Positions 1 through 40,311 of a DNA stretch of 40,311 nucleotides are shown here, piece by piece. The position numbers and the translations under genes are program-made. The DNA is taken from NCBI GenBank assembly GCA_964501755.1, contig CAZCTF010000002.1:1-40311 (forward strand). Reading direction: 5' to 3'. The notes under the pieces were generated by a model. That model ran no database searches. It was not told where the DNA came from and worked only from the letters and a program-made list of their open reading frames with translations. This stretch comes from an uncultured Bdellovibrionales bacterium (GTDB taxonomy: Bacteria > Patescibacteriota > Minisyncoccia > Moranbacterales > UBA1568). Numbering within the stretch: the stretch's first letter is position 1; the number at the start of each line of letters is the position of its first letter.

Positions 1-42
1 ACGAAAAAGGAAACCCCGGACTGAGCGAAGCGGAGTCCGGGG
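1..42 (-). terminator. Rho-independent terminator of the 58..363 minus-strand gene
   Basis: Stem CCCCGGACT (14..22) pairs with AGTCCGGGG (34..42) around an 11-nt loop. On the minus strand the hairpin is followed by TTTCCTTTTTCGT (13..1). Confidence 0.65.
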
Positions 43-57
43 AGGAGGTCATTTCGA

Positions 58-363
58 CTATCTTATGTACGGACGTTTGAGGTCCTCTTTATCAGATTCG
101 CGGTCGATTGCGCCGAGCCGTTCGAGTTCTGCTTTCGGATCCCGGATTCCCGCAAGGAGCTGGAGTCGGTCGAGTGAGCGAACCTTTGGGTCCTTACCGA
201 CCGCTTCATGGTAGAGGGCCGCGAGTTCGTTGTCCTCGAGTGTTTCAACATCGATTTCCTCTGTCTCTGGTTGAGCCGGCTTCAGCTGCTCTTCGTGATT
301 GCCGAGGTCGAGCGGGAGCTGTTCGACCGGCATACCCTTCGACGGCTGTTCCATCGGGTGCAT
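58..363 (-). CDS. Hypothetical acidic protein (101 aa)
   Basis: Open frame with ATG start, flanked by a TATAAT box upstream (390..395 on minus) and a terminator downstream. No recognisable domain and no SD. Confidence 0.45.
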   Translation of the reverse strand: MHPMEQPSKGMPVEQLPLDLGNHEEQLKPAQPETEEIDVETLEDNELAALYHEAVGKDPKVRSLDRLQLLAGIRDPKAELERLGAIDRESDKEDLKRPYIR

Positions 364-389
364 AGTCTTGTGCTTTGGATTACGCCATC

Positions 390-423
390 ATTATACACCC
401 CTCGTCCCGTGAAATGGTAAAAT
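390..423. promoter_or_regulatory. Divergent -10 elements
   Basis: Minus strand has TGTATAAT (rc of 390..397), 26 nt upstream of the ATG at 363. Plus strand has extended -10 TGgTAAAAT (415..423), 17 nt upstream of the ATG at 441. Confidence 0.4.
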
Positions 424-440
424 ACCCATTGTGTTCGTCT

Positions 441-665
441 ATGCGCGTCTTTGCCACTGTCAAAAACCGACCCCGTGCCGAACACGTCGAGGCAATCGAT
501 GCGACCCATTTCATCGTGTCGGTGAAGGCACCCCCAATCGAGGGGAAGGCGAACGCAGCGGTAGTACGGCTCCTTGCGCGACACCTCGGTGTATCCCAGG
601 ATGCGCTGACACTCAGGTCTGGCGCAACGGGAAAACAAAAAGTCTTTGAGTGTACACTGGCATGA
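441..665 (+). CDS. DUF167 (YggU-like) family protein
   Basis: MRVFATVK...IVSVKAPPIEGKANAAVVRLLARHLGV..LTLRSGATGKQKVFE matches the DUF167/UPF0235 pattern. I chose the internal ATG at 441 because upstream residues are not family-like. The TGA stop overlaps the next start (ATGA). Confidence 0.8.
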   Translation: MRVFATVKNRPRAEHVEAIDATHFIVSVKAPPIEGKANAAVVRLLARHLGVSQDALTLRSGATGKQKVFECTLA

Positions 666-1234
666 TTCGGACCATTGCTCTCGGCGCCACGATTTATGAT
701 TACACGCTTCGGAAGAGTCTCCGGGCGCGGCGATTGCGTGTCTCCGTTTCGCCTGGCGGTGCGCTTGCGGTCTCGGCGCCGGTCTGGGTGAGCGGGCGAT
801 TTATTGAGCGTTTCCTCGTGGAGCATGCCGAGTGGATCCGTTCGGCCGCGGAACGCTTTCGGCGGATCAGTCGCCATCCGATGGCGCGAGGCGGAAAACG
901 CGAATATGCAGCGTACAAAGAGGCCGCCCGTACGCTCGCGGCGAAGCGGCTCGCGCATTTCAATGTAGCCTACGGTTTCCGCTACGGCGCTATCAGTATC
1001 CGGAATCAGAAAACGCGCTGGGGGAGCTGTTCTCGCTCGGGGAATCTCTCGTTCAATTATCGGATCGCACTGCTCTCGCCCGAACTCGCTGACTATGTTA
1101 TTCTCCACGAACTTTGCCATCTCGGGGCGTTCGATCACTCGGCGCGGTTCTGGTTGCTCGTCGCGCGGTCGATGCCGGACTTTGCGATCCGTCGGGGCAA
1201 GCTCCGGACGCTTGGGAGTGAGCGACTTACGTAG
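662..1234 (+). CDS. YgjP-like (DUF45/M48 superfamily) zinc metallopeptidase
   Basis: HELCH zinc-binding motif (HExxH) in ...YVILHELCHLGAFDHSARFW..., with the typical RWGSCS segment upstream. Start could also be GTG at 650. Confidence 0.8.
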   Translation: MIRTIALGATIYDYTLRKSLRARRLRVSVSPGGALAVSAPVWVSGRFIERFLVEHAEWIRSAAERFRRISRHPMARGGKREYAAYKEAARTLAAKRLAHFNVAYGFRYGAISIRNQKTRWGSCSRSGNLSFNYRIALLSPELADYVILHELCHLGAFDHSARFWLLVARSMPDFAIRRGKLRTLGSERLT

Positions 1235-1235
1235 T

Positions 1236-1490
1236 ATGAGTATGTACTATGTATATATTCTCCGCTGCGCTGACGATACGCTCTACACCGGGATCACGAC
1301 GGATATAGCGCGCCGTTTGTCTGAGCATAACGGTGATGTGTCGCGAGGAGCAAAATACACCCAGGCGCGGCGGCCGGTCATGCTCGTCTACTCGCGGCGT
1401 TTTCGGACCCGATCGAACGCACAGCGCGAAGAGGCGCGGGTGAAGCGACTCTCGCGGGTGGAAAAACTTTCACTGATTGAATCGAAATAG
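1236..1490 (+). CDS. GIY-YIG nuclease family protein (YhbQ/UPF0213-like)
   Basis: YYVYILRCADDTLYTGITTDIARRLSEHN contains the GIY-YIG core. About 84 aa, typical for stand-alone members. Confidence 0.85.
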   Translation: MSMYYVYILRCADDTLYTGITTDIARRLSEHNGDVSRGAKYTQARRPVMLVYSRRFRTRSNAQREEARVKRLSRVEKLSLIESK

Positions 1491-1491
1491 T

Positions 1492-2169
1492 ATGGCCAGT
1501 TTTCGTTCGCACATTTCACTCGGCATCGCTTCCGGTATCCTCGGCGGCGGAGCGCTTATCTCGCTCGCGCTCCTCGATGTGCCGAGTTTTCTCCTCGTGG
1601 TCTTTGTCGCGGCCGTGCTCGGGTCGGTCTTGCCGGATATGGATTCGGACTCGGGGATCCCGTTTCATGTCTCATTCGGATCATTTGCGGTCGTCGCAGC
1701 TGTACTCACGGGATCGTCGGCATACCGAGAGATGCCAGATAATCTCGTTCGCGTTGCACTGTGGGCGGCTGGCGCGTTCGGTTTCGTCTACCTCATCCTC
1801 GGTGCTCTCTTCAAGCGTTTCACACGGCATCGTGGCATGGCGCATTCGCTCCCGGCAGCGCTCCTTGCAGGAATCGCCACATTTTTTCTGGCAGTGCATT
1901 TTTCATTCACGGATATGGAGGCGTTCGTTCTCGCGGTCGCGATGATGGTCGGCTATGTCGGGCACCTCGTCCTCGACGAACTCTATGCGGCGGTGAATTT
2001 CCATGGGACGCCATTCGTCCCGAACAAGGCGCTCGGGAGCGCACTGAAACTCTTTTCCGATGACAAGCTGATCAATGTCGCGGTGTACGGCGGCATCCTC
2101 TTTCTCATGGCGGGAAATGTCGGCCGTTTCACCAACCTTGCGGAGAGGTTCTGGCGGACAATTGCCTGA
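1492..2169 (+). CDS. Membrane-bound metal-dependent hydrolase, DUF457 (YdjM-like)
   Basis: Multi-TM protein with N-terminal HISLG and an HRGMAHS motif, characteristic of the YdjM/DUF457 family. ATG at 1492 lies 2 nt after the previous stop. Confidence 0.7.
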   Translation: MASFRSHISLGIASGILGGGALISLALLDVPSFLLVVFVAAVLGSVLPDMDSDSGIPFHVSFGSFAVVAAVLTGSSAYREMPDNLVRVALWAAGAFGFVYLILGALFKRFTRHRGMAHSLPAALLAGIATFFLAVHFSFTDMEAFVLAVAMMVGYVGHLVLDELYAAVNFHGTPFVPNKALGSALKLFSDDKLINVAVYGGILFLMAGNVGRFTNLAERFWRTIA

Positions 2170-2206
2170 TTTTCTGCTAGCATAGGTGGGATAATCTAGC
2201 TTTTTT

Positions 2207-2791
2207 ATGGCGTACGGAAAAATCATCTCGGGACTCACAATCGATGGCGTTCCGGCGCCCTATGGCGTCGTCAATGAGCGCGAGATTCGGGCGGCGGCGG
2301 GGATTATGTTCGCGCTCGGGCTCATCACGCTCCTGGCGGTGTATTACGATAAAAATGCCGAGCTTGCTTTTTGGGTAGTGCTTTCTTTCTGGATTGACTT
2401 CGCGCTGAAAGTCGCTGTCGGTCCCGAGTGGTCGCTCTATGGCCGTCTCGGCGCGCTCCTCGTACGGAATCAGCGGCCGGAGTATGTCGGCGCTGTCCAA
2501 AAGCGGTTTGCCTGGGGAATCGGGCTCGTCATGTCGAGTGTGGTCCTCTTCCTTCTCGGAAACCAGCTGTATTTTGCTACTTCGTGTAATTCGTTCACGA
2601 TCGATGGGACGTCGCCCTGTCTCATCCCGATGATACTTTGCGGCACCTGTCTCGTCTTCATGTGGCTCGAGTCGGCCGTCGGTTTCTGCGTCGGCTGCAC
2701 CATCTATACCTGGCTCGTCCGAAAAGGGTTCATCAAATCATCAGAATTTGCTCCTGTCTGTCCGGGCGGAGTCTGTGCGGTGAAAAAATAA
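2207..2791 (+). CDS. DUF4395 domain membrane protein
   Basis: Four hydrophobic segments, a VQKRFAWGIG motif and a C-terminal Cys-rich tail (CPGGVCAV) resemble DUF4395. Extended -10 TGgGATAAT at 2187..2195. Confidence 0.65.
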   Translation: MAYGKIISGLTIDGVPAPYGVVNEREIRAAAGIMFALGLITLLAVYYDKNAELAFWVVLSFWIDFALKVAVGPEWSLYGRLGALLVRNQRPEYVGAVQKRFAWGIGLVMSSVVLFLLGNQLYFATSCNSFTIDGTSPCLIPMILCGTCLVFMWLESAVGFCVGCTIYTWLVRKGFIKSSEFAPVCPGGVCAVKK

Positions 2792-2793
2792 TC

Positions 2794-3099
2794 ATGAAGA
2801 TGGCAAACGTAAAAACGTTTCAGATTCGCGGAAAAGTTATCCGCTATACGGTCGAGCCGGCGAGCTGGTATTTTGTTTACGCCGATGACGAGACGACGAG
2901 AGCGATTCGCGCAGCTCGGACGAAGATGGTCGGTTTTCAGTATGTTCCGATCGAGGCAGCTATCGGCAAGACGACGTGGTGAACGACGCTTTTCCCGACG
3001 AAAGAGGGTCCATACCTTCTGGCGCTGAAAGCCAAAGTCCGTCAGACTGAAGATATCCGCGAAGGGCAATCCCTAGCTGTTCGAGTGAAGCTCATCTGA
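2794..3099 (+). pseudogene. DUF1905 domain protein interrupted by one in-frame TGA (2980..2982)
   Basis: Codons 1-62 (..WYFVYADDETTRAIR..AAIGKTTW) and the 38 codons after the TGA (TTLFPTKEGPYLLALKAKVRQTEDIREGQSLAVRVKLI) together form a complete DUF1905 pattern (IGxTxW-x-TxLFP...YLLxLKAxVR). Both parts are in the same frame. Confidence 0.6.
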
Positions 3100-3113
3100 T
3101 ATAGTACCCGCCT

Positions 3114-3515
3114 ATGAACTCTGCGACTGATTGGTACGCCACGCTCATGAAGCCATTTTGGGCGCCCCCCGAGTGGCTCTTTGGACCGGTCTGGAGCGTA
3201 CTCTATATCATCATCGCAGTCAGTTTTTTTACTGTGGTGCTGCGCTACTTTCAGGGGCGTATTGTGTTCATGGCGCTCCTGCCGTTCATTTTGAATCTCG
3301 TCTTCAATCTCATCTTTACGCCCATTCAGTTCGGACTCCAGAATAATTGGTTGGCTGCGCTTGACATCGTCCTCGTCTGGATCACGCTCGTGTGGGCGCT
3401 CTTGGCGATCCGATCACACATCCCGTGGGTGGCCTATGCCAATTTGCCGTACCTCGTTTGGGTATCGTTTGCAGCGGTGTCGCAGTTTACCATCACGTGG
3501 CTCAATCGTGGATGA
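3114..3515 (+). CDS. tspO: TspO/MBR family tryptophan-rich sensory protein
   Basis: WYATLMKPFWAPPEWLFGPVWSVLY and NLxFNxxFTPxxFG motifs. Five TM segments, Trp-rich. Confidence 0.85.
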   Translation: MNSATDWYATLMKPFWAPPEWLFGPVWSVLYIIIAVSFFTVVLRYFQGRIVFMALLPFILNLVFNLIFTPIQFGLQNNWLAALDIVLVWITLVWALLAIRSHIPWVAYANLPYLVWVSFAAVSQFTITWLNRG

Positions 3516-3568
3516 TGGATACGAGAGAGTATAATACTTATAGAGCAGTAATCCATCAGAGTAAAACT

Positions 3569-3802
3569 ATGTTCAAGAAAAATATTGGGACGACCGACCG
3601 AGTCATCCGCGTGCTCGTTGGACTCTTTCTCATGTGGTACGGATATGATCATCAGTCATGGTGGGGCATCCTCGGTCTTGTTGTGCTCGCAACTGGTGTC
3701 TTCGGGACCTGCTGGCTCTATACGCTCCTCGGATTCTCAACCTGTCCGGTGAAGCCTGGCGAAACATCCAAGATGACGCCGCCAGCGAGCCCGGCGGCCT
3801 AG
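3569..3802 (+). CDS. DUF2892 (YgaP-like) small membrane protein
   Basis: NIGTTDRVIRVLVGLFL...ATGVFGTCWLYTLLGFSTC is the typical DUF2892 signature. TATAAT box at 3533..3538 upstream. Confidence 0.75.
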   Translation: MFKKNIGTTDRVIRVLVGLFLMWYGYDHQSWWGILGLVVLATGVFGTCWLYTLLGFSTCPVKPGETSKMTPPASPAA

Positions 3803-3835
3803 CCGCTCCTGAGTGCGCTGTTGCGAACTTCAGTT

Positions 3836-4225
3836 ATGCTCCGAAAATACGCCTTGACCCGCCATCTCAGGCACTCGATCGACTATTGGTCGATGCCGCA
3901 CTTTCTCCTCGGGACGCTCATCGCGCTCATCGGACTCGTGTTTGGATTACCAGCAGTGCCGCTTTTCTTCGTTACGCTCGTCGTAGCAGTCCTCTGGGAG
4001 TTCGTCGAGATGCGGCTTCGTATCCGCGAAGCCAAGATAAACGTTGCTTCGGATATCATCATGCCGCTCTTCGCCTATGTAGTGACACTCTGGCTGACTG
4101 GGACAGACAGTATGGAACACGAGCAATATATCGCGTTTTTTGTCGTGACCATCGTCCTGTATGTCCTGGTGAGCTATGCGGCTTGGACGGCGCGCTTCGA
4201 TCACGATCCGGATTTTCAGGGCTGA
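3836..4225 (+). CDS. Hypothetical integral membrane protein (129 aa)
   Basis: Four predicted hydrophobic helices, with ATG at 3836 inside the tracked ORF. No recognisable family. Confidence 0.5.
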   Translation: MLRKYALTRHLRHSIDYWSMPHFLLGTLIALIGLVFGLPAVPLFFVTLVVAVLWEFVEMRLRIREAKINVASDIIMPLFAYVVTLWLTGTDSMEHEQYIAFFVVTIVLYVLVSYAAWTARFDHDPDFQG

Positions 4226-4235
4226 CGACGATGCG

Positions 4236-4790
4236 CTAACGACCGTCTTTCATCGCCTTCACCTCGCGAAGGAGCTCTTCGAGCGCCCCCTGGATGTACG
4301 TGATTTTCTGGATATCATGGGTGCGGTCGGCTGTGTATTCTTTGTCATCCTTTTCGATTTCTTCACCGAGATCTTCGACATCTTCGCTGATCTCTTTCAC
4401 GTCCTCTTGGATATCATCGAGGTCTTTCGATATTTCCTCGACGTCTTCCGAAATTCCCTCCACGTCCTCGCTGATCTCCTCCACGTCCTCGCTGATCTCC
4501 TCCACATCCTCACTGACTTCGCTGAGCTTCCGGGCTTGGTGATTGACGGTAATCTGGATAAAGATGGAAAGGTAGATTGCCTCGAGCGAGACAACCGTGG
4601 TCAGGATGAGCATGATTTCTTCAAAGGTGTAGCCGATCCATTGGAGCGCGAAGATGCCGACAAAAAAAATCGAATGAAGGACAAGCGAAACCGGAGAGCC
4701 GATATAGCGTGGCGCGGCAAGGGCGATCCGCTCGAGGAGTGGGCGCTTCGCAGTCGGTATCACTTGAGCGGGCGATGATGAGGAATTCAT
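4236..4790 (-). CDS. DUF1003 family membrane protein with acidic heptad-repeat tail
   Basis: N-terminal GSPVSLVLHSIFFVGIFALQW plus a second TM (ILTTVVSLEAIYLSIFIQI) resemble DUF1003. The C-terminal half is 8 acidic heptads. Confidence 0.7.
   Translation of the reverse strand: MNSSSSPAQVIPTAKRPLLERIALAAPRYIGSPVSLVLHSIFFVGIFALQWIGYTFEEIMLILTTVVSLEAIYLSIFIQITVNHQARKLSEVSEDVEEISEDVEEISEDVEGISEDVEEISKDLDDIQEDVKEISEDVEDLGEEIEKDDKEYTADRTHDIQKITYIQGALEELLREVKAMKDGR
4350..4523 (-). repeat. In-frame 21-bp tandem repeat (8 heptads ISEDVEE-like)
   Basis: Plus-strand units ctccacgtcctcgctgatctc at 4458..4478 and 4479..4499 are identical. 4500..4520 and upstream units are degenerate copies. They encode VSEDVEE/ISEDVEE/ISEDVEG/ISEDVEE/ISKDLDD/IQEDVKE/ISEDVED/LGEEIEK. 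Confidence 0.85.
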
Positions 4791-4892
4791 AGTCGATCCT
4801 TATAGAAAGCGTCTTCAGACTACGGGGTTTCGCGCGGATTGAAAAGGGCGGGGCGTGATGCTAGGGTGATGACGATCAATACTTATTGAATT

Positions 4893-5408
4893 ATGTCAAA
4901 GAAACAACGCGTGATCAGCGTGAACGATCGAATGCAGCAGGGCTATGAGTACATCTGTAGCGAACCGGTGGGGAAAAATTTCCATCCTGACTTCAAACCT
5001 GATCTGACCCCAGCTGAGATGCTCGTGCTCGGAGTCTTTGGCGGAAAATATATGACGGACTGCTGTGATGAGTTCCCAGTGAGCTGGTTCAAACGAGCAA
5101 AACTCTGTCCCGAGCGGCATGATCCGTCGCTTAATTATTTTGGCGTGAACGCATCGCAGCCTCTGTCGGTCTGGCGAGCAAAAGGTTGGATATATCCGGA
5201 CGATCCGCGAGGCTGGTTCCAATGGTATTGCCGCTACTATCTGGGTCGGCGCATACCAGATGAGGACGAGCGCCAGATTCGTCGCTGGCGGGCCATCGGG
5301 CGGCATATCGCCCAGCTCGTGACGCATTGCCGACGTGGCGATCAGGCGTGTCGGCCCAGGCAGCGTCAGGCGATTCTCCACTGGGCCTATGATAGCCGAT
5401 CACTCTAG
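4893..5408 (+). CDS. Conserved hypothetical protein (171 aa)
   Basis: Strongly protein-like sequence with distinctive blocks LGVFGGKYMTDC, NYFGVNASQPL and DPRGWFQWYCRYYLGRR. I recognise the pattern as a recurrent uncharacterised family but cannot name it. Confidence 0.7.
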   Translation: MSKKQRVISVNDRMQQGYEYICSEPVGKNFHPDFKPDLTPAEMLVLGVFGGKYMTDCCDEFPVSWFKRAKLCPERHDPSLNYFGVNASQPLSVWRAKGWIYPDDPRGWFQWYCRYYLGRRIPDEDERQIRRWRAIGRHIAQLVTHCRRGDQACRPRQRQAILHWAYDSRSL

Positions 5409-5435
5409 GGAAATAGTGAATTTTCCAACAAAAAA

Positions 5436-5588
5436 AAGCGCTCTGTGCGCCGTTATGTTCTCTTTTGAATGAAAAGCCCTCAATGCAGGCCGGGCGACTG
5501 AATCCCAAAAATGATAGCGTCGGAAAAATCATTTCCCTGAATACCAGGTGGGTTTCAATTTTTCGCGGGACCGTTCTGAAGGCTTTCC
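5436..5588 (-). ncRNA. Candidate small RNA (orphan promoter-to-terminator unit, about 150 nt)
   Basis: Minus-strand promoter at 5621..5595. Minus-strand terminator GCGC-acaga-GCGC followed by U8 (rc of 5450..5430). No plausible ORF stops inside the unit, and the unit lies in the 253-bp gap between two + strand genes. Confidence 0.4.
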
Positions 5589-5594
5589 GTTTCG

Positions 5595-5621
5595 AGTATA
5601 GCACTTTTCTAGAAACGTCAA
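5595..5621 (-). promoter_or_regulatory. Sigma70-like promoter on minus strand
   Basis: rc reads TTGACG (5621..5616), a 15-nt spacer, then extended -10 TGcTATACT (5603..5595). Confidence 0.5.
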
Positions 5622-5633
5622 CACACCTTCGGA

Positions 5634-5642
5634 TGGTATACT
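5634..5642 (+). promoter_or_regulatory. Extended -10 promoter of the sugar dehydrogenase gene
   Basis: TGgTATACT lies 19 nt upstream of the ATG at 5662. No SD in the short leader. Confidence 0.45.
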
Positions 5643-5661
5643 GACAGTACAAAATAAAACC

Positions 5662-6891
5662 ATGCAACGATTTCTTACCTACACTTTTTTCTTGCTCTTA
5701 TCAGCCGGTCTCTTTGTCGGAGTGTACTGGTTCAACTGGCTCGAGGTAGCGACCGATTCGGGACAAGAGGTAATCTTCGTCGATAATAAGCCGGTCATTT
5801 CGGACGCGCCGATCGTGCGCGATGCTCCGGATACTGGGGAACGGACGCCGGACCGAAATCCGCCGATGGAGATTGATGCCATTGCTGCCGGTCTCGATAC
5901 GCCATGGGACCTCGTCTTTACATCGCCCGAACGCATGCTTGTCACCGAGCGGTCTGGGCAGATCCGTGTCGTTGAAAATGGCGAGCTCAGAGAGAAGCCG
6001 CTTCACGTGTTTGATGACGTTATCGAGAAGGGGGAAGATGGACTGATGTCCCTCGCGCTCGATCCGGGGTACCCTGAGAATCGTTTTCTCTATACCGCGG
6101 TCGCGTATGCCGATGGCACGGATCTTTGGGTCAAAGTGAGGCGTTTCGTCGATGCTGGCGATAAGCTCGAGAACCCATTTGTTGTCATCGACCGCATCCC
6201 GGCGGCGCAGTATCACTCGGGCTGTCGGATTGCATTCGGTCCCGATGGCAAACTCTATATCTCGACGGGAGACGCGACTGACAAACGTCTGGCTCAGGAA
6301 ACAGGATCGCTCGCAGGCAAGATTCTCCGAATCAATGCCAACGGTACGATTCCGTCGGACAATCCGTTTCCGGGGAGCGCGGTCTGGTCATACGGCCACC
6401 GCAATCCTCAGGGTCTCGCCTGGCACCCGGACAATGCTCTCTTTTATGAGACCGAGCATGGCCCGTCCATCATCGATGGACCAGCGGGCGGGGACGAGGT
6501 GAATGTGATCGAGCGAGGGGGAAATTACGGGTGGCCGATCGTTTCGCACGAAAGGAATCGCGAGGGGATGATCGCGCCGATCCTCACCTATACGCCGGCC
6601 GAGGCGCCCGGATCGCTCATGATTTATTCGGGTCGCGTTTTCCCGGAATGGAGAGGAAACCTCTTTTTTGGTGCGCTCAAAGGTGAGGGACTGATGCGAA
6701 TCCGACTCAATACGAATGATCCCAAAAAGATCGCGGGTTACGGCAAGCTGCGTGAAGTCTCGCTTGGCCGCATCCGTGCCGTCGTCGAAGGGCCGGATGG
6801 CAATATCTATTTCACGACTTCGAACCGCGATGGACGGGGTAAGCCCGCACCGCTCGATGACCGCATCTTCCGTATCCGTGCGCAAGACTAG
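5662..6891 (+). CDS. PQQ-dependent (soluble glucose/sorbosone dehydrogenase-type) sugar dehydrogenase, membrane anchored
   Basis: N-terminal TM helix, then GLDTPWDLVF...ERSGQIRVV, GEDGLMSLALDP, HSGCRIAFGPDGKLYISTGD, YGHRNPQGLAWHP and GGNYGWP, the beta-propeller GSDH family motifs. Confidence 0.85.
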   Translation: MQRFLTYTFFLLLSAGLFVGVYWFNWLEVATDSGQEVIFVDNKPVISDAPIVRDAPDTGERTPDRNPPMEIDAIAAGLDTPWDLVFTSPERMLVTERSGQIRVVENGELREKPLHVFDDVIEKGEDGLMSLALDPGYPENRFLYTAVAYADGTDLWVKVRRFVDAGDKLENPFVVIDRIPAAQYHSGCRIAFGPDGKLYISTGDATDKRLAQETGSLAGKILRINANGTIPSDNPFPGSAVWSYGHRNPQGLAWHPDNALFYETEHGPSIIDGPAGGDEVNVIERGGNYGWPIVSHERNREGMIAPILTYTPAEAPGSLMIYSGRVFPEWRGNLFFGALKGEGLMRIRLNTNDPKKIAGYGKLREVSLGRIRAVVEGPDGNIYFTTSNRDGRGKPAPLDDRIFRIRAQD

Positions 6892-6920
6892 GCCAAAGAC
6901 AGGCTTTTCCATCCTCTTGG

Positions 6921-6990
6921 CCCCGTTAGAAGTTTCGGTCATCTCAGGTTATATGTATTTTTAGCTCACTCAAGTCTGCTTCTAACGGGG
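6921..6990. repeat. Inverted pair of 12-nt motif CCCCGTTAGAAG / CTTCTAACGGGG (locus A)
   Basis: Perfect copies at 6921..6932 and 6979..6990, separated by 46 bp. The right copy ends 2 nt before a TTGACG -35 box. Confidence 0.8.
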
Positions 6991-6992
6991 GA

Positions 6993-7021
6993 TTGACGCT
7001 AGTACCCCCGGGGGGTATAAT
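6993..7021 (+). promoter_or_regulatory. Near-consensus sigma70 promoter of the SDR gene
   Basis: TTGACG (6993..6998), 17-nt spacer, TATAAT (7016..7021). The 59-nt leader contains hairpin GTTCAA-agcgg-TTGAAC and SD AGGAGA. Confidence 0.65.
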
Positions 7022-7080
7022 GCGGGGGTGAGTTCAAAGCGGTTGAACCTAACCCATCACCAACAGGAGAAACAGAGATT

Positions 7081-7878
7081 ATGAATCAGTACATTCCCAA
7101 GGTCAGTGGCCATGCACTCGTACTCGGTGCTGGCGGTATCGGGGCGGAGATCATCCGTGCGCTCGTTGCGAATGGTGCCAGTGCGGTCAGCTTCACCTAC
7201 AACTCCGGCCGTGAAAAGGCCGAGGCCCTCAAGACCGAGCTCGAAGCAGCGGGTGTAAAGGCACACGCTTTCCAGCTTTCCGGCATTACGGACGAAACGA
7301 AGGCCGGTTTCGAGCGCTCGCTCCAGACGGCCGTCGATATGATCGGTGCCGAAATCTCTCTCGCCGTCGATACGATTGGCATTTCGCCGAACGTGGATTT
7401 TCTCGAGCAGAATCTGAGCTCGGTCGAACGCGACCAGGAGGGCTGGCAGCGAGTTTTCGAAGTCAATGTCTTCAGTTCGGCGCTGGCTGCCCGATGCATT
7501 CTCGAACGGATGCGTCTCAACGACGTGAAAGGCTCGTACGTCGTCATCTCTTCGACGAACGGCATCAATTCGTACGATGAGATGTCGTGGCCGTACGACG
7601 AGTCGAAAGCCTCGCTCGTCCTACGTCCTCGCGTCCTCGCGAAGCGGTACGCCAAATACGGCATCCGTGTCAACGGTGTCGCTCCCGGCTGGATTGATAC
7701 GCCGATGAATCGGACGCTGCCGGAAGACTACCGCAACAACGAGATGCGCCTCATCGGTGTCGGACGATTCGCTGAGCCGGCGGAAGTAGCGAGTGTCGTC
7801 GTCTTCCTTTCGGGTACGGGTGCGAGCTACATCCACGGACAGACCATCATCGTCGACGGGTACTACCCCATGAACTAA
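7081..7878 (+). CDS. SDR family oxidoreductase
   Basis: N-terminal LVLGAGGIGAEI (Rossmann glycine motif), SSTNG...YDESK (catalytic Ser and YxxxK), C-terminal YIHGQTIIVDG. Confidence 0.85.
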   Translation: MNQYIPKVSGHALVLGAGGIGAEIIRALVANGASAVSFTYNSGREKAEALKTELEAAGVKAHAFQLSGITDETKAGFERSLQTAVDMIGAEISLAVDTIGISPNVDFLEQNLSSVERDQEGWQRVFEVNVFSSALAARCILERMRLNDVKGSYVVISSTNGINSYDEMSWPYDESKASLVLRPRVLAKRYAKYGIRVNGVAPGWIDTPMNRTLPEDYRNNEMRLIGVGRFAEPAEVASVVVFLSGTGASYIHGQTIIVDGYYPMN

Positions 7879-7889
7879 GCAGCTAGTTT

Positions 7890-7924
7890 AGAGTCTTCGT
7901 GCGCGAAGACTCTGCTTTTTTTTC
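7890..7924 (+). terminator. Rho-independent terminator
   Basis: AGAGTCTTCG (7890..7899), loop tgcg, CGAAGACTCT (7904..7913), followed by gcTTTTTTTTTc. Confidence 0.85.
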
Positions 7925-7970
7925 TCGAACGAGTAGAATAGGAAGGCACTCAAATTTTTAAACTCCCACT

Positions 7971-9128
7971 ATGACGACAAAAAAGACAGTAAAAAAGAAT
8001 TATGCGAAGCTCGCCCTCGCGCTCCACAAGAAGCTCCGTGGCAAGGTAGAAATCACACCGAAAATCCCAGTGACGAATAAAGAGGACCTCTCGGTGGTCT
8101 ATACGCCCGGTGTTGGAGCGGTATCGAGTCATCTCGCGAAATATCCGGAGGAAGTCGCGAAATACACGATGAAGGGGAATGCCGTTGCGGTCGTAACGGA
8201 CGGTTCCGCTGTGCTCGGCCTCGGCAATATCGGCCCGGAGGCAGCACTCCCCGTGATGGAGGGGAAGTCGATGCTCTTCAAGTCCCTCGCCCAGGTCGAC
8301 GCGTTTCCGATCGTGCTCGCCACACAAGACACCGAGGAAATCATCGAGACGGTGAAACGGATCGCTCCTGGCTTCGGTGGTGTGAACCTCGAGGACATCG
8401 CGGCGCCGCGCTGTTTTGAAATCGAAGAGCGGCTCCAGGCCGAGCTCGATATTCCCGTCATGCACGATGATCAGCACGGGACGGCGATGGTGGTTCTGAC
8501 CGGCTTCATCAATGCGCTCAAAGTTGTGAAGAAGAAAAAAGAATCTGTCTGGGTCGTCATTTCAGGCGCTGGCGCGGCGGGTCAGGCGATCGCTGAACTT
8601 CTCCTCTTGTACGGCGTAGAGAATATCGTCATGCTCGACAGTCGCGGCATCTTGGGGCCGAATCGTACTGATCTCGACCAACACAAGCAGGCCCTCCGCT
8701 CACGGACTAATCCTGATGGTATCGATGGCGATCTCAGTGTCGCGATTGCGGGAGTCGATGTCTTCATCGGCGTTTCCAAGGGCGGCCTATTGACCGAGGA
8801 TCATGTGCGGACGATGGCCGAGGATGCGGTCATCTTTGCGCTTGCCAATCCGGTACCGGAAATCATGCCGGAGGTTGCGCTCGCTGCCGGAGCACGTGTC
8901 GTTGCGACCGGGCGATCGGACTTCGCCAATCAGATCAATAATTCGCTCGGCTTCCCAGGAATCTTCCGCGGGGCGCTCGATCATAAAGTAAAGCGAATTA
9001 CTGACGTCATGCTCGTCAAGGCAGCCAAAAACCTCGCGGGTCTCATTGCAAAGCCGACAGCGGGAAATATCATCCCGAACACCTTTGACAGGCGCGTCGT
9101 CGATGCTGTTGCTCGCGCAATCCGCTAG
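7971..9128 (+). CDS. NAD(P)-dependent malic enzyme, short (about 385 aa) form
   Basis: DLSVVYTPGVG, VAVVTDGSAVLGLGNIGPEAALPVMEGKSMLFK, FGGVNLEDIAAPRCFEIE, HDDQHGTA and GAGAAG motifs. Confidence 0.9.
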   Translation: MTTKKTVKKNYAKLALALHKKLRGKVEITPKIPVTNKEDLSVVYTPGVGAVSSHLAKYPEEVAKYTMKGNAVAVVTDGSAVLGLGNIGPEAALPVMEGKSMLFKSLAQVDAFPIVLATQDTEEIIETVKRIAPGFGGVNLEDIAAPRCFEIEERLQAELDIPVMHDDQHGTAMVVLTGFINALKVVKKKKESVWVVISGAGAAGQAIAELLLLYGVENIVMLDSRGILGPNRTDLDQHKQALRSRTNPDGIDGDLSVAIAGVDVFIGVSKGGLLTEDHVRTMAEDAVIFALANPVPEIMPEVALAAGARVVATGRSDFANQINNSLGFPGIFRGALDHKVKRITDVMLVKAAKNLAGLIAKPTAGNIIPNTFDRRVVDAVARAIR

Positions 9129-9140
9129 TCCCTGACGGGG

Positions 9141-9149
9141 TGCTATACT
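9141..9149 (+). promoter_or_regulatory. Extended -10 promoter, probably giving a leaderless mRNA
   Basis: TGcTATACT, then 6 nt before the ATG at 9156. No room for an SD. Confidence 0.5.
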
Positions 9150-9155
9150 AGGTCA

Positions 9156-9566
9156 ATGAATACACTTCTCTGGGTTAAACTGTACCTTCTTACCGTACCG
9201 GTCTTCTTTACAATCGATATGCTCTGGCTGGGATTTTTTGCCAAGAACTTCTATCGGGCACAGATCGGTTTTCTGCTTCGGACGGATTTCAACTGGGTCG
9301 CGGCCATCCTGTTCTACCTCTTGTTCATTGGTGGTGTTATCTTCTTTGCTGTTTCTCCGGCCCTCGCTGAGGGTGGTTGGAAACGAGCGTTTCTCTATGG
9401 GGCACTTTTCGGCCTCATGACCTATGCGACCTATGATCTGACCAATCTCGCCACCATGCGTGACTGGCCGGTGACGGTGACGCTCGTTGATCTCGTCTGG
9501 GGGACGGTACTCTCGGCACTCGTCGCGCTTGCGAGTTATCGGATCGGGCTCTTTCTACAGTCATAG
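9156..9566 (+). CDS. DUF2177 family membrane protein
   Basis: Four TM helices. FTIDMLWLG..AKNFY and YGALFGLMTYATYDLTN segments are typical of DUF2177. Confidence 0.7.
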   Translation: MNTLLWVKLYLLTVPVFFTIDMLWLGFFAKNFYRAQIGFLLRTDFNWVAAILFYLLFIGGVIFFAVSPALAEGGWKRAFLYGALFGLMTYATYDLTNLATMRDWPVTVTLVDLVWGTVLSALVALASYRIGLFLQS

Positions 9567-9568
9567 AT

Positions 9569-9934
9569 ATGCAATTAAAAGAAATTTTAAGAATTACCTC
9601 AGTCCCGGTCGTGATTGCTTCACTCTGTTGTCTGTCACCCGTTATTCTGGTGCTCCTTGGTCTTTCGACGGTCGGCTTTGCGACTTCACTTTCGGATACG
9701 TTCTACGGCGAATACAAATGGTATTTCCGTTTGGCTGGACTCCTCGCGCTCGGCCTGGCGTATTTCTACCATCTCCGGCGGCAGGGGATTTGTACACTCG
9801 ACCAAGCGAAACGTGAGCGCAATCGTATCGTGAATGGCATCCTCGTGACGCTTATTGCGGGCGTTATCGGCTATGTTTTCTTCCTCTATGTCGTCGTCGA
9901 GTATCTCGGAAAATGGCTCAAAATCTGGGAATAG
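9569..9934 (+). CDS. MerT-like small membrane protein (vicinal Cys pair in TM1)
   Basis: ASLCCLSPVILVLLGLS resembles the MerT/MerC CC-containing first helix. Three TM segments. The second cytoplasmic Cys pair of true MerT is absent. Confidence 0.45.
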   Translation: MQLKEILRITSVPVVIASLCCLSPVILVLLGLSTVGFATSLSDTFYGEYKWYFRLAGLLALGLAYFYHLRRQGICTLDQAKRERNRIVNGILVTLIAGVIGYVFFLYVVVEYLGKWLKIWE

Positions 9935-10016
9935 TGCTTACCAGAAAAAATATTACCCTTGACCAAACGGCCAAAGCGTGCCAAGATAGCTTGATTTCAG
10001 TCCTAATCTTTTCCGC

Positions 10017-11207
10017 ATGAGTTTCCATCACCTCGGTATCGCCCCAGGACTTCTCGCTGTCCTCGACGAGCTCAAATTTGTTACACCCACGCCAATTCAG
10101 GAGCGTTCGATCCCGATTGCGATCACCGGCAAAGACGTCATGGGTATCGCTCAGACCGGCACCGGCAAGACGCTCGCGTTCGGTATCCCGATGATTGGCC
10201 GCATCCTCGAAGACAAAACCCGGCAGGGTCTCGTCATCCTCCCGACTCGCGAACTCGCGCTCCAAGTCGACGAGACTATTCAGCGTATCGGCCGAAAGCT
10301 GGGTATCCGCACCGCTGTCCTCATTGGTGGCGACTCGATGGAGAAGCAGAAGCGTCAGATCCGCGCTAATCCGCATGTGGTTATCGCGACTCCGGGTCGG
10401 CTCAATGACCATCTCGGCCAGCGTACGGTGAAACTCGACCAGGTTCGCATTCTCGTCCTCGATGAGGCTGATCATATGCTCGACATGGGTTTCGCGCCGC
10501 AGATCGCCGAAGTCGTGAAGCACGTCCCGAAAGAGCGCCAGACGATGCTGTTTTCCGCGACGATGCCGAACGAGGTGATTCGTCTCGCCACGTCGTACCT
10601 CTCGATCCCGACCCGCGTCGAGGTCGCTCCTCCGGGTACGGCCGTGGAGAAGATCGCCCAGGAGCTCTTCTTCGTGCCTCACATGGAGAAGCTCGACCTC
10701 CTTTTGAAACTCCTGACTGAGTACTCTGGCAGTGTGCTCGTTTTTACGCGTACCAAATTCATCGCGAAGCGTATTGCCTTGTCACTCCGCAACAAAGGAC
10801 ATCAGGCCGTAGAGATCCATTCGAACCGCTCGCTCAGCCAGCGCCGTGAAGCACTCTCTGGCTTCAAGGCCGGTCGCTACCGCGTCATGGTCGCGACGGA
10901 TATCGCCGCGCGCGGTATCGATGTTTCAGGCATCGAGGTCGTCATCAACTATGACCTGCCGGAGAAGGCTGAGGACTATGTCCATCGTATCGGTCGTACC
11001 GCTCGCGCGGGTCGTGAGGGGCGTGCTATTTCTTTCGCGACACCTGACCAAAAGGGGAATGTCCGCGATATCGAGCGACTCATGCGCATGACGTTGCCTA
11101 TCGTTGGCGGAACCGTACCGGAAGGCGAACCGAGGCCGGTTCGAAGCGTCCGCCGTCCGTCCTCTTCGGCTCGTCCAGGAGCGCGCCACTTCGGCCGTCG
11201 CCGCTAG
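10017..11207 (+). CDS. DEAD-box ATP-dependent RNA helicase (RhlE-like)
   Basis: Q motif (TPTPIQ), AQTGTGKT, PTRELA, DEAD (VLDEADHMLD), SAT, ARGID and HRIGRTAR motifs, plus a basic Arg-rich C-terminal tail. Confidence 0.9.
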   Translation: MSFHHLGIAPGLLAVLDELKFVTPTPIQERSIPIAITGKDVMGIAQTGTGKTLAFGIPMIGRILEDKTRQGLVILPTRELALQVDETIQRIGRKLGIRTAVLIGGDSMEKQKRQIRANPHVVIATPGRLNDHLGQRTVKLDQVRILVLDEADHMLDMGFAPQIAEVVKHVPKERQTMLFSATMPNEVIRLATSYLSIPTRVEVAPPGTAVEKIAQELFFVPHMEKLDLLLKLLTEYSGSVLVFTRTKFIAKRIALSLRNKGHQAVEIHSNRSLSQRREALSGFKAGRYRVMVATDIAARGIDVSGIEVVINYDLPEKAEDYVHRIGRTARAGREGRAISFATPDQKGNVRDIERLMRMTLPIVGGTVPEGEPRPVRSVRRPSSSARPGARHFGRRR

Positions 11208-11222
11208 TTTTACAAATGTCTG

Positions 11223-11250
11223 GGCGAGTGGTACACTCGCCTGATTCTTT
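11223..11250 (+). terminator. Possible terminator after the helicase gene
   Basis: GGCGAGTG (11223..11230), loop gta, CACTCGCC (11234..11241), followed by a weak T-rich tail tgattcttt. Confidence 0.4.
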
Positions 11251-11277
11251 CCCAACTGAGCGACTGGAGGTTTCCTC

Positions 11278-11679
11278 ATGAATTCCGTCAGAGTCAGGCT
11301 GCTCCCCGAGGAACACTACCTCGGACGTTTCCCATTTCCCGACGACACCCCGCTAGCGCTTGTCCTCGACACGCTCCGACCGGTGGTGCTCCGGACCATC
11401 CTGAAGGAGTGGTACCGGTTCCCGGAATCCATTGACCCGAGCGAGGTCATGGAGTGTGAGTACTTCTACATCGGTCGTTCCCAGGAGCGTTATCAGGGCC
11501 GCAGTCGCCTCAAGGTGACCTATTGCCTCAGGCGTCCGCCGGCCGCTCGGCCGCACCACTCTCGGCGCGATGTGAGCCGCCGTCGCAGCCTGTACTGCTG
11601 GATCGGTGCGAGCGAGCAGCCACCCGGAGGGGTTTCGCTTTTCCTAGGACGAGACCGGCCGTACTATCGGTCGAACTGA
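11278..11679 (+). CDS. Hypothetical protein; only the first 80 or so codons look protein-like
   Basis: Good SD (GGAGG, 7 nt before the ATG). The N-terminal part is balanced in composition. The C-terminal third is Arg/Pro-rich low complexity in a GC-rich, hairpin-rich stretch. Confidence 0.35.
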   Translation: MNSVRVRLLPEEHYLGRFPFPDDTPLALVLDTLRPVVLRTILKEWYRFPESIDPSEVMECEYFYIGRSQERYQGRSRLKVTYCLRRPPAARPHHSRRDVSRRRSLYCWIGASEQPPGGVSLFLGRDRPYYRSN

Positions 11680-11719
11680 TGATGGGGGTAATCCGTATGC
11701 ACCCCCAGCCTTTCCAAGA

Positions 11720-11755
11720 CCCCTGCTTTCCACGAAGGCGGGGACTCTTCTTTTT
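11720..11755 (+). terminator. Rho-independent terminator
   Basis: CCCC(T)GC (11720..11726) pairs with GCGGGG (11738..11743), with one bulge. Followed by actcTTCTTTTT. Confidence 0.5.
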
Positions 11756-11759
11756 ATAA

Positions 11760-11768
11760 TGCTAGGAT
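11760..11768 (+). promoter_or_regulatory. Extended -10 (TGcTAGGAT), 6 nt before the ATG at 11775
   Basis: Same -10 to ATG geometry as at 9149/9156 and 33031/33024. The GGAGG between them is too close (2 nt) to act as an SD. Confidence 0.4.
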
Positions 11769-11774
11769 GGAGGC

Positions 11775-12581
11775 ATGAACACTCGTACACCGCTCCTCAT
11801 TCTTGGTATGGCTCTCATCAGCTGGGGGCTTTGGTATTCGGTTTTACATTTTTCCGAACAGGCTGACGAAGGGATGACGTTCGACCGGACATCATCCGAG
11901 ATACCAACGGTACAGGAGGAACGCGTGTCTCTCGATGAACCCGTTTTGCCGAGCGAGACGGTTCTCGTACCGGTAGAGGATCCAATTCAGCCGAAAATCT
12001 GGCTATCGGTGCCATTTGTTTCACAGGCTCCGACCGGCGAATGGAACAAAAGCGAATTTCAGAACGGTTGCGAGGAAGCCTCTGTGCTCATGGCTCATGC
12101 TTGGCGGGTCGAGAAGACGTATACGAAAGAGACCGCGAAGGCGGAACTCATCGCCATGGCTCGGTATCAGGAAAAGAAGATCGGCCAGGCAATTGATACG
12201 GATGCCAAAGAGACAGCCGAAGCGTTGCTCCGGGGATACTTTGAGATGACTGATTTTACGGTTGAGTATGACTTTTCTTTGAACGATCTCCGGATGGCAA
12301 CCGCTCGCGGACTCCTCATTGTTCCGACGAATGGCCGGGCATTAAAAAACCCAAACTTTACGCTGCCTGGGCCGCTCCAACACATGCTCGTAGTGACGGG
12401 CTATGATGTGATGACAAAAGAATTTATTACCAATGATCCGGGCACACGCAAAGGCGATGGTTATCGTTACTCTGAGCAGATTCTTTTTGACGCCATCCGG
12501 GAGTATCCGACCGGGAAACACCTACCGATACAGACGGAACGCAAGACGATGATTATTGTTCTCCCTGTGGAGAACCCCTGA
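11775..12581 (+). CDS. Secreted/membrane-anchored C39-like cysteine peptidase domain protein
   Basis: N-terminal TM helix. VPFVSQAP...NGCEEAS (candidate catalytic Cys) and HMLVVTGYD (candidate His) match the Peptidase_C39_2 layout. Confidence 0.7.
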   Translation: MNTRTPLLILGMALISWGLWYSVLHFSEQADEGMTFDRTSSEIPTVQEERVSLDEPVLPSETVLVPVEDPIQPKIWLSVPFVSQAPTGEWNKSEFQNGCEEASVLMAHAWRVEKTYTKETAKAELIAMARYQEKKIGQAIDTDAKETAEALLRGYFEMTDFTVEYDFSLNDLRMATARGLLIVPTNGRALKNPNFTLPGPLQHMLVVTGYDVMTKEFITNDPGTRKGDGYRYSEQILFDAIREYPTGKHLPIQTERKTMIIVLPVENP

Positions 12582-12683
12582 CCCCGTGAGAGAAGAATAG
12601 GAGTCTACCTGAAATTTTTTGGCCGCGCACGGTCTCATGGTTTCAGGCTAAGGTATCAAGCAAAACCTGTTTTTCTAACGGGG
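12582..12683. repeat. Locus C of the CTTCTAACGGGG motif (one strong copy, one degenerate inverted partner)
   Basis: TTCTAACGGGG at 12673..12683 is directly followed by a TTGATT -35 box. The degenerate inverted partner CCCCGTGAGAGAAG lies at 12582..12595, immediately after the upstream stop codon. Confidence 0.6.
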
Positions 12684-12711
12684 TTGATTTTTCGCGGTTT
12701 TGTGCTATGGT
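12684..12711 (+). promoter_or_regulatory. Sigma70-like promoter of the 12755 gene
   Basis: TTGATT (12684..12689), 16-nt spacer, extended -10 TGcTATGGT (12703..12711). Confidence 0.55.
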
Positions 12712-12754
12712 AGCAGCACCAATTTCTTGTTGTTTCCCAACCACGGAGGGCAGT

Positions 12755-13147
12755 ATGCCAACCAAAATTGCTCGAAAGTCGATCAAGGCAAAGCCGCGGA
12801 CTGACTACACCTTCTACGTCCAACCCATTGGCCAGTTTGCCTCCAGGGCCATCGGTGATTTGCTCGCGACCTACGATTTGCCACATGGCGACGAAGACAT
12901 CGAAACTCTTCACCTGTGGAATGGTGATAAGCCGAAGGTCTGGAAGATCAGTCTGCCAGCTATGGCCACGCTCTATCAGTCGAAGAAGGGCGATTTCACC
13001 CATCGTCGTGACTACTTCCTCTTTCGATTGCACCCGGTGACGGACGACGTCACACCGGTTCCAGAAACAATGTTCGAGGTGGCACACCCGAGCCGACCGG
13101 TCATTGGTGCTGTGGCGGCATTGAAGCGGCGCAAGGCAATGACTTGA
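12755..13147 (+). CDS. Hypothetical protein (130 aa)
   Basis: SD GGAGGG 4 nt upstream of the ATG at 12755. Balanced composition, basic N- and C-termini, no recognisable domain. Confidence 0.55.
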   Translation: MPTKIARKSIKAKPRTDYTFYVQPIGQFASRAIGDLLATYDLPHGDEDIETLHLWNGDKPKVWKISLPAMATLYQSKKGDFTHRRDYFLFRLHPVTDDVTPVPETMFEVAHPSRPVIGAVAALKRRKAMT

Positions 13148-13199
13148 AGAATGCCGGTCTAGGGATTTCCCCGGACCGGCGCTTGTTTTTTAGAAGGAG

Positions 13200-13205
13200 T
13201 ATAAT
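13200..13205 (+). promoter_or_regulatory. TATAAT box 9 nt upstream of the nuclease ATG
   Basis: Perfect TATAAT. The predicted TSS would leave a leader of about 3 nt. Confidence 0.35.
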
Positions 13206-13214
13206 CAAATCACT

Positions 13215-13958
13215 ATGGCTATCCTCCGTTCCCGTAATATCTTTGATCCGAAGAGCGAGTCCACGTTCAAGCTCTCGCGTTCCAAGCTGGAGCAGTTCCT
13301 CGCGTGCCCGCGCTGTTTCTATATCGATCGTCGACTCGGTGTCGGGCAGCCGCAGGGACCGCCCTTCAATCTGAATAAAGCGGTTGATACGCTTCTGAAG
13401 AAAGAATTCGACATCCATCGCGCTGCGAGCACACAGCATCCGCTCCTTGAGCAGTACGGCGTCGATGCCCGGCCGGTGGCGCATGCGAACCTCGATATCT
13501 GGCGCGAGAATTTCCAGGGCGTGCAGCATCATCATCTCCCGACCAATCTCGTCATCACGGGTGCGATTGACGATTTGTGGATCAATTCGCGTGATGAATA
13601 CATCGTGGTCGACTATAAGGCGACCTCCAAAGGCGAGGTGATCGATAAACTGAACGACAACTGGCATAACGCGTACCGCCGCCAGATGGAAATCTATCAG
13701 TGGCTGCTGCGCGCGAATGGCTTCAGCGTTTCGTCGACCGGCTACTTCGTCTACTGCAATGCCGGAACGGACAAGGAGGCGTTTGATGCGAAGCTCGAGT
13801 TCGATGTCCGGCTCATCGCGTATGAGGGGAATGATGAGTGGGTTGAGGGGGTCATCTATCAGGCCAAAGATTGTCTCATGGCTGATGCGGTGCCCGAAGC
13901 TGCTCCGAACTGTGAGTTCTGCGTCTATACCGACGCTCGGATGAAACGCGGGGTATGA
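13215..13958 (+). CDS. PD-(D/E)XK nuclease, Cas4/RecB-like, with Cys cluster
   Basis: ITGAIDDLW (Asp), VVDYKAT (D/ExK) and RRQMEIYQWLL (QxxxY) motifs. Cys pairs CPRC near the N-terminus and CEFC near the C-terminus, as in Fe-S cluster Cas4-type nucleases. Confidence 0.8.
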   Translation: MAILRSRNIFDPKSESTFKLSRSKLEQFLACPRCFYIDRRLGVGQPQGPPFNLNKAVDTLLKKEFDIHRAASTQHPLLEQYGVDARPVAHANLDIWRENFQGVQHHHLPTNLVITGAIDDLWINSRDEYIVVDYKATSKGEVIDKLNDNWHNAYRRQMEIYQWLLRANGFSVSSTGYFVYCNAGTDKEAFDAKLEFDVRLIAYEGNDEWVEGVIYQAKDCLMADAVPEAAPNCEFCVYTDARMKRGV

Positions 13959-13967
13959 TGGCAGCAT

Positions 13968-14007
13968 AAAAAAACGAGCCCGTACACCGTGTGAGGTGAT
14001 TGGCTCG
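13968..14007 (-). terminator. Possible terminator between convergent genes
   Basis: CGAGCC (13975..13980) pairs with GGCTCG (14002..14007) around a large 21-nt loop. On the minus strand it is followed by U7 (13974..13968). Confidence 0.4.
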
Positions 14008-14047
14008 CGAGAGAGGAGTCCAGAGGCAACTCCTCGAGGGAGGATGG

Positions 14048-14290
14048 TCAGGCGAGCGTGAGCTGCCTTTTGGGAACGGCAGCCAGTGCGCGCTTCATCT
14101 TGGCTTTGACCAAGCGTTCGATGATGCGTCGATGCGCGAGGTAGCCGTCGGAGTAGGGGATGACCTGATGTGGTCTCGCCGCCTTGGGAAAGAGTCGGTA
14201 GTACGTGGTCTGATCGAACTCTGGACCCATCCCGGCGATGATCGCATCGCAGATTGTGTAGTAGTACTCGGGGTGTTTGCGTTCGGGCAA
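14048..14290 (-). CDS. Hypothetical protein (80 aa), TTG start
   Basis: SD GGAGG 6 nt upstream of TTG (14290). Own near-consensus promoter and a terminator-like hairpin. No recognisable domain. Confidence 0.5.
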   Translation of the reverse strand: MPERKHPEYYYTICDAIIAGMGPEFDQTTYYRLFPKAARPHQVIPYSDGYLAHRRIIERLVKAKMKRALAAVPKRQLTLA

Positions 14291-14324
14291 TTGTCGCCTC
14301 CAGTTGGAAAGTTACGTTTTAAAT

Positions 14325-14353
14325 ATTGTACACTCTTTACATAAAAAAGTCAA
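14325..14353 (-). promoter_or_regulatory. Near-consensus sigma70 promoter on minus strand
   Basis: rc reads TTGACT (14353..14348), 17-nt spacer, TACAAT (14330..14325). The 12-nt motif copy (14354..14365) directly abuts the -35 box. Confidence 0.6.
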
Positions 14354-14472
14354 CCCCGTTAGAAGTAGGGTACGGTGGTTGTTCGCGCTGACGAATCGGA
14401 TAAAAGCCGTTTTGATATCTGCTGGACACTGATGCTAGGTTTGTCATACAGTGACCGTGACTTCTAACGGGG
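14354..14472. repeat. Inverted pair of 12-nt motif CCCCGTTAGAAG / CTTCTAACGGGG (locus B)
   Basis: Perfect copies at 14354..14365 and 14461..14472, 95 bp apart. They bracket the divergent region between the 80-aa gene and uvrC. Confidence 0.8.
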
Positions 14473-14495
14473 TCAATAGTGTACGATAGATATCT

Positions 14496-15767
14496 ATGAT
14501 TACTGCCTGGGAGAAAAAAATCAGTATTGCGAGCTTTCTCAAAGAAAACACCCTGCCGGAAACGCCGGGCGTGTATTTTTTCTTGGACGCGAGCGATGAG
14601 ATTCTCTACATCGGCAAGGCGACCATTCTCTCGGACCGGGTGAAGAGCTATTTCGGACCGGATCTCGAGGAAACTCGCGGACCGAAGCTTGTCCTTATGT
14701 TGGGTCGGGCGGTTGCGATCGGCTGGATCCAGCTGGATTCCGTCCTCGAAGCGCTTATTCGAGAAGGACAGCTCATCAAGAAATACTTGCCGACTTACAA
14801 TACGGATGCCAAGGATGATAAGAGTTATAACTTTGTTGTTATTACGAAAGAAAACTTTCCCCGCATTCTCCTCGTCCGTGAACGCGATATCGAGACGGGT
14901 AAGTTTGATACTCCGATCAGGGAGAAATTCGGTCCGTACCCGCGTGGGGAGGCGCTCCGTACGGCGCTTCGGATCGTGCGGCAGATCTTTCCGTACCGGG
15001 ACAAATGCGTGCCGTATGCCGAATTGAATGAGGAGCAGAAGAAAAAGGCCCGGCCCTGCTTCCAGGCGCAGATCGGTTTGTGCCCTGGTGTCTGCACGGG
15101 AACGATAAATGCACTCGAGTATCGGAAGACGGTGAAGCGAATCTCGCTCTTCTTCGGTGGGAAGAAAGCTGATCTCGTGAAGAATCTCGAGCGCGAGATG
15201 AAGACAGCAGCGAAAGACCTCCGTTTCGAGGAGGCGAATGAGATCAAGAAGCTCCTCTTTGACCTCGGCCATATCCGAGATGTCGCGCTTATGAAGGCAG
15301 ATCGCGAAGAAGAGTCGGCAGCACGCATCGAAGCGTATGATACGGCGCATCTCCAGGGCGAAGCAACGGTCGGTGTCATGACGGTCGTGCAGCACGCGCT
15401 TGCCAAGAAAAGCCAGTACCGTCTTTTCAAACTGCGGAACGCCCATGGTGGCAATGACCTGTCGGCGCTCGAAGAGATACTGACGCGCCGCTTGGCACAT
15501 AGCGAGTGGACCCTTCCCGAACTTATTGTTGTCGATGGCGCGCTTCTTCAGAGCGATGTAGCGACTCGGATCCTTCGGAAAAAAGGGCTGACGATACCGG
15601 TTGTCGGCGTAGTCAAGAATGCCAAGCATCAGCCTGATCGCATCATCGGACCGCGCGGACTCGTGAAGCGTTTCGAGAAAGACATCCTCCTCGCGAATGC
15701 CGAAGCGCACCGATTTGCGATTGGTTTCCATCGCAAGAAAAAGCGGGAGTCTTTCCTGGCGGGCTAG
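14496..15767 (+). CDS. uvrC: Excinuclease ABC subunit C, short form (423 aa)
   Basis: GIY-YIG domain ([15 protein letters not shown]), Cys-containing linker ([13 protein letters not shown]), UVR domain ([21 protein letters not shown]), endonuclease domain ([12 protein letters not shown]), and ends just after [15 protein letters not shown]. Confidence 0.85.
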
Positions 15768-15808
15768 TCAGGCTGGCGCCCGGATTCTTTAGCTGGGCGG
15801 GCCGATAC

Positions 15809-15837
15809 TTTACCCACGCTCGAAAACCCGGTATACT
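15809..15837 (+). promoter_or_regulatory. Putative uvrA promoter
   Basis: TTTACC (15809..15814), 17-nt spacer, TATACT (15832..15837), 34 nt upstream of the ATG. Confidence 0.45.
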
Positions 15838-15871
15838 GGGAAGCAACTTGTCTATCCCACCATAGCGGCGT

Positions 15872-18679
15872 ATGCCTGGAAAAAAGAGCGTGATCGAGAT
15901 TCGCGGGGCCCGGGTAAATAATCTGAAGAACGTGGACATCGATGTCCCACGCGACTGCCTCGTCGTCGTGACCGGACTTTCCGGCTCAGGAAAATCCTCA
16001 CTTGCATTCGATACGCTCTACGCCGAAGCGAATCGCCGCTACGTTGAATCGCTCTCCGCTTATGCGCGGAACTTCATGGAGGGGTATGACAAACCGGACG
16101 TCGATACGATCCGGAACCTGTCACCGGCCATCTCGATCGACCAGAAGAGTGTGTCGCGGAGCCCGCGTTCAACCGTCGGGACGATGACCGAGGTCTATGA
16201 TTACCTCCGCCTCCTTTTTGCTAAAGTCGGCAAGCCGCATTGTCCGAAATGTGACCAGGTCCTGTCGCGGAAGACGGCGATTACGATCCTTGGCGAGATT
16301 CTCGCTCTGCCGAATGAGTCGGCCCTCGTTTTTACTGCCGAAAGCCCGCTTTTCGCCGGGAAGAATTGGCGCGAGGCGCTTCAGCTCGTCGATGATTGGG
16401 GATTCGTCCGAGTCTGGTACCGGGATGCAGCCGTCGCACTGCCAGAGCTCCGAAATGTCGTCGATCTGGCAGCACCGGCCGAATGCTTGATTGTTATCGA
16501 TCGCCTCAATCTCGATACGGCGCGACCTGACAAAGAGCGGATGCTCGACTCGATCCATACGGCATTCCAGACTGGTCATGGGGTCATGCGACTCTTGGTC
16601 GACGGAGAATATTTTCATACGTATCACGAGCGGTACCGTTGCGAGGCCTGTCAGATCGAGCTGCCGGAATTTTCCCCGGCTCATTTCTCTTTCAATAGTC
16701 CTGAGGGCGCCTGTCCAACGTGCGGGGGCTTGGGTGTGACGCTCGAGTTCGATCCGGCGCTTATCATTCCGAATGATTCGCTCTCGATCGCCGAAGGTGC
16801 GATTCGGCCGTGGAGCAAGATGAATAGCGATCGTGGCAATGGGAGTGGGCCGATGTCGCTCCTCCGCGAGATGGCAAAGCGGGAGAAGATCTCGCTCGAT
16901 GTGCCAGTGAAGAAGCTTTCCGAAAAACAGCGCGAGTATATTCTCCGCGGCGACGCCAAACGTGATCTTTCCGACGAGTACGGCTTCCCAGGCGTGCTCG
17001 GTCTCCTCGAACGTAAGTATCGTGAGACGAAATCTGATCATCTCCGTGCTGAGATCGAGACATTCATGTTCATGAAACGCTGCCCAGCTTGTGAGGGGAA
17101 GCGGCTCCGTTCCGAGTCACTCTCGGTATACATCGGCGACAAGAACATTAATGCCTTCGTTGGCCAATCGATTGAGGATCTCAGGGTATTTTTCAAGGAT
17201 CTGCGTCCAGCGCTTTTGGCGGAGGGTGAGGAGAAATCGCTTGTCGAGCCGCTCTTCAGCGAGATGGAGATGCGCCTTTCTGCCGTCGACAAGGTCGGCC
17301 TCGGGTATCTTTCCCTCTCGCGGAGTGCGGACACGCTTTCGGGCGGCGAAGCCCAGCGTATTCGGCTCTCCGTTCAGATCAAATCGGGCCTCTCGGGTAT
17401 TATCTACGTTCTTGATGAACCCTCAGTCGGGCTCCATAGCCGCGATACGGACCGTCTCATCCGGGCGCTCGAAGAACTTCGTGGGGCGAATAATTCGCTC
17501 GTTGTTGTCGAGCACGATGTTGCTATCATGCGAAAAGCGGATTGGATCATTGACCTCGGCCCCGGTGCCGGTAAGGAAGGCGGCGAGATAATCTTCTCGG
17601 GTACGCCGGAAAAGCTGATGAAGTCGAAGCTTCTCACGGGGCAGTATCTCTCGGGCAAGCGCTCAGTGATGGAGCGTGAGACGCTGCGCAAAGGATCGGG
17701 TAAGGTCATCCAGATTGCGGGCGCGACTGAACATAATCTCAAAGACGTTACGGTTGAAATTCCGCTTGGGAAATTCGTTTCAGTTTCGGGGGTTTCTGGT
17801 TCGGGAAAATCAACCCTGGTCCACGATATTCTCTCCCGGGCGCTTTCCCGGCATTTCTATCAGGCGCGGACCGAGCCAGGTGCGCATCAGGCACTCAAAG
17901 GCATCGAGTATATCGACAAAGTCATCACGGTGACCCAGGATGCCATCGGTCGAACACCACGCTCAAACGCTGCCACGTATACGGGGATCTTCAGCCTCAT
18001 CCGTGATGTTTTCGCAGCGACACCGGAAGCTGAAAAGGAACGTTACTCGGCTTCGTACTTCAGTTTCAATATGCGTGGCGGCCGCTGCGAGGTCTGCCAG
18101 GGCGGTGGACTGAAGAAGATCGAGATGTATCTCTTGCCGGATGTCTATATCCCGTGCGAGGTCTGCAACGGCACCCGCTACAACGCGAAGACGCTGGCGA
18201 TCCAGTACCGAGGCATGAATATCTCTGAGGTGCTCCGTATGACAGTATCTGAGGCACGGCATTTCTTTCTCGACCAGCCGATGATCGAAGAGAAACTCCG
18301 TGTGCTTGAGGAAGTTGGCCTTGGCTATCTTGTCCTTGGACAGAGCGCGCCGAATCTCTCGGGCGGCGAAGCACAGCGAATCAAGCTCGCGACCGAGCTC
18401 GCTCGCAAATCGACCGGCAAAACGCTCTATATTCTCGATGAGCCGACGATCGGGCTGCATTTCGAGGACGTCCGGCGATTGCTCGAGGTTTTGAATGCGC
18501 TCGTTGACAAGGGGAATACCGTCCTCGTCGTCGAACACAATACTGATGTCATCCGCGCCTCCGACTGGGTGATTGATATGGGTCCGGATGGCGGCGATCG
18601 TGGAGGCATTGTGGTGTATGCTGGTGTGCCGGAGAAACTGAAGAAAATAAAAGCGAGCTTTACTGGCCGGTATCTCTAA
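15872..18679 (+). CDS. uvrA: Excinuclease ABC subunit A
   Basis: Two ABC modules ([10 protein letters not shown] and [10 protein letters not shown] Walker A; LSGGEAQR signatures twice) and zinc-finger Cys pairs (CPKC, CEAC, CPTC, CPAC, CEVC, CEVC). 935 aa. Confidence 0.95.
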
Positions 18680-18690
18680 TTCTTGGTTCT

Positions 18691-19614
18691 ATGCTGCGGA
18701 AGGCAGTCCTCGCTACGGTCGCTTACTACGACGCGTTGGAATACCCGCTGACCGAATTTGAGGTGTGGAAGCACCTGATTGCCGATAAAAGCGACGGGGT
18801 ATCGAATGTTCCGACCCTCGGACAGATTGCGGCTGCGATTGACGGATTGGTCGGAAGCGGAGCGATACTCCGCGTGCGCGGATTTGTCGTTCTGCCCGGA
18901 CGCCAGTCACTCGTTCCGGAGCGGATTCGGGGCGAGAAATATTCTGTTGGCAAAATCAAACGAGCTGCCCGGCTCATTCGAGGAATCGCCTGGGTGCCTT
19001 TTATTCGGATGATCGCGCTTACCGGCAGCCTTTCCATGAAGCGCGGTGATCATGACAGCGACTGGGATCTATTAGTCGTGCTTTCCAGGGGGGCGATCTG
19101 GCGTGGCCGGATGTTGCTCTCGCTCGTGCTTCAGCTTATTGGCAAGCGCCGGCACGGACGGCATATTGAGAATCGTGCCTGTCTGAATCATTTTGTCACG
19201 GACGGAAGCCTAGAAATTGCCATGCAGGATTATTTTTCTGCCAGCGAATATCGCTTCATGTATACGTTCCTTGGTCGCGATACCGAACGGCGTTTTGAGC
19301 TCGTCAATCGTTGGATCGCGTGGATCAAACCGAACTACCAGCCAACTGAAATTCCGAATCTCTGGCTGCGCGAGGCGTCGCCAGTAGTCCTGAGGATTCA
19401 GGCATCACTGGAGTGGCTCTTTTCTTGGAAGGGATCGGAGAAATTACTCGCTCGTTGGCAGAAGAAAAAAATCGAACGTAATCCGAAATCACTGGTCCCA
19501 GGTGCCTTCATTGTTGCCAACGACGAGGCGCTTATTTTCCTCCCACATCCGAAGGGTCCGGTCGTCTTCGATCGTTTCAAGGAGCGGCTCGCGCTCCATA
19601 GATTCACGACGTAA
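18691..19614 (+). CDS. Hypothetical protein with Pol-beta-type nucleotidyltransferase-like motif
   Basis: GSLSMKRGDHDSDWDLLVV fits the GS-x(n)-DxD minimal nucleotidyltransferase signature. The N-terminal 70 or so aa look like a winged-helix module. The C-terminal 150 aa are unassigned. Confidence 0.5.
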   Translation: MLRKAVLATVAYYDALEYPLTEFEVWKHLIADKSDGVSNVPTLGQIAAAIDGLVGSGAILRVRGFVVLPGRQSLVPERIRGEKYSVGKIKRAARLIRGIAWVPFIRMIALTGSLSMKRGDHDSDWDLLVVLSRGAIWRGRMLLSLVLQLIGKRRHGRHIENRACLNHFVTDGSLEIAMQDYFSASEYRFMYTFLGRDTERRFELVNRWIAWIKPNYQPTEIPNLWLREASPVVLRIQASLEWLFSWKGSEKLLARWQKKKIERNPKSLVPGAFIVANDEALIFLPHPKGPVVFDRFKERLALHRFTT

Positions 19615-19628
19615 ATTCGTCGGCTGCG

Positions 19629-19637
19629 TGCTATACT
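19629..19637 (+). promoter_or_regulatory. Extended -10 promoter of pilC
   Basis: TGcTATACT lies 29 nt upstream of the ATG at 19667. A-rich leader without SD. Confidence 0.45.
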
Positions 19638-19666
19638 GGAACAAACAAAACACAGAAAAAACGGCT

Positions 19667-20890
19667 ATGCCGAAGTATTTGTATACAGCCAAAAGCATCT
19701 CGACTGGCGAGACGAAGGGTGGCGAGGTAGTCGGGAAAGATGAGAATCAGGTCGGCCAAGAGCTCCGTGGCCAGGGTTTTCTCGTCACGTCCATCAAGAT
19801 GATCGAAGAAGATACCGGCGGTATCCAGGTAAAATTCCTGGATCGTTTCATGACCGTTCCGCTGAAAGAAAAAATGGTCTTCACTCGCAACCTGTCAGTG
19901 ATGACATCCTCGGGACTGACGGTCTCTCGGGCAATCTATAATCTTTCCATCCAGACCAGTAATAAACGGTTCCAAAAGATCCTCCTTGCTGTCCATGACG
20001 ACGTCCAGGCAGGAAAGCAGCTTTCCGAGGGTTTGGCCAAGTACCCAGCTGTTTTCAATGAGCTTTTCGTTAATATGGTTTCGGTTGGCGAGGTGTCGGG
20101 GAATCTCGAAGAAGTACTCGAAATCCTTGCACTTCAGCTCGAGAAAGAGCATGATCTCATCTCGAAAGTCCGTGGCGCCATGGTGTATCCGGCGGTCATT
20201 GTCGTCGCCATGATCGGTATCGGTATCCTGATGCTGACCTATATCCTACCGAAAATCACGCAGACTTTCATTGATATGGAGGTGGAGCTTCCCGCGACGA
20301 CACTGTTTATTATCGGGCTATCAAATTTCGTTCGCACGCATTGGATTATTGTCATCTTGGGATTTGTCGGAAGTATCATCGGGTTTCGCATTGCTTCAAC
20401 GACCGATGCCGGTCGGCATTTTCTTCACTGGCTGGTTATCCGACTGCCGATCATCGGCAGCATTGTCGTCAAAGTGAATTGCGCCCGTTTCGCGCGCATC
20501 TATAGTTCCCTTCTCAAGAGCGGTATTTCGGTCGTGACAGCGCTCACCATTGTGTCGCGCACGCTTGGCAACGTGTATTACAAAGAAGCGCTCGTTCAAG
20601 GAATCGAAGAAATCCAGAAGGGTACCGAACTTTCCAAGATTATTGGCAAGCACCCGCGGCTTTTCCCGGTGCTCGTGCCACAGATTATCCAGGTCGGCGA
20701 GGAGACCGGAAAGACAGAGAACGTTCTCCAACGACTGGCAGAGTTTTATGAAGAAGAGGTTTCACAGATTACGAAAAACATGTCTTCGATCATCGAGCCG
20801 ATCCTGATGCTCCTCATTGGTGGCTCGGTCGGATTCTTTGCGGTCGCGATGCTTCAGCCGATGTACAGCGTGTTGGAAAACATACAGTAG
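19667..20890 (+). CDS. pilC: Type IV pilus / type II secretion platform protein (GspF/PilC family)
   Basis: Duplicated T2SSF architecture, three TM segments and a conserved C-terminal IEPILMLLIGGSVGFFAVAMLQPMY. I chose the ATG at 19667 because upstream residues of the tracked ORF are non-family. Confidence 0.9.
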   Translation: MPKYLYTAKSISTGETKGGEVVGKDENQVGQELRGQGFLVTSIKMIEEDTGGIQVKFLDRFMTVPLKEKMVFTRNLSVMTSSGLTVSRAIYNLSIQTSNKRFQKILLAVHDDVQAGKQLSEGLAKYPAVFNELFVNMVSVGEVSGNLEEVLEILALQLEKEHDLISKVRGAMVYPAVIVVAMIGIGILMLTYILPKITQTFIDMEVELPATTLFIIGLSNFVRTHWIIVILGFVGSIIGFRIASTTDAGRHFLHWLVIRLPIIGSIVVKVNCARFARIYSSLLKSGISVVTALTIVSRTLGNVYYKEALVQGIEEIQKGTELSKIIGKHPRLFPVLVPQIIQVGEETGKTENVLQRLAEFYEEEVSQITKNMSSIIEPILMLLIGGSVGFFAVAMLQPMYSVLENIQ

Positions 20891-20894
20891 TACT

Positions 20895-22277
20895 ATGATG
20901 CTTCTCTCCCGTCGATTGCGGCGAGTATCCAGAGGTTTTACCCTCATCGAGGGGATGGTCATGCTTTTTCTTTTTACCTTGATTACGCTTATATTCTTCC
21001 AGACCTTCGCTTACGGAACGGCGCTCATTCAACAATCTAAGTACCGCTTGGGGGCGATCGCGCTTGCTAATCAGAAGATGGAGATTATCCGGAGTCTTGA
21101 TTACGACGCTATCGGTACCGTTTCCGGTATCCCGACCGGTGACCTTTTGGAGGATGAGACGGTTCAGGTAAGTAACGCTCTCTTTCAGGTGCATACGTTT
21201 GTTCAATATGCGGATGATCCGTATGATGGGACGCTTGGCGGCAGCCCAAACGATCTTGTCCCGAACGATTACAAACGGGTTCGTGTAGAGGTGGCCTGGG
21301 GTGCTGAAACTGATGCTGAGAGGGCGACACTGTTCTCTACTTTTGCTCCGCTCGGTATCGAACAGTCTGTCGGGGGCGGCATCCTCTCGATCAATATCCT
21401 CGATTCACAAGGAAATGGGCTTTCTGGCGTCACCGTTCATATCACCAACAGCAGTGTTATTCCGGCAGTTGATGTTACGACAACAACCGATACCTCGGGC
21501 AACCTGTTTCTGGTCGGGGCCCCGGCAAGCGCACAGGGGTATCACGTGACGTTTTCCAAGACAGGGTACTTTGGTAGCGCAAGTTATGCACCCTATCCGA
21601 CGACCACGTTCGTCCCGATAGACGTGCACGCCTCGGTCGTTGATGGAGTTGTGAACCAGGCGACATTTGTAATGGACCAGTCGTCGACGCTCGAGCTCCG
21701 GACCACTGACCCGTTCGGTAATGCGGTTCCGGATATCGATTACCGGATCGATGGCGGCCGGAAGCTCGGCAGTCAGCCGGGTACCGGGGTTCCGGTTTAC
21801 GAGTTCGGCGAGGACGCATCAACGGATACGGGCGGTGAGCAGATCTATGCCAATCGGAGCTATGGCGGATATACTTGGACACTAGACGCAGGGGAAACGG
21901 ATTGGACGTTCATCGGACTGACGCCGGAATCAAGTACGGGAGTAAATAGTATCGACCTAGCACCGAATACGTCACAGATTGTCCAGATGACACTGGCGGA
22001 AAATGCCGTCAATGGCGCACTCTTTGCGGTTACGAGTTCGGTTGATGCAATGCCGATTTCGGGTGCAGCTGTTCATCTGACAAATGCAACGCTCGTGTAT
22101 GACGAAACGGTCACCACTGGGACGTACGGCCAGGCCTACTTTCCCGAAAATGAAGCGCCGGGAATGCTGCCTGAGACATATGATTATGAGGTGACGGCAG
22201 CGGGATTCACGACGGAAACCGGTACCGTTACCATCACATCGGGACTAGAGTCGATCCCGGTAAGCATGAGTCCATGA
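20895..22277 (+). CDS. Large pseudopilin (460 aa) with prepilin-type N-terminus and two carboxypeptidase-regulatory-like beta-sandwich modules
   Basis: RG/FTLIEGMVMLFLFTLITLIF class III signal peptide. GILSINILDSQGNGLSGVTVHITN...TDTSGN...YHVTFSKTGY and SGAAVHLTNA...TGTYGQAYF...YDYEVTAAGF resemble CarboxypepD_reg folds. Confidence 0.75.
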   Translation: MMLLSRRLRRVSRGFTLIEGMVMLFLFTLITLIFFQTFAYGTALIQQSKYRLGAIALANQKMEIIRSLDYDAIGTVSGIPTGDLLEDETVQVSNALFQVHTFVQYADDPYDGTLGGSPNDLVPNDYKRVRVEVAWGAETDAERATLFSTFAPLGIEQSVGGGILSINILDSQGNGLSGVTVHITNSSVIPAVDVTTTTDTSGNLFLVGAPASAQGYHVTFSKTGYFGSASYAPYPTTTFVPIDVHASVVDGVVNQATFVMDQSSTLELRTTDPFGNAVPDIDYRIDGGRKLGSQPGTGVPVYEFGEDASTDTGGEQIYANRSYGGYTWTLDAGETDWTFIGLTPESSTGVNSIDLAPNTSQIVQMTLAENAVNGALFAVTSSVDAMPISGAAVHLTNATLVYDETVTTGTYGQAYFPENEAPGMLPETYDYEVTAAGFTTETGTVTITSGLESIPVSMSP

Positions 22278-22930
22278 CAAAGTCTCTGAAAACAACTGTT
22301 CCTCGTTGGAAACGCCTCAAGGGCCTGACACTGGTCGAGATGCTAGTGGCAATTTTCATCTTGTCGGCAGGAATGCTCGGTTTCTCGCTTCTTTTCTCGA
22401 GTAGTTGGAAGAGTAATAAGTTCATCCTTGAAACGGGCGTTACCTCAATCCGTGTGAATCGAGCATCGACGGAGATCATCAATAACCTCAGAAAAGTGCG
22501 GCAGGCCGACAATGGAGACTATCCGATCGAGTCGGGTGATGATTTTGATATCCAGGTCTACCTGGATATCGATAATGACGGGGTGACTGAGCGAGTGCAT
22601 TACTGGCTGGATGATGTAAATGATCGTCTCATGCGCGGTATCCGTGAGCCATCCGCAGCACAACCACCAACCTATGCGGCCGGTGATGGAACGACATCGA
22701 TAATCGCTGAGTATATTGTCAATGATGCGACACAACCGCTTTTCTACTATTACAATGAGAACTATCCTGGCGATACGGTGAATAATCCGCTCGTGACGCC
22801 GACGTCGATTGGGAATGTCCGACTTGTCCGGGTGTTCATTCGGATGAACATCGATCCGATTAGGGCACCGAACAATATCAACGTGGAGTCATTTGTTGAT
22901 CTGCGTAACCTGGAATCCTATGATAATTGA
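22274..22930 (+). CDS. Pseudopilin / minor pilin with prepilin-type N-terminal methylation domain
   Basis: KG/LTLVEMLVAIFILSAGMLGF class III signal. ATGA overlap with the previous gene. Confidence 0.75.
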   Translation: MTKSLKTTVPRWKRLKGLTLVEMLVAIFILSAGMLGFSLLFSSSWKSNKFILETGVTSIRVNRASTEIINNLRKVRQADNGDYPIESGDDFDIQVYLDIDNDGVTERVHYWLDDVNDRLMRGIREPSAAQPPTYAAGDGTTSIIAEYIVNDATQPLFYYYNENYPGDTVNNPLVTPTSIGNVRLVRVFIRMNIDPIRAPNNINVESFVDLRNLESYDN

Positions 22931-24341
22931 CCAGCGTGTAGCAAAAAGAAGGGGGAGCGCCCTCGTGTACGGGCTGGTTATTATGTCGGTGGTACAGATT
23001 ATTCTTATTTCGATTGTTCAGTACGTGGCGTCCAATGTTCAATATTCGCTCAATATTCGCTCACGCGAGCAGGCGCTTCAGATCGCCGAGGCAGGCATCG
23101 GTTTCTATCGTTGGTACCTCGCCCATAACGTCGAAGGAAAAACGACCTCGCAGATTCAGGCGTTTTGGGATGGCGGTACAGCGTATGGTGTCGGTACGGC
23201 GTATGAGTCTGATTATACCGACTCATCCGGTGCAACAACTGGGCGCTATCGGCTTGAAGTGACGCCGCCTGATACCGGTACGACGGCAGTTATAGTGAAG
23301 TCGACGGCATGGACGTACAAGCATCCGAATGTCCAGCGGATCGTTCAAGTGCGTCTCCGGCGTCCTTCCTGGAGTGAGTTCTCAGTTCTTAGTAACGACT
23401 TTATTCGTTTTGGATCGGGGACTGAGGTGTTCGGCAAGATTCACTCGAATTATGGAATTCGTTTTGATGGAGTAGCGCATAATACGGTTTCGAGCGCGGT
23501 CTCAACCTACAATGACCCCGATCATACGGGCTCGAATGAATTCGGTGTCCATACTCATAACCCAGTTGATCCATTGCCGCCGGCAGCAGTGCCGGATAAG
23601 CCGGCTGTTTTTGAAGCGGGGCGGTCTTTTCCGGTCCAGACTGCTGATTTCAGCGGTGTGCTCGCCGATCTGAGTCTTATGAAAGCTGAGGCTCAGGCAG
23701 GAACGAACGGAAGTCGCTACTTCAATAACGCGAGCCAGGGACGGCATATTATTCTGAAGTCGAATGACACGTTCGATATCCGGACCGTGCAGAGTTTCAA
23801 CGCATCGACGAACGAAATCAACAACTATTCGGGCGGCTGGTCAAACTACGCAATCCCTGATAATGGCATTATCTTTGTCGAAAACAATGTCTGGCTCGAA
23901 GGGACCGTTGATGGTCGTCGCGTGACGGTCGTTGCGGCTAATCTCATATCTTCCTCTCAGAAGACAATGTATCTGGGAAAGGATGTGCGCTATGCGAACT
24001 ATGATTGTGACAATATGGTTGGCCTCATCGGACAGAACGATGTCGAGATATATCGCCAGAGCAATAACGTCCTGCGAATCGATGCAGCGCTCATAGCGCA
24101 GACCGGCCGGGTCGGCCGAGCAAATTACACCGGTACCTATGCGACACGAGACACGATTACCGTGTACGGCGCGATCGCGAGTAATGAGCGCTATGGTTTT
24201 GCCTGGGCGGATGCGATGGGCAACCATGTTTCCGGATACACTAATCGCAATCTCTATTACGACAATAATCTCCTGTACTGCCCACCCCCGTTTTTTCCAT
24301 CGGGAACCCAGTACGAACTCGATCTTTGGGAGGAACTTTAG
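22920..24341 (+). CDS. PilX-like large pilus-associated protein (473 aa)
   Basis: The N-terminal RRGSALVYGLVIMSVVQIILISIV hydrophobic helix is typical of the PilX N-terminal domain. An 11-nt overlap with the previous gene suggests coupling. The rest is unassigned. Confidence 0.6.
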   Translation: MIIDQRVAKRRGSALVYGLVIMSVVQIILISIVQYVASNVQYSLNIRSREQALQIAEAGIGFYRWYLAHNVEGKTTSQIQAFWDGGTAYGVGTAYESDYTDSSGATTGRYRLEVTPPDTGTTAVIVKSTAWTYKHPNVQRIVQVRLRRPSWSEFSVLSNDFIRFGSGTEVFGKIHSNYGIRFDGVAHNTVSSAVSTYNDPDHTGSNEFGVHTHNPVDPLPPAAVPDKPAVFEAGRSFPVQTADFSGVLADLSLMKAEAQAGTNGSRYFNNASQGRHIILKSNDTFDIRTVQSFNASTNEINNYSGGWSNYAIPDNGIIFVENNVWLEGTVDGRRVTVVAANLISSSQKTMYLGKDVRYANYDCDNMVGLIGQNDVEIYRQSNNVLRIDAALIAQTGRVGRANYTGTYATRDTITVYGAIASNERYGFAWADAMGNHVSGYTNRNLYYDNNLLYCPPPFFPSGTQYELDLWEEL

Positions 24342-24407
24342 TCCGTCTGGTCGTGGTATTATGGTGAAAGCAGTAAACACAAATATCAAGACAGCAAAAA
24401 TTCTGGT

Positions 24408-25502
24408 ATGAGTCTTTTTCGGAAGAAGATATTTGATCTCTTTCCCCAGCCGTTCGGTCTGGACTTGTCTGACCTGTCCATCAAAGCGATGTGGTTGGAG
24501 CGTGAAGGAAAGGAAGAGGTTGTTTCGAGTTTCGGTTCAGTGCCGATCGCGATCGGTAGCATTGTTGATGGCGATATCGTGAATGAGGATGTTGTAGTTC
24601 AGGCAATTAAGGACCTGCTTGATAAAACCACTCCTAAGCCGGTAAGAACCAAAAAAGTCATCTGCTCGCTGCCAGAGACGAAGGCGTTTTTACGCGTTGT
24701 CTCATTGCCCCAGATGGCTCCAGAAGAGGTAAGGGAGGCGATTAAGTGGGAGATTGAGGCCAATATTCCACTAACTTTAGATCAGGTTTACTACGACTAT
24801 CAGGTGCTCGACAGAAAGCTTTTCAAGGAAAAAAACAGGATGAGCGTCCTCGTGGTTGCGGTCGCGCGATCGATGGTCGATCAGATCCATGGTGTCCTGG
24901 AAAAAGCCGGGCTCGAGGTCGTCGGGCTCGAAACCGAGTCTATCGCTCAGGCGCGTAGCCTGCTCATCGATAAGGATGAGGATAAGACGCGTCTTATTGT
25001 CGATATTGGCGATCGGCGAACGAGTTTCCTCGTGGCGATCGGACACACACCCTGCTTTACCTCGAGCATCCCGCTTTCCTCGCAGATGATCACTGATGCT
25101 ATCTCGAAGGAGATGCGGATACCGTTCGAAGAAGCTGAGATGATGAAGATCAAATACGGCCTCGGGTCACTCGCGATGAAGAGCCCGCTCTTTAAGGCTG
25201 CTCAGCCGATTCTCGAAAACCTCGCTGTCGAAATCGAACGATCAACGAATTTCTATCTCAGCAACCTCGGCTACTCAACAGCGATTGACAGCATCGTCCT
25301 CTGTGGCGGTGGTTCCAATATGAAGGGACTGCTCCCGTTTCTTACGAAACGACTCAATCAGTCGGTTGAGTTTGGTAACCCCTGGGTGAACATCAAGCTT
25401 GGCCGGACGCTTCCGCCGATTGATCGTGGGCATTCCGTACAGTATTCAACCGCTATCGGCCTCGCACTTCGAGGTCTCGACGAATATGAGGATCTTACTT
25501 AA
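24408..25502 (+). CDS. pilM: Type IV pilus assembly protein PilM (actin-like ATPase fold)
   Basis: GLDLSDLSIKAM at the N-terminus, VDIGDRRTSF, and LCGGGSNMKGL near the C-terminus follow the PilM/FtsA-like pattern. Confidence 0.85.
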   Translation: MSLFRKKIFDLFPQPFGLDLSDLSIKAMWLEREGKEEVVSSFGSVPIAIGSIVDGDIVNEDVVVQAIKDLLDKTTPKPVRTKKVICSLPETKAFLRVVSLPQMAPEEVREAIKWEIEANIPLTLDQVYYDYQVLDRKLFKEKNRMSVLVVAVARSMVDQIHGVLEKAGLEVVGLETESIAQARSLLIDKDEDKTRLIVDIGDRRTSFLVAIGHTPCFTSSIPLSSQMITDAISKEMRIPFEEAEMMKIKYGLGSLAMKSPLFKAAQPILENLAVEIERSTNFYLSNLGYSTAIDSIVLCGGGSNMKGLLPFLTKRLNQSVEFGNPWVNIKLGRTLPPIDRGHSVQYSTAIGLALRGLDEYEDLT

Positions 25503-26043
25503 CGTCCTACCAGAAGAGAAGAAAGATGCTCTGGTGCGGAAATTTCGCTACCGGTTTTTCCTGTGGCAGACAATGCTGATACTTCTTCTCGAGCTGTATT
25601 ACGTTGTCATTCTAGGAGGTATCTACACGATCCTTAACTACCAGGTCCGAGTTGGCCGTGACGCATTGGTCGCTTTCGAACAGTTTAATGAAGAAGCGAA
25701 AAAGCTTGTCAACTATCAGGAAGAGTTCAAAAAGGTTAATGCTGAAACAGAGAGCATCGCTCGCTATCAGCAGTCCCATTTCCATTGGAGCGAGCTTGTG
25801 GCGCTGTTGCAGAAGCTGACGCCCGAAGGAGTGGTCGTTGTCGAGCTCCTGACGAAAGACTATACGGTTTCTCTTTCCGGACAAGCAGGAACACGTGATC
25901 AGTTTCTTCAATTTGAGGAAGCGCTGAAGGGTTCGGAGTGCGTGAGTGATGTTCGGGTACCGATCTCTAATCTCTTTTCCCAAAAAGAAGTGGATTTCCA
26001 GATAGATTTCAAACTGAGGAAAGAGTGTCTTATCCGACACTAG
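25486..26043 (+). CDS. pilN: PilN-like pilus assembly protein
   Basis: ILLNVLPEEKK start, a single TM helix, then a coiled-coil and alpha/beta domain. Overlaps the pilM stop by 17 nt. Confidence 0.65.
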   Translation: MRILLNVLPEEKKDALVRKFRYRFFLWQTMLILLLELYYVVILGGIYTILNYQVRVGRDALVAFEQFNEEAKKLVNYQEEFKKVNAETESIARYQQSHFHWSELVALLQKLTPEGVVVVELLTKDYTVSLSGQAGTRDQFLQFEEALKGSECVSDVRVPISNLFSQKEVDFQIDFKLRKECLIRH

Positions 26044-26051
26044 AAATACCT

Positions 26052-26807
26052 ATGACCAGTCCACTTTGGAACAAATTCAAACCGATGGTGCTGCAACTCT
26101 TGCTCTTTGTAGCGATTGGACTGATTGGTTGGTTTGGTATTCGACCGTTCCTTTCAACGATTCAGGAAAAAATGGACGATATTCAGAAGCTTTCGGTAAC
26201 ACATGAGCATCGCGAGAAACAACTTGAACGATTGCCTGACCTCGAGGCGCAGCACGCACTCATCAGTGAGCATGAGAACCGGCTCGGTATTATTCTAACG
26301 AAGGATCGGATCGTAGAGTTTATTCAGGAGATCGAGGAGCTTGCTCAGGAGGAAAATGTTGCAGTAGAGATCGAATCTCGGGATAATGCGTTCCTCGAAA
26401 GTAAGGTGACTGTCGCGGAGAAGAAAGACACGACCGCGAAGTCAGTGGCGACTCCGACCGACAAGGCGGAGGCGGCAGCTGAGCCGGCAAAGAAAGCACC
26501 GACCAGCAAAGAAACCGGGATTGTCACCGAACTTCCCATCAAGAAATATCTGAAGCTTACGATTACCGTGACGGGGGAGTACGGTGATGCCGTCCGCTTC
26601 CTCCATCGGCTGGAAACGTTACCCTATGCTCTGGATATCATTGGACTGAATATCAAACAACGCGCCGAAGATGCTGACCTTATTGCGACTGAGTCAGCGG
26701 CGTTCAATCCCTTTGCAGGAGAGGCAACAGATGAGGTGCTTCCGACAATTTCTAAAGTAAATGTCCTGGAAGCGGTCTTCGAAACGGTCGTATACATGAA
26801 AGACTAG
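26052..26807 (+). CDS. pilO: PilO-like pilus assembly protein
   Basis: Single N-terminal TM helix followed by a long coiled coil, in the position after pilN. Start could be GTG at 26025. Confidence 0.5.
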   Translation: MTSPLWNKFKPMVLQLLLFVAIGLIGWFGIRPFLSTIQEKMDDIQKLSVTHEHREKQLERLPDLEAQHALISEHENRLGIILTKDRIVEFIQEIEELAQEENVAVEIESRDNAFLESKVTVAEKKDTTAKSVATPTDKAEAAAEPAKKAPTSKETGIVTELPIKKYLKLTITVTGEYGDAVRFLHRLETLPYALDIIGLNIKQRAEDADLIATESAAFNPFAGEATDEVLPTISKVNVLEAVFETVVYMKD

Positions 26808-26812
26808 CGCGT

Positions 26813-27142
26813 ATGAAATTTTCTCTGAAACAAATCTCGTTCGGATCGACTAGACGGCGGAGTCTCTACTTCTGGATTCGACATTATAAGTCACTTTTTG
26901 TTATCTCGTTCTTCATCCTGACCGGCTTTATCGCCTATCAGTGGAATCGCGACTTGTATCAATACCACTGGACTGAAGAGGAGCGCAAGGCATACCTCGA
27001 AGCAACCGCCAAAGAGACTGCTTTTCAGGAAAAGAAATTTCTCGGAGTCATCGAACGACTCGATCAGGATCGTGAGCGGCATGAATCCGGGCTGGAGGCC
27101 GGTCGCGATCTCTTTGCGGGCGCGCGGAAAAAGCCGCAGTAA
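26813..27142 (+). CDS. Hypothetical single-pass membrane protein at the end of the pilus locus
   Basis: One TM helix (LFVISFFILTGFIAY) and a charged C-terminal region. No family recognised. Confidence 0.5.
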   Translation: MKFSLKQISFGSTRRRSLYFWIRHYKSLFVISFFILTGFIAYQWNRDLYQYHWTEEERKAYLEATAKETAFQEKKFLGVIERLDQDRERHESGLEAGRDLFAGARKKPQ

Positions 27143-27144
27143 TC

Positions 27145-27173
27145 TTGACGTGATCGCCAGAACGGGGTAGAGT
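27145..27173 (+). promoter_or_regulatory. Sigma70-like promoter of rlmN
   Basis: TTGACG (27145..27150), 17-nt spacer, TAGAGT (27168..27173), 15 nt before the ATG. Confidence 0.55.
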
Positions 27174-27188
27174 AATCGGACATTCCGT

Positions 27189-28226
27189 ATGGAAAACCGA
27201 TTTGTGATACTCAATCAGCTTCTGGCTGGTCAACCTGCTTTCCGCCTTCGACAGGTCGAGGCGGCTTTGTTTCGACCCGACTGGCGGTCCTGGGACGATG
27301 TTTCCGTTCTGTCAAAGGAATGGCGCATGAAGCTTGCACAATCTGCTCCCTGGCTCACACTTTCCCAAGCAGCGTTCCTTGAGAGCGTTCGTCACGATAC
27401 CTTCAAGGCGATTCTCGAAACGGCTGATGGTAAACGGATCGAAACGGTCCTTATGCAGAACGCCCGTGGCTTTTGGAGCATCTGTGTCTCTTCACAGGTC
27501 GGCTGTGCGATGGCTTGTACGTTCTGCGCCACCGGAAAAATGGGCTTCACGCGAAATCTCTCAGCAGACGAGATCATCGACCAGTACCGTTTTTGGATGT
27601 ACTTTCTTGAGGGTCGGCACGATCTCGAGCAGCGGATCTCAAATGTCGTTTATATGGGGATGGGGGAGCCGCTAGCCAATTATGAGAACGTGAAGGTCTC
27701 GCTTCTGGCCTTTCTCGCTCACACTGATATGGGCCCGACGCGGTTGACCGTTTCGACGGTGGGTCTCATTCCGATGCTCCGAAAAATACTCACCGATGAG
27801 ACGTGGCCGCCAGTTCGACTTGCCGTTTCACTCCACAGTGCTGACATCGAGACACGCATGAAGATTATGCCGACTGCGTATCCGAAATTCCTCGAAGACC
27901 TCGCAGAATGGACGAAACAATATTTCGAGAAATTCGAAAGTCGCCGCCGACATCTGACGTTTGAGTATGTGATGCTGGCTGGTGTAAACGATACATCGCT
28001 TCATGCGGACAAGCTCATCGGCTTTGCTCGGAAAGTCGGTAAGGTAAAGATTAATCTGATTCCCTACAACGATACCAAGAGCAAATACTCGACGAGCGAG
28101 AGCGCCGCACTCGTCGGTTTCGAGAAGCGGCTTCTCGATGCACATCTGGACGTCACTCGCCGTCGAACCATGGGTGCAGACATCGCCGCCGCCTGTGGCC
28201 AGCTCATTGTTGAGAAAAAAAACTGA
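27189..28226 (+). CDS. rlmN: 23S rRNA (adenine2503-C2)-methyltransferase, radical SAM
   Basis: CVSSQVGCAMACTFCATG (CxxxCxxC), MGMGEPLAN and the C-terminal GADIAAACGQL motif. Confidence 0.9.
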   Translation: MENRFVILNQLLAGQPAFRLRQVEAALFRPDWRSWDDVSVLSKEWRMKLAQSAPWLTLSQAAFLESVRHDTFKAILETADGKRIETVLMQNARGFWSICVSSQVGCAMACTFCATGKMGFTRNLSADEIIDQYRFWMYFLEGRHDLEQRISNVVYMGMGEPLANYENVKVSLLAFLAHTDMGPTRLTVSTVGLIPMLRKILTDETWPPVRLAVSLHSADIETRMKIMPTAYPKFLEDLAEWTKQYFEKFESRRRHLTFEYVMLAGVNDTSLHADKLIGFARKVGKVKINLIPYNDTKSKYSTSESAALVGFEKRLLDAHLDVTRRRTMGADIAAACGQLIVEKKN

Positions 28227-28238
28227 GGTACAGGTACT

Positions 28239-29228
28239 ATGCGATTTTCTTCCCGAACCATTCTCTTTCTTGGTGCAATCGGCGGGTTGATTCTGTTGGT
28301 TGGTCTCGGGCTCTTTTTCTCTCATGAAATCCCTCGACTCGATGGACGGGTCCTGTCATGGACCGGGGCGGAGTCAAATGTGGCGGAGGAAGAGATGATG
28401 CGGCCACCGGTGACGATTCTCTTTGGTGGGGATATGCAGTTCGATCGTTATATCCGGAGCGTGACCGAGAAACGGGGAGGAGCTTTTGTTTTTTATGGAC
28501 TCCGTTCGGAATTCCAGCAAGCCGATCTGGTCGTCGCAAATCTCGAAGGGCCGATCACGGATAATGCGTCGGTGAGCGAAACCAGTGTCGAAGGATCGCG
28601 TGACAATTATGTGTTCACGTTTCCACCTAAAACGGCGGTACTTTTGAAGGCGGAAAATATCAGTCTGGTGAATATCGGGAACAATCACATTCTGAACCTC
28701 AAGGAGGACGGTGTCCGGCAGACGAAGGAGTACCTTGAAGCAGTAGGCGTGGATTATTTCGGTTCACCACTCTCTGGAGACGACCGGACAGCCGTCCGAG
28801 AGATTGGTGGTACGAGGATCGCTTTCGTCAACTACAATGAATTCGTTTGGAAAGGCAGAGAGAAGGCATTGGCGGACATCGCTCTCGTAACAGAGGGAGC
28901 AGATTTCGTAGTCGTCTATACACACTGGGGAAAAGAATACGTAGCGGCGAGCCCGGAAATGAAAACGCTCGCGCATGAATTCATCGACGCCGGAGCCGAC
29001 CTTATCATCGGATCGCACCCGCACGTGGTCCAGGAACGGGAGGAATATAAGGGAAAGTCGATTTACTATTCGCTCGGCAATCTCATTTTCGACCAGTATT
29101 TCCGGCCAGAAACGCAAGCAGGGCTCGTTGTCCGGGCCGTGTTCGATCCGATGACGCAGGACATCACCCTCTCAGAACTTCCGGTCCGGCTCAATACGAA
29201 CGGGCAAACGGAATTGGTCGCGCGTTGA
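28239..29228 (+). CDS. CapA family (PGA_cap metallophosphatase-like) protein, membrane anchored
   Basis: N-terminal TM helix. ILFGGDMQFDR, LVVANLEGPIT, NIGNNHILN, VVYTHWGKEY, IGSHPHVVQ and YYSLGNLIFDQ motifs. Confidence 0.8.
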   Translation: MRFSSRTILFLGAIGGLILLVGLGLFFSHEIPRLDGRVLSWTGAESNVAEEEMMRPPVTILFGGDMQFDRYIRSVTEKRGGAFVFYGLRSEFQQADLVVANLEGPITDNASVSETSVEGSRDNYVFTFPPKTAVLLKAENISLVNIGNNHILNLKEDGVRQTKEYLEAVGVDYFGSPLSGDDRTAVREIGGTRIAFVNYNEFVWKGREKALADIALVTEGADFVVVYTHWGKEYVAASPEMKTLAHEFIDAGADLIIGSHPHVVQEREEYKGKSIYYSLGNLIFDQYFRPETQAGLVVRAVFDPMTQDITLSELPVRLNTNGQTELVAR

Positions 29229-29268
29229 TTTGCCGACTTTTTCCAGCTATGCTGTAGATTGCTTTGCT

Positions 29269-30468
29269 ATGAACAAGAAATACTTCATCCAGACTTTCGG
29301 CTGCCAGCAGAACACGGCGGATTCTGAGCGTATTGCGAGCCAGTATGAGGCGCGTGGTTTTGAACCGGCCGAAAGTCTGGAAGTAGCAGACACACTTATC
29401 GTGAATACCTGCATTGTCCGCGATCGGGCCGAGGAAAAGGTCTATGGACTAGTAAAAAATCTCCGTGAGAAGGCGAAGCGTGGTCCGGACAAACTCCACA
29501 TTGTTATCACTGGCTGCCTGGTTGGCGCCGCCGCTCGCGAGCCATCGGGTAAGCTTATGCGGCGTATGAAGGAGCGGCTTCCGGACGAGGAATTCCTCCC
29601 GATGGAAGACGTCGGTTTCGAACATGAGCCGAAACGCGCATCGGGAAAGCTTGCTTCAATCGTTATCTCGAACGGTTGCAACAATTTCTGCGCGTTCTGT
29701 ATCGTTCCTTTCTCTCGTGGCCGGGAGCGCTCCCGGGCGTTCGGTGAGATCCTGCATGAGGTACACGAGGCCGTGAGGGCTGGTAAGACGGAGGTGATGC
29801 TCCTCGGACAGAATGTGAATTCATACGGTGCCGATTTTCTCATGGAAAAAATCAAGGAGGGCGCTGAATACGAGCTTCCCGGCGGGAAAAAAGTAAAGCC
29901 TGTCATGGTCAAGCACTTGGGCCGGCACCGGATCCCGACACTTTTTCCACATCTCCTCGAAGCGGTAGCCGAAATTCCAGGTGTTGAGAAAGTTATGTTC
30001 CTCTCGGCCAATCCCTGGGACTTTTCAGATGAACTGATTGATGCAATCGCGCGACATCCAAATATCGATCGTTTGCTCCATCTCCCAATCCAGGCAGGGA
30101 GCAATCGTGTCATCAAAGCGATGAATCGCTGGTATACGCGGGACGAATACCTCACTCTCATTGACCGGATCCGCACGAGGGTACCCGGGGTCGAGTTTAC
30201 AACCGACATCATCGTCGGTTTCCCTGGCGAGACCCTGGAGGATTTTGAGGCGACGATGGACATCGCGAAGCGGGTGAAGTTTGCGAAAGCTTTCATCGCC
30301 TGGTATTCGCCGCGCCCTGGAACTGCCGCGCTGAAGCTCGAGAATGATGTCGATATCCATGAAAAGAAACGGCGCTATACCGAACTTGATCATCTCATCC
30401 TCCGGCTTTCTGGCCGCGAGCACCTCATCGATAAGGCTCCGACAGGTACGGCAGCAGCTGGAAAATAG
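29269..30468 (+). CDS. miaB: MiaB-type tRNA methylthiotransferase (399 aa), apparently without TRAM domain
   Basis: FIQTFGCQQNTADSE N-terminal MTTase motif, radical SAM GCNNFCAFCIVP and SPRPGTAA. Only about 45 residues follow, too few for a TRAM domain. Confidence 0.8.
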   Translation: MNKKYFIQTFGCQQNTADSERIASQYEARGFEPAESLEVADTLIVNTCIVRDRAEEKVYGLVKNLREKAKRGPDKLHIVITGCLVGAAAREPSGKLMRRMKERLPDEEFLPMEDVGFEHEPKRASGKLASIVISNGCNNFCAFCIVPFSRGRERSRAFGEILHEVHEAVRAGKTEVMLLGQNVNSYGADFLMEKIKEGAEYELPGGKKVKPVMVKHLGRHRIPTLFPHLLEAVAEIPGVEKVMFLSANPWDFSDELIDAIARHPNIDRLLHLPIQAGSNRVIKAMNRWYTRDEYLTLIDRIRTRVPGVEFTTDIIVGFPGETLEDFEATMDIAKRVKFAKAFIAWYSPRPGTAALKLENDVDIHEKKRRYTELDHLILRLSGREHLIDKAPTGTAAAGK

Positions 30469-30519
30469 CCGCTTTTAGAGCCGGTCTGAAGGTGCTAGGA
30501 TAGGGAGGTCAAAATATCT

Positions 30520-31317
30520 ATGCAAGAGCACTACACCCTCATCTCCTGGAACGTCAACGGGCTCCGGTCGGCTGGTAAGAAGGATTTTATCGCCTGGATG
30601 CAGCAGGGGAGATTTCCGATCGTTGCGGTCCAAGAGACTAAGATTAGCGATCCCGACCAGCTTACCGAGGAGCTTAGGAATCCTGACGGCTACACAAGCT
30701 ACTTTAACTGCTCGACCGAGAAGAAGGGCTACAGTGGGGTCGGCGTTTATGTGAAGAAGAAACCGTTTGCGGTGAAGACATTTTTCGGTGACAACTTGCT
30801 TTCCCGTGAGGGCCGTGTGATCGAGATAGAGTTCCGTCACTTCACGCTTATCAATGTCTATTTTCCGAATGGCGGATCGGGTGAACTTCGGCTCCAGTAC
30901 AAGATGCAATTCTACGACGAGTTTCTCCACTATCTCACCCACCTCCGGAGTCAGGGAAAGAAAATCGTTCTCTGCGGTGATGTGAATACAGCGCATCAGG
31001 AAATCGATCTTGCTCGGCCGAAAGAGAATGAAAAGACATCTGGTTTCATGCCGATGGAGCGGGAGTGGATCGACAAACTCATTGCAGCCGGGTTCATCGA
31101 TGCTTATCGCCACTTCCATCCGCGCGAAGTGGCCTACACGTGGTGGGATATGAAGACTCGTTCTCGCGAGCGCAATGTCGGCTGGCGGATTGATTATTTC
31201 TTCGTCGACAAGAGTCTGGAAGCCAACATGAAAGAGGCGATTATTCTCTCAGACGTGCCCGGTTCGGATCATTGCCCGGTCGGTCTTTCGCTCGTTTTTT
31301 CTGAGACGGAAGCCTAA
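30520..31317 (+). CDS. xth: Exodeoxyribonuclease III (AP endonuclease)
   Basis: LISWNVNGLRS, VAVQETK, CGDVNTAH, WWDMKTRSRERNVGWRIDY and SDHCPV motifs. Confidence 0.9.
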   Translation: MQEHYTLISWNVNGLRSAGKKDFIAWMQQGRFPIVAVQETKISDPDQLTEELRNPDGYTSYFNCSTEKKGYSGVGVYVKKKPFAVKTFFGDNLLSREGRVIEIEFRHFTLINVYFPNGGSGELRLQYKMQFYDEFLHYLTHLRSQGKKIVLCGDVNTAHQEIDLARPKENEKTSGFMPMEREWIDKLIAAGFIDAYRHFHPREVAYTWWDMKTRSRERNVGWRIDYFFVDKSLEANMKEAIILSDVPGSDHCPVGLSLVFSETEA

Positions 31318-31325
31318 TTCGAGAT

Positions 31326-32558
31326 ATGGAAACCGAAAACGCTGCTCTTCCGCCTCTGGCTGAGCGGATGCGTCCGAAGCAACTCGCTGATTTCATCGGT
31401 CAAGAGAAGATCCTTGGCGAGGGTTCGTTTTTGCGACATGCGATTCAGGCTGACCAGGTACCATCGCTTCTCTTCTGGGGGCCGCCAGGAAGCGGCAAGA
31501 CGACCTTGGCTCGGCTCATTGCTCTTGAGACGAAATCGCATTTTCTCCAGCTTTCAGCGGTCGAGAGTGGCAAAAAGGAAATCCAGCGTATCGTCGAAGG
31601 GGCGAAAGCAACGGCGCGTCTCGGGGCGCGAACTATCCTTTTCGTCGATGAGATCCACCGCTGGAACAAGTCGCAGCAGGACGCGCTCTTGCCGCATGTC
31701 GAGGATGGGACGATCACGCTCATCGGCGCAACGACGGAGAATCCGAGTTTCGAGGTGAATGCCGCTTTGCTTTCGCGGGCCCGTGTTCTCGTGCTCTCCA
31801 AACATGCCCCGGAGCATATCGAGTCCCTCCTCAAGGCGGCGATTGTGGATGATGAAGTGCTGAAACGGAAGAAAGTCAAAGCCGATCCGTCAGCGCTCCA
31901 TTTCATCGCCGCACTTTCGGGCGGTGATGCTCGAGCGGCCTACAATATTCTCGAGGCGTGTGCGAGTCTGGGAAAGCGAATCACGCCCGAGCTCGTTGAA
32001 GGAGTAGCAGAACGCTCACATCTCCTTTATGACAAGGATGGCGAGGAGCACTACAATATTATTTCCGCGCTTCACAAATCCATGCGTGGCGGCGATGCGG
32101 ATGCCGCGCTCTACTGGCTGGGCCGCATGCTTGAAGCCGGGGAGGATCCACTCTATGTTGCTCGACGACTGGTCCGTTTCGCCTCGGAAGATGTCGGGAT
32201 GGGGAATTCGTTTGCGTTGCCGCAGGCAGTCGCGGCCTATCAAGCGTGCCAGTATATCGGCATGCCGGAGTGTTCGGTGAACCTTGCTCAGGCAGTCGTC
32301 TATCTCGCCCAGTCTAAGAAGTCCAATGCACTGTATACCGCATACGGCCAAGTGAAGGAAGACATTGCGTCCTATCCGAATGAGCTGGTGCCGCTTCATC
32401 TCCGGAATGCTCCGACCGAGCTGATGAAATCCCTCAACTACGGTAAAGGCTACAAGTATACTCCTGATTTTACCAATATAGCCGATGCAGCTCAGGAATA
32501 TCTCCCAGAAAAACTCAAGGGAAAGCAATATCTTGGAAAAAGAAAAACGACGTCCTGA
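31326..32558 (+). CDS. rarA: Replication-associated recombination protein A (AAA+ ATPase)
   Basis: RMRPKQLADFIGQE, Walker A GPPGSGKTTLA, FVDEIHRWNKSQQD, LIGATTENP and HYNIISALHKSMRGGDADAALYWL. Confidence 0.9.
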   Translation: METENAALPPLAERMRPKQLADFIGQEKILGEGSFLRHAIQADQVPSLLFWGPPGSGKTTLARLIALETKSHFLQLSAVESGKKEIQRIVEGAKATARLGARTILFVDEIHRWNKSQQDALLPHVEDGTITLIGATTENPSFEVNAALLSRARVLVLSKHAPEHIESLLKAAIVDDEVLKRKKVKADPSALHFIAALSGGDARAAYNILEACASLGKRITPELVEGVAERSHLLYDKDGEEHYNIISALHKSMRGGDADAALYWLGRMLEAGEDPLYVARRLVRFASEDVGMGNSFALPQAVAAYQACQYIGMPECSVNLAQAVVYLAQSKKSNALYTAYGQVKEDIASYPNELVPLHLRNAPTELMKSLNYGKGYKYTPDFTNIADAAQEYLPEKLKGKQYLGKRKTTS

Positions 32559-32602
32559 ATGAGAGAACGTCGTGAAGTGGGGCGGGTACGCGCGTTGACG
32601 TA

Positions 32603-32833
32603 TCACCAGAGTCGCTCGCTGCACTTCATGATGGTGCGGAGATCGACATCTGGGGTGGCAGAAAGCGTGGCACGACAGCAGCCGTAGTACACGGCGCCTT
32701 TTCTTCGGCACACGTAGCTTCGCTCGTAGCGGTTCTGGGAGCCGCAGTGACCACAAGGGGCATAGGGCGGCTTGGATTCGGCAGCCAACGTTTGCAAGAG
32801 ACGGCGATCGCCTGAATCAGCACCTTCGAACAT
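32603..32833 (-). CDS. Small Cys-rich protein (76 aa), putative zinc ribbon
   Basis: SD GGAGA 7 nt before the ATG. CGHC...C...CC cysteine pattern. No family assigned. Confidence 0.55.
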   Translation of the reverse strand: MFEGADSGDRRLLQTLAAESKPPYAPCGHCGSQNRYERSYVCRRKGAVYYGCCRATLSATPDVDLRTIMKCSERLW

Positions 32834-32870
32834 GGGAGTATCTCCTTTCGGTTGGAAATGAACGGTGACG

Positions 32871-32905
32871 AAAAAGCCGGTCTCCTTCGTTGGGGAGACC
32901 GGCTT
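32871..32905 (-). terminator. Rho-independent terminator inside a 5' leader (attenuator regions 3:4)
   Basis: Minus strand: AAGCCGGTCTCC (32905..32894), 8-nt loop, GGAGACCGGCTT (32885..32874), continuing into TTTTT (32875..32871). It lies 38 nt upstream of the ATG at 32833. Confidence 0.7.
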
Positions 32906-33000
32906 CTTTCTGCACTCGAGACTTTCTACTAGTAGCGCTCAAGAGCAAAAACAAATCGGTCTCCCTTCTCCCAAAAGAAGAAGGCGAATGTCAGACCGAT
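32871..33000 (-). promoter_or_regulatory. Candidate transcription attenuator (alternative hairpins 1:2, 2:3, 3:4)
   Basis: 1:2 pairing is ATCGGTCT (33000..32993) with AGACCGAT (32962..32955), plus inner CCTTCT (32984..32979) with AGAAGG (32969..32964). Region 2 GGGAGACCG (32965..32957) is perfectly complementary to region 3 CGGTCTCCC (32901..32893), which is also the 5' arm of the terminator. Confidence 0.5.
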
Positions 33001-33024
33001 AAACATGGACCGAAATATTTGCAT
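32929..33024 (-). CDS. Leaderless 31-codon Phe-rich small ORF (MQIFRSMFIGLTFAFFFWEKGDRFVFALERY)
   Basis: The ATG lies exactly 6 nt after a TATACT -10 box, the same geometry as two other genes here. 8 of 31 codons are Phe, including FAFFFW. TAG stop at 32931..32929. Too short for the ORF track. Confidence 0.45.
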   Translation of the reverse strand: MQIFRSMFIGLTFAFFFWEKGDRFVFALERY

Positions 33025-33030
33025 AAAAAT

Positions 33031-33060
33031 AGTATATCGGGGGTGTGAGATCGCTGTCAA
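33031..33060 (-). promoter_or_regulatory. Near-consensus sigma70 promoter on minus strand
   Basis: rc reads TTGACA (33060..33055), 18-nt spacer, TATACT (33036..33031). Confidence 0.65.
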
Positions 33061-33110
33061 ATTTCGAGTCTATTCCGAGAAAACACACAGCTGACAGGGG
33101 CTAGATTTTT

Positions 33111-33119
33111 TGCTAAGCT
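33111..33119 (+). promoter_or_regulatory. Extended -10 promoter of bcp
   Basis: TGcTAAGCT, then 8 nt before the ATG at 33128. No SD, so probably leaderless or nearly so. Confidence 0.4.
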
Positions 33120-33127
33120 GTCCCAAT

Positions 33128-33601
33128 ATGAATACTCTACCTATAATCGGGAAACTCGCGCCGGCCTTCAGTCTGACGGATCAGGCGGGGAAACAGCATA
33201 CCCTGAAGCAATATCGAGAGAACTGGATAGTGCTGTATTTTTACCCCAAAGACGATACACCAGGGTGCACAATCGAAGCCTGTAGCTTTCGGGATAATTT
33301 CGAAGCATTGAAAAAAGCTGGGGCGGTGATATTGGGCGTCTCAATTGATCCAGTGAGGAAGCATGCCAAGTTCGTTGAGAAATACGCCTTACCTTTCTCG
33401 CTCCTGTCGGATGAGGGGAAACAAGTCGTCGAATTGTATGGGGTGTGGGGGAAGAAGAAATTTATGGGCCGGGAGTATATGGGGACGAATCGAGTTTCAT
33501 TTTTGATTAATCCCAAGGGCAAGATTGTGAATATCTATGACCCAGTAAAGCCAGTGCGCCATGCCGAAGCCGTGCTTAGTGATATTTTGCGAGCCCATTA
33601 A
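33128..33601 (+). CDS. bcp: Thioredoxin-dependent thiol peroxidase (peroxiredoxin Bcp)
   Basis: APAFSLTDQAGK...VLYFYPKDDTPGCTIEACSFRD carries the peroxidatic and resolving Cys context of Bcp/PrxQ. Confidence 0.9.
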   Translation: MNTLPIIGKLAPAFSLTDQAGKQHTLKQYRENWIVLYFYPKDDTPGCTIEACSFRDNFEALKKAGAVILGVSIDPVRKHAKFVEKYALPFSLLSDEGKQVVELYGVWGKKKFMGREYMGTNRVSFLINPKGKIVNIYDPVKPVRHAEAVLSDILRAH

Positions 33602-33611
33602 TTCTCTCCCT

Positions 33612-34988
33612 ATGCGCTTTCTGGCACAGCAAAAGCCACCCAAGAACACCGTCATGGTTGGGTTTCGGGCGGGGCAGCAGGAAGACTTTCAAACCGAGGT
33701 GGATGGCCGAATGAGTTTGGTCATCGGTTTTGATGCGACGAAGAAGCTGAGTCGTCGTGATCTTTTGCTGATCATCCGTCGGATTGTCAGTGTGGCAAAT
33801 GGTAAAAAAATGCAAAGCTTGGCAATCAATTTTTCCGAGGTGAAAATACTCGCGAAGCGGCTTACAATCCGGGATGAGGAATTGGCGGAGCTTGTAGCGA
33901 CCAATCTCATCCTTGCTGATTATGTCTTTGAGGAATACAAGACGCCGCCCAAAGGAGGATTTGCACATGTGAAAAGTATCTATGTACTGGGTGCGAATCG
34001 GCAATCTCTCCAAGCCGCCATTCGGCGCGGGGAAATTATCGCTCGCGAAACCAATCGTGCCCGTCACATCGCGACGATGCCGGCAGGGGAGATGACGCCA
34101 GATATCCTAGCTCGGCATGCACGACAAGCGGTGCGTTCCCTGCCGGTTCGCGTCACTGTGTGGAACGATGCTGAGATCCGGCGGCGGGGTATGGCGGGGA
34201 TTATCGCGGTGGGTCAGGGCTCGGCCGCCAAGCCGCGTTTCATCATTCTTGATTATCGAGGAGGGAAAAAGAGCGAACGACCGATCGTGCTTGTCGGAAA
34301 GGGGGTCACCTTTGATGCCGGCGGCATTAATTTGAAGCCGACCAATGCTATCCTCGGAATGAATATGGATATGTCTGGTGGAGCGAGCGTCATTCATACC
34401 GTTGCGGCGTGTGCACGATTGCGGGTGAAGAAAAATCTGATCGCGCTTATCCCGGCGGTGGAAAATATGATTTCGGGAGAAAGCTATCGCCCTGGGGACA
34501 TCATCCGCACGCTGTCTGGAAAGACAGTAGAGGTACAAGACACGGATGCCGAGGGGCGAATTATTCTTGCCGATACGCTAACATGGGCGGGTCGTTATGA
34601 TCCACGGCTCGTAATCGATGTTGCGACGTTGACGGGCTCAGCGGTGGTCGCGCTTGGGGAGCGGAGCTCAGCACTCTTTACCGAAGATGAGGCTCTCGAG
34701 GTGAAGCTGCGACATATCGGACTCGCGGTAGGGGATCCGGTCTGGCCACTCCCGCTTTGGGATGAGTACCTCGAAGACATCAAAGGGATCCATGCTGATA
34801 TCAGCAATGTCGGAAGTTCGAGATGGGGAGGCGCGATTACAGCCGCTATGTTTTTGAAACAATTCGTTACCTATCCCTGGGCACATCTTGATATCGCTCC
34901 GCGCATGACCACCATCCAGGGAGAATACCTCGCCAAGGGTTCATCTGGAGCAGGGGTGCAGCTTCTCGTGCAATACCTTTCCCGGTAA
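33612..34988 (+). CDS. pepA: Leucyl aminopeptidase (M17 family)
   Basis: VGKGVTFDAGGINLKP, MDMSGGA, VQDTDAEGRIILADTL and ATLTGS motifs. Confidence 0.9.
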   Translation: MRFLAQQKPPKNTVMVGFRAGQQEDFQTEVDGRMSLVIGFDATKKLSRRDLLLIIRRIVSVANGKKMQSLAINFSEVKILAKRLTIRDEELAELVATNLILADYVFEEYKTPPKGGFAHVKSIYVLGANRQSLQAAIRRGEIIARETNRARHIATMPAGEMTPDILARHARQAVRSLPVRVTVWNDAEIRRRGMAGIIAVGQGSAAKPRFIILDYRGGKKSERPIVLVGKGVTFDAGGINLKPTNAILGMNMDMSGGASVIHTVAACARLRVKKNLIALIPAVENMISGESYRPGDIIRTLSGKTVEVQDTDAEGRIILADTLTWAGRYDPRLVIDVATLTGSAVVALGERSSALFTEDEALEVKLRHIGLAVGDPVWPLPLWDEYLEDIKGIHADISNVGSSRWGGAITAAMFLKQFVTYPWAHLDIAPRMTTIQGEYLAKGSSGAGVQLLVQYLSR

Positions 34989-34999
34989 TTTTTTTTGAG

Positions 35000-35027
35000 T
35001 TGCGAATTTTGAATCATGGGGTATACT
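35000..35027 (+). promoter_or_regulatory. Sigma70-like promoter of the candidate sRNA
   Basis: TTGCGA (35000..35005), 16-nt spacer, TATACT (35022..35027). Confidence 0.5.
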
Positions 35028-35032
35028 GGAAG

Positions 35033-35153
35033 TGCCAAACTCCTTCCACCCCACTACCAACTATTGCCGCTGACGCCCCAATACTTGGTCCCGTGGAAGG
35101 ACCGGCACTCGCGAGATGAGGCTGCACAACGTTGCACCTCTCTTTTTCTTTTC
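35033..35153 (+). ncRNA. Candidate structured small RNA (about 120 nt) between pepA and mraZ
   Basis: A 77-nt extended hairpin starts at the predicted TSS. Pairs are GTGCC/GGCAC (35032..36 with 35104..08), CCTTCCA/TGGAAGG (35042..48 with 35094..100), ACCAA/TTGGT (35056..60 with 35085..89) and TATTG/CAATA (35062..66 with 35079..83), with a 12-nt loop CCGCTGACGCCC. A terminator hairpin follows: GAGG(C)TGCA-caacgt-TGCACCTC (35118..35140) plus TCTTTTTCTTTTC. No ORF. Confidence 0.5.
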
Positions 35154-35180
35154 TGGACAAGAGCTATTTTTTGAATAGAG

Positions 35181-35202
35181 CGCCGTTTGAGCGGCGTTTT
35201 TT
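35181..35202 (+). terminator. Second (tandem) rho-independent terminator
   Basis: CGCCG (35181..35185), loop tttgag, CGGCG (35192..35196), then TTTTTT. Confidence 0.65.
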
Positions 35203-35220
35203 GGCTTTTTAAAAGGGTAT

Positions 35221-35249
35221 TTGCAGGTTTTTTAAAAGTGGAATAGAAT
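35221..35249 (+). promoter_or_regulatory. Promoter of the mraZ/dcw operon
   Basis: TTGCAG (35221..35226), 17-nt spacer, TAGAAT (35244..35249), about 77 nt upstream of the mraZ ATG. Confidence 0.55.
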
Positions 35250-35292
35250 GGGTAGTAAGAACAGTGAAGTGGTGAAATGTGGTGAATTTCAC
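35234..35292 (+). promoter_or_regulatory. GTGG-box direct repeats, candidate MraZ operator
   Basis: AAAGTGG (35235..41), GAAGTGG (35266..72) and AATGTGG (35276..82). The last two are 10 bp apart within GTGGTGAAAT/GTGGTGAATT. Palindrome GTGAAtTTCAC at 35282..35292. Confidence 0.45.
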
Positions 35293-35326
35293 GAAAACAC
35301 TCCCACTGTTCGATTTTGCCACGCTT

Positions 35327-35761
35327 ATGTTCATCGGCGAGTACCAACATTCGATCGATCCCAAAAAGCGCCTGGCGCTTCCTTCGAAATTTCGTGGGGA
35401 GCTCGGCACTCGGGTCGTTGTGACACGGGGGCTCGACCACTCGCTCTCGGTCTATCCGATGAAAGTCTGGGAGGAACTCGCTGGAAAGCTCGGCGCATTG
35501 CCAGTCGGCGAGACGGGGACACGCAGTTTCACACGGCTCATGCTCGCCGGTGCGACTGATTGCGAGCTCGATGCTCAGGGGCGTGTTCTCATTCCCGAAT
35601 ACCTCAAGACCGAGGCGGGACTGAAGAAGGAAGTCACCGTTGTTGGGCTGTACAATCGGCTCGAGATCTGGGACACAAAAGAGTGGCAGAAGTACAAACA
35701 CCAAGCTGAAAAGAACACCGAAAAGATTGCTAACGAACTCGGCAAGCTCGGTGTCTACTAG
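35327..35761 (+). CDS. mraZ: Transcriptional regulator MraZ
   Basis: MFIGEYQHSIDPKKRLALPSKFR and a second SpoVT/AbrB-like repeat (ELDAQGRVLIPEYL). The ATG at 35327 matches canonical MraZ N-termini. Confidence 0.9.
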   Translation: MFIGEYQHSIDPKKRLALPSKFRGELGTRVVVTRGLDHSLSVYPMKVWEELAGKLGALPVGETGTRSFTRLMLAGATDCELDAQGRVLIPEYLKTEAGLKKEVTVVGLYNRLEIWDTKEWQKYKHQAEKNTEKIANELGKLGVY

Positions 35762-35784
35762 TTTCGAATACGTACCTCAACAAT

Positions 35785-36714
35785 ATGGAACAGCACTATA
35801 CGGAGCATATCCCGGTCATGCTCGCGCCCGTACTTGCTACGCTGGCGCTTCAGCCCGGGATGCGGGTCGTGGATGCGACCTTGGGAGGCGGCGGGTATAC
35901 TCGTGCGCTGCTTGAGGCTATTGGTCCAGAAGGACGGATGATCGCACTCGACTGGGACAACAGCGCTCTCGAACGCTTTCGGATCCGAGCAGAGAAAGAC
36001 GTCTTGCTCCAAGAGGCACTCAAGACAGGACGGCTCGTCCTTGTGTGTACCTCATATGCGGAACTCCTTGAGACACTTCGATCGTACGATTGGTCTGGAG
36101 CAGACAGGATCGTCGCTGACCTTGGTCTCTCGAGCGACCAGCTCGCCGATCCGAAGCGTGGCATCACCTTTCAGTCCGATGGGCCGCTCGACATGCGGCT
36201 CAACTCGAGCGAGACGGTCAAGGCCGAGCATCTTCTCAACCAGTTGGATGAGGTATCGCTCGCTGATCTCTTTGAAACCTATGGTGACGAGCCGGAAGCG
36301 AAACGGATCGCTGCGGCTGTCGTAGCGGCGCGGCAATCGACTCCGCTCCGGACAACGACGGAACTCCGCGAGCTCATCTGGGCAAATGTCGTCCCAGCGC
36401 GCCGCAGGGGCAAGACGCATCCGGCGACCAAGATCTTCCAAGCGCTCCGGATCGCGGTCAACAGTGAGCAGGCCCATCTCGAGCGATTCCTGTCGGCAAT
36501 TCCAGAAGCGCTTCATCCGGGTGGTCGTGCGGCCATCGTTACCTTCCACTCAGGCGAAGACCGCACCGTGAAGCAGCTGTTCCAGAAAAATATCCGTTCC
36601 GAAGCGCCGACACTGCGCTCTGTCACCAAAAAACCTCTGGTGCCGGACGAGTCGGAAGTCCGAACGAACCCTCGGGCAAGGAGCGCCAAGCTCCGGGTAG
36701 TCGAGCGGATATAA
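35785..36714 (+). CDS. rsmH: 16S rRNA (cytosine1402-N4)-methyltransferase
   Basis: HIPVML, VDATLGGGGY, DLGLSSDQL, RGITFQSDGPLDMR, FQALRIAVN, ITFHSGEDR and NPRARSAKLR motifs. Confidence 0.92.
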   Translation: MEQHYTEHIPVMLAPVLATLALQPGMRVVDATLGGGGYTRALLEAIGPEGRMIALDWDNSALERFRIRAEKDVLLQEALKTGRLVLVCTSYAELLETLRSYDWSGADRIVADLGLSSDQLADPKRGITFQSDGPLDMRLNSSETVKAEHLLNQLDEVSLADLFETYGDEPEAKRIAAAVVAARQSTPLRTTTELRELIWANVVPARRRGKTHPATKIFQALRIAVNSEQAHLERFLSAIPEALHPGGRAAIVTFHSGEDRTVKQLFQKNIRSEAPTLRSVTKKPLVPDESEVRTNPRARSAKLRVVERI

Positions 36715-36739
36715 GAACAACATCAAAAATAAAAATCAT

Positions 36740-37093
36740 ATGCGTCTCTACTCCGAGCGCACCATCATGAATACGAAAGCCGGCCGCGTCAAACGTTTCG
36801 AGGCGCATGCTGGTGCCGCCCATGTCGCGGTGATTGCATTTCTTGCGCTCTCACTTTTTTCTGCCGGCCTCTACGTCTATGCGGTCAATCGGAGCGCCGT
36901 ACAGGGCTATGCGATCCGAACACTGGAAAAGGACCTGAAGGAACTGAAGAAAGAGAACGCTGAACTCCGAGTGCGTGAAGCCGAGGCGAAATCGCTTTCC
37001 CGCGTTGAGGAGGGGAGCAATGAGCTCCGTATGGAAAAAGCTGATGCCCTGAGCATTGTAAGCATCCGGACGAACGAAATCGCCAGCCGCTGA
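36740..37093 (+). CDS. ftsL: FtsL-like cell division protein
   Basis: Single TM helix followed by a coiled coil (LEKDLKELKKENAELRVREAEAKSL), in the canonical position between rsmH and ftsI. Start could be the ATG at 36767. Confidence 0.55.
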   Translation: MRLYSERTIMNTKAGRVKRFEAHAGAAHVAVIAFLALSLFSAGLYVYAVNRSAVQGYAIRTLEKDLKELKKENAELRVREAEAKSLSRVEEGSNELRMEKADALSIVSIRTNEIASR

Positions 37094-37109
37094 AACTGAA
37101 TATGCCTTT

Positions 37110-38879
37110 ATGTCTGCGCTCCGCCGTGCGATCCGCCCTCAAAAAACCGCTCGAATAACGGAAGCCGCCTCGCATTGGCGGCTATACTTTTTCCGCGGAG
37201 CCCTCTTTTTAGTTGGTCTCGTGATTATCGGTCGCCTGTATGCCCTTCAGGTCGTTGGCCGAGAGAAATGGGTTGCGATGGCCGAGGAACAGCATATGGT
37301 CGCACAAGCGCTCCGGGCTGAGCGTGGCAGTATCGCGCTCCGGGATGGCGATCTCACCTATCCAGTAGCAGTCAATCGCGAATATAAACTCGCCTATGTC
37401 ATCCCAAAGTTGGTGGAGGATGTCGCTGGGACCGCTATCACTTTGTCGGCGGTACTTGGGGTAGACGAGGCGTTGATTCGGGATCGGCTTTCCGATCGTG
37501 CTGATCCATTTGAAGTGATCAAGAAAAAGATCACGCCGGAAGAAGAGGCAAAACTGAAAGAGTTGAAACTTAAAGGGGTCAATTTCTTGCCGGAGATCTA
37601 TCGCTACTATCCGGGCGGTGAACTGGCATCGAAAGTGATCGGGTTCGCTGGCCCGAGCGATCTCGGTGAGATCGGCATCTACGGCGTTGAAGCTGGCTGG
37701 AATGGCGAGTTACATGGCCGTGACGGGACGCTTTCTCAGGAGCGCGATGCGGCCGGGCGCTGGATATCACTCACGGATCGCGATCATGTAGAGCCAGAGG
37801 ACGGCGACAGTCTTGTGCTCACGATTGATCGCGTTATCCAATACGAAGTCGAGAAAATCCTCGCTGAGTCGCGCGAGAAATTCAATGCCGATACGGCCTC
37901 CGCTATCGTGCTCGAGCCCAAGACAGGAAAGATCCTCGCTATGGCTTCGGTGCAACAGTTCAATCCGAACGAATACGGCAAGACCGAAGACATCGGGCTT
38001 TTCATGAATCCGCTCGTGAGTTTTCCATATGAGCCTGGTTCGGTGATGAAGCCGATCACGATGGCGATCGGCATCGAGGAGGGAAAGGTACATCCGAATA
38101 CGGAGTTCGTCGATACGGGGGTTGTCAGTGAAGCCGGCTACAGTATCCAAAACGCCGAAGGCAAGGTGTATGGGCGCAGTACAATGACGAAAGTCCTCGA
38201 GGAGTCGATCAATACTGGTGTCATGCATGTTGAGCGTCTTGTCGGTCATGCGGCGTTTCGGGATCGGCTTCGGAGTTTTGGCTTTGGCTCGAAAACCGGC
38301 ATCCGTCTTCCTGCTGAACATGCCGGAAACCTAAAGAATTTGGATAATGTGAAGTCAACCATTCAATTCCTCACTGCCTCGTTCGGCCAGGGGATTACCG
38401 TGACGCCACTCCAGCTCGCCGTGGCTTATGGGGCGCTCGCGAATGACGGTATCCTCATGAAGCCGCAGATCGTTGATCGAATCATCGATCGGAACGGCAA
38501 TATCCGTCCGGTGGAGCCAGAGGAAGTGCGTCGCGTTCTTTCTCAGGAGACGTCGCGAGAGATAGGGGAGATGCTCCGCAGTGTGGTTGTGAATGGTCAC
38601 GGGAAACGGGCGGATGTTCCCGGCTACCTGGTTGGCGGAAAAACAGGAACTGCACAGGTCGCGAAAAGCGGATCGAAAGGCTACGACGAGAATATTACGA
38701 TCGGCTCATTTTTCGGTTATGCGCCCATCAATGATCCGCACTTCGTAATAGTCGTGAAGTTCGATAATCCGAGGGATGTCCAGTGGGCGGAGTCGAGCGC
38801 GGCGCCGACCTTTGGTGCCATCATGCGGTTTCTCCTCTCGTATGCTAAAGTACCGACGACCGAACCGATAAAAAAATGA
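37110..38879 (+). CDS. ftsI: Penicillin-binding protein 2x/3-type peptidoglycan D,D-transpeptidase
   Basis: N-terminal TM helix, PBP dimerisation domain, and SVMK (SxxK), SIN (SxN) and KTGT motifs. Confidence 0.9.
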   Translation: MSALRRAIRPQKTARITEAASHWRLYFFRGALFLVGLVIIGRLYALQVVGREKWVAMAEEQHMVAQALRAERGSIALRDGDLTYPVAVNREYKLAYVIPKLVEDVAGTAITLSAVLGVDEALIRDRLSDRADPFEVIKKKITPEEEAKLKELKLKGVNFLPEIYRYYPGGELASKVIGFAGPSDLGEIGIYGVEAGWNGELHGRDGTLSQERDAAGRWISLTDRDHVEPEDGDSLVLTIDRVIQYEVEKILAESREKFNADTASAIVLEPKTGKILAMASVQQFNPNEYGKTEDIGLFMNPLVSFPYEPGSVMKPITMAIGIEEGKVHPNTEFVDTGVVSEAGYSIQNAEGKVYGRSTMTKVLEESINTGVMHVERLVGHAAFRDRLRSFGFGSKTGIRLPAEHAGNLKNLDNVKSTIQFLTASFGQGITVTPLQLAVAYGALANDGILMKPQIVDRIIDRNGNIRPVEPEEVRRVLSQETSREIGEMLRSVVVNGHGKRADVPGYLVGGKTGTAQVAKSGSKGYDENITIGSFFGYAPINDPHFVIVVKFDNPRDVQWAESSAAPTFGAIMRFLLSYAKVPTTEPIKK

Positions 38880-38883
38880 CCGT

Positions 38884-40206
38884 ATGACCTTGAAACAGAA
38901 AATGACAAAGCAATTGGCGACCAGTCTCGGCTTCATGGCGAAGATCGTTCTCCAAACGCGGAAACCGATCGTCGTTGGTATCACTGGATCGGTGGGCAAG
39001 AGCTCAGCGAAAGAGGCGATTGCACTTGTCTTGTCGAGGAATTATCGTGTTCGTTTTTCCCCGGGCAACTATAACAACGAATTCGGGCTGCCGGCTGCAA
39101 TTCTTGGGATCGACAGTCCAGGGCGCTCGATGATGCGTTGGGCGGGTGCGTACGTCCACACAGCACTGATTGCAGCACGACTCGAGCGCTACCCAGAGGT
39201 GCTGGTACTTGAGATGGGCGTTGATCATCCGGGAGATATGGACTATCTCCTTGGAATCGTTCGACCGGATGTCGCGGTGCTGACTCGAATTGCAGAGAGT
39301 CATCTGGCCAATTTTGAAAACCTCGGGCAGATCGCGAAGGAAAAAGGGAAGCTGATCGCCGCGCTCTCAGAAGAGGGTATCGCGATCCTGAATGTGGATG
39401 ATGAGCGAGTCATGCGACAGGCTGAACGAACCCGAGCAAAAATTATTTCCTATGGTTTATCTCCAAAGGCGAGTCTTTTTGCGGACAATATCCGCGTGCT
39501 CCAGGAAGGTGGCCGGACTGAAGGACTTTCTTTCAAGCTGAACTCTGATGGGAAGAGCATCCCGGTTCGCCTTCCGGCGGTCGTGGCCCGGCACCATCTG
39601 TCAGCCGTACTTTCGGCAGCTGCGGTCGGAACTGCTCTCAAGATGAATCTCGTCGATGTAGCGGCCGCGTTGACTGAGTTCCGGGCGCTCCCGGGACGGA
39701 TGAATCTCCTCAACGGTGATGCAGGGATTCGAATCATCGACGATACCTACAATGCCTCTCGCGTCTCGACTGAAGCGGCGCTTGCGACTTTGCGCGAGCT
39801 CATCGCTCCGCGCAAGGTGGCAATACTTGGCGATATGCTGGAGATCGGCAGCGGGTCAGATGAGACGCATCGAGCGCTCCGTGATGCGGTGATTGCAAGC
39901 GGTGCCACGGTCTTCATCGGGGTTGGGCAACATATGCGTTTTCTTGCAGATGCGCTCCATGGGACGAATTTTCCCGAAAAAAGCATCTACCACTATCCCG
40001 ATCCGCTTACCGCGAGGGATCGGCTTGCCGAACATATCCGGCCGGGTGATCTCGTCCTCGTAAAAGGCTCACAGGGGCTGCGTATGGAACTTGTCGTCGA
40101 GCGGCTCTTCGGTGACAATCGTGAGACTGAGAAAAAAGAGCTCCTGTGCCGACAATCGCGAGTGTGGAGAGAGACGCCGTTCACAGCGCCGTCAGAATGG
40201 CAGTAG
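38884..40206 (+). CDS. murF: UDP-N-acetylmuramoyl-tripeptide--D-alanyl-D-alanine ligase
   Basis: GITGSVGKSSAKE P-loop, NYNNEFGLP, LEMGVDHPGDM, IDDTYNAS and VLVKGSQG motifs. Confidence 0.88.
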   Translation: MTLKQKMTKQLATSLGFMAKIVLQTRKPIVVGITGSVGKSSAKEAIALVLSRNYRVRFSPGNYNNEFGLPAAILGIDSPGRSMMRWAGAYVHTALIAARLERYPEVLVLEMGVDHPGDMDYLLGIVRPDVAVLTRIAESHLANFENLGQIAKEKGKLIAALSEEGIAILNVDDERVMRQAERTRAKIISYGLSPKASLFADNIRVLQEGGRTEGLSFKLNSDGKSIPVRLPAVVARHHLSAVLSAAAVGTALKMNLVDVAAALTEFRALPGRMNLLNGDAGIRIIDDTYNASRVSTEAALATLRELIAPRKVAILGDMLEIGSGSDETHRALRDAVIASGATVFIGVGQHMRFLADALHGTNFPEKSIYHYPDPLTARDRLAEHIRPGDLVLVKGSQGLRMELVVERLFGDNRETEKKELLCRQSRVWRETPFTAPSEWQ

Positions 40207-40223
40207 TGAGACTGGACAGGGAA

Positions 40224-40252
40224 TTGAAAAATCGATTTTCTTGGCATAGAAT
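40224..40252 (+). promoter_or_regulatory. Sigma70-like promoter after murF
   Basis: TTGAAA (40224..40229), 17-nt spacer, TAGAAT (40247..40252). Confidence 0.5.
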
Positions 40253-40286
40253 AAAGTCGTAACCTTAACTCAACTCTAGGACGTGT

Positions 40287-40311
40287 ATGACAGACGAAGC
40301 ACGAGACAAGG
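40287..40311 (+). CDS. 5' end of a + strand ORF truncated by the window edge (MTDEARDK...)
   Basis: ATG lies 34 nt downstream of the predicted -10. Only 8 codons are visible, so the gene cannot be identified. Confidence 0.25.

Follow-up and report, generated by a model that had tools for sequence, protein, structure and literature searches.

A putative ribosome-dependent transcription attenuator on a leaderless, Phe-rich upstream ORF in Moraniibacteriota

Can a short, Phe-rich open reading frame (ORF) that stands before an intrinsic terminator and a small Cys-rich protein act as a regulatory leader in a bacterium of the Candidate Phyla Radiation (CPR)? CPR bacteria (Patescibacteria) have tiny genomes with few recognizable regulators, and to our knowledge next to nothing is known of their gene control. 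The question is raised by the minus strand of positions 32834–33060 in a 40,311-nt stretch of DNA (contig CAZCTF010000002.1 of assembly GCA_964501755.1; hereafter, the window) from an uncultivated member of Moraniibacteriota. An earlier reading of this DNA, made from the sequence alone, had described an attenuator geometry consisting of a promoter, a leaderless ORF, the pairings 1:2, 2:3, and 3:4, and a terminator, and comparison of homologs supported that description. We conclude that the element is probably a transcription attenuator that depends on the ribosome and is based on a leaderless upstream ORF (uORF). Its architecture is well supported because the promoter, the ATG, the ORF, the terminator, the antiterminator pairing, and the 5′ segment are all kept in homologs.

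Seven more distinct versions of the leader element were found, all in the gap between rarA and bcp of Moraniibacteriota, bringing the set to eight distinct homologs (the window plus L002, L004, L008, L010, L011, L016, and L017), seven of which are complete. The relatives came from sequencing runs SRR25456183, SRR31594170, and ERR12350079 and from JGI 3300013121. A genome scan returned a MAG that was already known as its sole genuine match, along with a spurious match in Mucilaginibacter, where stops interrupt the reading. L008 and L010 were added by a pattern scan of metagenomes, which also gave a chance match within a membrane-protein gene (L009), and the viral contigs searched gave no match. 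The unit is missing from close relatives, among which it is patchy and accessory. Its fixed chromosomal position points to inheritance and loss, not to mobility, and alignment of the flanking DNA from genomes that carry the unit and genomes that lack it revealed no insertion scars and no target duplications. In L001, the −10 box and the leader have been lost, and the downstream ORF is altered alongside. Nucleotide identity across the element-bearing genomes was 67–78% for rarA, compared with 70–82% for the leader (80–94% in its core) and 47–54% for the downstream ORF. That the leader is more conserved than both rarA and the ORF that it would regulate is a hint of a possible separate role for the leader itself.

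The minus strand carries a −35 hexamer, TTGACA (33055–33060), and, after an 18-nt spacer, a −10 hexamer, TATACT (33031–33036), with an ATG 6 nt further on, just as the sequence-only reading had stated. This promoter was the top sigma-70 match (11/12) within the 3 kb scanned, and both hexamers are the same in 8/8 distinct homologs, with a spacer of varying sequence. The distance from the −10 box to the ATG is 6 nt in the window and 8 nt in the other homologs, and none of the eight has a Shine-Dalgarno sequence. Since the −10 box lies 6–8 nt before the ATG, promoter prediction suggests a uORF mRNA with either no leader or one of no more than 2 nt. The neighboring bcp gene also lacks a Shine-Dalgarno sequence, and its ATG follows a −10 box (TGnTACAAT in relatives) by 7–8 nt. 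Leaderless expression is likewise indicated for bcp in this lineage by these predicted signals, and we counted it in favor of a leaderless uORF.

The uORF, MQIFRSMFIGLTFAFFFWEKGDRFVFALERY, comprises 31 codons plus TAG on the minus strand (32929–33024, with the ATG at 33024–33022 and the TAG at 32931–32929). The eight Phe codons previously reported for it are present (P about 2e-5, given a Phe content of 3.8% in the large ORFs of the window), and Phe accounts for 18–26% of the peptide across homologs. The ORF is kept in 8/8 distinct homologs at a length of 31–33 codons, with two compensating 1-nt indels bringing it back in frame between the two clades. Phe is found at codons 8, 11 or 13, 15, 16, and usually 17, as well as at codons 24 and 26; the residues at codons 8, 15, and 16 are invariant, and the FFF run becomes FFI in L016 and L017. 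The peptide tail, WxKGDRFVFALER, is also invariant, all changes there being synonymous, and over codons 15–30 change was mostly synonymous (six synonymous versus two non-synonymous sites). Unpaired third-position sites vary, and the unpaired first and second positions of W18 and R30 are constant, albeit in a small sample. Because all substitutions in the conserved half of the uORF fall at positions that the RNA folds tolerate, selection at the peptide level is not cleanly separable from selection at the RNA level.

Searches of Pfam, NCBIfam, and PADLOC gave no family match for the uORF peptides. A 43-aa, TTG-extended version of the uORF used as a query retrieved a homolog, P0008, and a PDB profile search with the peptide alignment yielded only an 11-residue match, attributable to chance. 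The proposed likeness to pheL turned out to be one of composition: a cmscan of the whole window at the gathering threshold found no Rfam family, and a scan of positions 32540–33120 at E ≤ 10 returned only spurious miRNA and sRNA matches.

The minimum-free-energy fold of the leader has −70.9 kcal/mol (z = −4.86), and 0 out of 200 shuffles folded as well. It contains both the terminator and the hairpin ATCGGTCT..CCTTCT/AGAAGG.AGACCGAT that the sequence-only reading had drawn as 1:2. The hairpin is real as a predicted fold, but region 1 as drawn there (ATCGGTCT, codons 9–11; minus strand, 32993–33000) is a second, window-specific copy that is not conserved in the seven other homologs, and the outer stem ATCGGTCT/AGACCGAT occurs in this genome only. 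The partner of AGACCGAT that is conserved is found nearer the 5′ end, at mRNA nt 5–17. This segment, region 1 or the anti-antiterminator strand (AAAUAUUUCGGUC; minus strand, 33008–33020), pairs with GACCGAUUUGUUU in the minimum-free-energy fold of nt 1–76 in 8/8 homologs, with shuffle tails for the 1:2 duplex ranging from 0.001 to 0.37 across homologs. Its TCGGTC motif is kept as nucleotides, with a reading frame that differs between the two clades. Downstream, an inner hairpin, CCUUCUUCU-UUU-GGGAGAAGG (minus strand, 32964–32984), holds Phe codons 15–17 (32982–32974) and is part of both alternative folds; 96–97% of its cells are paired in eight sequences, and one of its pairs survives an E/K change (U-G to U-A).

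Region 2 (minus strand, 32949–32965) contains two overlapping strands, GGGAGACCG (32965–32957), directed to region 3, and GACCGAUUUGUUU (32961–32949), directed to region 1. As had been noted, GGGAGACCG is perfectly complementary over 9 nt to the 5′ arm of the terminator (CGGTCTCCC, 32901–32893). A complement of 9 nt appeared in 1/3000 dinucleotide shuffles of the upstream 117 nt. The 2:3 complementarity is kept in 7/7 homologs, with 88.8% of cells paired versus 51–66% in slid controls; its pairs are standard in 6–7 of the 7 sequences, the exceptions being an A-C mismatch in L011 and two U-G wobbles. The small ORF and the 2:3 segments are both conserved across the relatives. The uORF ends in the loop of the middle hairpin, M (minus strand, 32907–32951); its stop codon is about 25 nt 3′ of region 2, in agreement with the earlier placement of the stop codon between regions 2 and 3. 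The lower stem of M (UUUUUGC/GCARAAA) is conserved in 8/8 homologs, and M includes one compensatory pair (A-U in four sequences and G-C in one). It is predicted to stack under 2:3, giving a long antiterminator rod.

The intrinsic terminator (minus strand, 32871–32905) consists of region 3 (AAGCCGGUCUCC), an 8-nt loop, region 4 (GGAGACCGGCUU), and UUUUU; its arms are AAGCCGGTCTCC (32905–32894) and GGAGACCGGCTT (32885–32874), followed by five T. The hairpin has −23.2 kcal/mol in the window, and every one of the seven complete homologs has a terminator with a GC-rich stem (−10.8 to −23.3 kcal/mol); the U run is 5–6 nt long in 6/7 and interrupted in L017. At alignment column 136, a C in region 3 pairs with G in 2:3 in 7/7 sequences and is mismatched in the terminator in 4/7. 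On this alignment, region 3 is apparently a segment that carries two constraints, 2:3 pairing and the terminator.

Folding of the alternatives recovered both the state with 1:2 and the terminator and the state with 2:3. RNA truncated just before region 4 folded into the antiterminator rod in every homolog (in L011, partly), and full-length RNA folded into 1:2, M, and the terminator in 4/7 homologs. At full length, L002 and L004 retained the terminator with the 5′ end paired elsewhere, and L011 retained an antiterminator-like fold. Covariation was almost nil, amounting to the one compensatory pair, and shuffle controls were not exceeded. With homologs this similar to one another, conserved pairing potential supports the structures but does not prove them.

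A terminator does stand before the Cys-rich ORF, as had been claimed, but the gap to the downstream ATG is 37 nt rather than 38 nt, counted from the last terminator T (32871) to the ATG (32833); it is 35–45 nt among homologs. The downstream ORF (minus strand, 32603–32833) encodes a 76-aa orphan with six Cys, arranged as CxxCG...CC. Its Shine-Dalgarno sequence, AGGAG (minus strand, 32842–32846), is conserved in homologs and is touched only by a weak 4-bp hairpin. A terminator-like hairpin with a T run (minus strand, 32537–32573) closes the minus-strand unit. From the uORF to the downstream ATG, no promoter-like site was found, and in L001 the loss of the −10 box and leader goes together with a changed downstream ORF. 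The uORF and the downstream ORF thus appear to be co-transcribed, which we counted in favor of an attenuator.

The downstream ORF is a fast-evolving orphan of 62–91 aa across homologs. The 76-aa protein has four close homolog clusters, and an exhaustive profile search of 1.84 billion representatives revealed P0007 as the only other credible relative; P0005 (E = 2.6e-14) was rejected, as this protein is made up of seven identical repeats of 166 aa, and the match to each of them is weak and spans 22 residues. Four Cys of the 76-aa protein are conserved in distant homologs, and in L011 and L017 the downstream ORF has no Cys at all and the leader is still present. Pfam, NCBIfam, and PADLOC returned nothing for the 76-aa protein or its 91-aa and 62-aa counterparts, and an AlphaFold2 model of the 76-aa protein was unusable (mean pLDDT, 52). 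These results bear out the earlier view that the regulated gene is non-biosynthetic, it being an orphan with no family match and no link to Phe. An argument from the Phe poverty of the downstream proteins (0–2 Phe each) was dropped, since it was not significant for any protein singly (P, 0.07–0.44).

In the mechanism that we propose, transcription would start at the uORF ATG or 2 nt before it, and the RNA would have three pairing options: (i) the 5′ end (nt 5–17, region 1) with GACCGAUUUGUU (region 2); (ii) region 2 (GGGAGACCG) with region 3, stacked on M as the long antiterminator rod; and (iii) region 3 with region 4 as the intrinsic terminator. With no ribosome, or once a ribosome has reached the stop codon, 1:2 would form first and the terminator would follow, releasing an RNA of ~155 nt. 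A ribosome held at codons 2–17 would instead cover region 1 or keep it from region 2, and the freed region 2 would pair with region 3 once that is made, so that RNA polymerase would read into the downstream ORF, for which a separate Shine-Dalgarno sequence is present. From this arrangement, we infer translation of the uORF, termination, readthrough, and a Phe signal. The likeliest cause of a hold-up would be too little charged tRNA-Phe, as the Phe codons reach the 3′ edge of the permissive zone.

Folds with a masked ribosome delimit that zone. An A site at codons 2–17 was compatible with 2:3, and one at codons 18 to ~28–31 was not. The Phe run (codons 15–17) lies at the edge, these being the last codons that leave the antiterminator strand free; the zone spans 16 codons, is not limited to Phe codons, and excludes Phe codons 24 and 26. 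In L002 and L016, the antiterminator wins even at full length with a ribosome in the zone. The truncated RNA prefers 2:3 at equilibrium even without a ribosome, and default-state termination would therefore depend on folding kinetics. We set aside an arrest peptide acting at the stop codon: a ribosome there masks neither region 2 nor region 3, which leaves no obvious antitermination route. That Phe itself would be the sensed signal is an added supposition, with the FFI run of L016 and L017 and the lack of a Phe link among the downstream genes speaking against it. As far as we know from CPR genomes, the host lineage is not expected to synthesize Phe.

The same attenuator might alternatively respond to general translation stress rather than Phe supply, with any slowing of the pioneer ribosome at codons 2–17 (by antibiotics, starvation, or damaged ribosomes) inducing the mini-protein. 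A permissive zone 16 codons wide, which extends beyond the Phe codons, an FFF run that is not invariant, and downstream genes unrelated to Phe are all consistent with such a signal, and uORFs that sense several ribosome-targeting drugs and have non-biosynthetic targets are documented (PMC12121999, PMC9226507). Against it stand a Phe share of 18–26% over a background of 3.8%, the position of the invariant Phe residues 8, 15, and 16 inside the permissive zone, and a downstream protein with no similarity to known resistance or rescue factors. We consider this signal unlikely. Further from our model is an autonomous small gene, the product of which would be the 31–33-aa peptide and/or the ~155-nt RNA; the downstream ORF would then be expressed by leaky readthrough, and 2:3 would be no switch. 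This would suit a leader that is more conserved than rarA and much more so than the downstream ORF, that persists in L011 and L017 despite a Cys-less downstream ORF, that has only synonymous changes in its invariant WxKGDRFVFALER tail, and in which unpaired third positions vary and first and second positions of W18 and R30 do not (small sample); moreover, trans-acting attenuator RNAs and leader peptides exist (rnTrpL and peTrpL; PMC6614838, PMC7298713). Nevertheless, it leaves unexplained why the 9-nt complement (1/3000) and its 5′-end partner are kept in all lineages and why region 3 still matches region 2 at places where it no longer matches region 4. The substitutions in the conserved half fit the RNA folds as well, so that peptide selection is not cleanly separable, and the peptide has neither a transmembrane (TM) helix nor a family match; an autonomous gene is, in our judgment, distinctly improbable.

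A function beyond the cis switch, residing in the invariant W-x-KGDRFVFALER tail and/or the ~155-nt RNA, would explain both the conservation above the housekeeping neighbor and the persistence without the downstream Cys motif. We put it forward tentatively and as rather doubtful; one possibility is a trans-acting product like rnTrpL/peTrpL, or a sequence-specific sensor or arrest peptide. The sequence-only reading had offered a membrane peptide or type I toxin as its alternative, which would be held in check by sequestration of the 5′ end and/or by an antisense RNA. The peptide is indeed small, with a hydrophobic N-terminal half and a charged tail, the mRNA 5′ end is sequestered in the 1:2 helix, and close relatives have this accessory unit only patchily, but the peptide's best 19-residue Kyte-Doolittle mean was 0.5–1.1 and the longest uncharged run 8–18 residues, and no TM-grade hydrophobic segment was found in the seven peptides analyzed. 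Nor did a consensus scan, which could miss weak promoters, find a sigma-70-like site antisense to the uORF in four genomes (the window, L011, L016, and L017), the only second promoter pointing away from the uORF. With no PADLOC, Pfam, or NCBIfam match and a fixed chromosomal position as well, a toxin is now very unlikely.

The attenuator that we favor shares with trpL, pheL-pheA, pheM-pheST, and hisL a short 5′ ORF, mutually exclusive 1:2, 2:3, and 3:4 pairings, an intrinsic terminator, and a cluster of codons for a single amino acid, at a position where stalling of the ribosome would release region 2. The pheL peptides are also short and have internal Phe runs (PMC3082878). Unlike these amino-acid leaders, the present element has no sequence or structure homology to them (no Rfam match at E ≤ 10), its ORF is leaderless, with region 1 at the extreme 5′ end where the ribosome would land, and its peptide is twice as long, with an invariant C-terminal half. 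Its stop codon lies ~25 nt after region 2, in a third hairpin, and its target is an orphan protein of 62–91 aa in a CPR host rather than a gene for Phe biosynthesis (pheA) or charging (pheST).

Mycobacterial polycysteine leaderless short ORFs (the "Cys ribulon") form the first cistron of polycistronic mRNAs, and pausing at their run of codons for one amino acid remodels downstream RNA and raises expression of the following genes (bioRxiv 10.1101/834739). A leaderless sensory ORF as first cistron is common to both systems, here as judged by promoter prediction; the mycobacterial targets are cysteine-metabolism loci, whereas ours are orphans, and the structure that competes here, a canonical intrinsic terminator, precedes the next ATG by 37 nt. 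The vmlR leader (PMC9226507) and toiL-topAI (PMC12121999) combine a uORF with premature termination before a non-biosynthetic gene, which stalling relieves. Their targets are known resistance or toxin-antitoxin genes, and none of these leaders is reported to be leaderless or Phe-rich. The toiL leader acts through Rho. In Sinorhizobium meliloti, the RNA released by an attenuator (rnTrpL) and its leader peptide (peTrpL) have functions of their own (PMC6614838, PMC7298713), a precedent that would fit the strong conservation of our leader, to which they have no sequence similarity.

Our literature search returned no paper that connects Patescibacteria to leader peptides or to transcription attenuation, and none that connects the CPR to leaderless small ORFs. 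If the element works as proposed, a textbook mechanism would be found in a new lineage, with a new geometry and a new kind of target, which would be useful rather than revolutionary. CPR organisms would then read their own translation status, and possibly the amino-acid supply of their host, to induce accessory genes, and the orphan CxxCG...CC mini-proteins would be flagged as condition-induced factors. Should the leader prove to have a dual function, it would be the first such attenuator described in the CPR. The putative RNA switch would be compact and testable: the 2:3 pairing could be disrupted by changing GGGAGACCG to GGGUGACCG and compensated by changing CGGUCUCCC in region 3 to CGGUCACCC.

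Every feature that the sequence-only reading had named in proposing a leaderless, Phe-rich attenuator of the trp/phe type ahead of a Cys-rich protein was found in the window where it had been placed. On the (−) strand, the promoter comprises TTGACA (33060-33055), an 18-nt spacer, and TATACT (33036-33031), and it is the top sigma-70 match (11/12) in the 3 kb scanned. The ATG of the uORF lies 6 nt past TATACT, at 33024, and opens a 31-codon frame that ends with TAG at 32931-32929; 8 of its 31 residues are Phe, compared with 3.8% in the large ORFs of the window (P ~2e-5), and a hairpin takes in the Phe run. Farther downstream are a terminator (AAGCCGGTCTCC / GGAGACCGGCTT plus five T; 32905-32871), a 76-aa Cys-rich ORF preceded by AGGAG (32833-32603), and a terminator-like hairpin that closes the unit (32573-32547). 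The unit occupies a 550-nt gap between rarA (31326-32558, [+] strand) and bcp (AhpC/TSA family, from ~33128, [+] strand). Because the large ORFs with Pfam support are all on the (+) strand and the long (−)-strand ORFs tested proved to be shadows rather than genes, this is the sole evident (−)-strand transcription unit in the window. The closing hairpin also overlaps the stop codon (32556-32558) of the convergent rarA; when it is read on the (+) strand, no T run follows, leaving rarA without an obvious intrinsic terminator of its own. Judged by homologs of RarA and the 76-aa protein, the window belongs to Candidatus Moraniibacteriota, a CPR/Patescibacteria lineage.

Versions of the leader (uORF plus terminator region) were gathered through homologs of the 76-aa protein, with a degenerate DNA pattern, through a single called gene of 32 aa (P0008), and next to RarA homologs. 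This yielded eight distinct leaders, namely, that of the window and those of the related loci L002 (identical to L003), L004, L008, L010, L011, L016, and L017, with the L010 sequence ending before the terminator. All eight are located in the same rarA-bcp gap and share TTGACA, a 17-18-nt spacer of variable sequence, TATACT, 6-8 nt, and ATG, with no Shine-Dalgarno sequence before the uORF ATG in any of them. The uORF peptides (31-33 residues) conserve MQ...MF......FF(F/I)W(E/K)KGDRFVFALER and vary in their N-terminal half and final 1-3 residues. Nucleotide conservation is 70-82% in the leader (core, 80-94%) versus 67-78% in rarA and 47-54% in the downstream ORF; overlapping constraints can explain the conservation of the leader, which also leaves room for a function of its own. 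Among relatives, the unit is accessory. The gap lacks it in L012 (3212-3343; RarA 92% identical to that of the window), L013, L014 (3212-3274), L015, and L018, and L001 (2928-3001) retains the Cys-ORF (110 aa, with an altered C-terminus overlapping rarA) without the −10 box, uORF, or terminator. No insertion scars were found at the presence/absence sites among close relatives.

Folding analysis revealed a leader far more stable than shuffled sequences (−70.9 kcal/mol; z = −4.86). The terminator 5′ arm has a perfect 9-nt complement in the segment GGGAGACCG (32965-32957), a length reached in only 1 of 3,000 dinucleotide shuffles. When homologs were cut just after region 3, removing the terminator 3′ arm, the MFE fold consisted of a small inner hairpin and a long rod, the antiterminator (2:3), in which a GGGAGAYCG:CGGYCUCCC helix is stacked on the middle hairpin holding the uORF stop codon (pairing partial in L011). 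At full length, the MFE fold combined the anti-antiterminator (1:2), middle hairpin, and terminator (3:4) in 4/7 sequences (window, L008, L016, and L017); L002 and L004 kept the terminator, with the 5′ end pairing with the 3′ arm of the middle hairpin instead, and an antiterminator-like fold persisted in L011. In the window, 2:3 contributes ~ −23 kcal/mol on top of the middle hairpin and 1:2 contributes ~ −13 kcal/mol, while the terminator hairpin amounts to −23.2 kcal/mol. Within the first 76 nt, nt 5-17 (e.g., AACAAAUCGGUC) pair with GAYCGAUUUGUU in 8/8 leaders, and the conserved region 1 is therefore predicted to be the extreme 5′ end of the leader RNA. The sequence-only reading had instead assigned region 1 to ATCGGTCT at codons 9-11, a segment that turned out to be specific to the window.

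In the eight-sequence alignment, 88.8% of cells were paired in the antiterminator state and 86.8% in the terminator state, compared with 41-66% in slid controls. Only one compensatory pair was detected, which did not exceed shuffle controls, so the structures rest on conserved pairing potential, not covariation. The region 3 C at alignment column 136 has a G partner in 2:3 in 7/7 sequences and is mismatched in the terminator in 4/7, and TCGGTC in region 1 is preserved as nucleotides while one clade reads it as (F/Y)-R-S and the other as I-G-H, owing to a pair of compensating 1-nt indels that also restores the uORF frame. Both the column-136 C and the frame-independent TCGGTC speak for the alternative pairings being under selection. 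Conservation across two clades lends good support to the attenuator architecture that the sequence-only reading had proposed.

The effect of ribosome position was modeled by refolding the RNA with a 28-nt footprint masked for each A-site codon in turn. With the A site at codons 2-17, region 2 was left free and 2:3 formed; from codon 18 to ~28-31, 2:3 was blocked by the footprint, which covered either region 2 or the middle hairpin. In L002 and L016, which have mismatched terminators, the antiterminator won at full length with a ribosome in the permissive zone. Phe codons 8, 11 or 13, 15, 16, and usually 17 all fall within this zone, with the end of the run at the 3′ edge of the zone; in this model, regulatory codons would be expected to be placed in this way. 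Since the truncated RNA favors 2:3 at equilibrium even without a ribosome, default termination would have to depend on 1:2 being the first pairing to form as transcription proceeds. Phe as the signal, termination, readthrough, and translation of the uORF are what we infer from these data. Maintenance of the uORF, the frame-restoring indel pair, and a synonymous bias (6 synonymous versus 2 nonsynonymous variable sites in codons 15-30) point to translation; every substitution in these codons also falls at a fold-tolerated position (loop, bulge, wobble-compatible site, or compensated pair), so that peptide-level and RNA-level constraints are not cleanly separable.

A general translation-stress sensor would share this architecture and differ in its signal alone. 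The breadth of the permissive zone and targets unrelated to Phe fit such a sensor, while the strong, partly invariant Phe enrichment counts against it. The gradient of conservation, from leader through rarA to downstream ORF, could also be read as that of an autonomous small gene with the downstream ORF expressed by leaky readthrough, a reading that leaves the conservation of both region 2 partners unexplained. That the uORF encodes a type I toxin is disfavored by the hydropathy of its peptide, which contains no TM-grade segment, and by a consensus scan of four genomes in which no antisense promoter was found, the second conserved promoter of clade B being directed away from the ORF. The peptide had no match in Pfam, NCBIfam, PADLOC, or PDB.

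Attenuation by the leader would act on the downstream ORF, which must be transcribed through the terminator, as the stretch from the uORF to the downstream ATG contains no promoter-like site and the terminator is just 35-45 nt from that start codon. By sequence comparison, the 76-aa protein is a member of a tiny orphan family made up of four close clusters, the 91-aa ORF of L016, and P0007, the one distant relative judged credible among 1.84 billion representatives. CxxCG and CC are the sole features conserved across the family and suggest a zinc knuckle. Two long proteins from the representative search owe their scores solely to the repetition of a short weak match: P0005 (1,272 aa; 7 matched stretches), which is made up of seven identical repeats of 166 aa, and P0006 (3,688 aa; 12 matched stretches). 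When short, Cys-rich sequences serve as queries, profile searches should be watched for such repeat-inflated matches, which are artifacts. The leaders of L011 and L017 precede ORFs of 62-69 aa without any Cys, which could reflect decay or a new protein form; the L017 ORF retains P-x-G-x-x-G-x-QN and the motif seen at the N terminus of the Cys-rich family. These shorter clade B ORFs (L011:4154-4399; L017:3310-3492 [−]) end in LIW..(I/L)W.I.D.

The proposed mechanism, drawn from sequence and folds, resembles that of trp/phe/his leader-peptide attenuators, and the element belongs to none of the curated RNA families. A leaderless sensory ORF is common to it and the mycobacterial polycysteine sORFs, which reportedly unmask a ribosome-binding site rather than acting through a terminator and control cysteine metabolism (10.1101/834739). 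Regulatory uORFs upstream of nonbiosynthetic genes (PMC12121999, PMC9226507) and attenuator products acting in trans (PMC6614838, PMC7298713) are known. In the searchable literature, no paper connects leader peptides or transcription attenuation with Patescibacteria, and none connects leaderless small ORFs with the Candidate Phyla Radiation. What is new within the known attenuation mechanism is the leaderless start, the placement of region 1 where the ribosome lands, an orphan target, and a CPR host.

The neighboring bcp itself looks leaderless from its upstream sequences: at 33091-33130 of the window ([+] strand), CTGACA-17-TAAGCT stands 8 nt upstream of the ATG at 33128, and in L001, L002, L004, L012, and L014, the bcp ATG has an extended −10 box (TGnTACAAT) 7-8 nt upstream and no Shine-Dalgarno sequence. 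The start listed by the ORF finder, the TTG at 33110, is probably not the true one, and leaderless mRNAs may be common in the Moraniibacteriota lineage. The second clade B promoter, TTGACA-17-(TG)TACCAT (L011:3916-3944 [−], L017:3746-3774 [+], and L016:4270-4298 [+]), stands back-to-back with the leader promoter, is directed at bcp, and has no counterpart in the window; the ~500-nt spacer between it and bcp holds, in L011, a 113-aa ORF without a family. Beyond bcp, the M17 leucyl aminopeptidase ORF, with a listed start at 33561, overlaps the bcp end by 41 nt (33561-33601), and its true start is probably further downstream.

Follow-up and report, generated by a model that had tools for sequence, protein, structure and literature searches.

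In Rhodobacter sphaeroides, the small RNA (sRNA) UpsM arises from termination of transcription inside the long 5′ UTR of mraZ and acts in trans on the dcw mRNAs ftsW and mraY (PMC5089854, PMC8266604). No separate transcription start site is present near mraZ at that locus, and the dcw mRNA is obtained by read-through of the sRNA terminator (PMC5089854). UpsM depends on Hfq, on RNase E and on a partner sRNA, StsR. Judged by analogy, UpsM of Rhodobacter is the closest described system to the element analysed here, which lies in a genome of 0.93 Mb (96% complete) whose contig C2 is the window, i.e. the whole stretch of 40,311 nucleotides under study. Both RNAs are located directly upstream of mraZ on the same strand and end at a Rho-independent terminator, and both are restricted to a lineage, UpsM to one family (Rhodobacteraceae) and the RNA described here to one genus. 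On the other hand, UpsM is 206 nt long and the present RNA about 122 nt, and the latter is followed by two tandem terminators and then by a complete MraZ-box promoter. No homology between the two was seen, and no Rfam family matched the region of the present RNA.

CPR bacteria are uncultivated, ultra-small and probably symbiotic organisms, with genomes of about 1 Mb and few regulators, and both the size of the present genome and the findings made in it agree with this group. To our knowledge, almost nothing is known about riboregulation in the CPR/Patescibacteria, and stand-alone trans-acting sRNAs are essentially uncharacterised in these bacteria. Taken on comparative grounds, the element upstream of mraZ is a real, well supported and previously uncatalogued sRNA gene family, with predicted expression, that is restricted to one CPR genus. 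As an Rfam-unmatched, genus-level sRNA placed before mraZ it represents a modest novelty: a genus-restricted sRNA is useful for annotation and is a candidate Rfam family, and its kind is in itself not surprising. The new family nevertheless offers a concrete object for metatranscriptomic and biochemical study, fixed ahead of the cell-division operon. Considered alongside UpsM, it also gives a hint that the dcw cluster may have come under RNA control more than once.

Distribution and predicted transcription unit

BLAST located a single copy of the element in its own genome and also detected it in most species of the genus. Two covariance models were used, R1, built from three close sequences with the structure of the hairpin and of the first terminator (T1), and R2, rebuilt from 17 sequences. 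One or the other detected a single copy in 13 of the 14 species of the genus to which the window belongs, that of G009 being cut by a contig end and G005 being the species without a copy. Four metagenome contigs (WBZP01003373, Ga0075158_10121517, OEIV010005115 and Ga0163144_10039646) also carry the RNA and, with the 13 species, make up the set of 17 sequences. Among the other genera sampled from the family and order, 25 in all, the covariance model detected no copy, and a further 140 genomes of the class, which represent 117 genera, were likewise negative. Simple motif patterns were less selective: a three-box pattern gave 12 matches on metagenome contigs, of which four were real and eight were chance matches inside GC-rich genes, while a loose pattern, TGACGCC..GTGGAAGGACC, gave one true copy among the matches listed on genome contigs, the others being due to chance. 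A second mraZ locus of G009 (contig C5) is preceded by a different 5′ hairpin, which keeps UGACGCC, ACC and the terminator loop CAACGUU. The absence of the RNA from G005 and this rearranged version indicate that it is either dispensable or fast-evolving.

The features of the locus are collected in Table 1. The TTGCGA-16-TATACT promoter was called by a consensus scan (two promoter-like sites per 600 bp against 0.6 expected) exactly where it had been placed in the preliminary description, its −35 box starting 11 nt downstream of the pepA stop codon (34986-34988). A TTGnnn box and TATACT or TATATT are kept at fixed spacing before GAAGUGCC in all 17 homologues. Models R1 and R2 align end to end with the predicted RNA, with scores of 153.7 and 137.4 bits, respectively, and the element is present as a single copy per genome by both BLAST and covariance model. 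The T-runs of the unit are confined to the + strand. Mechanical ORFs of 39-52 aa overlap the element in the ORF list, and the earlier statement that no ORF is present holds in the sense that none of them is kept as coding: homologues differ by 1-2-nt indels, which are not multiples of three, so that the overlapping frames lack coding conservation and a coding small ORF was rejected. A promoter, an intrinsic terminator and a conserved structure without a conserved ORF, all of them predicted, are thus found together, as in a stand-alone sRNA gene.

Table 1. Coordinates of the sRNA unit and of the adjoining mraZ region in the window
Feature	Position	Strand	Basis and remarks
sRNA promoter	35000..35027	+	-35 TTGCGA 35000-35005, 16-nt spacer, -10 TATACT 35022-35027
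Predicted sRNA, ~122-126 nt	35028..35153	+	Start site near 35028-35031 to T1 U-tract
Hairpin P1-P4	35031..35109	+	Calculated minimum-energy fold, -32.4 kcal/mol
P1	35031-35036/35104-35109	+	RNAfold
P2	35041-35049/35093-35101	+	RNAfold
P3	35056-35060/35085-35089	+	RNAfold
P4	35062-35066/35079-35083	+	RNAfold
Apical loop, 12 nt, CCGCUGACGCCC	35067-35078	+	RNAfold
Inverted GTGGAAGG boxes (P2)	35041-35049; 35093-35100	-; +	Inspected as a possible DNA-level element
Linker palindrome CUCGCGAG	35108..35115	+	Invariant in 15 sequences
T1, 8-bp bulged stem, loop CAACGU, then UCUCUUUUUCUUUUC	35118..35153	+	-8.6 kcal/mol
T2, GC-rich stem, 4-nt loop, U6	35177..35205	+	Scanner call; -13.2 kcal/mol
mraZ (dcw) promoter, TTGCAG-17-TAGAAT (35244-35249)	35221..35292	+	Context, outside the sRNA
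mraZ CDS	35327..35761	+	ORF list; probable true start ATG 35327 (MFIGEYQHSIDPKKR...)

The stem of T1, GAGG.CUGCA-CAACGU-UGCA.CCUC, occupies 35118-35140 and is followed by a U-tract that extends to 35153. A simple terminator scanner made no call at T1, although its stem covaries across species, with double changes at six of the eight pairs. At T2, which was called by the scanner, the stem region (35177-35200) is followed by a T-run, and a hairpin with a T-run is found at this position in every homologue, the sequence of the stem differing each time; the spacer between T1 and T2 is unconserved. Both terminators, which lie 125-175 nt ahead of the mraZ ATG, had been noted before, T1 with the limits given in Table 1 and T2 as the second and strong one, and both are confirmed.

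Downstream of T2, a conserved A/T-rich stretch leads into TTGCAG-17-TAGAAT and then into the leader of the mraZ promoter, which contains GTGG repeats at 10-nt spacing and a palindrome. The promoter-like site begins at 35220/35221, in agreement with the separate dcw promoter previously proposed to start at 35221. The RNA is located directly upstream of mraZ-rsmH in every locus examined, and the MraZ proteins of the genus share 81-96% identity. The gene on the other side of the RNA differs between species, being pepA in some and bcp or another gene in others. The earlier placement between pepA and mraZ is therefore correct for mraZ, the constant neighbour, and fails for pepA, which is replaced by bcp or another gene in several species. 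Genera that lack the RNA (e.g. G016, G017, G030 and G036) display the same promoter and GTGG-box layout after the single terminator of the upstream gene. This homologous promoter indicates that mraZ possesses a promoter of its own and, by the same comparison, that the RNA unit has been inserted behind the upstream gene, ahead of the mraZ promoter. The 17 sequences keep promoter, hairpin, T1 and T2 as a block, and the original view of the element as an independent unit is upheld.

The explanation that we favour, and hold to be probable, is that of a stand-alone gene whose product, a structured non-coding RNA about 122 nt long, ends at T1 and probably acts in trans, with T2 insulating the dcw promoter. 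The sigma-70-type promoter would start transcription near 35028-35031, the first 80 nt would fold into a four-helix rod followed by a short palindromic linker, and the transcript would end at the intrinsic terminator T1 (at about 35150). T2 would halt both the polymerases that pass T1 and those arriving from pepA, and by this stop the MraZ-controlled dcw promoter would be kept insulated.

The precedent of UpsM raises the alternative of a dcw leader or attenuator, in which the site at 35000 would be an upstream promoter of the dcw cluster and the hairpin a sensor or a platform for processing. Expression of mraZ-rsmH-fts would then be fed by polymerases that read through T1 and T2 in a regulated manner, and the terminated sRNA would be a by-product. 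UpsM is an exact precedent for such an arrangement, and every locus, whatever its upstream gene, shows the position typical of UpsM, in which a same-strand terminator immediately precedes mraZ. Furthermore, T1 may leak, since its U-tract is interrupted and its stem is modest (-8.6 kcal/mol). However, read-through would have to pass two tandem terminators, the second of which is strong; no conserved antiterminator to T1 was seen by inspection of the folds, and the T1-T2 spacer is unconserved. The complete and conserved mraZ promoter with its MraZ boxes is also predicted to work without the RNA in other genera, and owing to this predicted TTGCAG-17-TAGAAT promoter the feature that defines UpsM, the lack of a separate mraZ start, is not shared by the present locus. 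We consider it unlikely that the element is a leader of this type, with the sRNA as a by-product of regulated read-through.

Another proposal is that the element serves passively as the 3′ UTR and terminator of the upstream gene and as an insulator of the dcw promoter, and that it is not functional as a free RNA. In this genome pepA has no terminator of its own ahead of the sRNA element, its stop codon being only 11 nt from the -35 box, so that T1 and T2 must also end pepA transcripts, and other genera have a single plain terminator at the same position. A plain terminator, however, needs neither a hairpin of 79 nt that covaries and carries invariant loops and bulges, nor an invariant terminator loop, nor a -35/-10 pair at fixed distance, and the RNA is kept where the upstream gene differs. 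A purely passive role is thus viewed as quite improbable, and the stand-alone sRNA gene remains the preferred reading.

Rod-like hairpin and its conserved face

Minimum-energy folding with RNAfold returned the four helices and the 12-nt loop of the 77-nt hairpin that had been predicted by eye (35032-35108), in which GUGCC at 35032-35036 pairs with GGCAC at 35104-35108; an extra A-U pair extends it to 79 nt (35031-35109). The region 35030-35210 folds at -64 kcal/mol (z = -5.0), and none of 200 dinucleotide shuffles folded as well. When folded individually, all 17 homologues gave the same P1-P4 rod followed by T1, and so did divergent members in which the sequences of P3 and P4 differ; L023 and L024, for instance, keep the rod with AUCU/AGAU in place of UAUUG/CAAUA.

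The covariation that had been suggested as a check was found in the homologues. In the model-fitted alignment of the 17 sequences, standard pairs account for 94.5% of the pair cells, against 36-46% when the 3′-side partners are slid by 1-3 columns, and compensatory double changes occur at 17 of the 33 pairs, values that none of 500 shuffles reached; because the alignment was fitted to the model these counts lean towards structure, and the individual folds serve as the independent check. Compensatory changes are present in each of P1, P2, P3 and P4. Since G-U cells (10) barely exceed A-C cells (8) across the alignment, the strand was assigned by the promoter and the T-runs.

RNAalifold applied to a plain MAFFT alignment, in which the variable and indel-rich 5′ strand was misaligned, proposed instead a local GGUCC/GGACC helix that replaces P2-P4. 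This helix can be formed in nearly all of the sequences; it is essentially invariant and clashes with the covarying P3. The individual folds and the structure-guided alignment resolve the choice in favour of the long hairpin, and the local helix is likely to represent at most a minor conformer.

Conservation is distributed unevenly over the rod. The internal loops of the 5′ strand vary in both length and sequence, while P2 (CCUUCCAC/GUGGAAGG) is invariant in 16 of the 17 sequences, and the 3′-side internal loop UCCYG, the ACC bulge and the T1 loop CAACG are invariant as well. The apical loop conserves the core UGACGCCC, with variants RACGCC. The C-richness of the loop, which had drawn attention at first, is therefore not the conserved trait; what is conserved, and probably functional, is UGACGCCC, the 3′ strand GUGGAAGG-ACC-GGCAC, the linker and CAACG. 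The invariance of P2, UGACGCCC, CAACG and ACC argues for specific recognition rather than for a mere terminator or spacer, and a rod with one invariant face suggests that a protein or RNA partner would be the recognizing molecule. In G001 and G011 the linker reads CCUGCAGG, which is also a perfect palindrome and corresponds to two paired double changes. This retained symmetry suggests that two copies of the RNA pair with each other through the linker or that a dimer recognizes it. Inspection for pseudoknots among apical loop, linker and T1 loop gave no more than 3 bp, and these did not covary with the change in the linker.

The same palindromes could be read as a DNA-level element, in which the inverted GTGGAAGG boxes and the CTCGCGAG palindrome would bind MraZ or another dimeric regulator, or as what is left of a palindromic mobile element. 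In favour of this, P2 does not covary but is invariant (five of its nine pairs never vary), its core GTGGAA is identical to that of the first among the GTGG boxes in the mraZ promoter (AAAGTGGAAT), the linker remains palindromic on change, and the wobble pairs do not discriminate between the strands. The compensatory changes in P1, P3, P4 and T1 and the variable internal loops, on the other hand, fit a folded single strand and not an operator. The operators that have been described for MraZ consist of direct repeats phased at 10 bp and differ from inverted boxes 50 bp apart. The palindrome CTCGCGAG is itself common in the genome (43 copies against 18 expected), and the element occurs as a single copy in every genome, without terminal repeats or target duplications. 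We regard a DNA-level role as very unlikely and retain the structured sRNA. A MITE or REP-like repeat was rejected separately, given the single copy, the lack of terminal repeats and target duplications and the orthologous position in all species.

Comparison with known RNA families

Comparison with Rfam by cmscan, which the preliminary description had put forward as the means of recognizing a known family, gave no match to the region: at gathering thresholds there were none in the whole window, and the E-value mode yielded only terminator-driven noise (rimP, sroD, mir-308 and RMST_5; E = 1.6-6). ARAGORN found no tRNA or tmRNA in the window, and neither the bacterial small SRP RNA model RF00169 nor the 6S model RF00013 gave a match at E <= 10 in the genome, in accordance with the fact that the element had not at first been recognized as SRP, 6S or tmRNA.

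Since the slots for SRP RNA and 6S RNA thus look empty in this genome, a divergent SRP RNA was worth testing. With RF00169, the window and the whole genome were negative at E <= 10, and so were 41 genomes of the order at E <= 1; the large SRP RNA model, RF01854, gave no match in five genomes, while in control searches of 14 named genomes the two models detected SRP RNA in 13 and 12, respectively. The protein partners are likewise missing: the Ffh M domain (PF02978) was found in none of the 41 genomes of the order, the SRP54-type GTPase (PF00448) had no true match in the genome itself or in 121 genomes of the phylum, the latter giving only weak P-loop matches, and in a six-frame translation the GxxGxGKTT/DTAGR/TKxDG set of an SRP GTPase is absent, no ORF containing DTAGR or TKxDG in frame. 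Both SRP protein subunits have been reported to be missing in many CPR bacteria (PMC8080830). With Ffh and FtsY absent from the genome and its relatives, an SRP RNA would have no protein partner here.

The element resembles 4.5S RNA (RF00169) in being a hairpin RNA of about 80-115 nt with internal loops, and the slot is otherwise empty here. In the consensus of SRP RNA, domain IV is capped by a GNRA tetraloop, with conserved loops of symmetric and asymmetric type next to it. In contrast, the rod of the present RNA is closed by the 12-nt loop CCGCUGACGCCC and not by a GGAA-type tetraloop, and the conserved domain IV loops are absent. SRP RNA was rejected on the lack of an RF00169 or RF01854 match, of Ffh and FtsY and of the domain IV motifs, and 6S RNA because the fold, made up of a 5′ hairpin followed by that of the terminator, has no central bubble enclosed by paired ends.

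Both candidates belong to the broader suggestion that the element is a divergent housekeeping RNA of this lineage. The long hairpin, its size, which fits 4.5S RNA, and the lack of any RF00169 or RF00013 match in the genome speak for it, but the missing SRP proteins in the order and phylum, their published loss in CPR bacteria (PMC8080830), the missing tetraloop and symmetric and asymmetric loop motifs, the absence of a 6S-like bubble and a restriction to one genus that would be atypical of a housekeeping RNA make this the least credible of the explanations, and an exceedingly improbable one.

A riboswitch or attenuator was also judged unlikely, as the next gene is reached only after two terminators and a promoter of its own. 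Inspection of the 17 folds revealed no conserved antiterminator pairing that would compete with T1, and the alternative GGUCC/GGACC helix does not involve T1. The guanidine-II riboswitch (mini-ykkC, RF01068) is similar in having two hairpins with loops that share an ACG core (GACGCC and AACGU in the present RNA); however, the loops of the element carry ACGY within larger loops and are not ACGR tetraloops. This family was rejected, given no Rfam match even at E <= 10 and no regulated gene downstream within the unit.

Candidate partners and pathway

The RNA probably acts in trans through its invariant exposed motifs. It could do so as a base-pairing regulator or as the ligand of a protein, and contact would be established through UGACGCCC, the UCCYG and ACC bulges, the linker and CAACG. 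The first of these possibilities had been framed as pairing of the C-rich loop with G-rich Shine-Dalgarno (SD) regions. Exact complements of the loop are not enriched in the genome, the sole perfect 9-mer lying inside the secA reading frame, and the top sites returned by RNAduplex for the loop against the whole genome are unremarkable and lie inside ORFs. Strong SD sequences are reportedly missing from most genes here; for this reason, and because enriched G-rich targets were not found, pairing of the loop with SD regions is unsupported. UpsM acts on dcw mRNAs, whereas no pairing of the present RNA with dcw genes was detected, the duplex energies against the dcw genes of the window falling within the genome background in a sampled scan with the conserved 52-nt half.

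Genes of generic trans-acting sRNAs combine a sigma-70 promoter, a structured body and an intrinsic terminator, the hairpin of which belongs to the functional RNA. The element is like them in its predicted promoter, in the lack of a conserved ORF and in the conserved loop of its terminator hairpin, and it shares with such RNAs the exposed conserved loop sequences and the narrow phylogenetic range. Its body, in contrast, forms a single long rod where they have a single-stranded seed with small hairpins, and its conserved nucleotides are placed in bulges and internal loops on one side of that rod. These one-sided conserved bulges look more like a surface for protein or tertiary contacts than like a linear seed.

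Since the RNA is constantly linked to mraZ, the pathway in which it participates is likely, by analogy with UpsM, to be that of division or of growth of the cell envelope. Communication of the RNA or its gene with MraZ might conceivably be provided by the invariant GUGGAAGG/CCUUCCAC helix, with its MraZ-box core GTGGAA. More broadly, and tentatively, CPR lineages might keep non-homologous, fast-evolving sRNA genes upstream of the MraZ-controlled dcw promoter, as analogues of UpsM that tune division. The constant linkage to mraZ and the exchange of the 5′ hairpin at the second mraZ locus of G009, in which UGACGCC, ACC and CAACG are preserved, are compatible with this wider possibility.

Upstream boundary and linker

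Eleven nucleotides separate the end of pepA from the −35 box of the sRNA promoter, and the 3′ end of pepA carries only a T8 run, with no hairpin between the gene and the −35 box; to judge from the sequence, pepA transcripts must for this reason run on into the sRNA unit. An extra CTTGACA box precedes the −35 box by about 10 nt in ten of the 17 homologues, but is missing from the window's own copy. Within the linker lies a perfectly palindromic octamer, CUCGCGAG, which in two species is swapped for another perfect palindrome, CCUGCAGG. In the genome, CTCGCGAG occurs 43 times (18 expected) and TCGCGA 680 times (256 expected).

Coordinates of the features discussed (window positions unless a contig is named)
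Feature	Position
pepA end to sRNA −35 box	34986-35005
Linker octamer, perfect palindrome	35108-35115
mraZ promoter, TTGCAG-17-TAGAAT, with GTGG boxes and palindrome	35221-35292
Longest mraZ ORF, from GTG 35279	35279-35761
ATG of the conserved MraZ N-terminus	35327
Locus L173, with the rearranged RNA upstream of the second mraZ copy	G009:C5:41561-44992

Promoter and start of mraZ

The mraZ promoter region contains three GTGG boxes, AAAGTGGAA, GAAGTGGTGAA and AATGTGGTGAA, the last two spaced by 10 nt, as well as the palindrome GTGAATTTCAC. Since other genera of the order keep the same promoter and GTGG-box layout, this region is a probable MraZ operator. The longest mraZ reading frame begins at a GTG; the conserved N-terminus, MFIGEYQHSIDPKKR, starts at a downstream ATG, ahead of which no Shine–Dalgarno sequence is visible.

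Related mraZ loci

Two mraZ loci are present in the relative G009, and the one on contig C5 is a paralogue or else belongs to a second strain in the bin. The RNA upstream of this second copy has a different 5′ hairpin (GAGUGAG/CUCACUC and CCAGCGGC/GUCGCCUGG), and shares the UGACGCC and ACC elements and the terminator with a CAACGUU loop. A single species of the genus, G005, has no sRNA upstream of mraZ (L175, contig C10); a different upstream gene is followed there by a plain terminator and a TTGACG-type mraZ promoter, which argues that the sRNA is dispensable, or has been lost or replaced in this species.

SRP components and a record label

Neither Ffh, FtsY nor SRP RNA was detectable in the window's genome or in 40 relatives of the order, and no SRP GTPase domain was detectable across 121 genomes of the phylum, in agreement with the published remark that many CPR bacteria are devoid of SRP subunits (PMC8080830). 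The public record holding one homologue (L109), CAYWVL010000059.1, the same contig as G006:C59, is labelled 'uncultured Bdellovibrionales bacterium'; as its genome of about 0.9 Mb groups with CPR-sized genomes, this label is probably a taxonomy error.
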